NCBI GenBank assembly: GCA_051294905.1
Contig: CM119378.1
Coordinates: 12,524,001-12,588,000, forward strand
Length of the DNA: 64,000 nt
From: Botryllus schlosseri
Lineage: Eukaryota
Direction of reading: 5' to 3'
The notes under the pieces were generated by a model, which was not told the origin of the DNA, ran no database searches, and was given only the letters and a program-made list of their open reading frames with translations. Shown here piece by piece: positions 1 through 64,000 of this stretch (positions are counted from its first letter, which is position 1; each line of letters opens with the position of its first letter). A program made the translations under genes and the position numbers.

Positions 1-323
1 TTTTGTAATTGATGGCGATTCCATACAGATAAGCAATAATGTCATTATAATTTATATGAAGCAATATTCAGATCTACGCGCGTTCAGTGGTCTGACCCAT
101 GAAACACTTTCGATTTCAACCTTTTCTATTTACAATTTGCCGACTAGACAGCTCGCGTGGGATCAGTATCTAGCTTATTGGTCATTTTTAGGAAAATCAG
201 CCCAGGCGATGGTGTCATCTTCATGTAGGTACAATGTAAATAACCTATTACATTTTGCTACAGGTACTTATCAAGAAGTCACGGTTACTGCTTCTACACC
301 AAAGATAAAGGAACAAACATCAG
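1..323 (+). CDS. Possible upstream (ectodomain) exon(s) of the membrane-protein gene at 2109-8791
   Basis: The frame is open from the window start (FVIDGDSIQISNNVIIIYMKQYSDL...) through ORF 56-337. A candidate exon 264-323 (TYQEVTVTASTPKIKEQTS) has tttgctacag/gtcagt boundaries, phase 1-1. No recognisable domain. Confidence 0.3.
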
Positions 324-1044
324 GTCAGTTTCTATAAGGAAATCTCGTCGTTCTGGATAATATGGTATGCAACCACGGGTGAGCCCCTTCACAGTCATGT
401 GAGACTCATATAAGGGGGTGTGGACATTGTCAGTGAACTATAACTATAGATACATGTTCTTGGGTACGGAAAGATTTATATTTTGTTGAAAGTAGCATAT
501 CGATTGGAAATACGTCAGTTGCCACGTTGTACTTGAATTACGTATTTTAACCTAAATTAACTGCAGCTGCAGACTACCATAGTGAAGAACGATATGTGAT
601 GACTGATATGTATTCGCGATTTACCTAAATGAGCGGATATATGACGTACATCCGCGTGTCTACAAAGAAAGAGAACAACTTTCGAGATTATCAGTGATAT
701 TTCGATCATATGCAATGCGTGGTAATCTATCACAATGTAACTAACGATGTATTGAATCAAGACCGTTTGTTGTGTCATCTTCAAATGATGGATTGTGACC
801 ACCGAGACAATCTCGTGGGTGTTAAATAATCCAGTCACTTTATGCACCCTTTAAATTGCAAGCATAGAGTGCATATTAGATCAAACCCGAGATAGGGCCA
901 TGTATATCTATAATTTGATTACCACTAAGAGCTACACCCGTACCATCAATGGAAAGATATTTGTAAATCGCAGCGGTTGTGTAATTTTGGTTGATTCAAC
1001 TATATAAGGGAAATCGCCGCGTTCGAAGAACTGCCATTCTAGTA

Positions 1045-1917
1045 CAGGGGTGTCAAACTCAACTTGCGTCGCGGGCAGGATTCAAACCTTCCGAGTACTC
1101 GCGGGCCGGACCAGTCAAATGATTCCAAAATGTTACTTGAAAATCCCTGACCGTGTTTGTCACGTGAATACTCAACAGTTTGAAGCTTATATGCGAAATA
1201 ATAAGTATGTATGGTATGTCACGGACCATATGGTTCTATTCTATCAACACCTTTATTCGTAAACAATGGATTTGACAAAATTACGATGATTGGCCAGTTG
1301 AATAGTTTGATAAACTGATAAAACAGCTACTTTACTGACGATATGCGTTGGGGCATAATGATATGATTGCTTTTTTTTCGTCGTAATCTGTCACCTGTGT
1401 AGGCCTATGCATTGTGAGAGATACAAGCGATTTAACCGTGAACGCAGACGTTGAACTTTGATTCAATATTATGGTATCGCAATTTGGGTTTCTCTGAAGG
1501 CCGAGGAGCTGTTGACTCATGAGCGAACAAGGAATGCGACCACAGCAGATATTTAAATTATATTTTTGAGTCATAATTATGTTCTCCATGTATGTATAGA
1601 CCGGTATCTGACTGACGTTTTCACTTCACTTCTTTGAACTCACTGTGCACTTATTTTGCCTTCTCTGAATTTGGCATCAATTGCTGCGACTTGCTCCTAA
1701 TGGTGACTAGAGTGATACCACAACATCGCTTTCGGGTGGTTATAATGTAGCCTATATGAACACACTCGACATCTTCTGTCTTCAGGGATTGTTTAATGAA
1801 AGTATTTCGTACTAAAAATCTCAACATTTGTTAGTAATGTGTTGGATAATACAGGCATTTTTCAAAATCGCATCGCGGGCCGGATGCGGCCCGCGGACCG
1901 TGTGTTTGACACCCCTG
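1045..1917. mobile_element. Non-autonomous hAT (Buster/Charlie-type) element, 873 bp
   Basis: TIRs CAGGGGTGTCAAAC / GTTTGACACCCCTG, subterminal GCGGGCCG/CGGCCCGC motifs, exact 8-bp TSD TTCTAGTA (1037-1044 and 1918-1925). Confidence 0.93.
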
Positions 1918-2108
1918 TTCTAGTAGATCTAGAAGTTATGATTTGGAATTATATGGATGTATACAAATCTAAACCACCCTATAATCCTTCATGAGTGTCG
2001 ATCTTTTGGCATATATATTCGAATCCGTTACCGATACCGTTAAAATAGCCATCTGTGTATGGTCTTACGATCCAGGTATAGAATTAACAGCGCCGTTTTG
2101 CATTCTAG

Positions 2109-5100
2109 TCTCTTTCTACGATGAAGGATCTCCATCTACAGCCAACGATACTACACTCTTATTGGGACGCACATCAGAAACACCGAATATCTGGTACATA
2201 TCCATACTTTGCTGCTTATGGTTCTTTCGTCATTAAATATTTACTTGGGTCCATGAAAAACCACGCCAAAAACTCGGAGCCAAGTAGTAAAGCGTGAGAA
2301 TCGATGATGACGAAGTTATCCAAATTCATGGCTAGCGGTAGAGACGACGGTGCCGCATTACACATACCTATTCACGAACCAAAGTATTGTTACGTGTTGG
2401 CTATCTATTAATAGAGTCTCTGCGTAATAGATCCTTGCGTTGTCAGTTTTCGTGCATATATAACGATAACGCATTTGGAAATTTCAGGTATCCATACGTG
2501 ATAGCGGCCGCCATCGTGATACTTTTTATCGTTTCCGTGACTCTCTTCGTTATCAAAAGAAAGAAACAAAAATCGCGAAATCCCAACGAAAACCAGTCCG
2601 CACCGATTGCTTATTACGGGAATTTCGAAGAAGAAGGAATACAACGCGTAAGGAATTCCTAGACATCCGCTTATATTTTGTAAAATGGAAATGCATAAGG
2701 GTCAATTAGAAAAATAGGAACGACATCCTTACCAGAAATACATTGTGTGTGAATTCAGCAACAGCCTGTCAGAGTTTACCCGTAAAACTTGTTCTCGGTA
2801 ATATCAAGTGTCAAGACACCATCATTTCATTATGACGCTGTAATTTAAGATGGGCAATAAGAATGAGCATGTTGGTGAATTGAAGACCTACATTTCATCC
2901 CCTATTTCAGAGAGGTGTTGGACCCCACCTGACACACATAGGTCAATCTGCAATTACAAACATGCATTGAGTAAAATTATAAACCACAACTATAGTGCGG
3001 CGGTGATGACGTAACACGATCCGGTCCTGGTGCGGCCTGACTATATGTGTCAACATTTTCCTGGGCGGCATCAACAATTCAACGTCATGACAGACTTTAG
3101 AGTTAGACGGTATGCTGCAGCCGATATTTCTGCGCTTGACTTGCATCATGGTCGCAGAGTCGAGGTGTAATCGTAATAGCACTCCCACCGGAATGAATCA
3201 GGTTTTCTGTCAGATATTCAGATCCGAGAGTTGGCCTGTGATATAGTATTCCAAGAATATAATTGTCATGAATAATAATCTAGTCTAGATTAAATAGTAT
3301 AAAATTGTGTACTCGATGAGATGATGATTGTGCACTGTGAAGTAGAAGTACACTCACCCAATCATTGCGGCCCGGAGTCCTGATTAATACATAAACCGCA
3401 TCTCCAGCAGCACTTTCACAATGCATTTAGGCATATGGTTAAGAATCAATAATCATTAATCAATAATCGTCAGATTATATTTTCATCTGAACAAGACACA
3501 CACAATGTAAAATGCGATGAGACACAATGCGATGTAATGAACAGATAGGAGAATGCCGAACGACCAGTTGCGGTTGCAGTTGCGGTCTCTTAGAATGGTA
3601 TACCCAATGTCACAGTTCCTTTGTCCATGTTAGTTTTTATTCTGCGGCTCTTTTATCGGGTATTTTTATGTGTTTTTTTGTCGCCATAAGAACAGCGAGC
3701 TGGAAAGAGGAACCCGGAAGAACCTCCGACGCGGAATCGAACCCGTACCTACTAGGTGTACTTCCATGTCATGTGGTCGTCCGTGCACCACCTCGCGTAT
3801 TTAGGTTAATCAAGAGCGGGGTAGGGAGGGCGATTAACATTTGAGTCGATACCAATTTCGTAATATGGTCAGGGTCACGTCCAATATATTACCAAACATT
3901 TTTTACCTCGTCAGGCAAGAGAAAACACGTATACGGAGATCCCATATTTCACCAAGTCTTCAACTGATTATGAACGACCTTCTTGTTCAGGTATGTAGTA
4001 GGCTTCATCACAGGAGATGAATACATGAACTGATCCTTACTTTCTAGATACAAAACTACAATAATGTCGCATTTCCAGGTACACGTACATCGGATGAAAG
4101 TGGTGCCGAATCTTCAAACACCTACAGTAATGTTTACGGAAATTTTTCAGAGGGGCAAATGGACGAATGTAAGAATTTCTTTTCATTTCAAGCGTTATGT
4201 GTCATAATTTATCTAATTCACATCTCGTGAACCATTGCAATGTACATATACCAGGGATTCTCAATATTTTTTTCTGTGGTCCACCTCTTATCCTATAAAG
4301 CTATAGTCATGTTTGATGAGTGGTGATGGCATGCTGGGACCGATATGATCATTTCTCTAAAATATGCGCATTTTCTCCTACTAATCATATTTAATCTAGA
4401 CCTCTAGGGAGATGAAATTGCTCCAATCGCGACGGAAATTTTCAAGTTCAATGAATCCCCTCCAACAAACAACCAACAAAATAATTTTGGGCCCCTTCGA
4501 GATCCCCTCAATTGGGGGCTTGGGGTGCGGCGGTTACGGTCCTGGTAGATCGTATGTAACTCTTGTGTGCATTATGGCCGCCCGCTGTTCCACTTACGTA
4601 GCGACATCCAATGATGTGATCCCCGCATCCACCGTGCGATTGGGGTTTTAGTTCCACTACGGTGGGGAATAATAATACCATTCTGGGCCAGCTTCAAACA
4701 ATTCTTCGGTGAATGGGATACTTATAATACAGAGAAGTGGAGAACGAATGTTTTAATAAGCAAGCTGTACACGTGCAGTGTACACTGTACAATGTAGGCT
4801 ACGCAGTATGTCTTGTACCTACTGAAGTTTCGATGTCAGAACATAATCCAATGATACAATCAATTCATGTGACTCTTACATTATGTACCTACAATGATTT
4901 CAAGGCTGGGCTATCTTGAACGGATGAGAATGATAGAACCACTGATTACGATATACCGGAGGTATAAACAGTTTTGAATATTGCGATTTTCAGATATAGC
5001 TTCGAATACCTTTCCAAGTACATACGAACCAGCAACCGACCCCGTCACAAGCATTGCGGAGGGCTCTACAGTTAATACTACATACGAAATTCCCACGGAA

Positions 5101-8100
5101 CTAGAACAAGTGCCTCGAACAATATCGACAGGTAGCCTGTAACTACGGTTTTATGTCTAGTTTAGTATCATAGAAATCTAGCGCTATACTCTGGTTTAAG
5201 ATCCGGAAGATCAGAACATAGAAGAAGCTAACAAGAATAGCACTCAAGAAAATTATGACTACGACGTGTACAGAGGGCCAGTGGAAATGCCGGAACTAAC
5301 CGACCAAACAAACGCCGAATACAAGACAATATCTCAGAAAGCTGAACGCTTATCAAATCGCCCGCCTTTGATTAAAAACATATCATCTTTAGGTAATGAC
5401 GCAATCCGCCAAGGTTACAAAATTCGGTGAATATGGACGTCACGCCCTAGCATGTTGAAGCTGACATAACCTCATCACAACCGTGTCTCTCACATCCAGC
5501 TAAGCTATTGCCTCTATTTTCAGATTCAGCGATTGAAGATGATGCACCTTCTCCGATGATATGCATCAGTCCCAAGCTCATTGATAATGTATTTGATTAC
5601 AATGCAAGTGCGTTTTCGCCGCCAACGGATATTAAAATACTGACATCAATAGTCCCTTTCAAATTAGGGTTGCATTTAAAACAAATGGTTGTTTAGGACA
5701 TTTTGTTTGAAACATGTTTTAAATCATGTTTTAAACAAAGGCCTTTTAAAAAAAGTATGTGTTTTTCAAGATGTATAAATATGCCATAGTAATTGTGTAA
5801 ATACTTTCCAAAAAACATGTTGTATGAGCCTACGGATGACTACCATCCTATATACCCGACGTATACGATATGGGACGATATGGAAACCTCAAAATAATCG
5901 GTTCAACAGGTATAGTACTTGTACATTTCGTCAAAGGAGCTATATTTACCCTATATTTTCAATTGTGAATGTCAATCCACTATGACGTCACAATTTAATA
6001 TTCGTGACGTCATGGCTTAAAAAACATGTTTTAAACAAGGGTCTTGTTTCAAACAGGTTTGTTTTAAATTGATTTTTATTTTAACTGCAACCCCATTTCA
6101 AGGTGTTGACGGTTTATACGCGTCATTGATTCCCGGGCCTCCAGAGATGGCCTAAATCGGGGGTCGGCGATCCTGGGCACGCGTGCCATTTGTGGCACGC
6201 CAGATGATTTTTCATATACCAAATGATTTTACGCAAACGAAATATTATAACCATTTTTTAGCAAAAAGTGAATCAGAAGGTTTTAAAATGCACAAAGCTC
6301 GTAGGCGACTCAATCTTATTTCGTAAATCAATATAAAATAGAGTCTTTGGGGGCCTATTTTATTTATCTAGAATTTCCGCGATTCGTGCAATTTAGTGGA
6401 ACCTGATTTCTTGGTTATAATGTGGGAACCCCCAGAAATTATATGCGTAATGTACAGAAATAAGTCCAACCTCATTGGTAATTATGAACTTAATATCGCA
6501 TGAAACCGTTTGGATGCTTTAGTGTAGTAGCGTGCACTATGCGAATATTATATGAATCGGCATTTCGGGGCTGGTCTGGTCATTTTCACGCTATACAAGA
6601 CACGACCTTCTGGCAACATGCGACCATGCTACTCCGTGCGGTGTCTACGCTTGCAAAATGATTCGGGGCGATAAAACCTTGAGATATAATAACGGCCGCA
6701 TGTTGGCCAAAACGCTCGACAATGAAACGTCCACTGTCCGAAATGACCAGCGCCGAATACTCCAGCGCTCGCAGCTTGAGCCTTCCGTATCAAATAAGAC
6801 CCGCCGAGGAAAACAGTGAGCCCCTGCGTTGAAATGAGAATTTGGGATCGCGCTCGTCTCACGAAAGGAGATATTCTTTAGTTTCGTCTGGTACGTGTAA
6901 GCGAAATTTGGAGCGACGGCCTGGGGTTACATTTAAAACAAAAATCAATTTAAAACAAACATGTTTAAAACTAGGCCGTAATATATAACGTGTTTTTTAT
7001 TGTTTTGTTTTTGTTTTTCAATTGTGACGTCATAGTCGAGTGGCATTGACAATTGAAAATATAGGGTAAACATAGCTCCTTTGACGAAATATATGTACTA
7101 TTAATGTTGAACTATAGATAACTAACCTACGGATAGATACCCAACACCCGTCGTCACGCTTGCTTGCTCGGAGGAAAATACTGCTCAGCAATCTGAACTC
7201 AACGTAATTGCCAATCCCACAGCTGACGAACCGAGCGCTCAAATTAAATAAAGTTTATCTTATTAGAAAGCTACTGTCGCACTGATTCCGAAAATATACA
7301 TTAAACTTTCATCAAGGCAAAAGAACCAGCCCGAAATAGCGTTCAAAGTCTGAAAATCGGCATTGTTCCAGACAATCGCATCGACGCACCACAATGACCA
7401 TAACAATAACCCTTGCGTGTCTTCGATTGTTCAGAACAATGCCAATTTTCAGACTTTGAGGTGTATTTCGAGGCGGTTCCATTGCCCCGATCGGATTTTA
7501 ATGTATATTTTCGGAATCAGTGCGACAGTAGCGTTCAAATATGATCAACTTTAATCAATTTGAGCGCTCGGGTCGTCAGCTATGGGATTGGCAATTACGT
7601 TGCGTTCAGATTGCTGAGCGGTATTTTCCTCCGAGCAAGCAAGCGTGACGACCGTTGTTGGGTATCTATCCGTAGGTTAGTTATCAATAGTTGAACCGAC
7701 TATTTTGAGGGTTCCAACCATCCCATATCGATATAGCCTACGTCGGCTATATCGGGTGGTAATTGTCCGTAGGCTCATACAACATGTTTTTTGGAAAGTA
7801 TTTGCTCAATTATGGCATAATTTTACAACTTGAAAATTTTTTTTTAAAGGCCTTTGTTTAAACAATGTTTAAAACATGTTTTAAACAAAGTGTTTTAAAA
7901 CACCGTTTGTTTTAAATGCAACCCTACCTTTACCGCTTTACCGCGACCTATATGGCTGACAAATCCAGTGTCCGACCAACCTGAATATCACATCAAACCG
8001 ACTTGTATGACACACTGATACTGGATGGGCACATTTTTCAGCATTAGGCCATATCATCATAACAACATCGATTTACATGCCACCGATTAGACATGGTAGC

Positions 8101-8791
8101 GAACACAGTTGGCTTGGAAACGAACAAAGCAACCACAGAAGATCGATCTATCGCGACTAAAAATAAATGATGAAAATATTACGGACATTTAAGCGATATG
8201 TCTATTGTGATAGCGACCAATAATTTAAGAATCACTGGCGTGACCGATACCGCTGACAGCTGCAGATAAGCGGTTGGTGTGATACCTTGCTTGAAATACT
8301 TAATATGACAAAATTAAAAATGTTTGACACTCTAATTGGTATTAATTTTGCATTTTTGAACATTTTGGCACGCTGCATACAAAAGATTGCCGACCCCTGG
8401 CCTAAGTTCATGCAGTATTGATATTCCTTCCCATTATCTATGGGAGATTTGCATTCAAAAGCCTTTGTCTACCTCTATAGAAAGCCAAGAAAACGCATAC
8501 GCCATGCCAACTTCTCCAGTGTTCCCACTGGACGTACGCAGTAAAAGTGAAAAGGATCTTCAGACCGACAGCGGCTATATCAGCAGAGAAGCCAGCCTCG
8601 AACGACCGAACGAATATTGCGCCATGGACGATATTCCAGGGACGAGTAAAAATCCAGAGAAAACTGTGACCTTATCGAGAACATACACAACGATGCATCG
8701 GGTAAATGCCCCGTTATCCCGAAAAGAAATGAGAAGGCAGTATAAAACACAAGGGGGCAAACGAAGAAACGCCCGTAGATTAGATGAATGA
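2109..8791 (+). CDS. Type-I single-pass membrane protein with long Tyr-rich, low-complexity cytoplasmic tail (3' part of gene)
   Basis: Candidate exons 2109-2193 and 2488-2647 (TM YPYVIAAAIVILFIVSVTLFVI followed by basic KRKKQK). Then 4048-4168, 4994-5131, 5201-5392, 5524-5607, optional 7969-8004, and 8481-8791 (stop). All have AG/GT ends. Phases chain as 1-2, 2-0, 0-1, then 1-1 to the stop. More exons may lie between 2648 and 4047. Confidence 0.7.
3690..3797 (-). mobile_element. tRNA-derived SINE-like head (degenerate)
   Basis: Minus strand shows A-box-like AGGTGGTGCACGG and B-box GGTTCGATTCC at tRNA-like spacing, but I could not fold a full cloverleaf. Similar B-box remnants near 18840 and 36860. 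Confidence 0.45.
5665..7926. mobile_element. Foldback-type element with ~430-bp inverted arms, TA-flanked, in an intron
   Basis: Left arm 5665-6094 is the reverse complement of right arm 6923-7926 once the 7113-7689 insert is removed. Ends TAGGGTTGCATTTAAAACAAA / TTTGTTTTAAATGCAACCCTA. Each arm also ends internally in a TIR-like copy (TGCAACCCC, GGGGTTACA). Confidence 0.8.
7113..7689. mobile_element. Long-TIR (Mutator-like) MITE nested in the foldback arm
   Basis: ~140-bp inverted arms (7113-7255 vs 7548-7689) around a ~290-bp core. GTTGAAC, single in the left foldback arm, is duplicated at 7106-7112 and 7690-7696. Confidence 0.75.
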
Positions 8792-9521
8792 TTGCATTTT
8801 TGTTGTAACGCAGACCTATACATCAAATGCATTTTGGTTGTTTGCTCTCCTCGAACGTGGAGTATTTTCCGGTTATATTGACAGTTATATTTTCCAGTTA
8901 TACTGCCAAATGTCGAGCGGAAAGATAAGTTCCAGCAGGCCTAACGCACTATTGCAATAAATTCTTATTCTAGCCATCCTATATTATTTGTCGTCAAACA
9001 AAAGATCGACTTTTATAGAAACAATCAATTCAGATCTTGTCTAGTTTGAGATTCCGAGATGCAACATTTAGGATTCAAAATCAAGATTCAATGTTTTGTT
9101 GGAAGTCGGAAATCGGTAACATTTGTCAACCTGGCATGAACTGAACTGAACAAACACTCGTGATCATTTGACCGATTGACGTCATAGTCTACATTTAACT
9201 CTCTGAGACCCGACCCACTCGTATGAGTGGGTGATTGTCTTCCCGAAATATCCGCACCCACTCATATGAGTGGGCGATGGCCACATCACGATATGCCAGA
9301 TATGCCGGATTTCGGTATTTGTCTAAACGCAGGTATAGGCATTCTAATGTGACGGAAATCACTGACTATCGCATGCAAGACAACATGATGCAGTGCTTAA
9401 TCTGAAAGGCCGTAAAATCGTCAACGCAAGATCCTGTATTGCATATTATCTAATTTGCGTCGATTCAGGGAGTACTTTGATTTTCAACTTTCACTTTGGA
9501 GCGTGGGACAGCTTAACAACC

Positions 9522-10679
9522 ATGGCTAACAGCACTGACATGGAATATTTGGGCTATAATTATGATAATAATTCGGAAAGCGATGCTGTCGCCAATGGTG
9601 TTACTGTGGAGTCAGAAAACGCGGGAAATGAAGACAGCAGTTCCAGAGCGTATCTTTACTTTTTCCAAGCGATCAACATCGTAATGATTATTGCGATTAT
9701 GTGGGTACTTGCGAATATGATCATTTTCGGTAAAAGGACCCGGAAATGGAGATCGTCCACGGACAAAACAAAGGTCGACAGCGGAAATATATTCATGGTA
9801 TGCATAGTGGCGGTAGGCGCTACCATGCCGAGGCTAGTTTTCAGTCAGCTGCTCTTCCACGAAGAATTATTCCATTACTGTGAAGTCATAATGGACCTTG
9901 GCATCGCTGCGTATTCAATATCATTGTGGTTGGTGTACTTTTTCTTGTGGCTTCGCCACAGAGCCATATACGCACACCCAACGGTGAAACAAGTCATGGG
10001 GAAATACTCGAACTGTATCAGCTGGTTTTTACTGTCGGTTGTCACGGCTGCGTCGGTGGCCGTGACGGTTGGATTTGTGTATCCGGTCGAATTCACCAGT
10101 GAGAAGGATGGCTGTGTTTTACGCAAGAAAACGGTGAACAATACAGACTCTTTGACTTTCTGGGATCTAAACGCTTATTACATCCTCGGCGGGTTCCTAT
10201 TTGTTTCCCAGTTCAATTTCTTGCTGCTGTTCATATATCCTATGATCATCACGAGGAAAATCAGAAAAGAACAGCGAACGCCGGAATGCAACCACAATCA
10301 TAACGCCCACCCAAGGCGACATTTGGGGCGTATTGTTGCGGGATCGTGCGCACGGGTTTTCAAGAAAAGAGAAATAGACAGCATATCCGCGATTATCTAC
10401 CGCTCCATCGTGAGTTCTACCATCGCGGTCTCGACAGACTTGATTGTGGCCTTTCTCGTGGCTCTGGTGGTTCCGGGCACTGTTTCGAGGGCTATTACTG
10501 TGTCGCTATACGACATGAGCCTAGTCATCAACGTTCTTTGTATGCTGGCGACTTTTGGAAGCAACAGCAAAATTTTATTCACCGTCTGCAGACAAACAAT
10601 GTCTCGTTCGTCATCATCGAGCAGTTTGAATTCATTTCCAAAGTCTAACAATAGAACCGCAAGCACTGAGATGGTCTGA
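9522..10679 (+). CDS. Intronless orphan 7TM (GPCR-like) receptor, 385 aa
   Basis: First ATG in good context (ACAACCATGG) inside ORF 9393-10679. N-terminal N-glycosylation sequons (NST, NNS) and seven hydrophobic segments. Cys at top of TM3 (HYCEV) and in ECL2 (DGCVL). VYFFLWLRHRAIY at the DRY-equivalent position; Ser-rich C-tail. Confidence 0.88.
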   Translation: MANSTDMEYLGYNYDNNSESDAVANGVTVESENAGNEDSSSRAYLYFFQAINIVMIIAIMWVLANMIIFGKRTRKWRSSTDKTKVDSGNIFMVCIVAVGATMPRLVFSQLLFHEELFHYCEVIMDLGIAAYSISLWLVYFFLWLRHRAIYAHPTVKQVMGKYSNCISWFLLSVVTAASVAVTVGFVYPVEFTSEKDGCVLRKKTVNNTDSLTFWDLNAYYILGGFLFVSQFNFLLLFIYPMIITRKIRKEQRTPECNHNHNAHPRRHLGRIVAGSCARVFKKREIDSISAIIYRSIVSSTIAVSTDLIVAFLVALVVPGTVSRAITVSLYDMSLVINVLCMLATFGSNSKILFTVCRQTMSRSSSSSSLNSFPKSNNRTASTEMV

Positions 10680-11986
10680 CATTCTGGAACCTACGCCGTT
10701 GGATTGTATCCAATGCCCCGTTCGACTGTGGATTGACAGAAATCTCAAACGCCTTATTCCTCTGTGGCACTGAGACTACAATGTGGGTGCGGTGATGGCC
10801 TGACTTGCGCATTTGATGCATTTAAATTTATCTGTGTGCTGATCGACTTGGGATTGACAGAACGCTGAAATGCGTTATCGCCCTGTATCACCGTGACCGT
10901 GGCCGTGGGGATTGCCGTGCCGATTTTGGCTTCAATCGCTCGTATGTAAACGAGCGAAGCTGGTACCTTATCGCGTATAATGATTTGATATTTTGTATTA
11001 AATTTGTGAGGTAATATAAATTCATGTCGTATGTGTTTTTGCTGATCGATTGTTGTCTTGAATATCTCGGGCTGGGGCAGATTAGGAAGTGGTTGGCGCG
11101 AAGTTACAAGTCCCGCGAGACTGAGTGGTGTAACCAGGGCAAAGCGGAAATAACAACGAGAGATCGTTTCTCCGCATCCGCAATGTGCTCTTTGTAGGCA
11201 GACTGGGCATTTTAATTTTTTTACGCGTTACTCGCCATGCCACACAATTGATGGGTTTCTTTGTATCACAAATCCAAAAACAAACAACAGGGCAATAAAT
11301 CCCGCATATAGGATGGCTCCGTTTACAAGCCTCACACTCCAGACTAGTGGTTCACAGTGACGTTGTCATTAAGGGGTCCTTGAGCTTGAAATATTCCGTC
11401 GAAGAGTTCGTGACTAGTAAGTGGCCACTGATTGAACGCATATCTCTCAACACGAAAATGTATGATGGAAAAATTTCAGAGACTCCAAATTCACTCAATC
11501 AATGACTTTTTTATAATGAATCATGTTTCATAGAACTGTGAAGCGTACGTTTGGTTTTCTGCACCCTGTTTTTTCACACATGCCTGTACGAACGGAGCAT
11601 ACATGCATTAGAAATGGGTTTCCTGCTGCTAATAAAACTGAGATTTGATCGCGCTCTAAAAAGTTTGAGAGCCACTGGCCTTGGACATGTAAATAAGAGG
11701 CATGTAAATGTTCATTGGACAAAGAGTAACACAATACAACACAAAAAAGGACAAGCAGTGAAAAAGAAATGACTTGTGTCGGCAGGCGAAATCGATATGG
11801 GAGATCGTGATCCGAAAAGCTCAAGCTCAGACTATAGTTGCTATTATTTCCATATATTCATTTCCCATACGCACAAGGGCATAAACCACGATAGGCGCGA
11901 CTTCCGATCCAACATCAATAATAATACGAGTGACGTTTATAAGCGTTTACGCTTTGGTTATTTCGATGAAAAGCTATAGTAATCAG

Positions 11987-12564
11987 TAGGGAAGGTTTTT
12001 GTTGCAAATAAATCCGTGGAAAGTTGCATTCATTTTCCACATAAGTTGCACTAAAAAGTTGAAGTTATGGACGAGTTCCTTGAAATTATTAGGGCATGAG
12101 ATGCTCGAAACGATCCGTATCCAAGGCATTGTAGCAAAACTCAGTGTTGGCGACTTCAACAAAATCAATAACCTGAAAAACCTGACCCAGTGAAAATACA
12201 ATTTTCGGTGGTCTAGCCTGAAGGTAAGTAAAATCAGGAATGACCTCAAATTTAAACGACAAAGAAATAATCAATCGATCTATTTACATATAATGCCAAA
12301 TATTTCCAGTAAAGAGTTAGTTGAGTGAAAAATTGAAGAAACTTTCAAAATGTTTCATGAAAGATCGAAAAAGTTGCAAAAAGATGCATGAAAAATCGAT
12401 AAAGTTGGAAAAAGTTGCATGAAAAATTGGAGAAAAGTTGCAACAAGCTGCTATATAAAATTCCTCCAAACAGCATATGACAGCATACTACATAGCTTCT
12501 GGGTATTTAGGAAGCTGCCAGAAGCTGTAAAAAGAAGTTGCAAAAGTTGCAAAAACTTGCCCTA
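11987..12564. mobile_element. hAT MITE, 578 bp, with internal AAAGTTGCA repeats
   Basis: TIRs TAGGGAAGGTTTTTG / CAAAAACTTGCCCTA (2 mismatches); exact TSD GTAATCAG (11979-11986 and 12565-12572). Confidence 0.85.
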
Positions 12565-12666
12565 GTAATCAGAGATTCACTTCGATTCCTATGAATACTT
12601 ATTATTATGCATTTTGCGTAGGGTGATTGAACGTAAGTTTTAGAATTTGTTTACTACACCGAAACT

Positions 12667-13703
12667 AACTCCCAAAAGTGTCGAGATGGCTGCAAGCAAA
12701 CAAACTGAGTTTGAATCCAGATAAGACCGAGATGCTCGTTTTAAATAATGCCAGTCATAATTTCACTGTGAACATCAATCATAAACAAATCTCAATATGT
12801 GACTCAGCAAAATATCTCGGCGTCACCATTGATTCCAAATTGTCTTGGAAGCAGCATATTGAATGCACAATATCAAAACTAGCTCGGTGTGTGGGAATAA
12901 TGACCCGTCTCCAATCTTTGGTTTCCGGATCAGTACTACGAACCATCTACTTCTCTCTTTTCCACTCGCATCTGCAATATGGAATCGTAGTATGGGGAAA
13001 TGCATGTACAACATTTCTGTGCAGAATTCGAACCCTGCAAAACCGTGCGATACGGCTGATCTCATCTGTACCTTTACGTACCAATTTATCGCCTTACTAC
13101 CGTAAGCATCGTATTTTGCGAGTTGATGAACTGTATCGCTTCGAAGTATCAAAAGTTGTTCACAAATATTTTTCCAATAGTCTCCCTCCTGTGTTTGATG
13201 ACTTTTTCATACCTGCTAAACATGTCCATTCCCATTACACGAGATCTTCGTCTAAAGGAAACGTCTACTTACCCCAACCCAATAGCAACCTAACTAAGAG
13301 ATCTATCGACTACTCGGGACCTATCATCTGGAATGCATTACCATCACATATCCGTGAATTGCCTTATAATAGATTCAAAAAAGCCCTACTTGATCACCTC
13401 TTGTCGTTACACTAACACTGTTGCCCTACCTCGCCCAGACATTGCTTCATTGATAATCTGCTACCATTGTTTAATTTTTTTCTATTTTCCTTTCCTAACT
13501 AAACATTTTTTTACAGCCAGACTGTTCTGAGTCAAGTGTACCTGTTTGATGCTGGTGTGATCAGACTAGATGACCTTCAACGGTCTTATCGATCATTCCT
13601 ATCTAATACCGAATACTGTGCACGCATATTTTCTGTACCACATTCACTGCCGTTTGTTATGTATTTTGGTTCGATGAAAATAAAGACTCTCTCTCTCTCT
13701 CTC
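12667..13703 (+). mobile_element. 5'-truncated non-LTR retrotransposon (L2/CR1 group), RT C-terminus plus 3' UTR
   Basis: ORF 12678-13415 (WLQANKLSLNPDKTEML...KYLGVTIDSKLSWKQHI...HLQYGIVVWG) is uninterrupted. The element ends AAAATAAAGAC(TC)n and is near-identical to the 19449-21162 copy. Confidence 0.92.
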
Positions 13704-13882
13704 GATTCCTACATTTGACCGTTGATTATCAAATTCTTTATTCACAGTAAAACTGGTAAATACACACATAATCCGGGAAGCAACCTGCCCCCAAAGGAAA
13801 ATGGCGAGATTGGAGAAAATTTTTAAAATTTCAGTAATACATTGAAATTGTTATTCCTATGCAAGACATGGCGAAGTCAGAT

Positions 13883-13916
13883 TACATTATTATTATTATT
13901 ATTATTATATTATTAT
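13883..13916. repeat. (TAT)n microsatellite
   Basis: ttattattattattattattatattattat run. Confidence 0.8.
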
Positions 13917-15988
13917 CATAGATGGTGAAAAATGAAGTGGCGCATATCACCGTGAAAGGTCTGGTGCACCACGTGCTGACCGTTGATAGTATCTCCTTGT
14001 CGCACCCTGAATACTTGCTAGTTTCTTTTCGCGGTGGTGGAAATCAGTCATAATCTAATATAATATTAATCGCTCTCGCGTGAGTAGATATTGCAATAGT
14101 ACAACTATGGTTCAGTTTTGATTTACTCACCTAGAAAATTGGTTTATTACGAACGATTACTGTTCGTTCATGCCTTGGTATCTCCGGATATGGTGTAATC
14201 CGAATCGTGTTACGGAGGATATATGTATGACAACAGTTACTCCGCTGTTTCTGAACCGAATGGATGCTGTCAAATGAGTGCCACGCAATTCAAAGAGCAA
14301 TGTTTCTGAGTCCGACTCGCGTTCGGTTACTATACATATCCGTCCGCAGGACCGTATGTCGCGAAGCCGCATAACAACATTACGCGATCAACAGCTCGCG
14401 TACGTTATTGCAACGATATCGCCTATGCCAGTGCTTTTCAACCTGTGTGAAATGAAAAATGAAAAAAAATTGCAGTGCGAATGACGAAGGTGATGCGAAT
14501 GGTGCGAATGAAAATCTCGGATAAGTGCGAATGAAAATCGTGAATAATAATTGTTGATTTTTCTGACCTGGAATAATTCAAATAAACCTATTAGGAAATT
14601 CAAGGGCAGTGTAACTTTTGTTGTTGCGACGCAATTGTAAAGACTTGTTTAATTTACGACGCACCACTAATCGTAGCTCTCACAAGCCGTAGTGAATTAC
14701 TATCTTCGCACTATAATTATTACGTAACCAAAAGCCTGGTTCGGAAGCTTGTGTAGTGGCAGAAATACAGTATATCAGCCCGTCTGAGCCTGCGACAGGC
14801 TCGAAAAATGACGTCAAATTGACTTTCAGCTTTCTTTAGCTAAAAATCATCATACTTTCCTAATAACTGTTCGATTAATGCGAGGCACGAGAATAGTAGT
14901 AAATACCATCATTACAGACTCACATTTACAAGTTACCGTAACGCAAATTTTTACCCCTTCATAGGTTGTTAAAGTATGGACCGCAAAGGGTATAATTTTG
15001 GGTCGACGCGGTGGCAAAGCTATCCGTCAATATGCATGTAATATCTATTGAATTTATTGCAAAAATCTAGCGATAGTTTTTACAAATCTAAGGTCACGGA
15101 GTTGAGTAGGCTACTCTAGCCAATAAGCAAGACACGCAAAAAATATGGTTTTATCATGAGAATTCATTAGAAAACATAAGAGTCGACAAAACCTTGGCCA
15201 AAAAATGAGCGATGGCCAAACTATTCGATATGGATATGCTCCGTTGTCGGCACGGAATAGTCCTGTTCTTGCAATCTGAGTAAGACAGTAGTACAACTGC
15301 GACACGCGTCGGTATTAATGCACCCTAATTTGAAATCGCGTGAGTCAGACATAGTTTATAGAGCTGTGTTGAATAATATTGTGGTGTGCGCATTCTGTAT
15401 GTCATATGTAGCAGCCCATGTCCGTAAAATCGTAGCATAGGCCTACTACTGTAATATTAAAAATGAATTCTTTTTCATGGGTGCGGCTCGGGTCGCGAGA
15501 TGCCACAAAAACTCAGATTTTGGTTGTAGTCAAAAATGCTGCGTTAACGTTATTAAACTGTTATGAATTATCAAGTTAGATTGAGCTAAAGAGCAGAACA
15601 CACAGTATCGTCAGTCTATTTGCTCTTGCCACATACTCGCGAGAAAGTCTCATAAGGTAGCGAGCTCTAATGTGCCTACTCTTCTTGATCGTTTGGACCT
15701 TATTTTCCAAGACATAAGGCAAAACCCTCAACACAAACATGTGGGGTTTTCAGCCTTTCGACATCCTTTATGGAGCCTCCTAGACCTTTTCGTCAGCTCT
15801 CAATATCGATTCCTTCCAGCAAGCATTTTTCACTCGTGAAAAACACGTTGTATTTTGGATAGGAGTGCAGAACAAATTTTAAGCTATGGCCATCCAAGCA
15901 CTAGTAGACGTTCTTGTACAAAACCCAACAACTTGCTGGCAGAGTAGGGTTTTAGTGAAATAGTTGAAATCAAAACGAGCGAAAATAG

Positions 15989-17989
15989 CAGTGGCGGCTC
16001 GTGACAATATCGGGTGGTGGGGCAAGGGCTGCAAGCGACTTTTTATCAAGATGACGTCACAATGGAGTTTTCCAACGTAAACAAGTAACTTATTGGTACG
16101 AACTACGGTAACACGAACTTCCCGACAACAGTGATGTAACGTATGTGCCGCGAGAGGTCTGCCGGTGAGCTGTGACTTGAAGTGTGGTAACTGCGTAAAC
16201 GGCGTACGGAACAAAGATTTCACACGGCTCATGTTCGCACTATACCTGACTTGACTAATTATCTGCAGAAATGGAAATGACTATAACTCGAGAGATTGCA
16301 TAAGCCTAGCTGGAAAGGTCAACGAGTTCGGACACATACGCAATTGTTATCTCATAGATTGGACAATGTCATATTGAATCCAAAACATAATTCTGAAGAA
16401 CTACGGATAGCAGCCTCGGAAATTCGGTCCCGATACAGCATAGGAGATATTTTGGCCTTGATGCTGGAGACTGTCACACGACACATACGGCTTACGGTCT
16501 ATATGTCTGCTGCAAAATCGCCTTTGGAAAATATATTACCGAATAAATACGTGGATGAAAGCCGAAAACTTGGTACACTGTTACATGAAATCAACGAGAA
16601 GTAGCCTCATGACCGTTTTCGGTATGGTACACTGTCAAAATTAATACAAACAGACCAACACCGAATTTTGCGTAAAATTTACTGAGGAATAGGCTTATCA
16701 TTGATCAAGCGATCAGCTGTTAGCCGCCATCGAAAACGAAACAGCTATCGCGCTTGACAGGGGTTGTAATTGTAAGCAAATGGCCTGAAGGCCACAATTT
16801 CACGGTCAAAATTGACATTGGAGAATATAAAATAAAAGTAAATATTTGAATGCAAACCGAGGATGTTAGTAAACTGTTTCATGATATCATCATCTCATCA
16901 CTTATCTCAGTATGGAACACAGTTAGCGTTAACACAGATACGCCGACTTTTGCGTGAAATCCGCAATGCGTTAGGTAGGCTAAGTGTCAGATCAGCGCAC
17001 ATCTTTAACATACTCGACCTTGATAACGAAATTGCTGCCCTAATCATTGAGTGCCAACCTTGAGACTTGGCACAGCGTTCGATACTAAAATCAAGACATA
17101 CCATGCAAAAGCTCATGACGGATCTAGGTAAGGAGCATCGTTAAAATCAATGGAGACCAATACCGGCTTTGCGTAAAATATGTTTGCGATAAATGACGAG
17201 TCAGCTCTCACTCGACTTAGGAAACGAAATTACCACTAACACAGTACAGTGACAAACTTGAAACTTGGTACCGCGTTGAATACTAACATTAAGACTTACC
17301 GTACCAAATGTCATGACCGATCTCGGTATGGAACATCGTCAAAATCAATGGATACCAATACCGGCTTTTGAGTAAAATCTGTTTGCGATACATGACGAAT
17401 CAGCACACACTCAACATCGGAAACGGAATTACTACCCTAAACTTCAAGTAGAAACCCTGAAACTTGGGACAATGTTAAATACCACCATCACGACATGACA
17501 TACCAAGTTTCAAGAATTATCATGGTGTGAAACACCATCAAAATCGACCTATACCAGCAAAGGTCGACTAAACGCATATGACGGTAACCGAGTTCAGATG
17601 TAGATACGATTGTTACATCACACCTTAAGGGCGAGCAGGCTATGTTGCCCCGGTTGCTCGGTCATTTTATGAATAGGAGAGAGTAAATCACTGTTTCTTT
17701 ATTGTGCGCAGCTTTGAGAGAATAGACAGTGAAAGCTTGTTATGAGCGCTACCGGGGCATGCCCCGGCTAGGCATTTGCAAAGCGAAAACACGGAAGAGA
17801 ATTCGATTTTCGCAGAGACTTCGCTATATATATGGGCATTTACAAGCGAAAGGACAAGAAGAATACGATTTTTGCTGTGATTTCGGTATATATAGATTGC
17901 TTTGCGTCTATAAATGGTAAAGAACTGTTATTGAACAGAATTTTAGGTGGGGCAATGCCCCAGTTGCCCTATAGGACGAGCCGCCACTG
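15989..17989. mobile_element. Nested hAT-type element, 2001 bp
   Basis: TIRs CAGTGGCGGCTCGT / ACGAGCCGCCACTG; exact TSD GAAAATAG (15981-15988 and 17990-17997). Confidence 0.88.
17060..17565 (+). repeat. Degenerate tandem repeat, period ~198 bp
   Basis: CATCGT(T/C)AAAATCAATGGA(G/T)ACCAATACCGGCTTT starts at 17136 and 17334. Partial units lie on both sides, and more degenerate units near 16560-16680. Confidence 0.75.
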
Positions 17990-18028
17990 GAAAATAGTAG
18001 CATTTTAATGAGACACTACACTAGTTTG

Positions 18029-18624
18029 CAGGGTTATAACCAAGTCACAAAGCTCCGAGTCACAAGTCATTCCCACTTTTATGATTTTGACTCGAGTCAA
18101 GTCGAGTCATTTTCAATTCACCACCGAGTCAAGTCCGAGTCCAAGTCATCGAGCAGAGGTTCGAGTCCGAGTCATGGTATTATGACTCAAGTCCGAGTCC
18201 AAGTCATTGTGTTGACTGCTCAGTTTCCAGTTAAAGTCTTGTTAAACCCACTCTTATAACTCTGTTCGGTGATATCGAATGGTTCGCATTTATAATATAC
18301 TACTTTTCCTCTCTTTTAACAGTTTCTGGTCGCATTTTCAAGTACCAGTACCAATAGACGTAATCCCAATAGGGTGGTTAGTTTACAGTTCTTCGAAATT
18401 ACAATGAAATGACGGTCTTGGCCGGCTGAGTCTCGAGTCATATGACTTGCTTCGAGTCATGCGCAATGACTCGAGTCCAAGTCGAGTCAATACACAGATT
18501 GACTCGAGTCGAGTCGAGTCATTTCCGTATTTTGAGAAATTGACTTGAGTCAAGTGGAGTCATCAAAAAATCGTGACTCGAGTCTGACTCGAGTCGAGTC
18601 ATGACTCGAGTCATTACAACCCTG
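18029..18624. mobile_element. hAT MITE rich in GACTCGAGTC repeats
   Basis: TIRs CAGGGTTATAA / TTACAACCCTG; exact TSD CTAGTTTG; same family as 32496-32914. Confidence 0.9.
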
Positions 18625-19448
18625 CTAGTTTGTTTGTTTGCGGTATTCATGGTGTTTGTCGACTACTATGGTCATTCACACTCGGCCGATATTTTTCATT
18701 TTTATTCCTTAACTGCCGACTTATAGCACGGCCCACTTCTAGGCTTCTTGTAAGACACCGCTTACGCGGATGAGGTGACGAGCAGGAGCCTAGATAAACC
18801 TCCAACAATTAAGTATAGGAATTCTGAAGTAGATCTAGGTCGAACTCGAACCCGCAACGCTTGATAGCTTAAGATACATAGTAGCCAATTTGTTGTACAT
18901 CTGAACAAATAGATGTTGTATTTTCATCTTCCTTTTGCACAACAATTTTCGGTTAGTTTGTGCGAATGAAATTTATTTTACAAAAAAAGTGCGAATGAAG
19001 CGCAAAAAGGTTGAAAAGCACTGGCCTATGCTCTCGTAAGACTCGCTGGTTTGATCTCGAGAACACACACACGCGAATGATCATGATCACGGGGTTTTAT
19101 TGCATCTGATCAGACGTGTTGCAAAAGAACGAAGCAATTAATCTTACTTAAGAAGGTTTATAATCCCTTAAACGTAACATTGGAACGTACATTTATACCG
19201 GGATGGTACTGGTGGGACAATGTCATAATTCCATTCTGAAGACTTGGCCGACGAGATGGCGAAATCGGCCAGTTAGAAATTGGGAGGCATGCAAAAAATA
19301 TCCTGCGCTTTTCTTGAAATGTTATCAGCATGCCTAACATACTCATAACGAGGCCGACATCATATAAAGTAAACTTGACCGCGGTTGGGACTCGTTCTGG
19401 CACAGTCAAAAATACCAACAACGTTACGATGGAATCCGCCACAACCGT

Positions 19449-21162
19449 GGAGAGAGAGAGAGAGAGAGAGAGTCTTTATTTTCATCGAACCAAAATACAT
19501 AACAAACGGCAGTGATGGTGGTACAGAAAATATGCATGCACAGTATTCGGTATTAGATAGGAATGATCGATAAGACCGTGAAGGTCATCTAGTCTGATCA
19601 CACCAGCATCAAACAGGTACACTTGACTCAGAACAGTCTGGCTGTGAAAAAATGTTTAGTTAGGAAAGGAAAATATAATAAAAAATTAAACAATGGTAGC
19701 AAATGATCAATGAAGCAATGTCTGGGCGAGGTAGGGCAACAGTGTTAGTGTGACGACAAGAGGCGATCAAGTAGGGCTTTTTTGAATCTATTATAAGGCA
19801 ATTCACGGATATGTGATGGTAATGCATTCCAGATGATAGGTCCCGAGTAGTCGATAGATCTCTTAGTTAGGTTGCTATTGGGTTGGGGTAAGTAGACGTT
19901 TCCTTTAGACGAAGATCTCGTGTAATGGGAATGGACATCTTTAGCAGGTATGAAAAAGTCATCAAACACAGGAGGGAGACTATTGGAAAAGTATTTGTGA
20001 ACAACTTTTGATACTTCGAAGCGATACAGTTCATCAACTCGCAAAATTCGATGCTTACGGTAGTAAGGCGATAAATTGGTACGTAAAGGTACAGATGAGA
20101 TCAGCCGTATCGCACGGTTTTGCAGGGTTCGAATTCTGCACAAAAATGTTGTACAGGCATTTCCCCATACTACGATTCCATATTGCAGATGCGAGTGGAA
20201 AAGAGAGAAGTAGATGGTTCGTAGTACTGATCTGGAAACCAAAGATTGGAGACGGGTCATTATTCCCACACACCGAGCTAGTTTTGATATTGTGCATTCA
20301 ATATGCTGCTTCCAAGACAATTTGGAATCAATGGTGACGCCGAGATATTTTGCTGAGTCACATATTGAGATTTGTTTATGATTGATGTTCACAGTGAAAT
20401 TATGACTGGCATTTAAAACGAGCATCTCGGTTTTATCTGCATTCAAACTTAGTTTGTTTGCTTGCAGCCATCTCGACACTTTTGGGAGTTCCCTATTCAC
20501 AGATGCATGCAAATCATCGACAGTGTTGGAGGTTATGAAGAGGTGAGTATCATCAGCAAATAGCGTTGTGCGGAATAAAGATGCATTAACAATGTCGTTA
20601 ATATAAATGAGGAAAAAAGTCGGTCCAAGGACTGAGCCTTGTGGCACTCCACAAGTTATATCTCTGGTAGTCGTTCTTAATGTCCCAAGTTTAACAAATT
20701 GCTTGCGGTTTGCCAGGTAGCTTTCAAGTAGAGTTGCTGCAATACCCCTGATTCCATAGTGTTTTAGCTTGTATCTTAAGATTCTGTGGTTAACTGTGTC
20801 GAAAGCTTTGCGGAGATCGATAAAAATGCTGCAGCCACTTTCTTTTTGCTTGATGGTTTTGTAATAGTCCGTTACAATTGATAGTATTGCATGGTTGGTG
20901 TTGTGGTTGGATCTGAATCCATGCTGGGTCGGAGACAGTACTGCATTCAATTCAAAAAAGTTCTTAAGTCGGCAGTCAATCAGTTTCTCAAAAACCGTGG
21001 CAAGATTTGGCAAAACAGATATTGGTCGGTAGTTAGAAATTAGCTTTTTACAGCCTTTCTTAAACACTGGCATTACTCTGGCAGTTTTCAGTGCATCTGG
21101 GAAAATGCCTAGACGTATCGACTCATTAAAGAAAATGCATATAACATCACCAATAATATAAT
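19449..21162 (-). mobile_element. 5'-truncated L2/CR1-group LINE with intact RT ORF
   Basis: ORF 21175-19745 carries RT motifs NYRPISVL, QHGFR, FIDLRKAFDTV, GVPQGSVLGP and LFADDT. The 3' end is AATAAAGAC(TC)n at 19480-19449. No clear TSD. Confidence 0.95.
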
Positions 21163-21238
21163 GAATAATGTACATGATATAGACCGCGCTAACGTAGATG
21201 ATATTATGTCACGTTTTGATCGCGGGGAGCATATAATC

Positions 21239-21604
21239 TAGGCTTACCATACGTCCTTTAAGAGGATTTGTCCTCTTTTATGACTTTTTTAAAAGTGTCC
21301 TCGGAGGACGCCAATTTGTCCTATTTTTTGAGATTTTGTCCTCTTATTTGAAAATTTAGGTCAGATTTAGAGCAAATTGCGAGTGATATGCCGCAAATTA
21401 GCACAGAAACGGCGCTCCGGCGGGTATTTCGGAGTGAAAAACGGTGAATTTAGCTCTGAGCGAAAAGGTGACCTTTTTTTTTCAGTCAACCGATCACAAA
21501 GTGGGAAAAATTCACCGTTTTTTGAGAATTCTACTCCGGTTTTGCAAGTTGCAAATTTCTGAAAAAGTGTCCTCATTTTGGATTTCCAAAATATGGTAAG
21601 CCTA
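21239..21604. mobile_element. hAT MITE, 366 bp, inserted in the 7TM coding sequence
   Basis: TIRs TAGGCTTACCATA / TATGGTAAGCCTA; exact TSD ATATAATC (21231-21238 and 21605-21612). Confidence 0.95.
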
Positions 21605-24600
21605 ATATAATCCGCATAATTTTCTCCGCCGTGGAGAAATGGGTTACGGCAGGCGTTGGAGGATATCTCACAACACCAGCGTCGCGGTTAGCAGTAGCTC
21701 TTATAAGCTTATACATTGGGTATACGAATAAGACCATGAGCGAGAATTGAAATAATACCAGATAAGTAACAATAAGTATAACATTCGGTATTAGATACGT
21801 GTTTCCGGCTTTTGGCACTACTACACAGCCATATTCTCCTTCAACATGAGTTTCAATGGCAAAATAAGTGGACAACGCGCCAAAAGCTATTGCAAATATG
21901 CATACAATCGTCGCAATACTTGCGACTTTATACCAGACACCGACCGACAGCGTTATCCTCGGATGATTGGATATCATGCGGTGTCTTAACCACAAGAAAA
22001 GATACACTTGGCAAATAACAACAGTATAAGCGCCCACGCCTATATTCACAAAAATATTGCAATTGACGTAGCCTCGCGAATAGAGCAGTGACGACGAAAG
22101 TGCAAGTCTTGGTAAGCTAGAGGCAACTGTAACCACACACGATGTGAATATCGTCCCTCTGTCAAAACTATTGAATTGATTCGATTCCGATCTCCGAGTC
22201 TTTATCCAGTTGGATAACAGTCCAGTCAAGATCCACGTAACAGCGCATATTAAAACTATATTGAGGACTTTGCACATGTCAATGTATGTCCGCATATCTG
22301 TCGTGTTTGTGGTCGTTGTAGTCCTTTCAAATCGCATGTTTTGCAATTGTTTTAACGATTGTAGTAGTGTTGAACTGATCCATATTATCGCATTTTATGC
22401 TGTCTAATAACTATACGCTTTGATACCCAAGTCGCCGGGAAAACCTCTAGCTAAAACTTCACACTGTATTCAGCATTACGTCTGCCGCCACCAACTCCGT
22501 ATTTGCAATTACGTAATGTATACTATCTATATATGTATATAGAAATATATTCCTTAGTAGGCTTCGTAATTGCGAGAATTGCATAGTTGCATGTTTCAGT
22601 GAATCGGTATAAGTTTATATAGGGTTTGTTTTACTGATCTCTCAAATGGGGTTATTCATATTATGGTAAAGTTGAGTCAGATTTGAATCGTATATACGAA
22701 TATACGAATTGTAAATATAGAGTCTACGAAGTATGCAGTAACATTCCTGGGTATTTCTACGACGGGTGGAATCGGGCAGGAAATGCGTGGCGACTGATGA
22801 CTTCCGTGTTAACGCTGCGACTTTCTTTTGTGTTATTACTGAAGATTGTGATCATGTTGATAAGTTGCTTTTAAGAGGGGTGGACGCCTCTAAATAATAT
22901 TTCTGTGTTGTTCGTTTATCAAAATTTATTGACTTCAATATATCGCCTGTTTGCGATGTAGTGAAAAGCCAGAAAAGGTATGAAGAAGCAGAAACGACGG
23001 GCGAGTCGGGGCCTACGATACGTATCATAGGCCCCAGGCGAGTTCTTTCAATCATAGACCCAGCGCCCTGGCCTACAAAAATCTCCGAAACATTTTAAAA
23101 CAAGACATGTAGCAATTGTACATTGAAAGAGAAATACAAAATATGTCAAATAATAAATGTACACGAACTTTAAATGAAGTGCATGTGTTAAGCCCTCACT
23201 AGAAATGACTCAAGCAGTATGTTGGTCATCAGTAAGCGTACCTAAAGGAGACATTTGGACTACAGAACTTCAGAATAACACGAAACAATAACTTGATATT
23301 GTTAATTTATTCTATAAAAACTTCTCGACTGACTCTCATCAGTAGCGATCGTCAGTAACAGGGTGAATCAAATTCGAAATATAGGAACTATTTTGTTTGT
23401 ATGACGTAATAATAACAAAAACAAACAACTAGTAGGCACTAATAGACAGGCAAGATATGGCAGTAACAATACATAACAAATCAGTGAGCCATTGTTTTTC
23501 ACAAGTGGAACCTCGGATAATCTTCATGACGAAATCCCTGATGCCTGCAACGCAAAAGCATGCGGGCTACCTGCGGTTGTTATGTATTGTTACTGTCATA
23601 TCTTGCTTGTCTGACATTTCTTATTTTTGTTATAATTACGTCATTAAGACTAAATATTTCCTGCATTTCGAATTCGATTCACCCTATTACCAACGTTCGC
23701 TACCTATGTGCCAGTCGAAAATGTTTCGGCGAATATATTAACAGACCTACTCGTTTTACTGGTAAAAGTAGGCAACACTTCCGACCAAATCTAATCCAAA
23801 TGTAACTCCATGCCTGAGTAATTTTCTACTTCTACTAGAAGTATAGTGTGGCGTGTCTTGAAAATAGCTGCTTCTATACTTCTACTTGAGAAGCAATGCT
23901 GACTACTCTGATCACTTCTGCATATTAGACCTGCTTGACGGTCGTCTTGGAGGTAGACAGGTGATCGATGACTATCTGCTAGCGCGTGTATTATATCGTC
24001 AACAAATTTGGGCCTAGCCAAGAGCCAACCTGATTGCCCGTCGGAGTCTTTCGATATTTTCGCTGACCATGTGATATTTGACTGACAAGGACACGAGTGT
24101 GATATCTAGGTCATTGGTTCTCAACCGCCGGTTAGTGGAAAGTTTCCAGCCGGTCCGCCAAATATATTATACTTTCTTATCCCAATTCCAAAATGCAAGA
24201 AGATGGACGCTAGTCCATTACTTGAAGAATTGAAAGATCATATTTTAAATTGATTTCTATATTGGAAACGTAGTTCTCTGCATGGTGTCATAATACTCGT
24301 AATATAGAGTTCTGGTCTGCTCTAGTCTTAGCGTACTCCACAATGCTGCAAGTGCTGAAGCACTGTTCGGAGGTAGCCGCCTAGGAACAGTTGCATGCGA
24401 AAGCTATCACGACACCTATAAACTAATAATCGTTAACTTTAGACGGTAGGCTACTACAGTTTAGCGATATTAAGCAGTAGAACGGAGACTAACATACATA
24501 AACTCGCATTTCGTTCACAGGTTAGTGGTTTGATACCCGCTTCCCCTTGCAAAACCATCAATCTATAGAAACACGTGTAACACGGCTAATATAAAAATGC

Positions 24601-25393
24601 AGTATTAACTGAAGTTTCCAAATTTAATTTTTGGTTGCCTACATTTTTCATCATTGCAATTTGGGATAATTTTCATTATTGAAGGTTCGCTGGGCTAGGC
24701 TCATCCTCGCCATCTCATACCCGGAAGTGTAAGCGGGTCATGATGAAGAATGATGCATCAACAACAACAATTAGACGTATGCGAATATCATATTATAATG
24801 AAGAAGTTATTGTTTCTGTGCCAAGTTGGTGTATTGTATGATGCCAATAATTGGCGGCCTGTGCCTTCGGATATCGATTTTACACGCTTGCTAGGCACAT
24901 GCTCGACCGTCGATCTCACGTCCAGCTGGACTGCATCATATGCACATTAACCACGCAATGCTTCGGATCGACATCAAGTCCGATGGTGACCTCACACGTT
25001 CATACGAGCCAGCAGTCGACTTGCGTAAGTAAAATGACGGTGCTCCGCCATTACGAGAGCTCTGCAGCCACTGCAAGCGTCATTTCCGATGACGATTAAA
25101 GCGCAGAGCAGTTGTTGGTAGGCCTACGGTGCCACTGGCAGGCTCTAAAGTCACTGGTTGCCTAATAGATGCTCCAACACCAGTAACAACTTGCAGTTGT
25201 CACCGCAAAACGCATGGAAATTGGAACGATTCCAACTTCGAGCTCATTCTAGGCTCCTCGGAAGCATTGCCTTACGAAAGCCAAAAACGATGAAGTGGAC
25301 CGCGCTGAAAGACAGTTGTTCAGGTACTATACGTTAGAACGTAAGTCAGGTGTGAAGTGACGAAAGTAATGGTAACACCATGGATACTAAAAC

Positions 25394-25759
25394 TAGGCTT
25401 ACCATATTTTGGAAATCCAAAAAGAGGACACTTTTTCAGAAATATACCACTTGCAAAACCGGAGTGAAATTCTCAAAAATCGGTTAATTTTTCCCACTCT
25501 GTGATCGGTTGACTAAAAAAAAAAAAAAAAAAGGTCATCTTTTCGCTCAGAGCTAAAATCACCGTTTTTCACCCGTCGGAGCTTCATTTCTGTGCTATTA
25601 TGTGGCATATCACTCGCAATTTGCTCTAAATATGCTCTAAATCCTAAAAAAGAGGACAAAATCTCAAAAAAGAGGACAAAAGGGCGTCCTCCGAGGACAC
25701 TTTCAAAAAAGTCAAAAAAGAGGACAAATCCTCTTAAAAGAGGACGTATGGTAAGCCTA
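25394..25759. mobile_element. hAT MITE, 366 bp, inverted near-identical copy of 21239-21604
   Basis: Same TIRs; exact TSD ACTAAAAC (25386-25393 and 25760-25767). Confidence 0.93.
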
Positions 25760-27056
25760 ACTAAAACGAGTATGTGTATGTTCCCCATCCGAAATAGCCT
25801 ACCACAACCAGAGGTGGTCAAAGTAGTCAAGAAAGCTACTTAAGTAGAAGTAGAAGTAGCGAAGACAAAATCTACTTAAGTACAAGTAGAAGTACTTCTT
25901 TAATATGCAACCTAAGTCTACTTGAAGTAGAAGTAGAATTGACCGACTTTAAATCTACTCAAGTAAGTAAGTAGTTGTGAAAACGATCCTGATTCGTTCG
26001 CATGGACTGTCAAAAGCTGCAAATGGAGCTATGCGGAAGATTTAGAGAGCTTGATTCATATTGATGCATCCCAGGAGGTGTCAATTATTGACAGAATAAG
26101 CAGTCGTCCACATCATGGGATGTAAATGATAGCATTGATATGGAAATGCGATACTAATTCTTTGGTTACTCGAACACCCCGTTTAAGAGAATATTATGGC
26201 ATGGCGCCCACCCCCATATTATAAGGACCCCAGTTCAGTCGAAGAGTAATACGGAGAAGTTGTGCCGGATACGGCTTCAACACTTTGCGCGATTAGTATA
26301 CGTTAATTAAAATATGGTGGATCGTAAAAATGCCATATAGTGATGATAGTGTATAGCTTTATTTCAGGAAATATAAGGCATTACTACATTTGCTGCTATA
26401 CTTCAACATGTATGTTCTCCAGACAATAGAACTGAAACTATAATTAGAATACAACGTATAATGCTCGTAATTGAAAGAAAAATACAAATACTACTTCTAA
26501 AAAGCGGAAAATATATTTCATGTCTTTTGTCCAGAAAGTTTCAACGGTGGTCTACTAAAACAGGTCGAACGTGATGAACGTAATGAAAACTACATATATT
26601 TCTGTGGGATTCGCATTGTTAATCGAGCAAAATGTATAGTATGAACTGTTGTAGTTTCAATATTAAGGGCTAAAACTTGGTTCTATATCAATATGACTGT
26701 AATTAATGACTGTCAGTTTACATTTTCTCAGCTTTAGCGTCTACATCTGTATGTTTCCGAAGCATCCCAGTGACATCCCTGTCTGCGACATACAAGCGTG
26801 TTCTCTCTTGCAATTTTACTCTTCGACAAAGCTTTACCTTCAGAGCCATAACTGGCTAAAACAAGCACTCTCATCGCACAAAAAAGGTGTATTTTGAGAA
26901 CCATCAGACGCTTCAATACAAAAAACAGTGTTATCAATTCTCTAAGTACGAAAATAATAGGAGGGCGCGGGTCACAGCTACTTCTAGTCTTGCGTTCTCC
27001 CGAGGCAAATAGCGCGTAGCAGCACGGAGCACAATAGCCCGAACGCAATTTTCCTA

Positions 27057-30000
27057 TCACTGAACCTCGTTCGCAGCACCCGACATCTCCTGAAGCTTGC
27101 TTGTGTAATAGTCGTTGAAATCCAACCTGTCGGAAAAATCGACATTGATAACACCAATCACGGAAGTGATGAATTTCTTCATTGTTGATCAGAGTGATTT
27201 TAACCAGAGTGACTGACTACATCTACTCGGGAAGGGGGAAAATTTTCACAGGCTCCAAAAGTTGCTGAAGCGGAATAGAAAACCATATTTATAAAGTCTT
27301 TTGTGTTTTTTGGGGGCATTTTAGGCTAAAAAGGTCAAATTGTCAAAAAAGAGGACATTTGGGCGAAGGAAGAGCATTTCTTCAAAAAGGAGGACAAATC
27401 CTCTTAACCCATTGGCACTGGCTGCAATTTTCGAAAAATTTTGCTTCAATTTTCAAAAACGAAAAACTGTACCTTAATGGGATTGGAACACAGTAGCCAA
27501 GGTAGCGTTCGAATCAGAACGTCAACACGGATCCGATTGCGCCACTCAATTCATTTTGAGCCCTGTGTCTGGCCGCTTATATCAAGAGCAAGCCGAGAAT
27601 TCGTTGATGAGAAACGTATTACATTTACTGCACTCTTTATAAACCTTAACATGGATATCTGGTGACATAGGCTTCTTGTGAATCATATCGGCGAGGAAAT
27701 CATGATCATGGAGATGGCTCAGTCGATATAATACGCCCTAATATCGCCATTATCTCATAGATACAGTGCTGACGGTTTGCACAATAAACACGCACCAGGC
27801 CGCAGAGTGAATGAGTCATCGGCGAGTGAGCGAGTGACGCGCGTGTATTTATTAGGTAGCGTAGCCTTCCAGGGCATTTACAAAGCTTATAGAGCACGTA
27901 AATGGGTCACTTTAGTATTGATAAACGGAGATTGTCAAGACCTAACCATAAGGACAAACCACAAACGCATATCTTACTACTACGTAAGGTTTATGACGTT
28001 AGTTGGTAGCACTTCATACAAACATGATACACACGTTTGCGCGGAATACTGCGTGTGGAATTGGTCTTGTTGCCATATATACATCACTATTAGCTGCTAG
28101 TCTGATGTAGATATAATCTTATGGGCATGTACTCTCCACAGAAACAATCTAAGAATGTCAAGTACCGATAAAATTCAGGATATAACACATTATGTTACGG
28201 ATATTCGTCCCTGCGTTTGACACTAGTGTGGTAGTCTGCAGGAATTCTCTTCACGATTTTCAGAAGCGGCCTTGGGGTGACATAGGCATAACTAATGTTG
28301 TTTATTTTGACCATGAAGGTGGAGATTGGCTAGTTCTATTGAAAGAGATAATCCGTAAATGCCTTTCATTACTACAACGTAAGATATATATCGTTATACG
28401 ACAGCTCTTTGTATATCCAGATGCACACTTTTGCGTAGGTATATGCGCTGAGCAATATTGTATTTATTCCGAATTATACTTGACTATTAGCCATTATTTA
28501 GAATCGTATAGGCAACAACTATTCACAGACACAATCTATGAAGGTATATCACTATTAGAACTCGATATATATCCCGTTATGTGACCAGTATTCATCCATT
28601 TGCTTGAAGCTGGTACGGTAGGCTGCGAGAATTATCTTCCCGATTTTCAAATGCAACCTTGAGCGATGCAGACATAACTAGTATAGTTGTTTTAGCACGA
28701 AAATCAGAAGCTGACAAGCGCTATTCAATTCATAGAAACAAACTACAACAACTGGCTATGACGAATACAACCAAATATACGACAGGGTATATCAGGGGTG
28801 GGCAAACTACGGCCCGCGGGCCGCATGCGGCCCGCAATGCCGTTCTGTGCGGCCCGCGAGAGTCAAAAGAAACTTTTTAAAAATATTGATAAAATGCGTA
28901 CTAAAAATCGAAATAATGCAGGGACTTGATTAACTTCATCTTAGTATATTTCACCATGATATTTCTAAGACAGTGGTTCTAAAACTGGGTGGCGCCCATC
29001 CCCCCCCTTGGGGGCGTGAAAGCATCTGAAGGGGGCGCGAAGCTGAGCAAAACTGAAACCGATTCATGTTTCTTGCTCTGTATTTAGTCTGAATTTCATA
29101 TTTCAAAATATCTCATCCACAGTCGTAACCTTCCATGCCATCCTGGCTGTGTTTCGTGATGTGACGATAAGGGGGCGCGAAATCTTTCACCATCATATGG
29201 GGGGGGGGGGGGGGGGGAAGCGTGTCCTAAAAATTGGTAACCACTGTTCTAAGGTAAATACTTCCTATATTGTTTTTTATGTTTAATTTTTGGCGCGACA
29301 GCCCGATCTCAAGGCCCACGCAGTTTGAAAGGTTTTAATGCAAAAGACCATAGTTGTTATATGCGCCACTAAAATTGTTTTTAAATATAAATATCACTGA
29401 AATCCTAAACGAGATTGACATAATTCGGATCACGGGTGTGCTTTCAGATCCATTTTTAATTATTTTGGTGATGTGTTTATAAAAGCGATTTGCGCGTGTT
29501 TCAGGTAGATTCCTCCTCCGTATCGTAGAATTGGGGTAGTGATATATTATATCTGCACAGAGTAGAAGCGTGTTCGAAGCTAACATGGTTATGATGCTGT
29601 CAGCATTGTGTGTCATGGAACTGAACTAAAACTGGAATTAGTAAATCTATAAACAGATCGCTGCTCACAGATTTAAATTTCAATCCTGTTCTAAGAATCG
29701 GGACAACCGACTTTCTTTCATCTCTATAGTTTGGACAAATTGGTTATTGATGTCGACCAGTCTATGAAATCTCGCCACTGTGTTTCTGGCGCGTGTACGA
29801 TATCATCAACGCAATGTTTAGTTTGTTTTAAATAAGCACATATATTATCTGTATGTCGTCACTATGTAATCAAACACCAATATTGCGTTTTGGTTTATAA
29901 TCCCAATTTTATATATAGTGCGGCCCGCGAATGGATTCAGATGTTGAATGCGGCCTGCGAGCCCAAAAGTTTGCCCATCCCTGGGGTATATGATGGGTAT

Positions 30001-33000
30001 CGGGAACGCGCGTTTCCGCGAAATGATGCGGTCGGCGGATATCTGTGTCACGCGGCCTATCACATAGATTTTGAACACCTTATATGTAACTAATATCAGA
30101 TATGAAGATATGAGTGAACTTGTATGGACACTAGCTTTTCACAGAAAGAAACAACTATGCTCTAAGACGGCTAGAACAAAACATACAGTACGTTATGTGA
30201 GAGTGGTCAATGACGCGCGCGTTGCCGAGACAGTGTATTTTGCAACATATTTATCTACGGTATTTGATATCCGATTTCGACGTCTTAGATATAATATATA
30301 TCAAATAATATGGTAACAATGAACTTGCACAAACAATATCTATCCGCAGAAATGAACAGCAGCGACCTAGCACGATTAGAACGGGATATATAGTGGTTCT
30401 ATTACAGTACGCTTCCCTCGTACCGGCAATGGGTAAAAATACCCACGCCGGCGCCAAACGGTTAAAGGAGGACGTATGGCAACCCTGCTATTAAGTGATA
30501 TTCAAGTAGGATTTGTGTACTCGCTCCAGATACATAAGAGGCCGATGATTTCAGACTACTTTCACTTTTACTGCAGCAGTTTCTGTGGAGAAACATCTTC
30601 CCATCTGTTCATTACATCGCATTGTGTCTTATCGCATTGTACATTGTGTGTGTCTTGATGAGATGAAAATACTATCTGACGATTATTGATTATTTAGGTC
30701 GCCTTGGAAACGAACATCACACCAGATTTGAAGAAACTTAGATATAGCCTACATTTCAATAATACATTCATATACGAGATATACAGAAGTGGTGAGTGAA
30801 TAGTATATTCATTATTCATATTGAAATGAACCCGAATATTTTCGGCCGACACTCGTCAGCGGTAATCGTCAGCAACTAGTAGAGAATTGGAAAGAACATT
30901 GTATATCAACAATCGTATCACAATATATGACGTCACCAGCATGAAAGAGAGAGCGTTCAAGGCACTATTTTTAGGCGGTACACAAACTCCTTTTGTTGAC
31001 AGAGTTTTGGTTGGTGTATTTTGATAAAAGTCGACTCAAAGGCACACAAATGGAATTGTGAACGGCCCCGCCCAACGATTCGAAATCGGTCGTCTCGATA
31101 ATTATTCGCACAAATCGGATTATCTAACAGATGTTTGCAGATGGCAGAGTTAATGGCCTTTGATCGATCAGCATCAATCTTAAGCGGATGAGTTAAGGGT
31201 GAGCTTTTCACTGAGCGTGATGCACGTGTTCTGATAAATTTGGGGACATGCTGGTTTATGCGTTCCTGCAGACGTTTTGACGTTCTTCCCACGTAGCCAC
31301 AATCACAGTGGCACTTATATTCGTACACTACATTACTTTGTTGGAGTGCAGGGAGAACGTGGTGAGTGGTGAGTAAAGAAGTGGTGAGTAAAGAAGTACT
31401 GTGACTTTTTCCGAGTACTCTAGCAGGTTTTGACCAATGTTACTACTTGCTCAAGAGGTCACGTTTTTATATTACTTCTACTTCTACTCAATTTTTTAAG
31501 CAAAACTATTTACTTTGCAATGTTGCATTTTCTGAAGCAGATAGTAGTTTTGAGATATGCTTGCATCCCTTGTATGCCTGAAATTGTCAGAACTGGCACA
31601 CAACTACTCTGACTTCAGGTAACTTCATGTATTGAAAATGACTTCGCCTGCTTGCAATGGAGCGGAGATTCACAGCCTTACTTGTACTTGTACTGGAGTA
31701 CAACTGCCTCTCATTTTAATGTTACCGAGAGAAAATATCGAAGCGCGCTTGCCTGTGAACGATGTTGAACATGACGTGCTGGCCCTGTTCGCGGCTGATG
31801 AAGCTGACCCGGTCCAGCAGTTCCAAAAACTTCTCGTTGAAGTCCTTCTCGAAACCTGCTACGTTCAGCTGATATTCCTCGGACGACGCTACCTCTCCGA
31901 GGTGGCCCGTCACTTCCTGCTCAGAAAAGCAGAGAACAAATTGAAGCAGCTGACAGCATAAGAGTGCCAGGGCGGAGTTGATTGCTATGCAACGATTGCA
32001 ATCAACGAAGTTATGCTACGATTAGCATTTCGGGGCTAGCATGAAGGGGTGGTGCAAGACTTAAAAAACCGTACAAGGCTATATTCCTTGTCAAGCGGTC
32101 TATGCACATCATGCACTCATGGGAATGTGGGATGTATATTGCATATGCATTATGCACAGATCGTCTGTATGTACAGTATATTGTGAGTCAGTGTATATGT
32201 CGCAGAAACATCAGGTACAAAAATACAACTCCCTATTCCTAGTTACGTGCAACTTTTTACGCTTCTAGTTTTGTAAAATTGACAGTAATTTGCATCCCGT
32301 TTGTGATTAAACTGTCGAAAGCTAGCGTGAAATAGCCCCCCTGATTGAGTATATATTCAAGAATCGTACCCTATATGTGGTATGTAGCTATTTGTGGTAC
32401 CATTGGTCATTTTGGGCAAGTCGTGAAGATACATCTAGGAATTTTGGAAGTCCCCACTTCCGATTACGTGCTACATCGACCAATCTACTTTTTAACAGGG
32501 TTGTAACCAAGTCACAAGGCTCCAAGTCAATCTCACTTTTAGTTCGGGTCATTTGGTCATTTTTAACTCACAACTGAGTCAAGTCCGAGTCCAAGTCAAT
32601 CTTGTTAAACCCACTTTTCATAACTCTGTTTGATGATATGGAATGGTTCACATTTATAATATACTAATCTACCTCACTTTTGGCAGTTTATGGTCGCATT
32701 TTCAATTACTAGTACCAATAGACGAAATCCCAATAGGGTGGTTACTTTATTCTTCGAAATTACAATGAAATGTCAATCTTGGCCTTCTTTGTCTCGAATC
32801 ATATGACTTGGTTCGAGTCATGCGCATTGCGCAATGACTAAAGTCCAAGTCGAGTCAATACACAGATTGACTCGAGTCGAGTAATTTCCGTATTTTTAGA
32901 AAATTACAACCCTGCTTTTTAAAACTGCTTATACGAGTAATTTTCAGACCCTTCACGTTCTACTTCCACACCAAGTACTTATTGAGAAATGTCTTGGAAA

Positions 33001-36000
33001 TGATATGTAATTCCTGCTTATTCCTATTTATTCTCAACTAGCAACGCTTACTGCTTTGATCGCCTATGCACAATTTCACAATTCGCATTTGCCGAACAAT
33101 TTATGCAACACAACCTACAAAGCACCGGAGAAATATCGCGGACTACCGTCTGGCATGTGCCGCTAAGGATTCGGGAGCATTGCACCGACCTTGGCGGTTG
33201 TGGAAATAGTTTTCGCTTGCGTTCTGACTTCTTCTTGCGTCGGTGGACCGGACAGGGTGGAATGTTCTAAAGACTCTGTAAGCGCGGCACTACTCAATTG
33301 CCTGTGCATGCTCTGAAACGGTCAAAATAGTAATTTGATGAGAAGCAGCATAAAATTTACCACGCAAAATCACGTTACCCGCATGAAATTACAGAAGGTC
33401 ACGCACAACATCAGCAGTTTGCTCAATATCTTCAACAGAGTGGTGTTGGTGAGCAAGCAGTCTTTGAGGCATTGCTGAAGGAAATCGTTGTGACACCGTA
33501 ACACCTCGTCTACGTTTCTGGCCTGTAATTGGATGTGGAATTTGAATTCTGGGAAATTCGCATATGTTATTCAATAATGAGATACCGATTCCAATTTGCT
33601 TTCCAGTTCGAACCAGTTCGGTTCCAGCACCTCGTTCATCATATAGTATTGGAAGTTGTAAATGAAATGATACATCCTCTGTCTGATCATGAACGCCTTC
33701 ATGAGCCTGTTGAAATAAACCAGCCGCAACAGTTATTGGACAGAGAAATCGGGAAATTTGTCGATTTTCATCAAAGCCTAGGGTGATGATTAGGTCAACT
33801 GCACTTCCTGCTACAAAAATTTGTTTTACACCCATTCCAAAAGGAGGAAACGAGTCAAACACCAATTTCTATCGTAATATATTAGGGATTCACAGAGGTT
33901 CACGTTCACAAACGAACCTTGGTTCTGCACTGCATAGTGAACCTTTTCATGTATTACAATTTTTCACGTCATTATAGCATCTTTGGTTTAAATTCTTTGC
34001 ATTTCAACCAAACTCGAGTCATAGCTAGGTATCGTGTATTTAATATATCACTTCACTGAAATGTAAGGTTGAATTAGCATTATGACGTCACAAGGTTCAC
34101 GTTCGCGTTCACACAGAACCTTTCAAAAAGGTTCACGTTCACACGAACCTGAACCTTTCAGGGGTTCGCAACATCACTAATATATATCCCAGGGTATAGT
34201 GGGTTCTGTTTCCATTTATCACCAAAAAAACGCTGGGATATATTTCCATAAGGATTTATGTATTTGACTTTTTTTACCCATTGGAATGAGCATGAAAGTA
34301 CAATTAGGCATCTGACAGTGCCGACGGCCTGATTTGCATCCTACACTTCAGTTTAGTAAATACACCTATTATCCACACATGTGTAATTACAGTGTAGCGC
34401 CTTACAAAGTGGGACAAAATGAATATGAATAATGAAATTATCAATAAACCGAGCTTAACAGATAGACACTCTCTTATCAGCATACCACGGTTTGGAATAC
34501 ACCGCTTCCTTCTTTGTGATCTTGTACATCAACCAGACGTCGCTGAGCTGCCGTTCCACGTGCTTCATGTAGAACAAGTGACGGAACAGCATCTAATAAG
34601 CGGAAGGAATATGTGGTGATGCTGGATGCCTCCATAGAACATGGATTTTCAAGTGCGGGGAAAAATTTCTGTTTTTGGTGGTTGCAGTTAGACCAAATAT
34701 GAGTATATGTTCGGGGAGTTGATGACTCAAGAAAAAAGGTCATCTCTTTCGGTGCCAATGGTGTCTCATTGGTATCTGGGCTAGTTGAAGAGCTACCTAG
34801 TGACCTAAAAAGGCAACACTTCCGCCTGGTCAACTCTATAAACAAAGGACAATGCAGTCAGAGGTGGCCAAAGTACAGGGAGACGTAATGATTCCTAAGT
34901 AGCTCAAAAAAGAAAGAGCTCCGGCCTCCAGTTCTGCTTATAAAGCTGAAAACTGTTAAGTAGAAGCAGTAGTAGTTTAAAATCATAACTACTCGCAAGC
35001 AGGTTAAGTAGGCCCCTACCTAAAGTATTTCAAAAAGTAGAAGTACTTCATTACTGACCACATCTGAATATAGTTTCACAGTCGATAATTGTAGTTTCAA
35101 CATTAGCCTTTCAAGGATCCCTTACAACCAGACCTCATTTCAAGAACCCCTGCCATAGATCAACGCAGACACGCCCACCTGGTACTTGGTGAGAGACTTT
35201 TTCGAGATCACGAGCGACCACGGCCAGCGCACAGTGTAGTTGAACGCGAACGACTCGAGCCCGCTCAAGTTCAGCTCGGTGGGTCCCAGGCTTTTGAAGG
35301 CTGTAAAAAGACCGGGGGTTTTGACATTTGCCGCACAAGTGTATGGTAGGGTCGGACTCACCACTTTCCTCGTCTGTGTCTATCGACAGGATGCGTACCA
35401 GTTGAGTTATGAGGTCGTAGTTCAAGAGGACGATCCTAGAAAATATACGGATGCGAATGAGCACAGGTGTGGTCAATGCAGTCACCGTTGGTACTCAGGC
35501 AGAAATGGTGAATAATAAGCTCTTACTACACGTCTTGAATCATTACAATAAATACTATATAAATAAATTAATATAAATAGAATATAAATTTGAGTACTCG
35601 TTACAACAACAATTATTCAAGTAACAACTACTCAAATTTGAATAGAGTAATAATTCTAAGATTTGAGTCGAATAATTAGAGATGATTTTTTGAAATAATA
35701 CGCTCATTGCAACTAAAGAGTTAATTTGTCAATTAGAAATATACTTTTGATACTATTTTCCACCAAGGACACTTTGAAGCCTCGTACCGCAACATGCGGA
35801 ACATGTACTACAAAACTACATACGTTGGTGAAAATGACATGATTGTAAAGCCGTAATCAAACCAAAGCATTGTCACTAAGTAAGGTAAAAAAAAGAAAAA
35901 TTATATTCAATGTGGTATAGAACTGGCATTATATTGTTTGTGGTCCCATGAAAGGTCCCTATTTCAACCATCCACATCATTCATACTGTTATGCCTTCAT

Positions 36001-39000
36001 CATGAGTGATAATAGACTCGGAGCCTTATAGTCTAGTCGAGTCTGAACGCAGACATGACATGACCATCGCCGATTCAACCTACTTCAAATCGTCCTTGTA
36101 GGGATCACGGTCAGCAGCACTCATGCGTAACGCAAGTTCCAGTAGAGTCTGCAGTCGCGACGGCATTATATCTAAAACGAGCGGTTTTCAATCGATATTT
36201 TCTACCCGAATCCGCATACACTCACCTGCCATCGGCATTTTCATCTCGTCCTCGGTGAGGTCCATGAAGTGCAGTAGGAAATCGCCCTCGTTGAGGAGAA
36301 AGTAACGTTTGACCGATTTCAAACGCAGGCGGAGGTTGTGTTCTTGCATCAGCAGGTCGAGCAGCAGCTTGCTGGCGTAGTCGTGAGCCTGGAAGAGCAA
36401 AATTTCGATTTGAGATTTCAAGAATTCGAATCAGGAATAAATTTCTTGTCGTGTGTGTTCACTGTCCAATCAGAAGTGGTTCAATTGGTCAGTGTCGCTA
36501 CTCAAGTGGAAGTAACACTATCTCTATTTACTTACAACTAGTAGCAATTTCCAAGACACGTCGGAACTAATTCAAAAGGCAGATTTGCTCGAGGGCTCCG
36601 ATACTCTTTGCAACTAATGGGTATAGATACTTTCAAAACTGCAAGATGCGTCTTCGCGACGTGCCCAAAATGATTAGTGACACAGCAAATTGTTGGAATT
36701 TTTCAATATATATTCAGTTACTGTGCTATTGGAGAAGCTGTTTCAAGCATTATTTAGAACAATTTCCCTTAAATTTATCCTGAAGCTACTTTAAGAAATC
36801 CAATCCAAAGTGCAAAAAGTACAAGTACTTTGTTACTGACCAATGACCACTTCTGTGTTCGAGTTCAAACCCGGTCATGGCTTGAATTTGTGAAAACTTT
36901 TCATGGAAAGTGAAGAAGTTGAAAATTTCATGTGCTAGTGCAAATCAAGAAATCCATATCCGATCCAAATTTGGCCAAAATCTTTTTTTCTGATCCAAAT
37001 CTTTGCTTATCACTACTTAACACTCAAGGTCGCAAGGTCAGAGATAAAAAATCACCTCTTCAATCTGCTTGATGTACTCCTTCTTATGCAGGCTGTAGAC
37101 GACCTCGCGTGCGCCCGGGCAGTTTATCTGCTTCCCGCATTCGCGCACCACGTTCAGGTACTTGCCCGTGTTCAAAATCTCCTCCGCGCTCTGCAACACA
37201 TTAACATGTCGCAACTGCGTGTAAAACCACAGCTTCCAATGGTAACGTACCGCTAGAAGGAAAACGGGTATCCTGTCGCGACACAGCGTGTACCGGAGCT
37301 CCCAGTATTTGTCGTTGTATTCCTCCTGCAGTTTTTCCTTGCTGTACTTTGTGTTTTCCTCGATCATGAACTCTCCGTACGGGTCGTTGATTTGGCCCCT
37401 GTCACGAAATAAGTCGGGCTTGGGTTTCGGTAGGCGGTTAGATCCTTCACAGAAGTGTTATTTCCACAACATGGGTAGCTTCGATTTGTCTTGTATCATG
37501 TTATACGGCCAGCTGAGTATTCAAGGTTTCCATGGTGGAAAGAATACTTAGCGAAACTATAATTCTAATTGATAATACACAGCTCAGTTGCAAGGGGCGT
37601 ATAATTTCAGTATTCGAAAAAATCATCTCACAAGCTTAACTGAAATTATATTAATTACCACTCCATTTGGACATCGGTACTGGAATAATTGCGCCCAGCC
37701 CTAAGGATTACGCGCTGTCTGGCGTCTTACCTGTATATCCACTTCTCCAACATTTCCAGATATGGCACGCTTGATATTTGCGTTAGGTACCCGCACAATT
37801 GTTCGGTTACTTTGTCCCTGCCGGAAAGAATTGGATATGAGAGAGGAACGGACGTTTGTTTGAATCAAAGGTCGTTAAAAAGCGTTGCTATTCCATTAGA
37901 TGTAAAAGTAAAAATGTACTCGAAAAAGTAGCAGTTGATCGGTGGCGGCTTCTGATATTGCAAGATAAACTGCATTTGGAAGTACTCGGTTAAAGGCATG
38001 CGCCATACAAAACCAAATACAGAAACGCGCGACCCACCCGATTGAAGACAAGGTTCTTTCATGCAGCAAAGACAGCACCGCACCCCCGACGCAGTGTCCC
38101 TTATCAATGGATATCGCGATGTCCGCCAGCTTTGCCATCTGCTCCAAAGCCGGTTGCAGTAGAAAAACCATCCGTTGCAACGTGACGATGCCGATGTCGC
38201 ACTGTCCTTCCAACTGAGCGATGCTAGACCGGTAGTCCTGTGAGGAAACAATACCAGTGTAGTGATTGGCCGGTGGCGGTGTTATCACATCCTGTGGTTA
38301 ATCGCAGCGAAGGGAATGCCTGTATGCTTTGAAGAATTTCAAAATTTTCAAATTGTTTCTCAATAATCATTTTGAAAATTTGGTAAACCTTCAATCATGC
38401 CAAGTGACCCATTTTTATCAATACTATCGTATATGATTCACATCGTTAATGAACATATCATTGAAGAATCGCAAATTCTCAAAAGGATATCCGTCACTAG
38501 CAGTCTTATGTCTAGGTCTAGGATTCATGGATTGTCGCTAATTAAGCTATTACTGAAAAGTATTTTTGGATCATGACACTCAGCACACGCTCCTAGTTAA
38601 TTTAAGAAGGCTTAGTCCGTACAATAACCGGTTGCGCCAGGCTACAAATATGGTGGCACGACACGCTTCCATCGACAGATCATACCAAATACTATCCGAT
38701 TAAATTTCATCATGAAAATTTAATCATTAAAAGGATATTCAATTTGGCAAAGTGTACCGACCTTTAGAATGCCGTTCATCGCAGATGTCAACGCGTGGTT
38801 GACTTGTCCGTATTCAAAACGTGATTTTTCTAAACAAAAATTGCAAATGTTAGGTTGAAGTATATGGTTTTTTGAGAAACGGCGACTAGATGTGATAAAA
38901 CTACAGCTATTACGGTATTCATAGCTAACCAAATTACCAACGTTATCTGCGTGTATTTTTGTCCGCAAGAGAGTAATAACAGAATACCGTACCTTCGATG

Positions 39001-42000
39001 AATTTAGCAACGATAGAATACGAAGACGCGATCGGCAATAGAGATTTCGCGATGTCGGCCAGCGAAATATCTACAAAGTCACAATAAAAAAAAATTTCAG
39101 TCGACAACATCGAAAAAAGTTTACAAAGACACCTCACCCATGGACGAGTCCAGGACGAAACGCCGGGGTCCGTATTTATCCTCGGGCGGCTTCACCGAAA
39201 TATAAATTCCCTCGTTACCCAGCAGGACAGACACCAGGTCACGGATCACTTCCTGTTCTTGTGTGCGATAGTCGAAAGATCCAATAGACGCGGTCTGTGA
39301 AGCATGATAGCTACTTGCGTAACGTAGACATGATCAACGAGACTTGACTTGACATGCATAAGATGTCGATTACGATGTTGATACTTTCAAATCCAAATCA
39401 AGCAATGTGGAATTCATCCGGAGGTTGATTGGAAGTTCCAAATTATCGGTCATAATCCCAATCCAGTTTTGAAAAAATTGTAAATCCAATCCACCCACTT
39501 TTCATACCATCCATTTTCTATTTTCATTCCAAGTAGTTTTGGCATGTGTTGGAAATCGCTACTTATACTTGTAATTGAGTGTAAATTTACAGCAGTACCC
39601 TCAGCTTCTACTTGAGTAGCAAATCTAGGAGGTGCCAAGTAACTCAACTAATGCACCTGTATTTTCTACTTCTTTAAAGAGCTTCTTGAAGGCGCAGAGC
39701 TTCAATGTACAATTGAGAAGTATATTCATATTGAAATGAACACGAATACGGTTGTTGATATACAGCGTTCATTCCAATTCTCTACTAGTTGCTGACGATT
39801 ACCCCTGACGAAAGTCAGCTGAAAATATTCGAGTTCATTTCAATATGAATATACTGTTCAACTATATATGTCTTTCCTAAATTGCTGAATTACCGGCTGA
39901 GGTGAGGCAGAACTGTAGATGAAGTCGTACGATAAATATTTCCGTCCGTTGCCGGCCACCATCCAGTTCGGTATCACCGGTATCGGGTGTTGCCGCGGCC
40001 TCCTTGCGTTGTGCTGTTCCCGCAGAGACTTTCGAAACGCCTCCAGAGACGGGAACATGCCCATTTTCGATCGGTCGTCCGTCGCCTTTCGCAGCATATT
40101 CTTCAGCTGGAATGGCAAGGCGGGTAAAATATTACCCGAACTACCCAGCATGGAACCGTTAGTTTTTAATGACGTGATATCGCGAAATCATTGCAGCATA
40201 GAGAGCACAAGTGACATTACAAGCACCCGGTTGAAATAAATTATCATTTTTTTAATTCTATTGCAGTTGCTCTGGCAATTTAGCATAGTCGTAAATTAAC
40301 ACCCCCACCCCCAACCCCCATATCTAGCACAGACCTTACTATATCACGTACTACACGTCGTGCATGCTATCGTAACTATATATTAGTTATGCAATGCTTG
40401 TATGACGTCAGTCTCTCGTTTGAATGCTATTACGATTGCTGAAGCCGTATAAGCTTGAGGGGAATAGTGATGTTAGGCTCAAGACAATAGCTTATTTTAA
40501 ACAACAACAATATTTTTAAACTGAAATCAATTTCAACATTTCAAAATGCGTCTACGTAGCATTCAGAAATCTCAAATCAGATCGCAGGCCGCAAAATATG
40601 ATCTCGCGAGTCGTGTGTTGGTGACCCCTGATCTAAGTATTACTGAAATATCACGGAAAAGTCAGTGAGCATTAGTGTCAATGAACAATTGACAATACTT
40701 TGCAAGCAATAACCGTTTATCATGGTTACGAAGTTGTTTGGCGCCATTTCGTGAATAATCCGAGTAAGATATGTTAACGGCCAAATACACGTTGGGTGTA
40801 ACATGCTCTTTGCCACGGCCAACTGTCCGAAAATGCAGTCAAATGTTAACAATATGGCTAGGAAAACATACAATAACAACGCATACGATTCACCAACCTC
40901 TGACAATTCTTTATTGTCGACCCTCGTCCCAGATGCTGGCAATGTGATGTTGGAGACCCCGTCGATCGTTGGCTTCACCGGGATCATCTTCTGTGCCTCG
41001 CCACGGTCCTCTGCATTCTTCGTCAACATGCCGTGCACGCCGGGGCTGGCGTTAATGCTCGACAACAGATGGACGGCCGCATCCAAATTTCGCGTGCTGG
41101 ACATTAGAAGTTGTATGTGAGTGTTGTGCTTAACATGCGCACAAAACAAAATTTACTTTTTCGACTTCAAATCTTCATATCTGTTCAGGAATTCGGTGGG
41201 TTTGGAGGCTTTTTCGCAGACTTCCCTGGCAGCGTTGCGGGATGCAACCTAAAATTATGCACACAAATGGATTTGTTCTTAATGCGACGACATATAACCG
41301 AAATTAAGGACATCCGAATATGAAAAACAGGTCATCAATCACTACATTCCAACTGGTAATGAGCCTGTAATTAAGGGTTCTTGAAGTGCTATGGTGACAT
41401 ATACTGTTAACCCTTTCAGAGATCAAAAAGGTTGAGACTCAATGAAAGACCTAGGCCATGAGCGAAGAAATTTGCAAGCAACTAGTCTGGTTACTGTATT
41501 AAAACATATTCAAGAACGCGTGCAGGCAGCCTACTTGAGCAATCAGTTCAAGTAGAAGACATTCACAGCTAATCAGCAATAGCAGTAAACAGTATACCAA
41601 AAGTGCATCCTAGTAAACATCACGGTAAACCAAAGCTATTGCGCAGACACATCAAATTATACTTAGAGTTCTACTTGAACGTACCGCCAATTCATGAGCA
41701 AACCACTTCGTCGGAGACTTCTTGGTTGACTGACAAATAAACATCAACGTCGATACAATGAACCAATAACTGTGCTCAACACTGACACCCAGATGTCCAA
41801 ATACCATGACTTGATTGAATTATGCATAGTCGACTTCATCACAGCAATATAATATTTGTGAAAATAGCTATTCACTATATACTGGACGCCAAAAAAGAAA
41901 CTACAATTGAGGTGACTGTGCTGGATTCAAAAGAAAACTGATGTGACAATGTATATATATATATAGTTTTGGAGGCAGATTACCGCTGTGGTTATCAGAA

Positions 42001-43675
42001 TCTCTTTGAGGTACAAGGATTGCAACACAAAACACAAGTATGCCCACTGCCCGGTGTCGACAGTTACTATTACAGGCAGAGCGAAAATCGTGGACATTGT
42101 TAACCAGAAAATTTGATAGCTTCCTCATGACGAAATTTTCATCAACTAGATCAGTGGTTCCCAACCTTTTTCGTCTCATCGCCCCCTTTTCAAACTCCAC
42201 ACCGATAATCGCCCCCCAAATATTGGGAACCGACAAATGAGCATACAGACTGAAATCACCGGCGAGTTGACTAAGAAAAAAAGTCAACTTTTCAACTCAA
42301 CCTCGAAATTACACTTTTCCAGCTAAATTTTGGTGAGTTGACTCCTAAAAAAGGTGATTTCTCCGACTTGATTCCAAAAGACCCGTAACAGTACTTCGTC
42401 AGCTCCCCCCCCCTAATACGTTGGTCTTGACCCCCTCCATAGGGCGATAATGCAAACTTCTGCACCCCTCAGACCAGACTCCCCCGATACCTCTTTACCG
42501 CTACTTCTCAGCACAAATTGTTGGACTCTGTAGTTGGTCGGCCTAACTCGCGCTTCGAAAAAATTCTATCATTCATGATTGAATCAGTCAAATTGATCGG
42601 GAATTGAATATATATTGCTGTCAATTTTTATCCTCTGTCTACTCATGTATTCTGATTTACGGGTAAAGCTGAGTGAAGTGTCTTGGAAAATGTAGGGCCC
42701 GTAAATAATAATTGAACAAAAATGAACATATTCGGGTGGACCCGTGGGTATAATGAATTCGTTACGTAATGACATTTCGTGACCTGTCTGCTATGTCAAG
42801 AGATATTCAAATCGCCTATACGTACTAAACTAACAGACGCACACGATTTCAAATTGGTATTTCTGCACTGCTGGCAATCAATTTTTTTTTGCGAGATGGC
42901 ATTTATTGTGGGGTTCTGATTGGCAGGACAGGAACATTTGGCGCCAGCCATTTAGGTGCCTACGGACAATTAAATATATATGTATATCGTATATATATCG
43001 AAGTCGGTCAGCAGAGGGGCAGTCCTTTTCCGCCAAGGTTTTCTCGTTCTGGCACACTTCTCGGAGTCGCATGTTACATGTCCTGAAACTTCATATGTCT
43101 TGGTGCGTCATGGTGTGATAATGGCTGACGTCGAGATGCCCATTACTATACCTCATGCGTATTACTTCTTGGAGGAAGGGTATCCAACAAGCAAGAAACA
43201 TGTGACCACGAAATGACGCGCAGTGCGAAAATGTTTTGAAAAAGTTGCCTAAATTTCCAAATAATACTCTATAATTAATGTCAATTCACAAAAAAAATTG
43301 TGGGCCCCCTTCGAGCTCGCCCCCCCCACCCATCCCAATTAGGCGTTTGGGTGTGGCAGTTACGGTCATGGACGCTAATATAGCAATCGCCCCCTTTGTC
43401 CATTTTCGCCCCCCTGGACCGACAAATCGCCCACGTTGGGAACCACTGAACTAGATGGATGATAAACCAAATCTATTGAGACATACCTGTGTCGTTGTAA
43501 AAGGCGACTTATTTTGCAGTAAGTTCTCCGTGTGCTCCTCCGCCTTACCTTTGTCAACTCTGCAAGACATAACATCATCAGCTATTACAAAACCAAACTC
43601 AAGCTAATCCGGCACATACTTCAAAAGCTGCAGAATCCGATTTACGTTGTGATGGACTCGAAATTCGTCGCTCAT
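27057..43675 (-). CDS. TUBGCP2: Gamma-tubulin complex component 2, complete, 22 exons, 893 aa
   Basis: Exons: 43675-43620, 43559-43487, 41248-41157, 41096-40898, 40106-39894, 39294-39138, 39070-38993, 38829-38762, 38237-38038, 37817-37731, 37398-37251, 37190-37056, 36388-36226, 36171-36084, 35435-35362, 35300-35179, 34592-34486, 33706-33586, 33522-33379, 33312-33190, 31916-31753, 27126-27057. Total 2682 nt, all phases compatible. GCP2 motifs: [77 protein letters not shown]. Confidence 0.95.
28793..29983. mobile_element. Buster-type hAT element, 1191 bp, nested in the piggyBac-like element
   Basis: TIRs CAGGGGTGGGCAAACT / AGTTTGCCCATCCCTG; exact TSD GGGTATAT. Confidence 0.92.
28971..29246. 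mobile_element. Buster-type MITE, 276 bp, nested in 28793-29983
   Basis: TIRs CAGTGGTTCT / GGTAACCACTG; TSD TTCTAAGA/TTCTAAGG; contains a G19 run at 29199-29217; related to 56842-57140. Confidence 0.88.
30798..31360 (-). mobile_element. 5'-truncated Penelope-like element: GIY-YIG endonuclease plus terminal repeat
   Basis: Frame reads [37 protein letters not shown]...AICKHLL...[22 protein letters not shown]. This has the VVY/YVG, Arg and Glu catalytic positions and the C-x-C...H...H pattern of PLE endonucleases. GTGGTGAGT is repeated on both flanks. Confidence 0.85.
30829..30864 (-). ncRNA. Candidate minimal type-I hammerhead ribozyme in the PLE terminal repeat
   Basis: Minus strand ACCG-CTGACGA-GTGTCGGCC-GAAA-ATAT-TC-GGGT. 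Both core boxes are present, helix III is the palindrome AATATT, helix II is minimal, and helix I pairs 3 of 4. Confidence 0.5.
32496..32914. mobile_element. hAT MITE (GACTCGAGTC family), 419 bp
   Basis: TIRs CAGGGTTGTAA / TTACAACCCTG; exact TSD CTTTTTAA; internally deleted relative to 18029-18624. Confidence 0.9.
34859..35066. mobile_element. Short hAT MITE of a family with CAGAGGTGGTCA ends and AAGTAG/AAGTAC repeats
   Basis: CAGAGGTGGCCA...TGACCACATCTG; flanks AATGCAGT/AATATAGT (6 of 8 match). Other ends or remnants near 25810, 36840, 51070, 59280 and 63726. Confidence 0.6.
39720..39854 (+). mobile_element. Solo PLE terminal-repeat fragment bounded by a 22-bp inverted repeat, containing the hammerhead-like core
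   Basis: GTATATTCATATTGAAATGAAC ... GTTCATTTCAATATGAATATAC. The interior is the reverse complement of 30810-30918. Core ACCC-CTGACGA-AAGTCAGCT-GAAA-ATAT-TC-GAGT at 39801-39834. Confidence 0.75.
42152..43448. mobile_element. Buster-type hAT element, 1297 bp, in TUBGCP2 intron 2
   Basis: TIRs CAGTGGTTCCCAAC / GTTGGGAACCACTG; exact TSD AACTAGAT. Confidence 0.92.
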
Positions 43676-44282
43676 GACTGACCTACGACTTATCTATACA
43701 GTGATCTGAAATAGGGAGATAATTCATTGCATATGAGGCTCGCAGAGTCAACGGAAACGAAGAACAGGATAGAATATTAAAACGCCGACAAGATTCATGC
43801 ACAATCGGAACTGATAACAAATATAAATCTATCGTCAGATGCGGGTTGAGTAGTCATCGAAACTGCCAGAAACCAGTTACTACTCGGAAAAAATGGAAAT
43901 ACCGAAAGTACATGGCTCCAAAAACTGACGGTACCGGTACTAATGACGATCAAAACTGAATAAAAATATAAACTCATTATTAGGCTATATCACATTAATG
44001 TACCGCATAATTCAAAAACTGTTTGAAGACAAAGATACCACTTTGCTGACACTAATAATAATCAAAAGCGATTTAAAACACATGCACATCATCACATCGC
44101 AATACTGCACCCAGAATTGAACATTAAATGCCGTTTCGTTCAGCATACAATAGCGTGAAGTCTGCAAAATTTCACAATGAGGTATATCAATTTCCAAATA
44201 CAGCAAAAAACCGACTCGCAAGTCCACCGAGAAAGAATTCAAAATCAATTGCATATCACAAAGCGGTCGAACGGGCTGAAAT

Positions 44283-47200
44283 TCAAAATCCCTCCAATCT
44301 CAAAACCCAAATCCAATCGTTCGGTATCTGTTTCGGCGGCAGGCTGTCCAATTGCACAGAAATTCCGGTCGTTTTCAACAGGTTCCATTTCAGAGGCGTC
44401 GTAGTGCCCACCATCGTAACGTTGGCGGCATTGGAAATCGGCTGGGCTGATCCGAGCACCAGTGACCCCGATTGCGGCCAATCGAAAAAGAAGGCGTAGA
44501 TATTCTTCGCTTTTGCGGTATACCTGGAAAAGAGCAGCGGAATATTCCTGATTAGTGCACAGCAAAGTGAGACCTCTAGAACAAAAGCCTATAAATTCTT
44601 ATAGAACATACTTTGATCATGAATAGGGTAGACCGTGTCTTAAAAATGCACCACTAGCTTCCACCAGAAATTTCAGCGACGTAGCCTAATTAGTTGATGT
44701 GCAACTCTCAGGAGGTACTTCATCACACAACAAATTAAAATATCCGATATCATATCATATATATCTAATAACACCTGATAAAACTATTTAATGATCTGGT
44801 TACATCCAACTGAATACTCTAAATATGGCTCGAATCGCATCAGCATCAGTCATAATATTAGCCGTCATTATTGAGGGATGCATAAATTTAAACAATACTT
44901 TGGCTGATTTTGTAGCATTGCTCTCACTCTTGCAGAGAGTGTTGAAGGACAGATTCAAGCTAATGGATCGCAATATGCATAATGTCGTGACCACACTATT
45001 GTATTTTCATAACGGACTATTGCTTTATTAAAGTAAAGGTAACCAATGTATGTGGCTTTCGGCAACATTAAACAGCAACCGACAGCACGGAAAAGAAAAG
45101 AATGGCATGGCAATGATAAGGCAACAGCGCGCTTATTGCTAAATTACAGATCGCCACACATAACCTCACGACAGTTGCATAAAAAGAATCAAGTACGGCT
45201 GAATCACAAAAAATACAACGTATGACAGTGGTTCTCAACCTTTTTCACCTCGCGGACCGGTAAAATTTCCAAAAATAGTCGGCGGACCGGCGGGTCTTCG
45301 AAAACTGAAATCAACCCAAAATATAATTACGAAAAGGATCACTTTTTCCCAAATTGGGCAATATATTCTCCTATTTCAGATTTATATACCTTCCGAAGAC
45401 TAGAACAAGGTCCCTTGGGCCGTGAAAACGAGTAATGATGCTGGCTCAGGCCTACATAACCGGTAGCACCATCATGACATCGCAGTTTGTGGTCTGCTAT
45501 GACCCGATATGCCTAACTTTTTCAGAGAAAATCAATATCTCCCTGATTTTTTAACCGCTGATCCTCAAGAAGGCATCAGAGAGTCAGGATATATCAGTGA
45601 GGAGGCGTGGTACACAGCAGGTCGCCAACTTCATTCCTACCAAAAATTAACCAAATATCGAAAACAAATGTATATATTTGTATGGGTAATGACATGATTG
45701 CACCCCACCACCCCCTCATAAAGCACAACACAGCACAGAAATAGTGCTTTGGCATATTCTGTCATCTACCGGCACCGGCATACTAAACCTCACAATACCT
45801 TGCATTCCACGCCTGAGATGTAAAATCACTGAAATATGACGAAACTTCCGACTGAACATTAGGAAGCACAAAGCCTAATTTGATTATGAAATGGCGATAA
45901 ATCTCCGAAAGTAACACAAGGTGCTTTGCTAACGACACAAGTACAGACGACCTTTCCTACACGTAGGAAATAACTTGAAACTATACGTGCACGGTGTTTT
46001 CAAATTATCATGATAATTTCAGTTACAAACATCAATACGGTTGTAATTGAATGTGGTGCCCAATTCAAAGAATCAATGCAAGTCATCAATGACGACAACA
46101 TGAGGAGGAATCATCATCTTCTGGAGTTTATCTTTATGCCGTAGCCTGCAGTGCCGTAGCCATCCCTTCCAAATGGAGAATGTAAACTTCAAGTTAATGA
46201 GCAATTTGTTCCTGTCTCTTCGATATTATTCGTGTTATACGTGGTTCAATTGAAGTTTCTGCTAGGCGAAGTACAGCAGCGACATCCACACGATTTCTCT
46301 GTTTGGTCATGATGAGGGATAATGATGAAAAGCTTTTTTCGGATAGGTATGTTGTGCAAAAAGTCAGCAGTAATTTCATAGCTTTATCACTGAGCTCGGG
46401 ATATTCATTTTTCAGTGATATCCAAAACTGTGACAACGGCTCGTCTTTACACTTAGACATCAGGGTTGCATCACAGGAAAGCTCAATTAGCGATTCTTTC
46501 TCAATATTGTTAAGATTACACTCATTAATGTCGGTTGTAAAAGGATTAACAATCCAGTGATTTCCCTTTCGCGGGTCAACACTTTCTGGAAAATCTTTGT
46601 CAAAACTGACCTGTACCTGCTCTAAGTGTTGACGTATGATAGCAAATAACTCCTGTGTGTCTACAGAAGCATTGGAAACGGCGTCTTCCAAAGAGGGAAA
46701 CATATCAATATCATCTTTCTCAACATTGCTCTTCTAAAACATCAGTTTGCGTTTGAGGGAGGCATCGGTTTTGTTACGCAGCGTAAATATGTTGGTGTGA
46801 TTTCCTTGCAACGACTTATTCAGGTCATTCATGCGGCTGAATATGTCTGCTAAATACGCAAGCTTTGCGATCCACATCTCATCTGATAGGAGTTCTTTTA
46901 GTGGAGAATTTCCCTCCAACAGAAACTGCTTGACTTCCTCCCTCAACTCAAATAGTCGAGTGAGAACACGTCCTCTCGAGAGCCACCTTACTTCTGCATG
47001 AAGTAAAAGATGTTGATGTTGCGCTCCCAGGCTATCACACAAAGCCTCAAAAAGCCTTGAATGCAATGCTCGGCCACGTATATAATTTATAATTCTCTCT
47101 GCTACGTTCAGAACTTCGGTCAATTCAGTAGACATTTTTTTGGCACATAAATTTTCCCTGTGAAGAATGCAATGTGTAACGAGCAGATCCGTGTTTGCCA

Positions 47201-50200
47201 CTTTTTTAATTTTCGCAGTTACACCGAATAGCATCCCGTCATGTTAGCAGCACCGCCAGTACAAGCACTGACGCATCTTTCCCAATACAAACCTTGTTCT
47301 TGGACATAAGTATCGAGAGATCGAAATAATTCTGAACTGGTCGTTCGTCCAGGTAGTTTCGGGGAACAAAGAAATTCGTCAATGATACTACCTTCATGTT
47401 CATATCGAACAAAGCAAGCAAGTATTGCACAATTACTCAAATCCGTAGATTCGTCAAGTTGTATAGCAAAATATTTCGAATTGTTTACTTGCTCAATAAC
47501 TTGTTGTTCCACATCAACTGCCATATCCAATATTCTCCTTTGAATTGAATCATTTGATAGTGGTATGGCTTTAAGTTTGTTAGCTAGTTCCGGACCCAAA
47601 ACCTCTTTCGCAGCTGCTAACAGGCATGGTTTTATTAAATCTTCTCCAATAGTAAAAGGCTTTTTCGCTTTGCTAATTAGGAGGGCAATTATATAAGATG
47701 ATCTGAGAAGATGTTTATCAGTAGCTGTCATCTTTTGTAAATCAATTCTTTCATTTTAAACTTTGTACAGCAGCCTTTTAAAATAAGAAACAGGCTTCCC
47801 AACGAGGTCAGCATGCAGTGAGTGAAAATGTCGAGTAAGCTTTGAAGGTTTCATGGCGTCGTTTGAAAGTATTTTGTTACAAACCAAGCACATGGGAAGT
47901 GGTGCTTTTTCACTGCTTGGAGCAATAGCAAATCCGAGCTCCAAGTACTTTACTATCTTACTGCCTTGTGAAGTCAACTTTTCACTTCTTGCTTTCTGGG
48001 TAAGCCGTATCAGCATTGCCCGATCGCTTCACGCTAGGTGGTAAATTTGAAGTACATCCTTCCTCTGTGCTGGTAGACCCTTTAACTTCAATTTGATTGC
48101 TGGCCTTCGCTCGAAAGAAATGCTCAATACATTTCTGTTTGCTACACTCCATAATAATGTCAATATTCACTAAATTGAACGGTCAAATTTCGTTACATTT
48201 TGCTCAAAGTCTTCTTAGCCTTCACATACAACTGGTCTTGGAAGTTCGACACTTACAGGTCAAACAATTGTTTGTACACAACAATTCATATCTGTACCAG
48301 CAGCATGTGTTGTGATCATTGACGCCGGACGCAGGTAGGCTACGTATACCGCGCATACCCAGACAAGGTTTTGGGTATGCAGTTACCCTGAATTCCGCTA
48401 GGCATGTAAACGCCTAAACTAGCTGGTGACTTGCGCGAATTAGAAATAAGCAATTTATTTCTTTTCCATACTGCTGCTCAGGTGAGAGATTAGCACCAAG
48501 ACATTGATCGAACGCAAGTAATGATGGAAATGCGAAACGCTATGCGAAGCGACCAAGAACTCGATATTAAAGATTTGTTGTGATTGCTATGTGCTGTGTA
48601 GTAATATGACATCTGACGCGCCGCCGGAACTATCGCTTCTGTGGCAATTGTGTTGTCATACTGACTCCCAAGACGGAATTGATAATTACCTCACCTCGCT
48701 GTTTTGCAGTTGTATTTTCATCACTACGTTACACAGGATATACTACAAACGTATCGAAATTGATTCCCCGTATTCGAGATGTTGGCTACTGATGTGAGTC
48801 GGTTGAAAGGCATTTGCTAAATAAGTTACTACTATGAAGTTATTGTTTCATCACCTTGCATCTTGAGATCAGGATATAAAATTGAAATATGTCTCGCGGA
48901 CCGGCAAGAATGTCGCCGCGGACCGGTGCCGGTCCGCGGACCGGCGGTTGAGAACCACTGATGTATGACACAATGTATCAATCACATATGGCAATTATTT
49001 TTTTAAAGCTCTAAACCCGCTTTTTTCTGTCAGTCAAGACATAAAAGTATACGGTATACACTCGGCAACATTAGCCCTCTACACCATTGCTCACCACACT
49101 CCAGCAGTGACCGAGTCGTTCTGATGTTTCCAAGGCACGGACGAGTAAACCGCTTCGCCGACGACGCCGAGCCACTGTCCCACTTGGGTCAGCCTCTCTT
49201 CGAAAATCGGCACAATCGTTCCCTCCTTAGTGGGTCCGATGTTCATGAGCATATTGCCGCCACAACTTATCGTCGATACAAAAGTCTGAAAATTATTCAT
49301 TAAAACTTTATGGTACGAAATACTCTATTCAGAAAGCCACAAGGCCAGTATTACTACTCAAGTAGCAGCAGAAGCAACACTGTGAATAGTTTCAAAAAGT
49401 GGGTTCGGTCGAGTAATCGCATACTTTTAGCATAAAATAGGAAGTGGATACTTTCAAAACTGCATGATGCATCTTCGCTGCGAATGCAGATGACCAAGAA
49501 CAGTGCGATAGGTGTAATGTCTGATTCTTTATTCTGATTTGACGCTATTTCTCATTATTTTTATGGCAATTTTACCATACAATTGATGCAACCATATCCC
49601 ATACATTCTACTTCAGTGGTTCCCAACCTTTTTGTCTTCATTCCCCACTTCAGATTTATTCCGACCCTTCATTCCCCACCAGGACCGTAACAGCACTTTT
49701 GTCAGCCCAGCCAAAAAAACGTTGGTCTTGGGCCCCGAGAACCCCCTCAGCCCCGCTGAGCCTGTAAGCTTTTTTCTGCAACTTATCAGTTACATTGGGT
49801 CTACTGTTTAGTGCGTCGCCTTATTTCGACTAAACGCGCGAAGCGCGAAAAATTTATATAATTTGTGTTTGCATCGGCCAATACGATCGGGAATTGCATA
49901 TATTTTGCTATCAATTTTCCCCTCTCTGCTCACGTAATCAGATTTGCCGGTAGAGCTGAGTGAGGTGTGTTGGAAAAGGTAGGACCCCTAAATATGAATT
50001 GAAGATCTTCGGGCGGTCCCGTTGGTATATTGACTTCGTTACATTATGCTATTTCGTGACCTTCTATGTGCTATATCGAAAGATATGGAAATCGCCAAAA
50101 CTAAAAGGCACACACGATTTCAAATTGGTATTGCTTTACTGCTGGCAAATGATTTTTCCCTGCGGGATGGCATTTGTCCTGTGGGGTTCAGATCGCCAGA

Positions 50201-53200
50201 ACAGGAACATTCGGCCCCAGTCATTTAGCCAATTAAACATCTATGTATAATGTATATTGTATATACATCGAAGTTTTGGTTCACCAGGAGGGCATTCCTT
50301 CTCGGCCAAGGTCTTCTCGCTACTGATCGTTCTGGCACACTTCTCGGAGTTGCATGTTACATGGCCTATAACTTCATATGCCTTGGTGCGTCGTAGCGCA
50401 GTAATGGCCGACGCCGAAGTCTCCATTTCTATAAATTCTACGTATTTTCATGGGGGAAGGGTTCCCAATAATCAGATATTCGGCAATATTAAATCGCGGC
50501 GGGTTGTGGTGAGGCAATTACGGTCCTGTTCCCCACTACCCAGCACTTTGTCATCACAGAGCAGCTATTTGCTGGTATACAAGACACACAACCACACCAG
50601 TACGCAAGACAATCGCCTATAACTGCATCATTAAACGTATTGTGAACTGATACCAGTAACGATCGAAATTTCGTGAAAGCGTTATCTCACGTCAAACTAG
50701 TCGTGCTGGATGCGTTTGTGACGCCATGATTGGCCATCCAGAGTTACAAATGAGGTTTTGTGAACAACACGCAAAATAATTTTCGATACATACATTCCAG
50801 AGCATTTAACTGGTAACGGTAATTGCGCATGTGTCTCCGTGAATATGTAGACTGTCCTCTAAATAATTTTGAACAAATGCGTCTATTCCCCACCAAAAAC
50901 CATTGAATTCCCCACCAGTGGGGAATTCCCCACCGTTTGGGAACCACTGTTCTACTTGAACTAAATTTTAAGTGTAAACATGACAAAGTTATGCTATAAA
51001 AAACTATCAAGTAAAAGTGAAAGTTGGGTAAAAGTACTTGAGTACCCCACAAGAGTTGAATTACTTCGTTACTGACCATATCTGTTCATAACCTCCATCC
51101 TAACGAGACCTCTCAGTTCTTTTCAAACCAAATTCAGCAATCTCAAAGACCAATCTTCGAAAAATACCAAATCGACAAAAAATCACACAACGCACTTGCA
51201 GCAGCTCGTCGATGGTGAGGAAGTCCTCGAATTTCGCATTCCTCCGATAACCCCACGAGACTTTGTCGATGGTCATCGCGTTCTCCCATTTCCTCGCCTG
51301 CAAGACCCCCGGATTGTACCGATCGCTGCACGTGTAGTATCCTCCGTGCTGGCAAGGCGTCAGCATGCCCCACCGATCGTTGGTGACGATGGTGTCCTGC
51401 GAGAGATACACACCATTTTTTTAGCTCTAATAACACATCTAAGAGGAATCATCTTTCCACCCAGCACATATTTAATATTGAAGAACTGATTTGTGTAATT
51501 TTTTTCAATTTTTTCCTAATCGTGTGCAGTGTGCAGCATAAATATATCACTCATTCCCTTTCCAATTCTACTACCGATAACAATGTGCATCATGCTTATT
51601 ATATATAAATATACAGGGCGGTGAACAAACTACTATTGTAACAATATATACAAATAAATGGGATGGGTCTTACATGCAAGTCAATAACATTTGATGATGT
51701 GTCTGTAGAAGGAGCCTATATTCTGCTTGCGTTACTTGGTAATTTTGAGCTTCAAATCATTGTACGATAATGTACTATGCAATCTAAACGCTTCGATACT
51801 AAATAGATTATGCCAAGTAATGATAGGGTTACCATATTTTGGAAGTCTGAAAAGAGGGCACTTTTTCGGACTCACAATACTGGAGTAAAATCCGGGAAAA
51901 ATAGTAAATTTTTCCTGGCTTTGCGGTTGGTTGCCTAAAAAAAAAAGGTCAACTTTGCGCTCAGCTCCCGAAATAGCCGCTGGAGCGTTACTTCAGTGCT
52001 GATTTACTGTATCTCAGTCGAATTTTACCCTGTATGTAACCAAAATTCGCAAAAAAGAGGACAGAATCTCAAAAAAGAGGACATTTGGGCGTCCTCCGAA
52101 GACACTTTCAAAAAATTCAAAAAACAGCACGTATGGCAGGGGCGGGCAACATATGGCCCGCGGGATTTTGTGTGGCCCGCCGACAGTTTACGGTCTTACG
52201 TGATGGTGTGGCCCGCGTCGCCGTCTACAGGCAATTAGGCGCAAACATTTTCGATCATGAACATTAGCAAGGCAAAGCGACGTTCCAATACAACTGATGT
52301 TCATCGCATTGACAGGGCCAGGGGCGAATGGGGCCATGCCATTCCCACTTTTTTTCGAAAATATTAGTAATATCTGTAAATAGTGGAATATTTTCGAGTA
52401 GATGGATTCAAACTAAAAAAAATTCGCATCTTCGCGCGATTTAGTGTCTCCACGTACGTGTCTTGATTACGAGAATACAGTATCATAGATAGCCTACACT
52501 ATAATAGCCTGAGGCCGTTGGGTTGCAGGAGTTTTCAACAACGTAATTAATAAAAATGAACCCGCTCGAGGTGAATAATCTGCGATAAGCTCAATTCACT
52601 CTGATTTTTTTATCACATTCATATCACCGATCGGGCGCCCAATCCAGATATATTTCGCAATTGCAGGAATGTGTGCGTCTCTGAATTGTATGTACAAAGG
52701 ATAGTGCCGTGTATGATGGACGGATATGTGGCTCTTTCCCACGGGAGGAGTTCCCCTAAAATCACACAAAAAAAATCAGGAATTCGGCCCGCCTTATGTT
52801 CATGTTGCCCAGTCCGGCCCGCCAGATGGAGAAGTTGCCCGCCCCTGACGTATGGTAACCCTGAGTAATGGTAACTTAAGAATAGAATTGTACAATCTAG
52901 AATCTAGATGCTGTTAACATGAGCAAATATATAATTTGCTAATACCGATTCGAAAGCATATATGTGACAGGAATGCGAAATATCATACAAAACTGTTTGA
53001 TACCCGTACATTTGAGTTCTGGACAAATGCAATAAATCAAACAGCACTGTCGGGATGATTTTATATTGGAAAATGAACTCCCACCGACAAATTAAATCAA
53101 TGATATGCATTAGTAACAGACCTATTCAAAAATGAAATTTATTGAAAAAACAGTACCTTGACCGGACTATCATTGTATAACCAAGCGAGAAACTCCGTGC

Positions 53201-54814
53201 TTTGCCAGTATTTGTAACTGGCTTCCCACTGTCCGTCAGACCAAATCACCTCGGGCCTGTACCGGTGCACTAAGTCGTACAATTCAGGCATGGTCTTCTG
53301 CCTGAGAAAAACGACGAGTCAAAAGTAATCAGCGCGAAACTGCACGAGACTGATCGACTCACGTCACAAAGTCGTTGGTATGAAAAATATTGTCTCTGTC
53401 TCTTACGAAGAGCGGGTTGAACCATTCGAAAAGCGAATGATAAATGCCGAAACGGATGTCGGTCTTATTTCGAATCGCGTCGGCCAGTTCTCCGACGAGA
53501 TCGCGTTTGGGACCCACGTCTAGAGAGTTCCAGTTCCAGGAAGACGCGGACGGCCAGTTTGTGTACCCTTCGTGATGCTTACTGGTCAGCACCACGTATT
53601 TCGCACCAGATATCTGAATCGGAAGCAAAATTTATGATACTACATTAAATGAAGACAGCATTTCAGAGAGATATAAAATGGTGCTTGCTAACTTAAATAA
53701 ATGATTCAAATGAATCAATGAAGCGAAAACACACACCGCTCTCGATACGAGTGACGTGAAGAAGTACAAATTCAGAATATTCGGAATTTTTTTTCTTCGA
53801 TTTGGATATTTTGCATTCATCAAAGCATTACTATCAATAAGAGAAAAGTTTTGAGCTCAGCTTTGGATCTGGCTACCGTTTTGGCCGATTTGATAGGATA
53901 AGAAATTGAAGCTGTTCAGAACACTTTGGAATAGCACCTTTTATAGACAGCCCATCATGCATATTATCAAATAGATCAAATTATTGACTGCAAAAATGAG
54001 AATCTTATTAAAATTACTGAAAGATGAGAGATGTCACACATGTAGCCAGTGGCAATCCCGAAATATCTGGAATTTAGTAGTGATAATTAATAACAATGTG
54101 TCCGCTCCCACATTTTCGCTGGGTGAATAAGGAAGGGCAACGTAGTACACATATCAATACCATTACGCAAATCATGGAATCAATCTGGGCCGAGGCATAC
54201 AAATGTCATTTTAGACCGAACTTACACGTATGCGAACCTAAATCTCAACCATTGCTGAAACACCGTAGTGGCACAAATTGTATCACCTTGAACAGCTCGG
54301 CCCACTTGGCGGGATCGAAAAATTCCGCGGTAAACTGTGGCGCGAAATCCGAGTATTGAAACCCGGGCGGGTAGTTCTTCTTCATAAACTCGCCGTAGTC
54401 GGTGATGTTCAACCCTTCCCAATTCCACCAAAACCATTCGTTGCCGTAACTGGGTACCGAGAACACGCCCCAGTGGATGAATATCCCTAGCTTGGCTTCG
54501 TCGTACCTGTATATACAGTAAAACCATAAAATCTATAAGATTTTGAATGGTTCACTATTATGACAGTCGATATGTGACTAACTGTGAAATCAGAACAGAA
54601 GTGTTGGGTATAACTGTACTGAATATGAATGGGTTTAAATAGGTGAAAATAGCACCAAAAGAAGCAAATATTTATATGCAGTGGTAACACACGACTGCCT
54701 CTGAGTAAATACATACCATGTGGGAAGGGGCCTTGCATCGAGTGACTCCCAATTGGGCTCATACCGTCCATAAGAAGTACCAACCAACAATGATATCAAC
54801 CAAAATATCTTCAT
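44283..54814 (-). CDS. FUCA: Alpha-L-fucosidase (GH29), complete, 7 exons, 448 aa (copy A)
   Basis: Exons: 54814-54717 (signal peptide [16 protein letters not shown], then [15 protein letters not shown]), 54506-54287 ([15 protein letters not shown]), 53613-53363 ([14 protein letters not shown]), 53301-53157 (IWSDG nucleophile), 51396-51196 ([14 protein letters not shown]), 49285-49095 ([10 protein letters not shown]), 44523-44283. Total 1347 nt, phases compatible. Confidence 0.95.
45226..48960 (-). mobile_element. Full-length but inactivated Buster/Charlie (ZBED5/SCAND3-like) hAT transposon, 3735 bp, in FUCA-A intron 6
   Basis: TIRs CAGTGGTTCTCAACC / GGTTGAGAACCACTG; TSD ACGTATGA/ATGTATGA. 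The transposase is split by three frameshifts: 48016-47756 (BED finger CLVC...KPSKLTRH), 47731-47219 (QLDESTD), 47234-46734 ([16 protein letters not shown]), 46703-46194 (TYLSEKSFS). Confidence 0.95.
49614..50949. mobile_element. Buster-type hAT element, 1336 bp, in FUCA-A intron 5
   Basis: TIRs CAGTGGTTCCCAA / TTGGGAACCACTG; exact TSD TTCTACTT; core ~49880-50430 is homologous to ~42590-43140. Confidence 0.92.
51824..52863. mobile_element. hAT MITE (GAGGAC family) with another element inserted next to its right TIR
   Basis: Ends TAGGGTTACCATA / TATGGTAACCCTG; TSD AGTAATGA/AGTAATGG. Confidence 0.82.
52137..52847. mobile_element. Buster-type MITE, 711 bp, nested in 51824-52863
   Basis: TIRs CAGGGGCGGGCAAC / GTTGCCCGCCCCTG; exact TSD ACGTATGG. 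Confidence 0.92.
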
Positions 54815-55970
54815 ATCTATGCAGATAAAACATGCATGACAATGGATGTTAAATTGTTCACGTACAGAAATTGAAATAACGCGGTTTACCTTCAGTTACG
54901 AAGACGTGACAGTGCTTGAGAAGACCATAAAATAGTAGTTTACACTATGGCCCTGCCCAAAAAGAATACATACAGTTATAATACTGTCACCAAAAATAGC
55001 ATAGCGTCAGTCTACAACGTACGGTTCACATGTACCAAGCAAGATTGCACAGAGTTATGAACAAGGTAAATGCATCGAGAGTAAATTCACGGCAATTTTG
55101 TCATCAAGGAATGCATTACAGAATATACAATATATATTGCAATTTACAGAGAGAGAGAGAGATTGTCTGATACAACAATTGAGTACAAAATAGAATCCAA
55201 AATGATTATACCAGGACAACATATTCATGACCCGTTCTTATCCAAACATATCGAGTGCTTCTTGGGAAATTTCATTGGTAGCAAATAGATGGCAAGAGTA
55301 ACTGGCAATGCTAATAAAAATATGATATATTGCCATAATATTGATAGAGACACGAGCAGGCAAGCATGGTACTTCTAAAAAATACTGCAAATAATATAAT
55401 AAATTGTAGGAGTGCAACGAAAATACGGATAACACTTTCAAAGCTCAATAGGGCTCAGCACAAACGTCGGAGACGAGTATTGATTGAAATTGAGATAAGA
55501 GTTACGGTCTTATAAATTGTGCTACCACTGAGTATGCATCGTTTTAACATGAGTATTTCTAGAACTTATAACATGAAGGTCAATGTATGACTTGATTAGT
55601 GGCTGGACCAAGTTATTTTGACTCTTTTTCATTATAAAGCAAAGTATCGGCAGTTTGAATTGACGAAATATTAATAAAACGAATGGGCAGTGCTGGAACA
55701 TTGTCACAAGAGGCTATATTCTAAGTGCGCGATGCCCACGGCACACGTATCGTTTGAGAAAAGTGAAACAGACACGATTGTCAGGCGGTCACGGAGCAAA
55801 TAGAAAATTGAAAGGCACGGAGATTTTTCGTTAATCGATATCATTCAAATTCTCAATTCAAAGGTCAACTACCAAGTCAGATTGAATATTCAATGTATTC
55901 TCAGTTGCCCAGCCCTTGAGAGCGGATGAAAATTGTAAATGTCCCCAGATTTATACCGACGAGTGTCGCT

Positions 55971-58900
55971 TCACTGAAATCCTTCGAGCTTCAAAACCCA
56001 CACCCACTGGTTTGGCAATTCCGGCGGCAAGACGCTCCGCAATTCCACGCTGATACCTGTCGGGTGCGTTTTCCCCCAATGAAGGGAAATCGAGGTTCCA
56101 AGTAGCGTGACACGAGCGTCGGCTGCTTTCATGGTGGGCGAGCCCAAATGCAGATATCCCGAATCTGGCCAGGTGGAGAAAAATGCATAGGCCGTGTCTC
56201 CTTTCGAGGTGTACCTGGAACGAGTTTTCTGCGATGAAACGTTGCTGGAGCCTTTCGAAATTAGGAATCGGATTGGTGGCATCAGCTTTCGACATGGATT
56301 ATTAGTCGGTGGTCAGGCACATAACGATTACAGTATGATATGGACTCGAGACTGATACTGGTCAGAAGTACAGGAAACAAGATTTGTAAATCGCAATGTG
56401 TCTTCAACAATGGTTCACAGCACAGAATTGGATCAATTGTAATTTGTAATTGGGCTGAATGTAATTAATTACATTTTTCCATGTAATATATATTGTAATT
56501 GAAGCATTTCTATTTTGTGTAATTGTAATTGTAATTTGATTAAAATTTTACTCAATTACAATTTCAATGACATTGTTATGGAAACCTGACAATCACAACA
56601 TAAAATAATCAATCAATCAATCATTTATTCGTCACACCAGTGAAAATCTGGTACGGACCAGGATGACGAGGGGCCGCAATGCCTTAAGGCCTTAGTACAC
56701 AGTCGTCACCTGTAATAATTAGCCTATTTAAATTGGTGTTCTATACGTGCCGCGTTATCACTAGATCATTCAGCCGTGCTAAACTGTTTCCCATACTTCA
56801 GTAGCAACAGAAAACTTTGTGAATTACAATACAGGCTAAACCAGTGGTTCTCAAACTGGGGGGCGTGAAAGCATCTGAAGTGGGGCGCGAAGCTCCGGTA
56901 AACTGAAATTTTTTCCGCGCTATACGCAATTCACCTCCATTTTATAGTTATTGCTCTGTGTATATTCCGAATTTCATATTGGAGAAATCTCTCATCAACA
57001 GTCATAACCTTCCATACCATCAAACTATCTGTAAGGATTGCTAACATTCTGGTTTCATTGCGTGATATGACGATAAGGGGGGCACGAAATATTTCACTGT
57101 TATAAAGAGGGGCGTGTCTAAAAAAGTTAAAGAACCAGTGGGCTAAACTAAATCTTAATATTTCAAAAATGAATGAACAGCAAATAACCTCTTCTGAAAC
57201 CTGTGCTGAACCATTTCCTACACCACGAGTTTTATTTAAATCTCTGACCAGTACCGAAGCTTGCTGCAACAATTGCAAAAAGAAATTCAAGTTTCCAACC
57301 AAGGCTTTATCAAACTTGATCACGCAATCTTGGCCAAATTTACTTGGGCCAGAAACTTTTCGCACCCTAATGTTCATCAAATGCAATCCAACAGTTTCCG
57401 AGCAAGTGAAAATGTAAATGTGAACCAAAATGTTGTAATTCGTAGTTATCAGGAGGTTCTTTCCTTTTGCATTTATTTTAATTTTACACACCTTATCGCC
57501 ATCGATATTATCCTTATCGCTGACGCCTTACCAATTACATTTCATTATCCTCACTCAGCTTTGAGTAGCCTGTTCATTTGATTGCATTTCATCAACTGTC
57601 CAGCAGCCTATTCGCTGTTAGTCGCTCAAATTTTTGGTTGTTAAGAGTTGCTTGAAACATTTTTCTGTGTTGTAGTTTTCAGTACTCATGATTAGTAATA
57701 GTTCGAATACGTTCGAGTTATTTTTTTATCAAAGGGTATTCTATTTATAATGAATGAAACATGAATAGCTTGAGATTGTTGCTAATTACGTCGCTACGGT
57801 TGTCTAAGAACACCTCTCTACTGAGTCAATTGCATGTTTAACAGTAATTGTAATAATTATTACATGTGTAACAGTAATTGTAATTGTAATTTGATATTTT
57901 TAGCATTGAGTAATTGTAATTGTAATGTAATTGAAACACGCAAGGGAGTAATTGTAATTGAACTGAATTATTGTAATTGATCCAACTCTGGTTCACAGAG
58001 CATTTTTTCGTAGCTATGTCCCGGTGCAGGGAGTCTGAAGAGTGTCTACACCAGGCTCGGGAACCTCTTTTGCTCTGCCGACTGGTTTCAAAATGAATTT
58101 TTTGTGTGTGTATGGGTCTTAAAAAAAACACTAATGTTCAGCGTTGATAATTTATCGCAGCTCATGTAGCTGTAGCCTACTAACGGTGGCCATAAGGCAG
58201 TAACAACACACTTATTCCGACGAAAAAGATAACTTGTGTTTTTAATTTGGATCAGTGATATTAATCACTAAAATTCTGATCCTTTATGTACATACAAACT
58301 TTCCATTGAGCAGTGACGAACTCCCCATACACCACTGCTCTACACGATAATAGCGACCATCACGAAATTGCGTGAAAACCTGTCTGTACAAAGTAGATTT
58401 GGATTTCAATTGCAACAGGGGTTCCTTGCAATCTGTCTAATTGGACTAGCTTGGGATAGAAAGAGAGAGAAAGGTGATTTACGCAGCTGTGCTTTTCAAC
58501 CGGGCCGACTCAAGATACTCAGCATCGATGTTATGTACAACGGCTGGACCAGGGTGTATAACTTTTGTATAAACGTTAAAAGGGTGTGCCAAAACGTTTG
58601 ACAAGCACTGTTATAGAGTGCTCAAAATTTAATTAAAATGACAACTGCAGAAAAATTGATAGATACCGCGTCAACAAAACTATAGGCTTGGATCCACGTG
58701 TGTCACTCGTGCAACAACAGTTATCATATTAAAATGAGAAAATATGTCTGTAACGGAACTCTTACCATACGCCTTTCGTCACGGAGTCATTTTGATGAGT
58801 CCACGGTTCGGACGCATAGACGGCTTCCCCCACCACGCTAAGCCATTCGCCCATTTGCAAAAGCCTTTCCTGGTAAATGGCAGGGATGGTGCCTTCCTTG

Positions 58901-61900
58901 GTGGGTCCGACGTTCATCAACATATTACCGCCACAGCTGATTGTTTCCACGAACGTCTAAATATCCGGGGTCAGGTGTCACAGCAATGTAAGACTACATG
59001 TCAAACGAATATCAGAAATATTACTACCGGTAAATGATATTGCAAGATGTGTCTGCACGACTAATGCAAAATGACTAATCGACTACATCTATGTGCAATC
59101 TATTTCCGTTGGTTATCAGGACAATTTCACTCATAATAGCGATGCAAACTAATCACAAAACTAGTTTCCCTTGAAAATATAAAAAGTAGGCAGTTTTGGG
59201 AGGTCATCTTCAAACAAATCCACTCCAGTTGCAAAAGGGCAAAAATTACTTGAGTACTGCAATAAAGCAACTTTGTTACTGACCACCTTTGGCGAAAAAG
59301 CAATATAAGCCAAATCCTGGAATAATCGAACGTTATGTACCACTGACGTGGTTGAATAGCAAATGCAAGCGCAGTCCACTCTGAAACAACAACACACAGC
59401 AACAATTGCTATACCTGAATCAGCTCTTTGATGGTGAGGTACGCAGAGAGGCCGACGTTACGACGAAATCCCCACGAAAGCTTGTCAATAGTCATGGCGT
59501 TCTCCCACTTTCGCTTCTGCAACGTGCCCGGGTCGTAGCGGTCCGAGCATGTCAGAAACCCACCGTGCTTGCATGTGACATCCTTGCCCCAACGATCATT
59601 CGTCACGACGGTGTCCTGAATTATTTAAATTGTTACGAATCCCCAGGGTTAATACTTTCTTAGTACAGAATATCACCATAAACCAGAGGTCTCAAACACG
59701 CGGCCCGCGGGCCGCATGCGGCCCGCCAGAGCATTTTGTGCGGCCCGCGACGGCATTTTGAAATTTCAAGTAATCAACAATATATTTAAGTGCCATATAT
59801 CTTTTTTAGATATAAGAACTTGAAGTTCACGCAAAAACTACTATAAAAATCACCGAAATCCCAACAAACATCACTATCACATCACTTTTAAAAGCTACCA
59901 TGCGGTAGAAGATCAGCTATTACGTCACATTTCTAGTTCATGATGATAAAACATGACCCGTTGATGATTCGCGACTGAAAATTGTGATTTGGTTTGGTGC
60001 GACCTTCTCGTAAAATCACTTGATTTCGGGTTGCCTCGGTGATTAAAAACATGACTCGAGTTGAGTCTGGTCAAACGCTGAAATCGGAGAAGGACTTGCG
60101 ACTCGGAATGGTGACTTGGTAATCCTACGGACGCATAAATCTATGCAACTTTCATGGGGAATAGTAATATATCAAAAGGTCGTAGCTTGCGTTGCGTAGG
60201 GTATATATATTTAATCTGGTAAGTATTGCAACCATGGGTATTCTGTTACCCCCCGTGACGTAAATAGTTGGTTACATGATGCATGTTTTTTTTCTCATCA
60301 TCCATGTTATTATCGGTGACGAGTAAGGTGGTAGTACGCTCTACAGCAGTAACACCAACGAATTCTTCGTCGATTAGACATTTCTATTCGAGTGGTTCTT
60401 AACCAGGGTCCGTAGACCCCATGGGGGTATGAAGCACCACATCAGGGAGTAAGAGATGCTTTGTAGAATTTGTATACCGATATGCTGTGGAATATTTTCT
60501 TGGCTAATTTATTCGACTAGAAAATAATCTTCGCGCTTCGCGCGATTTTGTGAATGGGCTTTCTGATTTAGATTGGTACCATCAGAAATTGTGTTGAAAA
60601 TGGACAGGGGCTACGAGAAATCTTATTGGAAGCACAAGAGGTACACGATCACTAAAAAGTTTATGAAGCATTTGCTATTACTATGGCTCAATGAGTGTAG
60701 TATTTAGGGTGTTTACGACGATATCAAAACCATAGGATTAGGCTACATCGCTCAAAAGCTCTGATATCAGATCAATCATCAATAGATTTTAAAATAGACT
60801 ACATAAAGTTGTTGTTGTCATAGGTCCACTAGTTGCAATATTATAACCCGACAGTTTTACGATGTCATGATGCATCCTCTCACATGATGTCTATACCTCG
60901 TTAATTAAAAAATTCTGCCCGGCACAAAAACAATTTTATTCAAATATTTGAAAATGTGATTTTTTTTCCGTGTCAAGCGTTAATAGTACAATAGTAAATT
61001 GCATTTCCACGATGTTTGTGGAATGCCTGTCTGCAAGATCCCGTCAAATAAGGCCAATAAAAACCCCTATCATTGATGCTGCGGCCCGCGGCGTCATCAA
61101 AACTAGGAAATTGGCCCGCGAGCACATTTGAGTTTGAGACCTCTGCCATAAACATTGTATGTATATTTTGTTCGTATTTACATGCTGACACATTCTAGAC
61201 CAGAAGTTGTCAATAAAGTCGATATCGCCCCCTTGTGGGCAATTTTGAGACACATAAGGGCAAAAAAGGGGCGATTAGTGGCACCAAAAGTATATAGGAT
61301 GTGATAGGGGGAGAAATTGTTACAATGTTCAATCAACTATATTTTATTGCCAGGCTAGCTTCTTGCTAGGTTCAATTTATAATCAACGGATGTTCATAGC
61401 AAAGCATCTCAATACCTGGCTCATCCCAGCTTGTTAAAAGTGAAAAAGGATCAAATCAGGGAACGTGTTTACTGGTTCTCTCAACTTCGTAGGAAAGGAC
61501 GTAGTCAATTTTTGCCCTATATGTTTTGGAGCATATACACCGACTCATGATATACACACACACGATCTGAGCATATGCATACCGTGAGTGCATGATATGC
61601 GGAGGCATCTAGACAAGGAAGGTACAGCCTTTAACGGCTTTCCAAGTCTTGCACCACTCCTCCATGCTATCCCGGTAATGCATGAGCGGCAAGCAGGGAA
61701 GTCAATGATACCTGTGTTACTAATCAGGACTTTGGTCTGACCCGGCCTGGGATGGGCGCTCCACCATTACGCTATCTTGTCGCAATCATTCGTACCAATG
61801 CGTCATTAAAGTGCATCCTAAATCTAACTTTCACTAGGCAATATTTAGCACGCAACAATTATTATTACCAAATTTTGGTGTCATAACTAGAGCCCGACCG

Positions 61901-63694
61901 ATATTGGATTTTTGAGCCGATACCGATAAAACCGATATCCAGTACCTTCACCGATAACCCCGATATATTCAGCCGATATTCAAAAGATATGGAATCTATC
62001 TCAAGGCGCATATTTAACACCTCAAGAGTATTTAATTGAACATGTTTACAGCCATTGCTATACTTAACATGAAATGAATGATCTGGGGGGCAATAAAAAT
62101 ACATCAGTAGCACCAGTCTAGCAGTTGCGGATTACAGTTCACAAAACATAACTTTTCGGCGTTTTCTCCTGGGAGTGAACTTGTGTGGTATTCATAAATG
62201 ATGTAGGCTATACAGTACTAAACACAGTGAACAGTTTTTCACTTGGTACCGTAGTTGGTAGCACAGCAAGAACTGGGAATCTTTGTTTATTTTGGTTCCA
62301 CGACTGCAGGGGATCTTTTCTTCATTGGTTCCACCAAATATTGATATTCTTCTGGCAGTGCACCTGGAGCCTTCAGAACATCATTAACAGCTGAAGAGAA
62401 TGTTTAAAACAACTCAAATTGTTCACGTCCGCTCCACCCATCCCCTTGACTATGACCAGCATTTCAACAATCAGTTGATCAATCTTTTACACACTGTCAG
62501 AATTGGCCCATGTCATTATGGAATCAAAAACATTCGTATGAAATGTCGGCTCTACTCCCTTTTTGCTTGATTTTCTTGCACTCTATGGCCGCATATTCCT
62601 TATCATGGAGGCCCCTCAGTCAGATGACTCCATACATTACTGCTAATTTTCGCTTTGTTGGTACCGTACCGAGCCTTGGCTTGTGAGCTTCCTACACAGA
62701 CACCAACAGCACTATCTACAGGTAAATGTTTACACGCGACCCTTTTCTCTGTCATCACGACGGTCAGTCCAGCTTGAATGAAGTTTTCATTTCTCAAGTG
62801 AATCGATTGAAATCTTCTACATACAACTTTCCATTCACTCGATGTCTGCTCTCTGTCTCTGGTGTTCGATCACCGCAGGGGGATTCCCACTAAAGTGACT
62901 AGGGCATAACGGTGAAAGTATATTTTTCACATAGGGCGACTGTGCATTGCAGCTTGGCCATTTATCTTTATAATTTACTGACATTCAGTGAAGACTTCGC
63001 GTCTTCTCTGACTCCCTACGGCCATGTTGTGACGTCACGAAAATGGCCGATATTTTTTTACCTCCAATGGCCGATACCGATATTTCTTTCGAAGTGTGAT
63101 ATCATCTCGATATTATCGGCGAGCCGATAATCGGTCGGGCTCTAGTCATAACTGAAAAAATAGCTGTGTCAAGCAGAATTCAAGCTACTACACCCACCTT
63201 AACCGGGCTATCGTTGTAGAGCCAAGCTAAAAATTCGGCACTTGTCCAATACTTGGAATTTGCTTCCCACTCGCCATCGGACCAAACCAATTCGGGCTTG
63301 TATTTCATCACAATATCGTAAAGTTCTGGTATGGTCTTTTCACTGACATGACAACAAGTAGTCGGTTCAGTTTCACCATTCACAATAAAAAAATAGTACA
63401 CGATCTAACACAGTAGACCACTACATGTAACTGTTTGACATACTTGACAAAGTCTCGTGTCGTGAAGTTGTTCCTTTTGTCTTTCAGGTACAGAGGGTTG
63501 AACCACTCGTACAGAGAATGGTACAGCCCAAACTTTATGTCGGTCTCATTCCGAATGGCGTTGGCCAGCTCTCCGACAATGTCCCTGTGAGGGCCGACGT
63601 CCATCGAGTTCCAGTTGAAAGCAGTCGCAGACGGCCAGTTGCAGAAGCCTTCGTGATGCTTGCTGGTGAGAGCGATATACTTTGCACCAGAGGC
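55971..63694 (-). CDS. FUCA: Alpha-L-fucosidase (GH29), copy B, 5' exons lie beyond the window end
   Basis: Exons: 63694-63444 ([16 protein letters not shown]), 63342-63198 (VWSDGEW), 59615-59415 ([14 protein letters not shown]), 58956-58766 ([10 protein letters not shown]), 56214-55971 (YTSKG...[11 protein letters not shown]). The internal exon lengths 251/145/201/191 are identical to copy A. Confidence 0.93.
56421..57990. mobile_element. hAT deletion derivative with TGTAAT subterminal repeats and a transposase C-terminal remnant
   Basis: Ends (CA)CAGAATTGGATCAATTGTAAT / ATTGTAATTGATCCAACTCTG. GTTCACAG lies on both flanks, with a 2-bp offset on the left. The + strand ORF ends [17 protein letters not shown], resembling the end of the hAT dimerization domain. 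Confidence 0.7.
56842..57140. mobile_element. Buster-type MITE, 299 bp, nested in 56421-57990
   Basis: Ends CAGTGGTTCT / AGAACCAGTG; exact TSD GGCTAAAC. Confidence 0.88.
59684..61145. mobile_element. Buster-type hAT element, 1462 bp, in a FUCA-B intron
   Basis: TIRs CAGAGGTCTCAAAC / GTTTGAGACCTCTG; exact TSD CCATAAAC; a degenerate nested MITE probably spans ~60390-60675. Confidence 0.92.
61888..63144. mobile_element. hAT element, 1257 bp, with CCGATA subterminal repeats and a possible BED-finger remnant
   Basis: TIRs TAGAGCCCGACCGAT / ATCGGTCGGGCTCTA; exact TSD GTCATAAC. Minus-strand SNVWSHLT followed by a frameshifted IECKK (~62640-62560) resembles a decayed BED finger. Confidence 0.88.
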
Positions 63695-64000
63695 CTGTGA
63701 GGGTCGCCAGATTATAGTTCGACCCAGAGGTGGTCAGTAACTAAGTACTGTACCATACTAGTGTATTATATTATCCTATTTGCACTACTTTATCAAGTGG
63801 TTATGTTGCACTTCTAAGCAACCATTGTTACGCAAAACTACTTACTTTTAACAATTTCTATTTACTAAAGTAGAGAGCAGTTTTGGGATGTTTGAGTGCC
63901 ATTAATGAGTGAAATTCAACTGCCTTCATTAAAAGTTACTATTGATGTATTGAACCGTTTCGCACCTACTTATTTGATATTCTGCCAACCGCACTAAAAC

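What the first reader, a model, noticed from the sequence alone, without database searches (positions are those of the whole stretch)
2109..8791. Unrecognised transmembrane 'docking' receptor: ~300-aa tail packed with SH2-binding tyrosine motifs and no catalytic domain
Seen: a TM helix with a basic stop-transfer, then a phase-consistent exon chain encoding a disordered tail with at least 13 Tyr sites. These include four YxN (YYGNF, NYNNV, TYSNV, VYGNF), three YxxP (YEIP, YRGP, YAMP) and two C-terminal YxxM (YCAM, YTTM). Established: pYxN binds the Grb2 SH2, pYxxP binds Crk/Nck, and pYxxM binds PI3K p85; this mix typifies Gab/IRS/Dok/LAT-type scaffolds. Inference: a lineage-specific receptor that carries its own scaffold, possibly immune or allorecognition-related, next to orphan 7TM receptors. 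This is the best candidate in the window for an undescribed signalling system.
Basis: partly seen in the sequence, partly recalled or inferred. Interest (0 to 1): 0.8.

Follow-up and report, generated by a model that had tools for sequence, protein, structure and literature searches.

The report
Orphan membrane protein with tyrosine-rich tail
This is a real, spliced and transcribed gene for a single-pass membrane protein with a long, floppy, tyrosine-rich inner tail that probably recruits signalling proteins, but it has almost no known relatives and its sensing outer part lies outside the window.

Summary
The gene is real. Transcriptome contigs from three runs join the exons at six GT..AG introns. 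The spliced frame gives a stalk, one membrane helix, a KRKKQKSR stop-transfer and a 327-residue tail ending at the TGA at 8789-8791.

The tail has 20 tyrosines (6.1%). That is more than the average protein (P about 0.002) and far more than typical disordered sequence. The motif classes are not enriched beyond this composition: YxN 3 (P 0.17), YxxP 4 (P 0.05), YxxM 2 (P 0.06).

No Pfam, PDB, Atlas or metagenome relative exists. The only homologue among 1.8 billion representatives is an 86-residue fragment, 54% identical over the last 56 residues. It keeps both YxxM sites but not the third tyrosine.

RNA alleles carry a Tyr-to-Cys change in the YDYDVY cluster.

A phosphotyrosine docking role is plausible but unproven. 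The immune or allorecognition idea has no support here. The ectodomain lies upstream of the window, so family assignment stays open. Unchecked notes from this scan list several similar tyrosine-tail genes on other DNA of this genome.

The parts
2..224 (+). Probable ectodomain exon, cut by the window start (74 codons, unknown domain)
   Evidence: - The frame is open from the window edge.
- The donor 224|GTAGGT is in phase 1, matching exon 264-323.
- X3 contig 12 carries 535 nt upstream of 3915, which equals 160+85+60+230.
- P(no stop in 74 codons) is 0.02.
- Not directly laid with reads.
- No Pfam, PDB or Atlas match.
- The single-sequence model is poor (pLDDT 64.5, mixed strand and helix). Its fold matches are not significant.
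264..323 (+). Stalk exon (TYQEVTVTASTPKIKEQTS), phase 1-1
   Evidence: AG/GT sites and phase are consistent. X1 contig 3 (1349 nt) has exactly 145 nt (85+60) upstream of the TM exon. This is inferred, not directly laid.
2109..2193 (+). Ser/Thr-rich stalk exon with one N-glycosylation sequon (NDT)
   Evidence: AG/GT sites are present. The exon ends in phase 2 and joins 2488 to give Trp. The stalk is 33% Ser+Thr. Inferred from phase and contig length arithmetic.
2488..2647 (+). Transmembrane exon: helix, KRKKQKSR stop-transfer and first YGNF site
   Evidence: Translation. The joint 2647>3915 is seen in X1 and X3 contigs. Pfam gives only sub-threshold TM-helix matches (EphA2_TM E 0.011, SIT E 0.062).
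3915..3990 (+). Tail exon 2 (YTEIP, YF, YERP)
   Evidence: Joints 2647>3915 and 3990>4079 are seen in RNA contigs.
4048..4078 (+).
   Evidence: The transcripts use the acceptor at 4079 (joint 3987>4076 with cut +3). A start at 4048 after exon 3915-3990 gives a stop (own phase check).
4079..4168 (+). Tail exon 3 (YSNVYGNF)
   Evidence: Joints 3990>4079 and 4168>4994.
4994..5131 (+). Tail exon 4 (YIAS, YEPA, YEIP)
   Evidence: Joints 4168>4994 and 5131>5201.
5201..5392 (+). Tail exon 5 (YDYDVYRGP, YKTI), polymorphic
   Evidence: Joints in X1, X2 and X3. A5261G in all three RNA runs changes the middle Tyr to Cys. A5280T is silent.
5524..5607 (+). Tail exon 6 (FDYNA)
   Evidence: Joints 5392>5524 and 5607>8481 are in contigs. 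Four raw reads of X17 also show the 5607>8481 joint.
5665..7926 (.). Nested inverted-repeat transposons filling the last intron
   Evidence: Inverted repeats I1-I5, including 283-nt arms at 7106-7388 and 7414-7696. Word depth in RNA contigs runs from hundreds to thousands, so this is a high-copy repeat.
8481..8791 (+). Last coding exon: YAMP, DSGYIS, tandem YxxM (EYCAMD, RTYTTMH), basic C-terminus and stop
   Evidence: - RNA joint 5607>8481.
- 54% identity to P0001 over the last 56 aa.
- Predicted disordered except for a helix at residues 80-90.
8792..8961 (+). 3' UTR with AATAAA at 8956-8961
   Evidence: X1 contig 3 has 345 nt beyond 8599, reaching about 8944.

Best explanation
Window 1-8961 (+ strand) holds the 3' two thirds or more of a transcribed gene for a type I single-pass membrane protein.

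Its layout, from outside the cell inward:
- an extracellular domain of unknown type, cut by the window start;
- a Ser/Thr-rich, probably glycosylated stalk;
- one membrane helix;
- a basic stop-transfer;
- a 327-residue, acidic, intrinsically disordered cytoplasmic tail with 20 tyrosines and a basic C-terminal helix.

Shown: the exon chain, the frame, transcription, the lack of any known domain in the pieces scanned, disorder of the last exon, and conservation of the C-terminal block in one related organism.

Inferred: the tail works as a string of short linear motifs. When the ectodomain is engaged or clustered, cytoplasmic tyrosine kinases (Src, Abl or Syk type) phosphorylate the tyrosines. 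The phosphotyrosines then recruit SH2 proteins.

The best-supported single element is the conserved tandem YxxM pair, 23 residues apart, which is the kind of site that binds the two SH2 domains of PI3K p85. YxN (Grb2/GADS-type) and YxxP (Crk/Abl-type) sites are possible further docks.

By design it is a kinase-less scaffolding receptor like DCBLD1/2. It is not a demonstrable member of any known family.
For: - Six GT..AG joints in RNA contigs of three runs, plus raw reads at the last joint.
- An open spliced frame of 397 codons ending in a stop, with AG/GT at every exon.
- A 22-residue hydrophobic helix followed by KRKKQKSR, which by the positive-inside rule puts the tail in the cytoplasm.
- Tyr is 6.1% of the tail: P 0.0016 against 2.9% and 1e-5 against 2%.
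- A hydrophobic residue at +3 in 7 of 20 tyrosines, against 3.2 expected (P 0.03).
- The two YxxM sites keep Y and M in the only homologue, while +1/+2 vary (YCAM/YCTM, YTTM/YVTM).
- The last exon is predicted disordered.
- No enzymatic domain in any piece scanned.
- Ascidians express Src, Syk, Grb2, GADS, Crk and PI3K (PMC12582321), so readers for such motifs exist.
Against: - No phosphorylation or binding data exist.
- YxN, YxxP and YxxM counts are what the composition gives (P 0.17, 0.05, 0.06).
- One Tyr is Leu in the homologue.
- The middle Tyr of YDYDVY is Cys in the expressed alleles of three runs.
- Conservation in the one alignment is a 54% identical block, not tyrosine-specific, so 2 of 3 Tyr kept is no better than background.
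- Expression is low (word depth 5-11) and the tissue is unknown.
- The ectodomain, signal peptide and start codon were not seen.
Confidence: 0.5

Rival explanations
1. The tyrosines act mainly as YxxPhi sorting signals, read unphosphorylated by clathrin adaptors. On this view the protein is an adhesion, mucin-like or cargo receptor whose tail controls endocytosis and trafficking rather than SH2 signalling.
For: - Seven of 20 tyrosines fit Y-x-x-[LIVMF], against 3.2 expected (P 0.03).
- The stalk is Ser/Thr-rich with an N-glycosylation sequon.
- The SH2-class motifs are not enriched.
Against: - One or two sorting signals are enough for trafficking, so 20 tyrosines in an acidic disordered tail is more than trafficking needs.
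- Y-x-x-hydrophobic is also the general SH2 preference, so this signal does not discriminate.
- The conserved pair is specifically YxxM.
Confidence: 0.17
2. It is a diverged tunicate orthologue of a known receptor family (a DCBLD, CDCP1 or neuropilin-like scaffold receptor, or another type I receptor). The diagnostic ectodomain would lie upstream of the window, and only the fast-evolving tail is visible here.
For: - The gene runs off the window start.
- DCBLD tails are only about 40% identical between mammals and fish while keeping YxxP sites (PMC6029619), so tail homology would be invisible at this distance.
- There are four YxxP sites here.
Against: - The 74 membrane-proximal ectodomain codons give no Pfam hit even at E 10 (no discoidin, CUB, FN3, Ig or EGF) and no PDB hit.
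- The 122 visible extracellular residues hold a single Cys.
- No full-length relative of the last exon turned up among 1.84 billion representatives.
Confidence: 0.15
3. It is a young, fast-evolving orphan membrane protein. Its tyrosine richness is compositional and has no specific docking role, and the motifs are chance products.
For: - The motif classes are not above shuffles.
- There is a Tyr-to-Cys polymorphism, and about 5% allelic divergence in the last exon (X3 records 16 and 17).
- There is almost no detectable homologue.
- Expression is low.
Against: - Tyr at 6.1% is unusual for disordered sequence.
- The nine-exon frame is intact and spliced.
- The C-terminal block is 54% identical in another organism, which argues for constraint.
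Confidence: 0.13
4. The tail is released by regulated intramembrane cleavage and goes to the nucleus, directed by the C-terminal bipartite basic cluster.
For: RKEMRRQYKTQGGKRR fits the bipartite NLS pattern. It sits in the conserved, helix-forming part of the tail.
Against: This is a pattern match only. Basic C-termini next to membranes more often bind acidic lipids. No cleavage motif or DNA-binding part is visible.
Confidence: 0.03

Closest known systems
DCBLD1/DCBLD2 (ESDN) scaffolding receptors
   Same: They are type I single-pass proteins with no kinase domain and a long disordered tail. In them, conserved tyrosine motifs (7-8 YxxP) are phosphorylated by Src-family and Abl kinases and recruit CRK/CRKL SH2 domains (PMC6029619). 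The tail here has four YxxP sites, including YAMP.
   Different: No sequence similarity was found. The visible membrane-proximal ectodomain shows no discoidin domain. YxxP sites here are at the chance level (P 0.05). The conserved sites here are YxxM, not YxxP.
LAT and the other transmembrane adaptor proteins (NTAL, PAG, LIME, SIT, TRIM)
   Same: They have a membrane anchor and a disordered multi-tyrosine tail with YxN Grb2/GADS sites and no enzymatic domain. Ascidians are reported to lack LAT and SLP-76 homologues (PMC12582321).
   Different: The ectodomain here is at least 48 aa, probably more than 122 aa, rather than a few residues. There is no juxtamembrane CxxC palmitoylation motif; the first tail Cys is at position 55. 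The Pfam SIT match (E 0.062, 14 bits against a cutoff of 27.6) covers only the helix.
Botryllus fester co-receptors (FcoR)
   Same: They are tunicate type I membrane proteins whose tails carry tyrosine motifs of partly unknown function, including core-1 YxxI/L/V (PMC12582321). Three core-1 matches occur here.
   Different: There is no ITIM, hemITAM or paired core-2 ([A/D]VYxxV) motif here. An IgSF ectodomain was not seen. There is no gene pair or cluster of paralogues in the window. The FcoR tails are described there only as longer than 60 aa, so tail length could not be compared.
Tandem-YxxM co-receptors (CD19, CD28/ICOS type)
   Same: They carry C-terminal YxxM sites that, once phosphorylated, bind PI3K p85 SH2 domains (established knowledge, not tested here). 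The pair here, 23 residues apart, is the only tyrosine element shown to be conserved.
   Different: There is no homology and no Ig ectodomain evidence. There are many more tyrosines here, plus a basic C-terminal helix.
MEGF10/PEAR1/Draper engulfment receptors
   Same: They are single-pass proteins with tyrosine-rich, kinase-less tails.
   Different: Those have EGF repeats next to the membrane and NPxY motifs (my own knowledge, not checked here). Here the visible 122 extracellular residues have one Cys, and there is no NPxY.

Membership tests
Transmembrane adaptor proteins (LAT/NTAL/PAG/LIME) | Very short extracellular part (a few to about 20 residues) | tested here: not met
   At least 48 extracellular residues come from two phase-consistent exons, plus a 74-codon open exon reaching the window edge. 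The RNA contig lengths agree.
Transmembrane adaptor proteins (LAT/NTAL/PAG/LIME) | Juxtamembrane CxxC palmitoylation motif | tested here: not met
   There is no CxxC in the tail. Cys occurs only at tail positions 55, 210 and 271.
Transmembrane adaptor proteins (LAT/NTAL/PAG/LIME) | Several tyrosine motifs including YxN, with no enzymatic domain | tested here: met
   The tail has 20 Tyr and three YxN sites. No Pfam domain was found in the pieces scanned.
Transmembrane adaptor proteins (SIT, Pfam PF15330) | Sequence match above the Pfam gathering score | tested here: not met
   The score is 14.3 bits against a cutoff of 27.6 (E 0.062), over the helix only.
DCBLD1/2 | CUB-LCCL-discoidin ectodomain | tested here: inconclusive
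   Most of the ectodomain is outside the window. The visible membrane-proximal 74 aa give no discoidin or other Pfam hit at E up to 10.
DCBLD1/2 | Seven to eight conserved intracellular YxxP motifs | tested here: inconclusive
   There are four YxxP sites (shuffle P 0.05). Their conservation could not be tested, because no homologue covers them.
ITIM/ITAM/hemITAM immunoreceptors and Botryllus FcoR | ITIM, ITAM, hemITAM or paired core-2 motif in the tail | tested here: not met
   Regular-expression scans found none. Only three core-1 YxxI/L/V sites occur, at the chance level.
ITIM/ITAM/hemITAM immunoreceptors and Botryllus FcoR | Immunoglobulin-superfamily ectodomain | not testable with these tools
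   The ectodomain lies upstream of the window start. The single read-laying run was used on 2600-8599.
MEGF10/PEAR1/Draper | EGF repeats next to the membrane and NPxY in the tail | tested here: not met
   There is one Cys in the 122 visible extracellular residues and no NPxY.
PI3K-recruiting receptors (functional class, not a homology family) | Conserved YxxM sites | tested here: met
   YCAM and YTTM align with YCTM and YVTM in P0001. Binding itself was not tested.

The most novel reading that the evidence does not exclude
The protein is a tunicate-specific membrane-anchored signalling hub that does the job of the missing LAT/SLP-76 module. Ascidians are reported to have Syk, Src, Grb2, GADS, Crk, PLC-gamma and PI3K but no LAT or SLP-76 homologue (PMC12582321). 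A surface protein carrying YxN, YxxP and conserved tandem YxxM sites in one tail could be the independently evolved platform that assembles these adaptors downstream of their immune or allorecognition receptors.
Probability: 0.06. Interest if true: 0.75.

Novelty: new member of a known kind. Interest (0 to 1): 0.3.

Why it matters
If the tail is a true phosphotyrosine platform, it would show that kinase-less scaffold receptors arise repeatedly from unrelated sequence. It would also give tunicate immunologists a concrete candidate for the adaptor hub they have not found by homology.

As it stands, the solid result is modest. It is a verified gene model, with one corrected exon boundary, for an orphan membrane protein that sequence databases do not hold. 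It is also a caution that SH2-type motif lists in a tyrosine-rich tail are not evidence in themselves.

Tried and rejected
Searches that found nothing:
- Pfam on five exon translations: nothing except sub-threshold TM-helix matches.
- ESM Atlas on the last exon and on the ectodomain piece: best scores 0.70 and 0.62, below any useful level.
- PDB sequence search on both pieces: zero hits at E 10.
- Exhaustive phmmer of the last exon against 1.84 billion representatives: one true hit (P0001), plus one compositional hit to a repeat protein (P0002, rejected).
- Word-index searches with the ectodomain ORF, exon 5 ORF and P0001: nothing new.
- Exact look-up of the last-exon ORF: not on record.
- The P0001 contig (Logan, 6772 nt) could not be read because the file is too large. 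Its upstream ORFs, which may be the homologous exons, were therefore not compared.
- Two metagenome scans, one with the single sequence and one with the two-sequence alignment: no relative.
- tblastn of the spliced protein against the window: no paralogue.
- Rfam and tandem-repeat scans of 1-12000: nothing relevant.

Analyses that gave no usable result:
- Single-sequence AlphaFold of the 74-aa ectodomain piece gave pLDDT 64.5. Foldseek against AFDB clusters then gave only E above 0.07, which I treat as meaningless.
- A self-alignment of the tail showed no significant internal repeat (score 48 against a shuffle mean of 44.8). Only the short YGNF[ES]E recurrence stands out.

Ideas rejected:
- LAT-family membership, an ITIM/ITAM receptor and a MEGF/Draper type (see the membership tests).
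- The DSGYIS beta-TrCP-like degron is present but not kept in P0001, so I give it no weight.
Full report
**What is there**

Reading the + strand of 1-9600 and translating three frames shows a series of short open stretches flanked by AG and GT. I worked out their phases by hand and then tested them with public RNA data.

Transcriptome contigs of three runs of the same organism (X1, X2, X3), plus raw reads of X17, were laid on 2600-8599. They show six joints, all GT..AG on the + strand:
- 2647>3915
- 3990>4079
- 4168>4994
- 5131>5201
- 5392>5524
- 5607>8481

One X1 contig of 1349 nt carries every tail exon and about 345 nt of 3' UTR.

The spliced sequence reads through in one frame, in this order:
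- a Ser/Thr-rich stalk;
- the helix YPYVIAAAIVILFIVSVTLFVI;
- KRKKQKSR;
- 327 further residues to the TGA at 8789-8791.

An AATAAA lies at 8956-8961.

The transcripts use the acceptor at 4079. With 4048 the frame coming from exon 3915-3990 runs into a stop. The stretch IQNYNNVAFP, and with it the NYNNV motif, is therefore intronic.

**Upstream part**

Two more exons (264-323 and 2109-2193) fit by splice sites and phase. They also fit by arithmetic: the X1 contig has exactly 145 nt (85+60) ahead of the TM exon.

The X3 contig has a further 230 nt. That matches an exon open from the window edge to a phase-correct donor at 224|GTAGGT. A stop-free run of that length has a chance probability of about 0.02.

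The gene clearly continues upstream of the window. The start codon, signal peptide and most of the ectodomain were not seen.

The visible 74-residue ectodomain piece has no Pfam, PDB or Atlas match. Its single-sequence model is poor (pLDDT 64.5) and its fold matches are not significant.

**The tail**

It has 20 Tyr in 327 residues (6.1%). It is rich in Ser, Glu, Thr, Asn and Pro, net acidic (53 D+E against 40 K+R), and has a basic last 40 residues.

The last exon folds to nothing but one short helix (pTM 0.19). The four cytoplasmic pieces scanned, about two thirds of the tail, have no Pfam domain.

Tyrosine density is above the proteome average (P 0.0016 at 2.9%) and far above what is usual for disordered sequence.

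| Motif | Observed | Expected from shuffles | P |
|---|---|---|---|
| YxN | 3 | 1.5 | 0.17 |
| YxxP | 4 | 1.5 | 0.05 |
| YxxM | 2 | 0.4 | 0.06 |

Mild excesses exist for Asn at -2 (5 against 1.5, P 0.01) and for a hydrophobic residue at +3 (7 against 3.2, P 0.03). Neither is corrected for the number of patterns tried.

There is no ITIM, ITAM, hemITAM, NPxY, CxxC or Botryllus core-2 motif. There is no significant internal repeat, although YGNF[ES]E occurs twice.

**Relatives**

An exhaustive phmmer search of the last exon against 1.84 billion cluster representatives found one true relative, P0001. It is an 86-residue ORF on a 6.8-kb Logan contig.

P0001 is 54% identical over the last 56 residues. 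It keeps EYC[AT]MD, KNP.K.VTLSRTY.TMH and KTQG. Both YxxM sites keep Y and M while the residues between them vary. The third tyrosine (RRQY) is Leu.

With one homologue, 2 of 3 tyrosines conserved is no better than the 54% background. All other searches were empty, and the window holds no paralogue.

Within the species, all three RNA runs carry A5261G, which turns the middle Tyr of YDYDVY into Cys. Two last-exon alleles in X3 differ at 6 of 112 positions.

**How it most likely works**

The topology follows from the helix and the positive-inside rule. The tail has every hallmark of a linear-motif platform.

I think the most likely mechanism (about 0.5) is phosphotyrosine docking. Clustering of the ectodomain would let Src, Abl or Syk-type kinases phosphorylate the tail, which then recruits SH2 proteins. 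The conserved tandem YxxM pair, a PI3K p85-type site, is the best-supported element.

All of this is inference from established motif specificities. Nothing here shows phosphorylation.

The rivals are:
- tyrosine-based sorting signals on an adhesion or mucin-like protein;
- a diverged member of a known receptor family whose ectodomain is off-window;
- a fast-evolving orphan whose motifs are chance;
- as a long shot, a cleaved tail with a bipartite nuclear signal.

**Comparison with what is known**

By design it resembles DCBLD1/2, which are kinase-less receptors whose conserved YxxP tyrosines recruit CRKL after Fyn or Abl phosphorylation (PMC6029619).

It differs from LAT-type adaptors in having a real ectodomain and no palmitoylation motif.

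It differs from the Botryllus FcoR proteins in lacking their ITIM, hemITAM and core-2 motifs and their clustered genomic arrangement (PMC12582321).

That paper also states that ascidian genomes lack LAT and SLP-76 homologues while having Grb2, GADS, Crk, PI3K, PLC-gamma, Syk and Src. This makes a convergent membrane hub an attractive but low-probability reading.

**Context from the scan**

Other agents' notes describe this genome as sea-squirt-type. They list several other single-pass genes with tyrosine-bearing tails on other DNA of this genome. These notes are unchecked. They suggest that this gene class is common there rather than singular.

**Verdict**

The gene model is real and, as far as the databases searched here go, undescribed. 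The signalling interpretation is reasonable but rests on composition-level motifs plus one conserved YxxM pair. The immune or allorecognition link is unsupported. Interest is moderate to low until the ectodomain, the orthologues and the phosphorylation state are known.

One caveat concerns strand. The few X17 exon reads all have the first mate on +, which would mean antisense in a dUTP library. The GT..AG orientation of all six introns and the open frame fix the transcript on the + strand.

Noticed in passing
window 5665-7926: The last intron (2873 nt) is mostly nested inverted-repeat transposons, including a 590-nt near-perfect palindrome (283-nt arms at 7106-7388 and 7414-7696, 87% complementary). 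Word depth in RNA contigs runs from hundreds to thousands, so the family is high-copy and present in many transcripts.
   Followed up: partly
window 3458-3575: This is a short element in intron 1 with very high depth in all four RNA runs, on both strands. Nearly all X17 reads match only a core of about 50 nt (3511-3564) and then run on into unrelated sequence. One joint skips 39 nt (3501>3541). It looks like a short repeat unit embedded in many transcripts. There is no Rfam match.
   Followed up: partly
window 1040-1920: An element of about 880 bp with terminal inverted repeats (CAGGGGTGTCAAAC... and its complement near 1900-1917) lies in the intron between exons 264-323 and 2109-2193. It is probably a MITE-like DNA transposon.
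   Followed up: no
window 5261: All three RNA contig sets carry G instead of the reference A, changing Tyr to Cys inside the YDYDVY cluster. The neighbouring A5280T is silent. In run X3 the last exon also shows two alleles differing at 6 of 112 positions.
   Followed up: partly
   Followed up: no
window 19748-21175 (-) and 46197-46703 (-): These are mobile-element ORFs: a reverse transcriptase (RVT_1, E 1e-34) and a hAT transposase dimerisation domain (E 4e-8).
   Followed up: no
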